A stretch of DNA of 17,554 nt, from NCBI RefSeq assembly GCF_003668935.1, contig NZ_RAWP01000027.1, forward strand, positions 1 through 17,554. Direction: 5' to 3'. Positions 1-17,554 of the stretch are shown one piece after another (within the stretch, counting starts at the first letter, position 1; every line of letters begins with the position of its first letter). The stretch is from Corallococcus sp. AB032C (GTDB taxonomy: Bacteria; Myxococcota; Myxococcia; Myxococcales; Myxococcaceae). A model generated the notes under the pieces. The model worked only from the letters and a program-made list of their open reading frames with translations, had not been told where the DNA came from and did no database searches. A program made the translations under genes and the position numbers.

Positions 1-525
1 CTCCGGGGTGGCGGGGGCAGGGACGACCAGGCTCTCGCGGGGCACCTCCACCACGATGGGGGCCTGGCCGGAGCGCTGCCGGTTCTCGTCCTCCAGGGAG
101 TAGAAGAGCTGGATCTGCGAGCCGCCCTTCATGACGAGCTCGCCCTTCTGGTTCTCCGCCCAGAGGTCGATTTCGACGAAGTACCGGCCGCCGGAGCCGT
201 GGCGGTCGCTCACGCGGCCCTTGCAGACCACGGTGTCGCCCGGCCACACCATCTTGATGAAGCGGACGTTGTAGCGCCGCAGCTGGCCGCCGCGGGCCCA
301 GTCGCTGATGAGCTGGCCCAACATGCCCATGACGAGCATGCCGGGGGCGTAGACGGACGGCATGCCCACGCTCTTGGCGTAGAGCTCGTCCACGTGCACG
401 GGGTTGTAGTCGCCGGAGGCGCCCGCGTAGCGCGACAGCTGGACGCGGTCCACCGGGGCCTTGGCCAGCGCCGGCAGCTCGTCACCGACGCGGATGGATT
501 CGAAGTAGAGCTTGCGCGCGGGCAT
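1..525 (-). CDS. MaoC-like (R)-specific enoyl-CoA hydratase/dehydratase, catalytic hotdog subunit (PF01575-type). Partial: the 3' end runs off the window at position 1.
   Basis: Translating the minus strand from ATG 525..523 gives MPARKLYFESIRVGDELPALAKAPVDRVQLSRYAGASGDYNPVHVDELYAKSVGMPSVYAPGMLVMGMLGQLISDWARGG...VVCKGRVSD.... The D-x-N-P-x-H-x-D hydratase motif and hotdog-fold signature are present, and the frame stays open to the window edge. The start ATG overlaps the upstream stop as ATGA (translational coupling). This ORF is absent from the supplied track because no stop lies inside the window. Confidence 0.8.
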   Translation of the reverse strand, partial: MPARKLYFESIRVGDELPALAKAPVDRVQLSRYAGASGDYNPVHVDELYAKSVGMPSVYAPGMLVMGMLGQLISDWARGGQLRRYNVRFIKMVWPGDTVVCKGRVSDRHGSGGRYFVEIDLWAENQKGELVMKGGSQIQLFYSLEDENRQRSGQAPIVVEVPRESLVVPAPATPE

Positions 526-974
526 CAGACGTTCTCCTTGGCGGCACGCACCACGAGGGTCCGGCGGGCGCGGAAGACGAGGTTGCCCTCTTCGTCCCGG
601 CCTTCGTCCTCGATGACCGCGATGTCCATCTTGCCGGACATGCCCGGCCGCTCGAAGACGTCCGACACGCGGGTGGACACGTAGATGCGGTCCCCCGCGA
701 AGATGGGCCGCTCGTAGTCGAAGCCCTGTTCGGCGTGCAGCAGGCTCTTGATGCCCACCCCCAACAGCTCCCGGAGGTCCGCGGCGGAATGGAACGACGC
801 GGGGAACGTGGGCGGCGCGACGATGGTGGGGTAGCCCGAGGCCCGGGCGTACTCCTCATCGTAGTAGATGGGATTGTAGTCGCCGATTGCCTCGGCGAAG
901 CGCCGGATGGCGCCCTTCTCCACCTCGTTGAGCGTCGGCGGCGAGGCGCGGCCAATCGCGTTCTTGTCCAGCAT
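525..974 (-). CDS. MaoC N-terminal-type (FAS1-like) hotdog dehydratase subunit, partner of the downstream MaoC catalytic subunit (HadA/HadB-like two-subunit hydratase)
   Basis: The 149-aa ORF contains ...AIRRFAEAIGDYNPIYYDEEYARASGYPTIVAPPTFPASF..., typical of the non-catalytic N-terminal hotdog half of MaoC-type (R)-hydratases. A GGAGAGGG Shine-Dalgarno sits 6-7 nt before ATG 974. The TGA stop overlaps the next gene's start by 4 nt. Confidence 0.8.
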   Translation of the reverse strand: MLDKNAIGRASPPTLNEVEKGAIRRFAEAIGDYNPIYYDEEYARASGYPTIVAPPTFPASFHSAADLRELLGVGIKSLLHAEQGFDYERPIFAGDRIYVSTRVSDVFERPGMSGKMDIAVIEDEGRDEEGNLVFRARRTLVVRAAKENV

Positions 975-994
975 TTCCCTCTCCTGATGAACCT

Positions 995-1996
995 TCAGCG
1001 ACCTGACGGAAGCTCGAGCACCGTCAGGAGCCCGGCCTCCGCGGCCGTCAAACGTGGCGCGGCATTCACCAGCGCGTTCGCGGTGGCCCGGTCGCCCGCC
1101 ACTCCCCCCGGTATCTCAAGCACCAGCCTGGGATCCGCGTCGATCTCGATGCGATCCCGTGGGTTCTCCGCCCCTACCGCGATGGTCAGCTCGAGGCGGA
1201 CCCGCTCCTGCCCCTCCTCCAAACCCACCACGGACTGGAACATGCCCGCGACGCGGCCTTTCTTCACGACAAATGCGCCGCCGGTGATGTCCTCCTCGGC
1301 GAACACGGGCGCGACCTCCTCCTCGAAGTCGTCGCAGTCCAGCCCCAGCCCCACCGCCGCCAGCGCCGCGGACTCCACCAGCCCCACGTGGCCCAGTTCC
1401 TCGCGGTCCACCAGGTCGAAGAACTCCTCCTCCGTCAGGCCCGCGCCCACCTTGCGCTGCAGGGCCTCACGGCGCGTGCGCGCGTCCACCACGCGGCTGG
1501 CCAGCACCTTGCGCACGGGGCCGCACACCTGACCGGCGCTGGCCACCAGGCGGTCCAGGACGAAGCCCGGGTTCACGCCCGTGCCCACGATGGCGACGCC
1601 CGCCTTCTCCGCGGCGCGCTCCAGCTTCTCCGCCAGCTCCGGGTACTTGAGGTGCGGGAACGCCAGCTCCTCGCAGGTGCTGGCCACCGGCAGGCCCAGC
1701 TTCAGCGCGTCCAGCAGCTGATCCATCACCTGGGAGAGCCGAGAGCTGGTGGCGTGCAGCACCACCACGCCCTTGCGGCGCCCCACGGCGCGCTCCAGCG
1801 AGTCCGCCACCTTGAAGCGCGGGCCGGCCAGCCCCAGCACGTCGCCCAGGGGACGACCCACCAGGGAGGGCTGCGGGTCCACCGCGCCCATCAACTCCAC
1901 TTCGGGGGACGACAGGGCTGCCCTGGCAATCTCCTGCCCGATAAACCCCAGCCCCATCACCACCACCGGCACCGGCCCATCAGGGGCTCTAGCCAT
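995..1996 (-). CDS. DapB-like NAD(P)-binding oxidoreductase (dihydrodipicolinate-reductase / 2,4-diaminopentanoate-dehydrogenase-like family)
   Basis: The N-terminus has a Rossmann GxGxxG motif (VVVMGLGFIGQEI) followed by ...AIVGTGVNPGFVLDRLV..., a DapB-family pattern. A GGGAG Shine-Dalgarno lies about 10 nt before ATG 1996. The gene sits 20 bp upstream of the MaoC pair on the same strand, so it is probably in the same operon. Confidence 0.65.
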   Translation of the reverse strand: MARAPDGPVPVVVMGLGFIGQEIARAALSSPEVELMGAVDPQPSLVGRPLGDVLGLAGPRFKVADSLERAVGRRKGVVVLHATSSRLSQVMDQLLDALKLGLPVASTCEELAFPHLKYPELAEKLERAAEKAGVAIVGTGVNPGFVLDRLVASAGQVCGPVRKVLASRVVDARTRREALQRKVGAGLTEEEFFDLVDREELGHVGLVESAALAAVGLGLDCDDFEEEVAPVFAEEDITGGAFVVKKGRVAGMFQSVVGLEEGQERVRLELTIAVGAENPRDRIEIDADPRLVLEIPGGVAGDRATANALVNAAPRLTAAEAGLLTVLELPSGR

Positions 1997-2242
1997 CGGA
2001 GATTGCTCCCGAATTCCAAGGGGTTACAGCCATTTACGTTGGGTAGGCAGCCACCATAGAACACGGCTCGACGGGCAGGCAAGCAGGACGTGGAATCCAG
2101 CGACCACCTGTTTCAGGGAAACCTCAAGAATTCCGGCAGTTTGGCGGCACTGGAAAGCTTGGGGGGGCCTGTCTGGCCGCCTGTGGACCGGCTATAAGAG
2201 TCTGAGAAAAACGCAGCCCACTCGCTCGGAGCGTATCAGCCC

Positions 2243-3364
2243 ATGGCCCGAATCCTCGTGGTGGACGACGACGTGCTCATCCTCGCGGCGCTGTCCCGGA
2301 TCCTCCAGGCGGAGGGTTACGAGGTCGTGACACACAGCGATCCGGTGGTGGCGGCGCGGGAGCAGGGGTTCGACGTCGTCATCACGGACTTCATGATGCC
2401 GTACCTCAACGGCATCGAGCTGTTGTCGGCGCTCCGGGAGAAGAACCCTCGCGCGGTGCGGCTGATGTTGACGGCGGCGGCGGACTTCAAGACGGCGTCG
2501 GAGGCGGTGAACCGGGGCGAGGTCTTCCGGCTCCTGGGCAAGCCGTGGGCGCTGAGCGACCTGACCAGCAGCGTGCGGCAGGCCTTCGAGCACCACCGGC
2601 TGGTGGCCGCCAACGAGCGGCTGACTCGCGAGGTCGCGGAGAAGAACGCGGAGCTCCTGGCCATCAACGAAGGCCTGGAGCGCCGGGTCATCGAGCGCAC
2701 CACGGGACTGCTGGACGGGCTCATCAGCGCGCTGGACTACCGGGACACGGAGACGCAGTGGCACTCACGGCGCGTGTCGCTGTACGCGCGGCGGCTGGCG
2801 CAGGAGATCGGCCTCACCGGACCGGCGCTGGACGTGGTGGAGCAGGGCGCGCTCCTGCACGACATCGGGAAGATTGGCGTGCGTGACTCCATCCTGCTCA
2901 AGCCCGGGCCGCTCACGCCGGAGGAATGGGTGGAGATGAAGCTGCACCCGGAGTTCGGCTACCGGATGCTGGCGAAGATGCCGTACCTGCACGAGGCGGC
3001 GCTCATCGTCCTGCAGCACCAGGAGCGCTGGGACGGCAAGGGCTACCCGCTGGGGCTCCAGGGCGAGGAGATCGTCATCGGGGCGCGCATCTTCTGCCTC
3101 GTGGACACGCTGGACGCCATCACCTCCGACCGGCCCTATCGCAAGGGGCGCCCCATGAGCGTGGCGCGCGACGAGGTCCGCCGCTGCGCGGGCACGCAGT
3201 TCGACCCGATGCTCGCGGAGGCGTTCCTCGGCCTGCCGGAGACGGAGTGGGCCCGCATCCGCCGTGAGGTGGAGACGATGGAGGAGGCGGAGAGCCACCG
3301 CTGGACGGGCGCGAACCTCAACGCCCAGGGCGAGCCGGTGCCCGCGCGCGCCGCCGGGGCCTGA
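2243..3364 (+). CDS. Response regulator: CheY-like receiver domain fused to an HD-GYP c-di-GMP phosphodiesterase domain (RpfG-like)
   Basis: Receiver motifs are present: ILVVDDD, VVITDFMMP (the phospho-acceptor Asp), and LLGKPW. The HD-GYP domain shows HDIGKIGV and DGKGYPLGL. A GGAG lies 11 nt before ATG 2243. Confidence 0.9.
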   Translation: MARILVVDDDVLILAALSRILQAEGYEVVTHSDPVVAAREQGFDVVITDFMMPYLNGIELLSALREKNPRAVRLMLTAAADFKTASEAVNRGEVFRLLGKPWALSDLTSSVRQAFEHHRLVAANERLTREVAEKNAELLAINEGLERRVIERTTGLLDGLISALDYRDTETQWHSRRVSLYARRLAQEIGLTGPALDVVEQGALLHDIGKIGVRDSILLKPGPLTPEEWVEMKLHPEFGYRMLAKMPYLHEAALIVLQHQERWDGKGYPLGLQGEEIVIGARIFCLVDTLDAITSDRPYRKGRPMSVARDEVRRCAGTQFDPMLAEAFLGLPETEWARIRREVETMEEAESHRWTGANLNAQGEPVPARAAGA

Positions 3365-3381
3365 CGCGCGAGGGGCCTGCT

Positions 3382-5478
3382 TCAGGGGGCGCGGGTACCG
3401 ACGAGGACATCTTCGATGATCGTGCCCTCCAGCAGCGCGTCCACCACGTCCATGCCTTGAATCACTTCACCAAAGGCCGTGTAGCGGCCGTCCAGGTGCG
3501 GCTGCGGTGAGTGGGTGAAGAAGAACTGGCTGCCGCCAGTGTCCTTGCCCGACAGCGCCATCCCCACGGTGCCTCGCGCATACGGCTGGCGCGTCATCTC
3601 GCAGCGGATGGAGTAGCCAGGCCCACCCTCCCCGTCTCCGCGCGGATCTCCGCCCTGCGCGACGAAGTCCGGCACCACGCGGTGGAAGGTGATGCCCCGG
3701 AAGTAGCCCTGCTTCGCGAGCGCCATCAGGTTGCCGCCCGTGAGCGGCGCATCCGGATCCAACAGGACGGTGATGTCGCCCTTGCGCGTGCGCAGCGTGA
3801 GCGTCGTGCCGGAGGGCGCTGCCGGCGGACGGTACGTCTCCGGAGGCAGCTCCACGCGGGAAGAGCGGACCGGCGCTCCCGTGAGCGTGGTGAGGGACTC
3901 GGCCGCGATCCGGCGCACGTTGGCGTGTGGATGGGTCAGCCATTCGCGCATGCGGGGTTCCGCCGCGAGGCCCTTCAACGCGACGAGCGCGCCAGCCACC
4001 GCCTCCGCCAGGTCCGGCTCCTTGGGGACGCGGTCGGCCAGGGCCTCCAGCGCGGGCAGGGCTTCGGCGTCCTTCAGCTTGCCGGCGGCGGACGCGGCCA
4101 GTCCCGCCACCACCGCGTCCCCTCCTCCGATGAGCGCGCGAATGGGCGCCAGCGCTTCGGGCACGGGGCGCTCGGAGAGGACGTCCAGCGCGGCGCCGCG
4201 CACGATGGGGCTCACGTGGTCCAGGTAGGGCACCGCGAACGCAGCGCCGGTGGGCTGCCCCTTGAACTGCGCCACCTCGTGCAGTCCCAGCGCGAGCCAT
4301 CGGGCTTCGGGGACGCGGCCGTAGCCGCACTGGAGGACCTGCTCCAGAGTGCCCAGTTGTCGGTCCATCGCCGCCGCGAACCGGCAGTCCAGCCAGGCGA
4401 GGTCCGTGTGGGCTTCGTCGGACACGGCGGTGCGGTCTGCTTCCGCCAGCGCACTCCTCATTCGCGACAACACCGGCCGGCCCTGGAGCGGAAGTCCCTG
4501 CTGCGCCACCGCCAGCAACACGTGGCCTTTCGCCGCCTTCCCCTCCGCCACCTGCTTCGCCAGGTGCGACTGGCCTTCCAGTGCGCTCAGCGGGGCACAG
4601 GGTGAGCCGGCCTCGCACTTCGCGGCGAGCTTCGCCAGCGCACGCGCCACCTCCGCCGACGTGCGGGACGTGGCTTCGCCCAACATCAGGTTCAGCGCCA
4701 GCGCGTCCCGCGGGCTGCCCAGGTCGCCCAGGCTCTTCACGCACGGGGCCATCACATCCGGTATCGAATTGGCAACGCAGGAGCGGAGCGCATCCACGCC
4801 GTCCAGCCGCTTCGACGCAGCCAGAAGGTACGCCCCGGCGACGTTCACTTCGCTCCGCAAGCGGGGATCCAGCAGCGCGCGGATCGTCTCCAGGGGGACG
4901 TTCGCCACGGCCGCGGGTCCGGCCTTGCGCGCGGCCACGCCCAACGCCGTCGCCGCGGCCTCGGCCCAGGGGCCATTGGCCGGAGACAGTCGGGCCGTCA
5001 GCACCTCCACGGCGCCAGGCGTGGCCAGCTTGCCCAGGGACTCCAGCAGCGTGTCGTGCACCCGGGCGTAGGCTTCCGAGGCCTCGGCGCGCACCAGCGC
5101 TTCCGTGAGCGCCGCCCGTGCGGCCTCCGGAAGCGGCTCCCACGACTGCGCCAGCTCACCCGCCGCGAAGGCGGCCTCGTCGCGCACGGCAGTGCGCCGC
5201 GCCGTCAGCCCGGCGAGGACGGCCTCCAGCGTCTCCACGTCCTGGATCCGCGCCAGGGCCCGGAGGGCGCGCACGCGCACGGCCCAATCCGGCGCGGAGG
5301 TGGCGAACCGCACCAGGTCCCCGCCTCCCAGGGAGCGGCGGTCCTCCCAGTCCTGGATCCGCTCGATGGCCTTCGAGGGCTCGACCGGGGGCGGAGGCAC
5401 GTCGGGCGTCGGCACCGAGCGGACACAGGCGCTCGCGAGGAGGAATCCGGCGGACACGGCGGCGGGCAGGCGGGCCAT
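3382..5478 (-). CDS. Secreted protein (possible lipoprotein) with an N-terminal HEAT/PBS-lyase-like alpha-helical repeat region fused to a C-terminal cyclophilin-type peptidyl-prolyl cis-trans isomerase
   Basis: The C-terminal ~165 aa match the cyclophilin core (FHRVVPDFVAQGGDP, GTVGMA, SGGSQFFFT, LDGRYTAFGEVIQGMDVVD). The N-terminus MARLPAAVSAGFLLASAC is a signal peptide with an AXA/Cys site. In between, ~480 aa of Ala/Leu-rich repeats (ARAL.ALA..., PALEALAD...) look HEAT-like. I chose ATG 5478 as the start. The 1065-aa track ORF that extends to 6579 is read-through antisense to the neighbouring low-complexity gene. Confidence 0.75.
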   Translation of the reverse strand: MARLPAAVSAGFLLASACVRSVPTPDVPPPPVEPSKAIERIQDWEDRRSLGGGDLVRFATSAPDWAVRVRALRALARIQDVETLEAVLAGLTARRTAVRDEAAFAAGELAQSWEPLPEAARAALTEALVRAEASEAYARVHDTLLESLGKLATPGAVEVLTARLSPANGPWAEAAATALGVAARKAGPAAVANVPLETIRALLDPRLRSEVNVAGAYLLAASKRLDGVDALRSCVANSIPDVMAPCVKSLGDLGSPRDALALNLMLGEATSRTSAEVARALAKLAAKCEAGSPCAPLSALEGQSHLAKQVAEGKAAKGHVLLAVAQQGLPLQGRPVLSRMRSALAEADRTAVSDEAHTDLAWLDCRFAAAMDRQLGTLEQVLQCGYGRVPEARWLALGLHEVAQFKGQPTGAAFAVPYLDHVSPIVRGAALDVLSERPVPEALAPIRALIGGGDAVVAGLAASAAGKLKDAEALPALEALADRVPKEPDLAEAVAGALVALKGLAAEPRMREWLTHPHANVRRIAAESLTTLTGAPVRSSRVELPPETYRPPAAPSGTTLTLRTRKGDITVLLDPDAPLTGGNLMALAKQGYFRGITFHRVVPDFVAQGGDPRGDGEGGPGYSIRCEMTRQPYARGTVGMALSGKDTGGSQFFFTHSPQPHLDGRYTAFGEVIQGMDVVDALLEGTIIEDVLVGTRAP

Positions 5479-5537
5479 GCTCGAACGGGCTAGGTCAATT
5501 CCCCGCGAAAATCCAGGGGTTATGGCGCTGAACGGGT

Positions 5538-5604
5538 TTGACAGCCGCGCGCTGGGGCCGGGAAGATATCGGGCCGTTTCCCCCCTCCCGGAGCACCGGC
5601 CCTG
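5538..5604 (+). promoter_or_regulatory. Possible sigma70-type -35 element (a perfect TTGACA at 5538-5543), a GGAG Shine-Dalgarno (5590-5593) and a candidate CTG start (5602) for the zinc-ribbon membrane gene
   Basis: A perfect TTGACA is rare in this GC-rich context. Any -10 element 17-19 bp downstream (GGAAGA / AAGATA) is weak. The GGAG-to-CTG spacing of 8 nt is ideal for translation initiation. Confidence 0.25.
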
Positions 5605-6549
5605 AACTGCCCAGGCTGTAATCGCAAGGTCGCGGAAGACACCGCCATCTGCCCCCACTGCGACCACATCATCGACGAGTCCTTCCTCGGGGGAGCCGGG
5701 GATGAGGGGGACTCTGGCGGCGATGACGAGAGCACCGGCGTCCGGCCGCCGCCGCGCTCGCGGCCCCCTCCGGCCCGCGCCGCTCCGGAGCCTCGCGCGC
5801 GCCCCGCTCCGGCCCGCGCCAGGACGGGCGCCCGCCCCGCCGCGCCGCCGCCGAGCGAAGACGCCACCAACGTGCGGAGCATGGACGACATCGCCCGGGA
5901 GAAGGCCCAACGTGCCGCTCCTCCCGCCCGGGGCGGTGGCGCCGCCAAGGCCGCGCCCGCCCGTGCGCCGGCCCGCCGCGCCTCGGCACCCGCTCCTGTC
6001 GATGAGGATGAGGACGACGCGGGCGACGCGGTGGCGGACCCCTGGTCCCGAGAGGCCCGTGAGCTGGAATCTTCTCGCTCGCCCATTGATGATCCGGAGG
6101 TCCTGCTGGACGACGCGCGCTCGTTCCTGGGCGAGCTGCAAGGCGGCGACCGCATCGCGTTCTGGGGCGCGACGCTGGTGGTGCTCTCCTGCTTCATTCC
6201 GTGGAAGGAGACGGCGGAGGGCGGCGACTTCCTGGGCCTCATCAGCCTGGGGTTCATCTCCTTCATCTTCGCCGTCGCGACCATGGTCTTCGTGGGCCTG
6301 CGGGCGCGTGAGGTGATGACCTGGGTGAACCCCATGCTGCCGTGGGGCGCGCAGATGGTCTGCAGCGTGGTGACCCTCGTCTGGTCGCTGGTGTTCCTGA
6401 AGCTCTCCTCGGACACCACCCTCGTGCCCTCGCCCATGGGCAACGCGGAGATGATGAACTCGTCGCCGAGCATCGGCTGTTTCCTGGGCATCCTCGGCGG
6501 CGTCATCGCGGTGCTGGGCACACTGATGGGCCTGAAGCGCCAGGAGTAG
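5602..6549 (+). CDS. Zinc-ribbon domain membrane protein: N-terminal C-x2-C-x10-C-x2-C ribbon, an acidic plus Pro/Ala/Arg-rich low-complexity linker, and a C-terminal 4-TM domain. The start codon is uncertain.
   Basis: The frame is open from the stop at 5539-5541 through to 6549. It encodes (L)NCPGCNRKVAEDTAICPHCDHII..., a long PARA/PAP-rich linker, and four hydrophobic helices (IAFWGATLVVLSCFIPW, FLGLISLGFISFIFAVATMVFVGL, MVCSVVTLVWSLVFL, IGCFLGILGGVIAVLGTLMGL). There is no in-frame ATG, GTG or TTG before GTG 5872. A CTG at 5602 lies 8 nt after a GGAG at 5590-5593. The 3' end at 6549 is firm; the 5' end is either 5602 (non-canonical start) or 5872/5881 (dropping the zinc ribbon). Confidence 0.55.
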   Translation: MNCPGCNRKVAEDTAICPHCDHIIDESFLGGAGDEGDSGGDDESTGVRPPPRSRPPPARAAPEPRARPAPARARTGARPAAPPPSEDATNVRSMDDIAREKAQRAAPPARGGGAAKAAPARAPARRASAPAPVDEDEDDAGDAVADPWSREARELESSRSPIDDPEVLLDDARSFLGELQGGDRIAFWGATLVVLSCFIPWKETAEGGDFLGLISLGFISFIFAVATMVFVGLRAREVMTWVNPMLPWGAQMVCSVVTLVWSLVFLKLSSDTTLVPSPMGNAEMMNSSPSIGCFLGILGGVIAVLGTLMGLKRQE

Positions 6550-6581
6550 GCCCGAGGATTTCGCTGCCGCGCCGGACATGA

Positions 6582-6602
6582 GGCGGGCTACCGTCGCCCG
6601 CC
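6582..6602 (+). promoter_or_regulatory. GC hairpin (GGCGGGC / loop TACCGTC / GCCCGCC) abutting the MoxR start codon
   Basis: A 7-bp perfect stem at 6582-6588 and 6596-6602, followed by ACC then ATG 6606. No obvious Shine-Dalgarno lies between it and the start, and there is no T-tract, so it is not a canonical intrinsic terminator. Confidence 0.25.
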
Positions 6603-6605
6603 ACC

Positions 6606-7541
6606 ATGTCCGACGCCACGCCCCTCTCCCGCCTCCTCGACGCGCTGGGCTCGGCCGTCGTGGGCCAGCCCCGCGTGCTGGCCGACCTGGTGACGGCCTT
6701 CCTCGCGCGCGGCCACGTGCTGCTGGAGGGCGTGCCCGGGGTCGCCAAGACGCTCACCGCGCGCAGCATGGCGGGGGCGCTGGGCCTGTCCTTCTCCCGC
6801 GTGCAGTTCACCCCGGACCTGATGCCCGCGGACATCCTGGGCACCAACGTCTTCCAGCCGCAGGAGCAGACCTTCCGCCTGATGAAGGGCCCCGTCTTCA
6901 CGGAGGTCCTGGTCGCGGATGAAATCAACCGCACGCCGCCCAAGACGCAGGCGGCGCTCCTGGAGGCCATGGAGGAGCGGCAGGTCACCATCGACGGCGT
7001 CACGCACGCGCTGCCGCCGCACTTCTTCGTCGTCGCCACGCAGAACCCGCTGGAGCTGGAGGGCACCTATCCCCTCCCCGAGGCGCAGCTGGATCGCTTC
7101 CTCATGCGCGTGCGCGTGGGCTACCCGGATGGCGACGCTGAGACCTCGCTCCTGCGCGCCTTCCACCAGCGCGAGGGCCGACCACCCGCCGTGTCCCGCG
7201 TGCTGGACGCCGCCACGCTGACGGAGCTGCAGGACCGCGCCGCGCGCGTCGCGTGTGACGACTCCATCCTCCAGTACGTGGTGCAGCTCGTGCGCGACAC
7301 CCGTGCACACCCCCGCGTGCGGCTGGGCGCGAGCCCTCGCGCGGCGCAGGCCCTGCTCGCGGCGTCCAAGGCGCACGCGGCGCTCCGGGGCACCGACTTC
7401 GTCACCCCGGACGACGTGAAGTCCGTCACGCCCAGCGTCCTCAACCACCGCCTCCTGCTCAAGGCCGAGGCGGAGGTGGAGGGCGTCACCGCGGACGACG
7501 TGCTGAGGCAGATGCTCGAACGGGTGCGAGTGCCCCGGTGA
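6606..7541 (+). CDS. MoxR-family AAA+ ATPase
   Basis: Walker A is present as LLEGVPGVAKT and Walker B as VLVADEINRTPPKTQAALLEAMEERQVTIDG. The sequence then continues ...FFVVATQNPLELEGTYPLPEAQLDRF..., which is canonical for MoxR/RavA-like proteins. Confidence 0.9.
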   Translation: MSDATPLSRLLDALGSAVVGQPRVLADLVTAFLARGHVLLEGVPGVAKTLTARSMAGALGLSFSRVQFTPDLMPADILGTNVFQPQEQTFRLMKGPVFTEVLVADEINRTPPKTQAALLEAMEERQVTIDGVTHALPPHFFVVATQNPLELEGTYPLPEAQLDRFLMRVRVGYPDGDAETSLLRAFHQREGRPPAVSRVLDAATLTELQDRAARVACDDSILQYVVQLVRDTRAHPRVRLGASPRAAQALLAASKAHAALRGTDFVTPDDVKSVTPSVLNHRLLLKAEAEVEGVTADDVLRQMLERVRVPR

Positions 7542-8863
7542 GCCTCGGGCGCCCCGTCCCCAGCGGCCTCGCCGTGGCGCTGTTCGCCGGAGCGCTGGTG
7601 CCCGCCGCGCTCGCGGTGGCGAGCCCCGCCTTCGGTTGGCTGGCGCTCGCGGTGGACGTGGCCGTCCTGCTCCTGTGCGCGGTGGACTTCCTGCGCGCGC
7701 CGCATGCCCGTGACGTCGACGCACGCCGCGAGGTGGAGCCCATCCTCTCCTCCGGCGTGGACAACACCGTGCGCTGGGAGCTGCGTTCGCGAACGGACAG
7801 GCCCGTGCGCGGCGAGCTGCGCGACGAGCCGCCCCTGGACGTGGAGAGCCACGGCCACCGGCAGCCCTTCACGCTGGAGCCGGGAGACACCACGCGGCTG
7901 ACGTACCGCGTGCACCCTCCCTCCCGGGGCGATGCGCGCTTCGGCGACGTGAACCTGCGCCTGATGGGGCCCCTGGGTCTGTGCTCGCGGCAGGTGCGGC
8001 TGCCCGCGGGTCAGGACGTGAAGGTGTATCCGGACCTGCGCGCCCTCTCTCGCGAGGCGCTGACGCTGGCGCGCGCGTCGGAGGCCGTGTCCGCGCGCAC
8101 GCTCCTGCGCAAGTCCGTGGAGGGCCGCGAGTTCGAATCGCTGCGCGAGTACCGCCCCGGCGACGACTACCGGCACATCGACTGGAAGTCCTCCGCGCGC
8201 CACGGCCACACGCTGGTGCGCACGTGGCAGCCGGAGCGCAACCAGCCGGTGCTGCTGCTGCTGGACTGCGGCCGTCACATGGCGGGCCGGGTGCAGGGGC
8301 GCCGGAAGCTGGATCACGCGGTGGACGCGGCGCTGCGGCTGGCGCGCGTGAGCCTGGACGCGGGGGACGTGGTGGGCGTGCTCGCGTTCGCCAGCGACGT
8401 GCGCACCTTCCTGCCCCCGCGCAAGGGCGCGGAGCACCTGCGCCTCATCACCGAGTCCCTCTACCGCGCGGAGGCCGGCCTGGAGGAGAGCGACTACGGC
8501 CGCGCGTTCGACTTCGCCTTCGCACGCCAGACGCGCCGCGCGCTGGTGGTGCTCTTCACCGACCTGGTGGATCCGGACGCGTCCTCCGCGCTCCTCACGC
8601 GCACGCTGGCCCTGCGCCCCCGGCACCTGCCCGTCGTCGCGTCACTGCTGGACGAGGACCTGGAGGCCGCCGCCACCGACGTTCCTGGCGACGCGACGTC
8701 CGCCTACGCGCGGCAGGTCGCCTCCCGCATGGAGTCCGAGTACCGCCGCACCGCCACCACGCTGCGTGACGCGGGGGCGCTGGTGGTGCGCGCACCAGCA
8801 CGCGGATTCGGCGCCGCTGCACTCAACGTGTACCTGGACGTGAAGGCGCGCGGGCGGCTCTGA
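7538..8863 (+). CDS. DUF58 domain protein (vWA-like MoxR partner) with two N-terminal transmembrane helices
   Basis: The DUF58 signature REYRPGDDYRHIDWKSSARHGHTLVRTWQPE...LLLLDCGRHMAG is present. The N-terminal ~50 aa are hydrophobic (two TM helices). GTG 7538 overlaps the MoxR stop (GTGA), consistent with the usual MoxR-DUF58 gene pairing. Confidence 0.85.
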   Translation: MSLGRPVPSGLAVALFAGALVPAALAVASPAFGWLALAVDVAVLLLCAVDFLRAPHARDVDARREVEPILSSGVDNTVRWELRSRTDRPVRGELRDEPPLDVESHGHRQPFTLEPGDTTRLTYRVHPPSRGDARFGDVNLRLMGPLGLCSRQVRLPAGQDVKVYPDLRALSREALTLARASEAVSARTLLRKSVEGREFESLREYRPGDDYRHIDWKSSARHGHTLVRTWQPERNQPVLLLLDCGRHMAGRVQGRRKLDHAVDAALRLARVSLDAGDVVGVLAFASDVRTFLPPRKGAEHLRLITESLYRAEAGLEESDYGRAFDFAFARQTRRALVVLFTDLVDPDASSALLTRTLALRPRHLPVVASLLDEDLEAAATDVPGDATSAYARQVASRMESEYRRTATTLRDAGALVVRAPARGFGAAALNVYLDVKARGRL

Positions 8864-8956
8864 GCGCTCACGACGCATTCGTCAAGCCCTTTGAGACATT
8901 CCAACGCTCGCGCGCGCATGTGTCACTCCGCCGAACAGCATGCTTGCCAATCGCGC

Positions 8957-8985
8957 GGAGGCCGAGTTTTCGGCCTCCGGGAGGA
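8957..8985 (+). promoter_or_regulatory. Stem-loop (GGAGGCCG / loop AGTTTT / CGGCCTCC) immediately 5' of the GGGAGGA Shine-Dalgarno of the SNF2 gene
   Basis: An 8-bp perfect stem with a 6-nt loop at 8957-8978. It is followed directly by GGGAGGA (8979-8985) and then ATG 8998. Confidence 0.3.
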
Positions 8986-8997
8986 CCCCCTTTACAG

Positions 8998-11826
8998 ATG
9001 GCGATCGCTGCCCACAATGGCGCGCCTCAACTGTTCGCGCGCACGCGCGCACGCTCCAAACCGGACGGGAGGCGGGACTTGGCGGAGGTCGCGAGGGGTT
9101 TGAAGCTGGAAGTGGAAGCAGACGCCGCGGCCATCGCGGCCCGTGCCGCGGAGGAGCTGGTGGAGGCGGGGCTGACGCCCTTCCACGAGCGGCTCCTCGC
9201 CGAGGAGTTGCTCGCGCGCAGCGGTGACACGCAGCAGCGGCTGGCGAACGCGCTGGCCGAAGCGAAGGTGGACCTCAACCCGCATCAGGTCGAAGCGGCG
9301 ATGTTCGCGCTGGACGCGCTGTCGCGCGGCGGCTGCATGCTCGCGGACGAGGTGGGCCTGGGGAAGACCATCGAGGCGGGCCTCGTCATCGCCCAGCTCA
9401 TGGCGGAGGGAAAGAACCGCATCCTCATCCTCGCCCCCGCCGTGCTGCGCGCGCAGTGGAACGCTGAATTGCGCGAGAAGTTCGACCTGGACAGCGTCCT
9501 CGTCGACGGCCGCGACGTGAAGAAGCACAACAACTGCTTCGATCAGCCCTTCCCCGTCATCTGCTCGCACCCGTTCGCGGCGAACCGCTCCGCGCTCGTG
9601 TCGGAGATTCCGTGGGACCTGATCATCATCGACGAGGCCCACCGGCTCCGGAACGCGCACCGGCCCAACAACAAGACGGGCCAGGCGCTGCGCGCGTCGC
9701 TCGCGGGCCGCCCCAAGCTGCTGCTCACCGCCACCCCGCTCCAGAACGACCTGATGGAGCTGTTCGGCCTGATGTCGCTGCTGGACGAGCAGATCCTGGG
9801 CCCCGAGCACGCCTTCCGCAGCCGCTACCGCGCCGACGAGGGCGGCGGCATGACGGAGGCCGCCGCGTGCGAGCTCAAGGAGCGGCTGGCCCCGGTGGTG
9901 CAACGCACGCTGCGCCGTCAGGTGCGCGAGTACGTCCGCTACACCAACCGCCGCAGCATCGTGGAGGACTTCCTCCCCTCCCCCGAGGAGCACGACCTCT
10001 ACGAGAAGGTCAGTGAGTACCTGCAGCGCTCGGAGGCCGCGGCCATCGAGCCGGGCAAGAAGACGCTCCTGACGCTGTGCTACCGCAAGCTGCTGGCCTC
10101 CTCCACGTTCGCCATCGCGCCCACGCTGCGGCGGCTGTCGGAGAACCTGGAGAAGCGCCTGTCGGCCGCGCGGCTGGGACAGCAGGCCCTGTCGCTCTTC
10201 GAGCCGGAAGAGGCCAAGCAGTTCGTGGAGGAAGGCGAGGAGTGGTCAGACGACCCCGCCAAGGCGCCCCAGGTCCGCACGCTGGAGCAGGAGGTCTGGG
10301 AGCTGCGCCAGTACGCGGACCTCGCGGACTCCATCCGCATCAACGCCAAGGGCGAGGCGCTCAAGCGCGCCCTGGACCGCACGTTCGCGGTGATGCGCAC
10401 GCACTCCTGGCCGGAGAAGGCGCTCATCTTCACGGAGTCCAAGCGCACGCAGCAGTACCTCTTCAGGCTGCTGTCGGACCACGGCTACAAGGACAAGATT
10501 TCGCTCCTGTCCGGCGACGCTGGCGGCACGCCCGAGGAGCGCCGGGCGCTGGTGGAGGAGTTCCGCCACAAGTCGCAGATCCTCATCTGCACGGAGGCCG
10601 GTGCCGAAGGCCTCAACCTCCAGTTCTGCAACCTGGTGGTGAACTACGATTTGCCGTGGAACCCGCAGCGCGTGGAGCAGCGCATCGGCCGGTGCCACCG
10701 CTACGGCCAGCAGCGCGACGTGCTGGTGGTGAACTTCCTCAACCGGCAGAACGCGGCGGACGCGCGCCTGTTCGAGCTGCTGGAGAAGAAGCTCAACCTC
10801 TTCGACGGCGTGTTCGGCGCGTCCGACGAAATCCTGGGCGCGCTGGAGAGCGGCGTCGACTTCGAGCGCCGCGTGCTGGACATCTACCAGTCCTGCCGCG
10901 ACCCGAAGGACATCAACGTCGCCTTCGACAAGCTGCGCGAGGAGCTGGAGGGCACCATCAACCAGCGCATGACGTCGATGCGCTCGGTGGTGCTGGAGCG
11001 CTTCGACGGCGACGTGCGCCGCCGGCTGCGCGTGGCGGGAGACGCGGCCAAGGAGGTCGTGGCCAAGCGCCAGCAGGAGGCGAGGGCGCTCACCGGCTCC
11101 GTGCTGGGCAGCCGCACCTCCGGACGGCTCCAGGTGGCCAAGGCCGCCTACGCGGTGCGCGACCGCACCCAGGACACCGTCAGCTACCTGCAGCTGGACG
11201 CGGCGGGCCTGCCCTCACGGCTGGCGCGGCTGGCCGGCAGCGAGGGCTGGTGGTTCGTCTACAAGTTCGAGACGACGGGCCTCAAGCCGGAGGAGAAGCT
11301 GGTCCACCTGGTGCTGGTGAAGGACCGGGACGGCGGCTTCCGCGCCCTGCCGCTGACGGACGGCGTTCACTTCACGAAGCTCGACGCCAAGGAAGAGAAG
11401 CGCCGTCAGCCCGCGCCGGTGTCGGTCCAGCTCATGCAAGAGCAGTCGCTCATGACCGCCAAGGATGAGCTGATTCGGGCCGCGGAACGGCGCAACGCCT
11501 TGGAGCTGGACAAGGCCAAGGAGCGCGCGGACCGCTACGTCGAGGACTGCCTGATGGAGTCCCGCGAGGTTGTGGAGTCCGCCCGTCAGGCGTGGTTCGA
11601 CGCGCGCAAGGAAGTCTCCGGCATCGAGGACGTCGCGGAGCGCGCGAAGGCGCGGGCGCACTCGGACCGGCAGGAGCGCGATTACCGCCGCAAGCTGGCG
11701 TCGCTGCGCAACGAGGAGGAGAAGCGCTACGCCTCCAAGGATCGGCAGATGGCGGAGCTGGCCAACAAGGCCCGCGTGACGGAGAAGCGCACCCTTATCG
11801 CGTCCGCGTACTTCTGGCTGTCCTGA
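8998..11826 (+). CDS. SNF2-family ATPase/helicase, RapA/HepA-like (RNA-polymerase-associated Swi2/Snf2 type), with a divergent ~350-aa C-terminal coiled-coil-rich region
   Basis: SNF2 motifs are present: LNPHQVEAAMFAL (Q-motif/I), MLADEVGLGKTIEAG (Walker A, nearly identical to the RapA LLADEVGLGKTIEAG), IIIDEAHRLRN (motif II), LLLTATPLQNDLMELF (motif III), and helicase-C LICTEAGAEGLNLQFCNLVVNYDLPWNPQRVEQRIGRCHRYGQ. I preferred ATG 8998, which has a GGGAGG about 13 nt upstream. The track's start at 8920 is in the same frame but would place a stable hairpin inside the coding region. Confidence 0.85.
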   Translation: MAIAAHNGAPQLFARTRARSKPDGRRDLAEVARGLKLEVEADAAAIAARAAEELVEAGLTPFHERLLAEELLARSGDTQQRLANALAEAKVDLNPHQVEAAMFALDALSRGGCMLADEVGLGKTIEAGLVIAQLMAEGKNRILILAPAVLRAQWNAELREKFDLDSVLVDGRDVKKHNNCFDQPFPVICSHPFAANRSALVSEIPWDLIIIDEAHRLRNAHRPNNKTGQALRASLAGRPKLLLTATPLQNDLMELFGLMSLLDEQILGPEHAFRSRYRADEGGGMTEAAACELKERLAPVVQRTLRRQVREYVRYTNRRSIVEDFLPSPEEHDLYEKVSEYLQRSEAAAIEPGKKTLLTLCYRKLLASSTFAIAPTLRRLSENLEKRLSAARLGQQALSLFEPEEAKQFVEEGEEWSDDPAKAPQVRTLEQEVWELRQYADLADSIRINAKGEALKRALDRTFAVMRTHSWPEKALIFTESKRTQQYLFRLLSDHGYKDKISLLSGDAGGTPEERRALVEEFRHKSQILICTEAGAEGLNLQFCNLVVNYDLPWNPQRVEQRIGRCHRYGQQRDVLVVNFLNRQNAADARLFELLEKKLNLFDGVFGASDEILGALESGVDFERRVLDIYQSCRDPKDINVAFDKLREELEGTINQRMTSMRSVVLERFDGDVRRRLRVAGDAAKEVVAKRQQEARALTGSVLGSRTSGRLQVAKAAYAVRDRTQDTVSYLQLDAAGLPSRLARLAGSEGWWFVYKFETTGLKPEEKLVHLVLVKDRDGGFRALPLTDGVHFTKLDAKEEKRRQPAPVSVQLMQEQSLMTAKDELIRAAERRNALELDKAKERADRYVEDCLMESREVVESARQAWFDARKEVSGIEDVAERAKARAHSDRQERDYRRKLASLRNEEEKRYASKDRQMAELANKARVTEKRTLIASAYFWLS

Positions 11827-11832
11827 GCCCCG

Positions 11833-12183
11833 TCACAGGGGCTTGAGCCGCACCCACGTCGCGCCCCAGCCTCCGTCCGCTTCGGAGGCTGTCTGGAAAC
11901 CTTCCACTTCCGGCAGCGTGGGCAGCAGGGACTGGACGGTGCGCCTCAGCGCGCCCGTGCCCTTGCCGTGGATGATGCGCACGTCGAGCACGCCCTTCTG
12001 GCGGCAGGCCCAGAGGTACTCGGTGACGAGTTCCTTCACCTCGCGAGGCTGGAAGAGATGCAGGTCGAGGTTTCCATCGACCGGAATTTCTACTGCTCCC
12101 AGCTCGCCTCCCAGCTCATCTGGCGTGGGCGGAGGCTCCGGACCCTCCGGCGGCAGGGGCGGGAGTGGCTTTCGGCGTGACAC
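11833..12183 (-). CDS. Smr (small MutS-related) domain protein with a Pro-rich N-terminus
   Basis: The C-terminal ~80 aa show an Smr-domain pattern: LDLHLFQPREVKELVTEYLWACRQKGVLDVRIIHGKGTGALRRTV (the LDLHG...IHGKGTG motif). The stop lies 6 bp from the stop of the convergent SNF2 gene. Confidence 0.75.
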   Translation of the reverse strand: MSRRKPLPPLPPEGPEPPPTPDELGGELGAVEIPVDGNLDLHLFQPREVKELVTEYLWACRQKGVLDVRIIHGKGTGALRRTVQSLLPTLPEVEGFQTASEADGGWGATWVRLKPL

Positions 12184-12433
12184 CGTAGCGTGCCTCCTCC
12201 TGGCGCTGCTTCTCCTCGGCCGCCAGGCGCTGACGCTCGCGCGCCAGCCGGAACTCTTCCTTGAGGCTGGTGATCTCCCCCTTGAGCGAGGTGATGTCCT
12301 CCTTCACCGCTCGCGGGTGGCTTTCGCCAGCCGGGTCGTGATGGTTGCCCGCACGCTTGCCCTCCGAGCCGGCTCCACCGGAGGCGGTCATCTGCATCAA
12401 CAGCGCGGCCAGGGTCATCACCATCATGAGCAT
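12116..12433 (-). CDS. Hypothetical small membrane-anchored coiled-coil protein (105 aa)
   Basis: The ORF has a hydrophobic N-terminus (MLMMVMTLAALLMQMTA) followed by heptad-like repeats (EDITSLKGEITSLKEEFRLARERQRLAAEEKQRQEEARY). It lies between the DUF72 and Smr genes on the same strand and overlaps the annotated Smr start by 68 nt in another frame. Support is weak because there is no homology anchor. Confidence 0.35.
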   Translation of the reverse strand: MLMMVMTLAALLMQMTASGGAGSEGKRAGNHHDPAGESHPRAVKEDITSLKGEITSLKEEFRLARERQRLAAEEKQRQEEARYGVTPKATPAPAAGGSGASAHAR

Positions 12434-12465
12434 TCACGTAAGCAAGCGCCGTGCTCGCGCGCAAG

Positions 12466-13524
12466 TCATGTTGCGTGAACGGCGCCTCTCTGGCCGCCCT
12501 CCTCCTTGTGTGACACGACGCGTTCCGCGAGCCGGACGGCGGACAGCGGGGCGCTCCCTTCCGCCTTGTTGTTGATGATCACGAAGACGGGACGCTCCCG
12601 TCGCACCGCCGCCATGCACACGCGGGCCAGCACGTCGCGGGTGCCCACGTCCTCGTCCACCAGCCGGTTGAAGGGCGCATAGCGGGCGTAGGCCTCCTCG
12701 TAGCCGAGGTTCGGCGGAAGCATCCAGCGCACCACCACGGCGCGGGCCTCGAAGGCGCGCGTGAGCTTCGCCTGTCGAGCGACGGGCGGCATGTGGGCCC
12801 ACACCGCGAGCACCGGGCTCACACCCGTGTCCGCGAGCGCCTGGGCGAAGCCCTCCGTGAGCAGCTCCTCGTTGCGCACCTCCACCGCGTACAGCGGTCC
12901 CCGGGGCAGCGCGGAGAAGAACGCGTGCAGCCGCTCCACGAAGCGGCCCGCGCCGCCCAGCGCCGCGGGGTCCTGCGGCGGGAACTGGAAGACGAGCGGC
13001 CCGGCCTTGTCGCCCAGCCCTTCCAGGAACGGCGCCACCACGTGGTCCACGGCGTAGGCCGCCTGGAGGAAGCGCTCGTTCACCTGCCCCCGGTGCGCTC
13101 CATAGCGCTCGTGCACGGGGAAGCGCGCCAGCGTGCAGGCCTCGTGGGCCTTCACCAGGAAGCGGAAGCCGTCCGGCACCTGCTGCGCGTACTCAGCGAA
13201 GGTCGTTGCCGGCACCGGCGCGTAGAACGTCCGGTCGATGCCGACCGTGCGCAGCACCGGGTGGTGCGCGTAGGCAGCCAGGCCCTCGCGCGCCAGCTGG
13301 GTCGTGCTGGCCTCATGGTCGTAGACGAGCCCGTTCCAACCCGGGAAGGTCCATGACGACGTGCCCAGGTAGACGCCGCGCGGGAGCTGCTCGCCCAACA
13401 TGCGCAGGCCGTCGGACGGCTCGGCGGGTCCCACCGGCTGGGTCCTGCGCCGCGACGACGCGGGTGGCTCCTCTACCGCTCCGGTGAAGAGGTCGAACTG
13501 CGCGGGTCGTCGCGGTGCGCTCAT
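12466..13524 (-). CDS. DUF72 (UPF0759) family protein
   Basis: The DUF72 N-terminal signature is present (VYLGTSSWTFPGWNGLVYD...LREGLAAYAHHPVLRTVGIDRTFYA). A strong GGGAGAGGAG Shine-Dalgarno lies about 10 nt before ATG 13524. Confidence 0.8.
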   Translation of the reverse strand: MSAPRRPAQFDLFTGAVEEPPASSRRRTQPVGPAEPSDGLRMLGEQLPRGVYLGTSSWTFPGWNGLVYDHEASTTQLAREGLAAYAHHPVLRTVGIDRTFYAPVPATTFAEYAQQVPDGFRFLVKAHEACTLARFPVHERYGAHRGQVNERFLQAAYAVDHVVAPFLEGLGDKAGPLVFQFPPQDPAALGGAGRFVERLHAFFSALPRGPLYAVEVRNEELLTEGFAQALADTGVSPVLAVWAHMPPVARQAKLTRAFEARAVVVRWMLPPNLGYEEAYARYAPFNRLVDEDVGTRDVLARVCMAAVRRERPVFVIINNKAEGSAPLSAVRLAERVVSHKEEGGQRGAVHAT

Positions 13525-13677
13525 GCGTGCAGCTCCTCTCCCTCGTTGGGGACGGCGGGGAAGCCCTGGGAGTAATCCCCGAGCCCAGGCGATGCAGCAG
13601 GTTGCCCCGATTCAGGGGGACGTTCCAGGTTTCCGGCACGCCCCCCAGGCGGCCGGCCACGCACGGACAGTCCTCTT

Positions 13678-13701
13678 CCAATCACCACGGTATGTGATTG
13701 G
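13678..13701. promoter_or_regulatory. Perfect 8-bp inverted repeat CCAATCAC-N8-GTGATTGG: candidate transcription-factor operator inside an AT-rich intergenic island
   Basis: Read directly from the sequence at 13678-13701. The palindrome lies within the divergent region between the DUF72 operon (start 13524) and the PAS-LuxR gene (start 13811). The surrounding 13690-13790 is markedly AT-rich compared with the ~70% GC background. Confidence 0.4.
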
Positions 13702-13810
13702 ACCTTTGTCCAAATGCAAACCCAGTCGCCTCGCTGTAAGCTAATTAAACCAAGGAATTCGGCATTACTCATGTAAAGCTTGGACGGGATTGCAACGGCC
13801 GGGGGGCCTC

Positions 13811-14734
13811 ATGGACTGGTCGTTGACCGCATCGCTGCTCGCGGAGCGGGACACGCGGCCCATCGTCGTGATGGACCGGCGCGGCCGCATCGAGCTGGCG
13901 AACGGCGCTTTCACGTCGCTCCTGGGCCGGCCGCGTGAGGAGTTGTTGGGGCGCCGCTGGACGGATGTCTGCACGCCGCGCGAGCACGGACGCGAGGTGG
14001 GACAGGCGCTGCGGGCCATCTTCACCAGCGCCGAGACCCGACTGGAGACGGAGGTGCTCACGCGCGACGGCGAGCGGCTGCCGGTGGAGCTGGACGTGGC
14101 CGCCGTGGGCCGCCCTCCCCTGCGGCTGGTGGCCATCGTCACGCGCTCCGCTCCACCCCTCTCCGTCCCCGAGCGCACCGACTTCCCGGAGCCGGTCCGG
14201 GCCTACGGAGCACACCAGGAGCTGAGCTACGAAATCTCCACCGAGCTGTCGTCGTTCGGGACGCTCAAGGCGGTGTGGACGACCGGAGAGACGCGACAGG
14301 AGGAGATGGTGGGCCGGCCGTGCTTCGGCGCCTTCGCGCACCGCGACGCACCCTGCCTGGACTGTCCGCTGACGATGGCGGCGCCTGTCTCCTGGCCGCA
14401 CACCATCGTGCGGCAGGCTGCCGAGCATGCGGAGGGCTACGAGGTCGTCACCGCCACCCCCACGGGCGCCGGAACCGCGCGTGTCAGCGTTCACACCATT
14501 GGTGATGAAACACTCAGCGGCCTCTTCGAGGCGAAGGTGCGGCGCATGGCGAACGCCGCGCGGCTGTCCGAGCGGGAAGGCGATGTTTTGCGATATCTCG
14601 CGCTCGGCCGCTCGCCAACCGACATCTCGACCGTGTTAGGAATTACCGAGCGCACTGTGAAATTCCACCAGGCCAACCTGCTCCGGAAGCTGGGCGCGGA
14701 GACGCGATACGACCTGCTCCGCCTGTTCTTCTGA
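13811..14734 (+). CDS. PAS-domain LuxR-family (GerE-type HTH) transcriptional regulator
   Basis: The C-terminus is a LuxR HTH (LSEREGDVLRYLALGRSPTDISTVLGITERTVKFHQANLLRKLG). The N-terminus is a PAS-like fold (IVVMDRRGRIELANGAFTSLLGRPREELLGRRWTDV...ETEVLTRDGERLPVELDVAAV). A Cys cluster sits in the middle (RPCFGAFAHRDAPCLDCPL). I preferred ATG 13811, which follows a G-rich Shine-Dalgarno; the track's TTG 13790 is in the same frame. Confidence 0.85.
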   Translation: MDWSLTASLLAERDTRPIVVMDRRGRIELANGAFTSLLGRPREELLGRRWTDVCTPREHGREVGQALRAIFTSAETRLETEVLTRDGERLPVELDVAAVGRPPLRLVAIVTRSAPPLSVPERTDFPEPVRAYGAHQELSYEISTELSSFGTLKAVWTTGETRQEEMVGRPCFGAFAHRDAPCLDCPLTMAAPVSWPHTIVRQAAEHAEGYEVVTATPTGAGTARVSVHTIGDETLSGLFEAKVRRMANAARLSEREGDVLRYLALGRSPTDISTVLGITERTVKFHQANLLRKLGAETRYDLLRLFF

Positions 14735-14910
14735 TCAGGGCGCCTTCCCTCTGGGACAGCTTTCAGGCCGTTGACTTTGGAGGATGCTGGGACTTCGACT
14801 CTGGAGTCTTGTGGGTCGGGGGGGCCGTTGCCCATGGGCAGCGCCAGGCAAAACCGTCTCATCAAACACATACAGCCTGAGTGGGCTTCCGTCCAAGGGG
14901 CGCCCTGCGC

Positions 14911-17079
14911 GTGAGTGACACTCCGGGCTGGGACGACGTGATGCGGGAGTTCCTCCTCGAGTCCCGCGAGCACGTGCAGAGCATCGAGGCGACGGTGCTG
15001 GAGCTGGAGGCGCAGCCGGGCTCGCAGCCGCTGCTGGCGCAGCTGTTCCGGGCCCTGCACACCGTGAAGGGCACCTGCGGCTTCCTGGGCTTCAGCCGCC
15101 TGGAAGCGCTGATGCACGCCGCCGAGGAGATGCTCGGCCTGGCGCGCGACCGGCGCCTGGTGCTGGACCGCGAGCGCGTGTCCACGCTGCTGGCGCTGGC
15201 GGACGCGGCGCGCGGGACGCTGGAGCACATCGAGGCGACGGGGCTGGAGCCCGTGGCGGACCACGCCGCGCTGCTCGCTCGAATGGCGGGCGCGGCGGCG
15301 GGCTCCGCGCCGCTGGAGGTATCCGAGCCCCTGACGCCTCCGGGCGCCGTGCCCTGGCGCGGCGCCGCGACCGGGGTGGACTCCAAGCTGCGCGTGGACG
15401 TGGCGCTGCTGGACCGGCTGATGAACCTGATGGGCGAGCTGGTGCTGGCGCGCAACCGCATCCTCCAATGCGCGGCCTCGCCCACGCCGGGCGCGGACCT
15501 GCTCACCGCGTCGCAGCGGTTGGACGTCGTCACCACGCAGGTGCAGCAGGTGGTGATGAAGACGCGGCTCCAGCCGGTGGGCCAGGTGTGGAACCGCTTC
15601 CCCCGGCTGGTGCGTGAGCTGGCGCACGGATGCGGCAAGCAGGTGCGTCTGCAATTGCAGGGCGCGGACACGGAGCTGGACAAGACGCTGGTGGAGGCAC
15701 TGCATGATCCGCTCACCCACCTCTTGCGCAACGCCGTGGACCACGGCGTGGAGACGCCCGAGCAGCGCCTCGCCACGGGCAAGCCGCCCGTGGGGTGCCT
15801 GACGCTGAGCGCGTCGCATGAGGGCGGGCTCGTGCACCTGGGCATGTCCGACGACGGCGCGGGCATCGACGTGCAGCGCGTGCGGCAGGTCGCTGTTCAG
15901 CGAGGCCTGCTCACGGCTGATCAGGCGGCGCGGATGCCGGACGCGGACGCGATGATGCTCATCTTCATGCCGGGCTTCAGCACCGCGGAGCACGTCACGT
16001 CGCTGTCCGGCCGGGGCGTGGGCATGGACGTGGTGCGCTCGCAGGTGGAGCGCATTGGCGGCACCGTGGAGGTGCACAGCCGGCCCGGCCAGGGCACGAC
16101 GTTCACCCTGAAGATTCCCCTCACGCTGGCCATCATCCCGGCGCTGCTCGTCACCTGCCGGGGGGACCGCTACGCGCTGCCGCAGGCCTCCCTGCGGGAG
16201 GTGGTGTTCCTGGAGCCGGACCAGGCGCGCAGGGACATCACCCGCATCCAGGGCGCGTGCGTCCTGCGGCTGCGCGGGGAATTGCTGCCGCTGGTGGTGC
16301 TCGCCGCCGAGCTGGGCGTGGGGCCGGCGATGCCGGACCTGGACGAGGGCGCAACCGTCGTCGTGCTGCAGGCCGGTGAGCGCACCTTCGGGTTGTGGGT
16401 GGACGCCATCCACGACACGGAAGAGATCGTCGTCAAGCCGCTCTGGAAGCACCTGAAGGGGCTGGCCTGCTACGCGGGCGCGACGGTGCTGGGCGACGGG
16501 CGCGTGGCGCTCATCCTGGACGCCATGGGCCTGGGCCGCCGCGCGGGCTTGGTCACCGAGGCGCAGGCCCAGGTCGTCATTCCGGAGGCCGCCGCGGAAG
16601 CACCGGCGCCGGAGGAGCCGCGCGAGCGCGTGCTGCTGTGCCGCAATGGCGCTGAGGGCCGCGTGGCCATTCCGCTGTCGCGCGTGGCCCGGCTGGAGGA
16701 GCTGCCCGCATCGGACATCGAGCGGCTGAGCGGAGGCATGGAGATGGCGCGCTACCACGGGCAGTTGCTGCCGCTGGTGCGCGTGGCGTCCGTGCTGGAG
16801 GCGAGGCCCGGCGCGACGGAGCGGATGGCGCAGCACATTCAGGTCGCCCTGGGCGAGTCGCTGTCCGTCGTCGTCACCCAGCACGCGGACACGCGCGTGG
16901 GGCTGGTGGTGGACGCCATCCTCGACGTCGCGGAGGTGGAGCTCGCGCTCCAGTGGGAGACGCGCCGCCCGGGCGTGCTGGGCTCCATGGTGGTGCAGGC
17001 CCGGGCCACCGAGTTCCTGGACGTGGAGGGCACCGTGCGCGCCGTGCACCCGGAGCTGCTGACAGGCGGTGCGCCATGA
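14911..17079 (+). CDS. cheA: CheA-type chemosensory histidine kinase with unusual domain order: P1(Hpt)-P3-P4(HATPase)-CheW-like-CheW-like, and no recognisable P2
   Basis: The Hpt domain carries the phospho-His motif (LFRALHTVKGTCGFLGF). The dimerisation helix (KLRVDVALLDRLMNLMGELVLARNRI) follows only ~35 aa after P1. The HATPase region shows HLLRNAVDHG and GRGVGMDVVRSQVERIGGTVEVHSRPGQGTTFTLKIP. Two successive CheW-like domains follow (~aa 400-550 and ~590-730). The start is ambiguous between GTG 14881 (track), GTG 14911 (AAGGGG 10 nt upstream; chosen here) and ATG 14941, all in the same frame. Confidence 0.85.
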   Translation: MSDTPGWDDVMREFLLESREHVQSIEATVLELEAQPGSQPLLAQLFRALHTVKGTCGFLGFSRLEALMHAAEEMLGLARDRRLVLDRERVSTLLALADAARGTLEHIEATGLEPVADHAALLARMAGAAAGSAPLEVSEPLTPPGAVPWRGAATGVDSKLRVDVALLDRLMNLMGELVLARNRILQCAASPTPGADLLTASQRLDVVTTQVQQVVMKTRLQPVGQVWNRFPRLVRELAHGCGKQVRLQLQGADTELDKTLVEALHDPLTHLLRNAVDHGVETPEQRLATGKPPVGCLTLSASHEGGLVHLGMSDDGAGIDVQRVRQVAVQRGLLTADQAARMPDADAMMLIFMPGFSTAEHVTSLSGRGVGMDVVRSQVERIGGTVEVHSRPGQGTTFTLKIPLTLAIIPALLVTCRGDRYALPQASLREVVFLEPDQARRDITRIQGACVLRLRGELLPLVVLAAELGVGPAMPDLDEGATVVVLQAGERTFGLWVDAIHDTEEIVVKPLWKHLKGLACYAGATVLGDGRVALILDAMGLGRRAGLVTEAQAQVVIPEAAAEAPAPEEPRERVLLCRNGAEGRVAIPLSRVARLEELPASDIERLSGGMEMARYHGQLLPLVRVASVLEARPGATERMAQHIQVALGESLSVVVTQHADTRVGLVVDAILDVAEVELALQWETRRPGVLGSMVVQARATEFLDVEGTVRAVHPELLTGGAP

Positions 17080-17554
17080 GCGCCTTCCGTCAGCTGTGCT
17101 CGTTCCAGGTGGGCGACCACCTGTTCGGTCTGGACATCGAACGCGTGCAGGAAATCCTCCTGCCGCCCCCGCTCACGCGCGTCCCCGGCGCGCCTCCGGA
17201 AGTGGCGGGGCTGCTCAACCTGCGCGGGCAGATCGTCCCCGCCATCGACCTGCGCCGCCGTCTGGAATTGCCCGAAGGCACCGCCCCCGCGGACGCGCCC
17301 CACGTCGTCCTGCGCGGCGACGAAGGCGCGGTGAGCCTTCGCGTGGATGCCATTGGCGACATCCTCCCCTTCGAGCAGTCGGACCTGGCGCCGCTGCCGG
17401 ACAACCTGCGCGGGCCGCTGCGCCCGTTCCTGCTGGGTGTCCACGCGCTGCCGGACCGGCTGCTGCTCGTGTTGTCCGCGGACGCGGTGGTGGACGGGCT
17501 CTCGCCCAAGTCCAGCGCCTCCGCCGCCCCATCCTTCCCCGTGCTTCCCCAGGA
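17076..17554 (+). CDS. cheW: CheW-like coupling protein (partial; 3' end beyond the window)
   Basis: The translation MSAFRQLCSFQVGDHLFGLDIERVQEILLPPPLTRVPGAPPEVAGLLNLRGQIVPAIDLRRRL... is a typical CheW fold. The ATG overlaps the CheA TGA stop (ATGA). The frame is open to the window end, so the ORF is absent from the track. Confidence 0.8.
   Translation, partial: MSAFRQLCSFQVGDHLFGLDIERVQEILLPPPLTRVPGAPPEVAGLLNLRGQIVPAIDLRRRLELPEGTAPADAPHVVLRGDEGAVSLRVDAIGDILPFEQSDLAPLPDNLRGPLRPFLLGVHALPDRLLLVLSADAVVDGLSPKSSASAAPSFPVLPQ

Follow-up and report, generated by a model that had tools for sequence, protein, structure and literature searches.

Where does translation begin in a gene whose open frame encodes an N-terminal zinc ribbon and holds no ATG, GTG or TTG ahead of it? 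This question is raised by a locus of Corallococcus sp. AB032C that lies in a stretch of 17,554 nucleotides, the whole of which was analysed and is referred to here as the window. The comparison of this locus with its relatives suggests that translation of a 315-aa gene, 5602-6549, very probably starts at a near-cognate CTG codon at 5602.

A zinc-ribbon membrane protein gene with no canonical start codon before the ribbon

The upstream frame is closed by the TGA at 5539-5541, which sits within a TTGACA hexamer at 5538-5543, and from there the frame is open down to the stop codon at 6547-6549. The earliest canonical in-frame starts in the window are GTG 5872 and ATG 5881. A sequence-only reading of the window had described this open frame, the lack of any ATG, GTG or TTG before GTG 5872, a CPGC-x10-CPHC zinc ribbon in frame with a four-TM protein, and a CTG at 5602 placed 8 nt after a GGAG. 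All of this was confirmed: the peptide reads LNCPGC-x10-CPHC and gives a Pfam match, and GGAG 5590-5593 is separated from the CTG by exactly 8 nt. Only two in-frame codons before the ribbon are of canonical or near-cognate start type, ATA 5566 and CTG 5602. The ATA was absent from the earlier reading and was added by our analysis. The features of the gene are as follows.

5566-5568, + strand: in-frame ATA (ATG in some Corallococcus), not a conserved start; overlaps the -10-like box and lacks a Shine-Dalgarno sequence
5602-5604, + strand: predicted translation start CTG, read as fMet (CTG in 26/26 loci, 0 synonymous changes, ATG/GTG in the outgroup)
5602-6549, + strand: predicted full coding sequence, 315 aa (M-NCPGC...KRQE) plus stop
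5608-5661, + strand: zinc ribbon Cys3-x2-Cys6-x10-Cys17-x2-Cys20 (Pfam UPF0547, dN/dS)
5692-6081, + strand: Ala/Pro/Arg/Asp-rich disordered linker, about residues 31-160 (low pLDDT, composition)
5872-5883, + strand: GTG 5872 and ATG 5881, internal Val and Met codons used as start by gene callers (open reading frame list)
6142-6543, + strand: membrane domain with four helices at 6142-6189, 6226-6306, 6337-6408 and 6472-6543 (AlphaFold2 pLDDT >90, hydropathy)

The Pfam family UPF0547 (PF10571) matches residues 2-23 at 29.8 bits, only just above the cut-off of 29, and C3, C6, C17 and C20 are invariant in 27 homologues. The N-terminus is accordingly classed as a zinc ribbon of UPF0547 type with a predicted four-Cys metal site. 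An AlphaFold2 model built on the 27 homologues predicts the ribbon with confidence, gives the linker a pLDDT mostly below 60 (below 50 for most of residues 31-142), and places four helices with pLDDT >90 at residues 181-196, 209-235, 246-269 and 291-314, with a β-hairpin at residues 271-287 between helices 3 and 4. A Kyte-Doolittle scan found three segments above 1.6, compared to the four AlphaFold2 helices. The C-terminal 4-TM domain has no Pfam family, and a fold search of the membrane domain returned only non-significant claudin or connexin-like four-helix matches (claudins, E 0.076). The sequence-only reading had pointed to third-position GC as a check on the ribbon stretch. GC3 of 5602-5871 is 0.856, which is coding-like, compared to 0.894 for 5872-6549, the undisputed part of the gene.

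The CTG codon is invariant in the clade and aligns with canonical starts in the outgroup

The protein search returned 96 relatives, nearly all from Myxococcaceae/Archangiaceae. The ribbon is fused to the membrane domain in about 70 of the 96, and it is preceded by Leu (L-N/K-C-P-G-C) in every ribbon-bearing Myxococcaceae/Archangiaceae relative. The DNA of the clade was compared at 26 loci, namely the window, five Corallococcus, Myxococcus xanthus and M. stipitatus, Pyxidicoccus, strain JPH2, two Archangium, Vitiosangium and 13 metagenome contigs; 24 of these make up the main clade and two (L014 and L031) a second CTG lineage. The outgroup set consisted of 20 loci. At the position aligned to 5602, 26/26 clade loci have CTG and 20/20 outgroup loci have ATG or GTG; the outgroup proteins open with M/V-[NKRQTDEL]-C-P-x-C, aligned at the position of the clade Leu. 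The comparison of orthologues proposed in the sequence-only reading thus finds the ribbon conserved and fused, and the codon at the proposed start unchanged throughout the clade. Collectively, these results suggest that the predicted CTG start is fixed throughout the Myxococcaceae/Archangiaceae clade. L014 and L031 stand apart in the tree, and the CTG start may therefore have arisen twice.

CTG accounts for 51% of Leu codons across the gene, and three other conserved Leu columns contain 31 CTG, 26 CTC and 7 TTG. Fitch parsimony on a neighbour-joining tree of 20 sequences counted 0 synonymous changes at codon 1, whereas the remaining invariant Leu columns had 3, 6 and 7. Over 25 invariant columns of four- or sixfold degeneracy the mean was 3.8 changes, and 2 of the 25 also show 0. 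This suggests that the CTG is conserved at the nucleotide level beyond what the amino acid needs; with two controls at 0, the result is supportive and not decisive by itself.

The absence of a canonical in-frame start is shared by L002, L004, L011 and L021, and L011 has an in-frame stop 18 nt before the CTG. At the remaining loci the candidate canonical starts are non-conserved, overlap the Shine-Dalgarno sequence or lie within the -35 box. The 'V' of VLN in the orthologues was considered as a hidden GTG start and rejected: the codon before the CTG is GTC, GTT, GCT, GCC or ACC and never GTG, so the 'V' of many annotated proteins is no hidden start.

The coding boundary falls at the CTG

Across 21 loci, per-site entropy at the three codon positions is 0.41/0.26/0.65 in codons 2-28, with the third-position excess expected of coding sequence, and 0.96/0.96/1.04 from -30 to -1, with no codon periodicity. 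The ribbon has a dN/dS of ~0.24 and many synonymous changes at invariant residues, which indicates purifying selection. Codons 1-28, the ungapped ribbon region, are free of frame-breaking indels in the 21 loci. Upstream of the CTG, indels of 1-2 nt occur among orthologues, and the GAAGAT(G) box lies 35, 36, 37 or 38 nt from the CTG across the main-clade loci. Archangium violaceum lacks 1 nt between GGAG and CTG, at a point 4-9 nt ahead of the CTG; several proteins whose annotation reads 'RS' for 'GA' suggest that this deletion is shared by a lineage. Because of these upstream indels, no reading frame is conserved upstream of about -4; since the first Cys is codon 3, a conserved start must be codon 1.

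A near-cognate start at 5602 is therefore supported by several features found together: no canonical start, appropriate Shine-Dalgarno spacing, codon conservation, the coding boundary and canonical starts in the outgroup.

A Shine-Dalgarno sequence and promoter-like elements are conserved upstream of the CTG

The intergenic region carries the following elements.

5490-5522, no strand assigned: near-invariant 33-nt intergenic block CTAGGTCAATTCCCCGCGAAAATCCAGGGGTTA (alignment of 23 loci plus three more)
5538-5543, + strand: conserved -35-like TTGACA, which holds the in-frame TGA 5539-5541 (GTTTGAC[AT] in 24/24 main-clade loci)
5562-5567, + strand: conserved, putative -10-like GAAGAT ([GA]A[AG]GAT 17-18 nt after TTGAC[AT] in 24/24 main-clade loci)
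5574-5601, + strand: predicted 5' UTR, pyrimidine-rich, variable and unstructured, with a predicted 5' end
5590-5593, + strand: Shine-Dalgarno GGAG, 8 nt before the CTG (all 24 main-clade loci)

The spacing between GGAG and CTG is 8 nt in 23/24 main-clade loci and 7 nt in 1/24, and L014 and L031 of the second CTG lineage have a weaker GAAAGG in place of GGAG. If the GGA of GGAG is read as a codon, its third base is unexpectedly invariant; among Gly codons, GGA is disfavoured in high-GC genomes. The layout common to all 24 main-clade loci is TTGAC[AT]-N17-18-[GA]A[AG]GAT, a variable pyrimidine-rich stretch, (A/G)GGAGC, 7-8 nt and CTG-AAC-TGC-CC.

The perfect TTGACA that the sequence-only reading had noticed upstream is a 6/6 match to the consensus and is conserved in 24/24 main-clade loci; its candidate partner GAAGAT, 18 nt downstream, matches TATAAT at only 3/6 positions. 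A consensus promoter scan of 5380-5700 called no promoter, so the assignment rests on conservation and on the position of the -10 box in the outgroup. There, 11/19 of the ATG/GTG loci scanned carry TTGACN (TGGACG in one)-N16-18-NANNNT, with the NANNNT box ending 7-13 nt before the ATG or GTG, and GAAGAT is positioned like this box. No Shine-Dalgarno sequence was found within 20 nt of the ATG or GTG in these outgroup loci, and the outgroup mRNAs therefore look leaderless. If the -10 assignment in the window holds, ATA 5566 would lie upstream of the transcription start; with a transcription start further upstream, the transcript would include the ATA, which is ATG in some relatives.

A structured leader or riboswitch was also considered and rejected: an Rfam search of the leader matched no family and its fold is no better than that of shuffled sequences (z-score +1.08). 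An Rfam search of the 33-nt block gave no match.

Alternative explanations for the start of the gene

Initiation at ATA 5566, itself a near-cognate start codon, would add the 12 residues M-S-G-R-F-P-P-P-G-A-P-A before L-N-C-P-G-C and make the CTG an ordinary Leu codon. C. coralloides KYC2213 and C. exercitus SDU142 have ATG at this position, an upstream ATA or ATG is in frame with the CTG in 12/24 main-clade loci (ATG in 9 of them), and a start of this kind is annotated in the NCBI records P0001, P0002, P0115 and P0116. However, the upstream ATA/ATG lies 35-38 nt from the CTG and so falls in all three frames; in the Myxococcus and Pyxidicoccus loci sampled it does not share the frame of the CTG. 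It has no preceding Shine-Dalgarno sequence, it overlaps the conserved -10-like box, the Corallococcus variation in its region is non-synonymous (ATA/ATG and TCG/CCG, a polymorphism among five loci), and the sequence upstream of the CTG shows no codon periodicity. Initiation at the ATA would also leave unexplained the invariant CTG and the outgroup starts at that exact site, and we consider it improbable. In the species of the nine main-clade loci with an in-frame ATG, the protein may conceivably carry an extension of 12 residues. The conserved upstream ATG (in GAAGATG) was rejected as a general start, as it occurs in all three frames across the loci and is ATA in the window. The same ATG might instead open a short upstream ORF that ends at the TGA in C-TGA, from which the ribosome would be passed to the CUG by termination-reinitiation. 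CTG-A always makes a TGA in the +1 frame. The upstream ATG shares this frame in 10/24 main-clade loci, the Myxococcus and Pyxidicoccus ones sampled among them, and there gives a 12-13-codon ORF that closes at this TGA. Such an ORF is impossible in the window, where the codon is ATA and in frame 0, and in 14/24 main-clade loci, where other frames are used; its ATG also lacks a Shine-Dalgarno sequence and is probably upstream of the transcription start. Reinitiation is, in our judgement, less probable still than a start at the ATA.

Two further explanations had been put forward by the sequence-only reading. If the gene started at GTG 5872 or ATG 5881, as the majority annotation in Corallococcus (220-222 aa) and many M. 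xanthus records (205 aa) have it, the ribbon and linker of 5602-5871 would be an untranslated relic, and these codons are indeed the first canonical in-frame starts. A decayed ribbon is contradicted by its dN/dS of ~0.24, its GC3 of 0.856, its 3-nt periodicity, its invariant cysteines in 27 homologues, a ribbon-linker-TM architecture held in ~70 proteins and the intact frame of codons 1-28 in 21 loci; we reject this explanation as highly improbable. The other invokes an assembly or sequencing error, such as an indel, that conceals a canonical start in the window. Nothing speaks for it except the oddity itself. Four other Corallococcus genomes, each sequenced independently, match the window exactly from GGAG through CTG into the ribbon, and 21 further loci from other genera and metagenomes have the same CTG. 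An error is almost certainly not the cause. Initiation at CTG 5602 behind GGAG, the remaining proposal of that reading, is strongly supported by the comparison of 26 loci.

The gene lies in a conserved MoxR-VWA neighbourhood

The ribbon gene is flanked by the following genes.

3382-5478, - strand: divergent HEAT-repeat cyclophilin gene, ATG 5478-5476 (Pfam Pro_isomerase and HEAT_2; conserved neighbour)
6606-7541, + strand: MoxR-type AAA+ ATPase gene, conserved partner (Pfam AAA_3, 216 bits; synteny)
7538-8863, + strand: DUF58-VWA gene (Pfam DUF58, 110.8 bits, and VWA_2)

The GTG of the DUF58-VWA gene overlaps the MoxR stop by 4 nt (7538-7541), and in Archangium the stop of the ribbon gene overlaps the MoxR start. 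The order HEAT-cyclophilin (divergent), ribbon gene, MoxR AAA+ and DUF58-VWA is kept in nine genome loci and the window. Identification of a neighbouring HD-GYP response regulator as pmxA was rejected, pmxA being 1707 bp.

Public records seldom use the CTG

The sequence-only reading had predicted that automated callers would truncate the gene, and the public records agree: in Corallococcus, most are 220-222 aa long and lack the ribbon, with P0004 and many others beginning at the Met equivalent to 5881. Exact look-ups of M. xanthus records gave lengths of 205, 295, 299, 301 and 335 aa, many being 205 aa. The longest, at 335 aa, is MXAN_4677 of DK1622, which extends into the divergent promoter. 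One annotated start is an ATT at -24, and the RefSeq start is a TTG only 2 nt after GGAG. In other genomes callers often use the TTG of TTGACA, and a C. carmarthensis record takes as its first codon the one that reads ATA in the L002 genome (a different assembly). The annotated residues before the Leu consequently vary (MPGRFPPPGAPA-, MLSAGALV-, MSGASQTQGAPV- and some extensions of 40-70 residues). Among GenBank records, a start at MNCPGC was already called in just two, those of Archangium violaceum (WNG42070.1) and A. minus (WNG52511.1). If translation starts at the CTG, most annotations drop the zinc ribbon or give a false N-terminus.

Our literature search found no mention of MXAN_4677 or of a CTG start in Myxococcus, and it retrieved no transcription start site map, Ribo-seq or N-terminal peptide for MXAN_4677 or its orthologues, nor, for any myxobacterium, an N-terminal peptide, start-site ribosome profile or toeprint that would prove CUG initiation. 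The Cappable-seq tables of a M. xanthus study (Kuzmich et al. 2022, PMC8844925) list c-di-GMP genes only.

Proposed mechanism of CUG initiation

From these conserved features we infer how the gene may be expressed. A sigma-70-like promoter (TTGACA 5538-5543, N18, GAAGAT 5562-5567) would fire ~7 nt after the -10 box and give a transcript with an unstructured leader of ~28 nt. GGAG 5590-5593 would pair with the 16S 3' end and bring the CUG that follows after 8 nt into the P site, where initiator fMet-tRNA would read it with a first-position mismatch. The predicted product, M-N-C-P-G-C..., would carry its zinc ribbon at the N-terminus, followed by a disordered linker and then four TM helices.

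The efficiency of CUG initiation in reporters of E. coli, as distinct from myxobacteria, is 1-2% of that of AUG (Hecht et al., bioRxiv 10.1101/063800), and CUG initiation complexes are less stable than those of AUG, GUG and UUG (PMC11497404). IF3 bars non-canonical starts (PMC9723500). Synthesis of the membrane protein would then be low, because CUG is intrinsically weak and is presumably discriminated against by IF3. A plausible rationale is that the fixed CUG keeps the membrane protein scarce relative to the downstream MoxR ATPase and DUF58-VWA protein. It is conceivable, though on balance unlikely, that the CUG is a selected regulatory device and not merely a tolerated weak start. In that case the lineage would have replaced a leaderless AUG/GUG mRNA by one whose leader has a strong Shine-Dalgarno sequence, fixing CUG, and synthesis of the ribbon-membrane protein would have become low and dependent on IF3 or initiation fidelity.

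Relation to known systems and implications

The classic conserved non-canonical start in bacteria is the AUU of infC, which encodes IF3. Like that AUU, the CTG appears to be a near-cognate start kept by selection across many species behind a normal Shine-Dalgarno sequence, and it may likewise be weak by design and sensitive to IF3 proofreading (PMC9723500; a general sensitivity of CUG is presumed here). In contrast to infC, which has AUU, the codon is CUG; the gene encodes a membrane zinc-ribbon protein that has no known role in translation and no evident autoregulatory loop, and the conservation was seen only within one myxobacterial clade. Reporters of CUG initiation in E. coli share the codon and the expected first-position mismatch with fMet-tRNA (bioRxiv 10.1101/063800, PMC11497404); unlike those engineered constructs, this is a native gene with CTG fixed in 26/26 loci. 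In the lactose operon of commensal E. coli 8178, a natural non-canonical start codon tunes operon expression (PMC11445065). As there, the weak start codon of the ribbon gene would serve as an expression-setting device in a native operon; the lactose operon differs in organism, codon and gene and has experimental fitness data behind it. The protein resembles N-terminal UPF0547 (PF10571) ribbons and MoxR-VWA systems in that a four-Cys ribbon is always followed by MoxR AAA+ and DUF58-VWA genes; it differs from them in a C-terminal 4-TM domain that lacks a Pfam family.

Near-cognate initiation is a known phenomenon, of which the myxobacterial CTG is a new and unusually well-conserved example. Two bacterial families would share a fixed CUG start, a rare natural case whose comparative signature is clean and which contrasts plainly with the ATG/GTG starts of the outgroup on leaderless-looking mRNAs; it offers a native, testable model for why weak start codons persist. 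Many public records of the family, that of MXAN_4677 in the model strain DK1622 included, would be mis-annotated, with the ribbon lost or the protein extended into the promoter, and correct N-termini are needed for functional and structural work on this MoxR-associated membrane protein. If the CUG were a selected device, the stoichiometry of the MoxR-VWA membrane system would be coupled to the state of the translation machinery, for instance in starvation or in development.

Public annotation of the ribbon gene

Public records assign very different lengths to near-identical orthologues of the ribbon gene (zinc ribbon, linker and membrane domain, inferred to start at CTG 5602). The M. xanthus entries give 205, 295, 299, 301 or 335 aa; those of Corallococcus range from 220 to 326 aa. 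Annotated starts include ATT, a TTG only 2 nt past the Shine-Dalgarno (SD) sequence and the TTG of the -35-like box, and probably also ATA. The annotation of MXAN_4677 (DK1622) reaches too far 5', into the promoter.

The surroundings of the ribbon gene

Window 3382-6579, minus strand: 1065-aa ORF spanning the entire ribbon gene on the opposite strand
Window 5490-5522: 33-nt conserved block, CTAGGTCAATTCCCCGCGAAAATCCAGGGGTTA
Window 6142-6543 (residues 181-314): membrane domain, modelled as four helices, whose second outer loop holds a beta-hairpin
Window 7538-7541; L041:4050-4053; L043:2547-2550 (the last two in homologous loci): stop/start overlaps

Within the minus-strand ORF, the true HEAT-cyclophilin gene begins only at 5478 and runs down from there; the rest is probably a stop-poor 'shadow' frame, of a kind common in high-GC DNA. 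Between the start of this divergent gene (5478) and the TTGACA box lies the 33-nt block, which is nearly invariant in all 24 main-clade loci (orthologues with a CTG start and GGAG, from two families). Comparison of the block with Rfam gave no match. The block could be where a regulator binds, or it could contain the HEAT-cyclophilin promoter.

Downstream, the ribbon gene is separated from the MoxR gene by 56 nt in the window, and the MoxR stop codon and the GTG of the DUF58-VWA gene share 4 nt. In Archangium, the stop of the ribbon gene overlaps the MoxR start. These overlaps suggest translational coupling inside the three-gene group. The best PDB fold match of the modelled membrane domain was claudin, which was not significant (E 0.076, TM ~0.45-0.5 on target), and the modelled likeness is purely topological.

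The CTG start and the mode of initiation

Window 5602-5605; L007, L008, L010, L017, L032, L040-L042, L044-L046: CTG-A overlap with TGA / upstream ATG

The A following the CTG creates a TGA in the +1 frame. In 10 of the 24 main-clade loci, this TGA closes an ORF of 12-13 codons that begins at the ATG of the conserved GAAGATG. The window lacks this upstream ORF: its corresponding codon is ATA and lies in frame 0.

CTG also occupies the start position in a second group of metagenome homologues (L014:1501 and L031:550), which have a weaker motif, GAAAGG, and an upstream region unlike that of the main CTG clade. Since a neighbour-joining tree placed this group outside the main clade, the CTG start may have arisen twice or may predate the GTG groups.

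We examined the start regions of the outgroup homologues (L012, L015-L016, L019-L020, L022-L025, L027-L030, L033-L035, L038-L039 and L047). No SD was found within 20 nt of their ATG or GTG starts, and in most a -10-like box ends 7-13 nt 5' of the start codon, so that their mRNAs look leaderless. In contrast, the CTG clade has a predicted leader of ~28 nt carrying GGAG. The change of start codon thus appears to coincide with a change in the mode of initiation.
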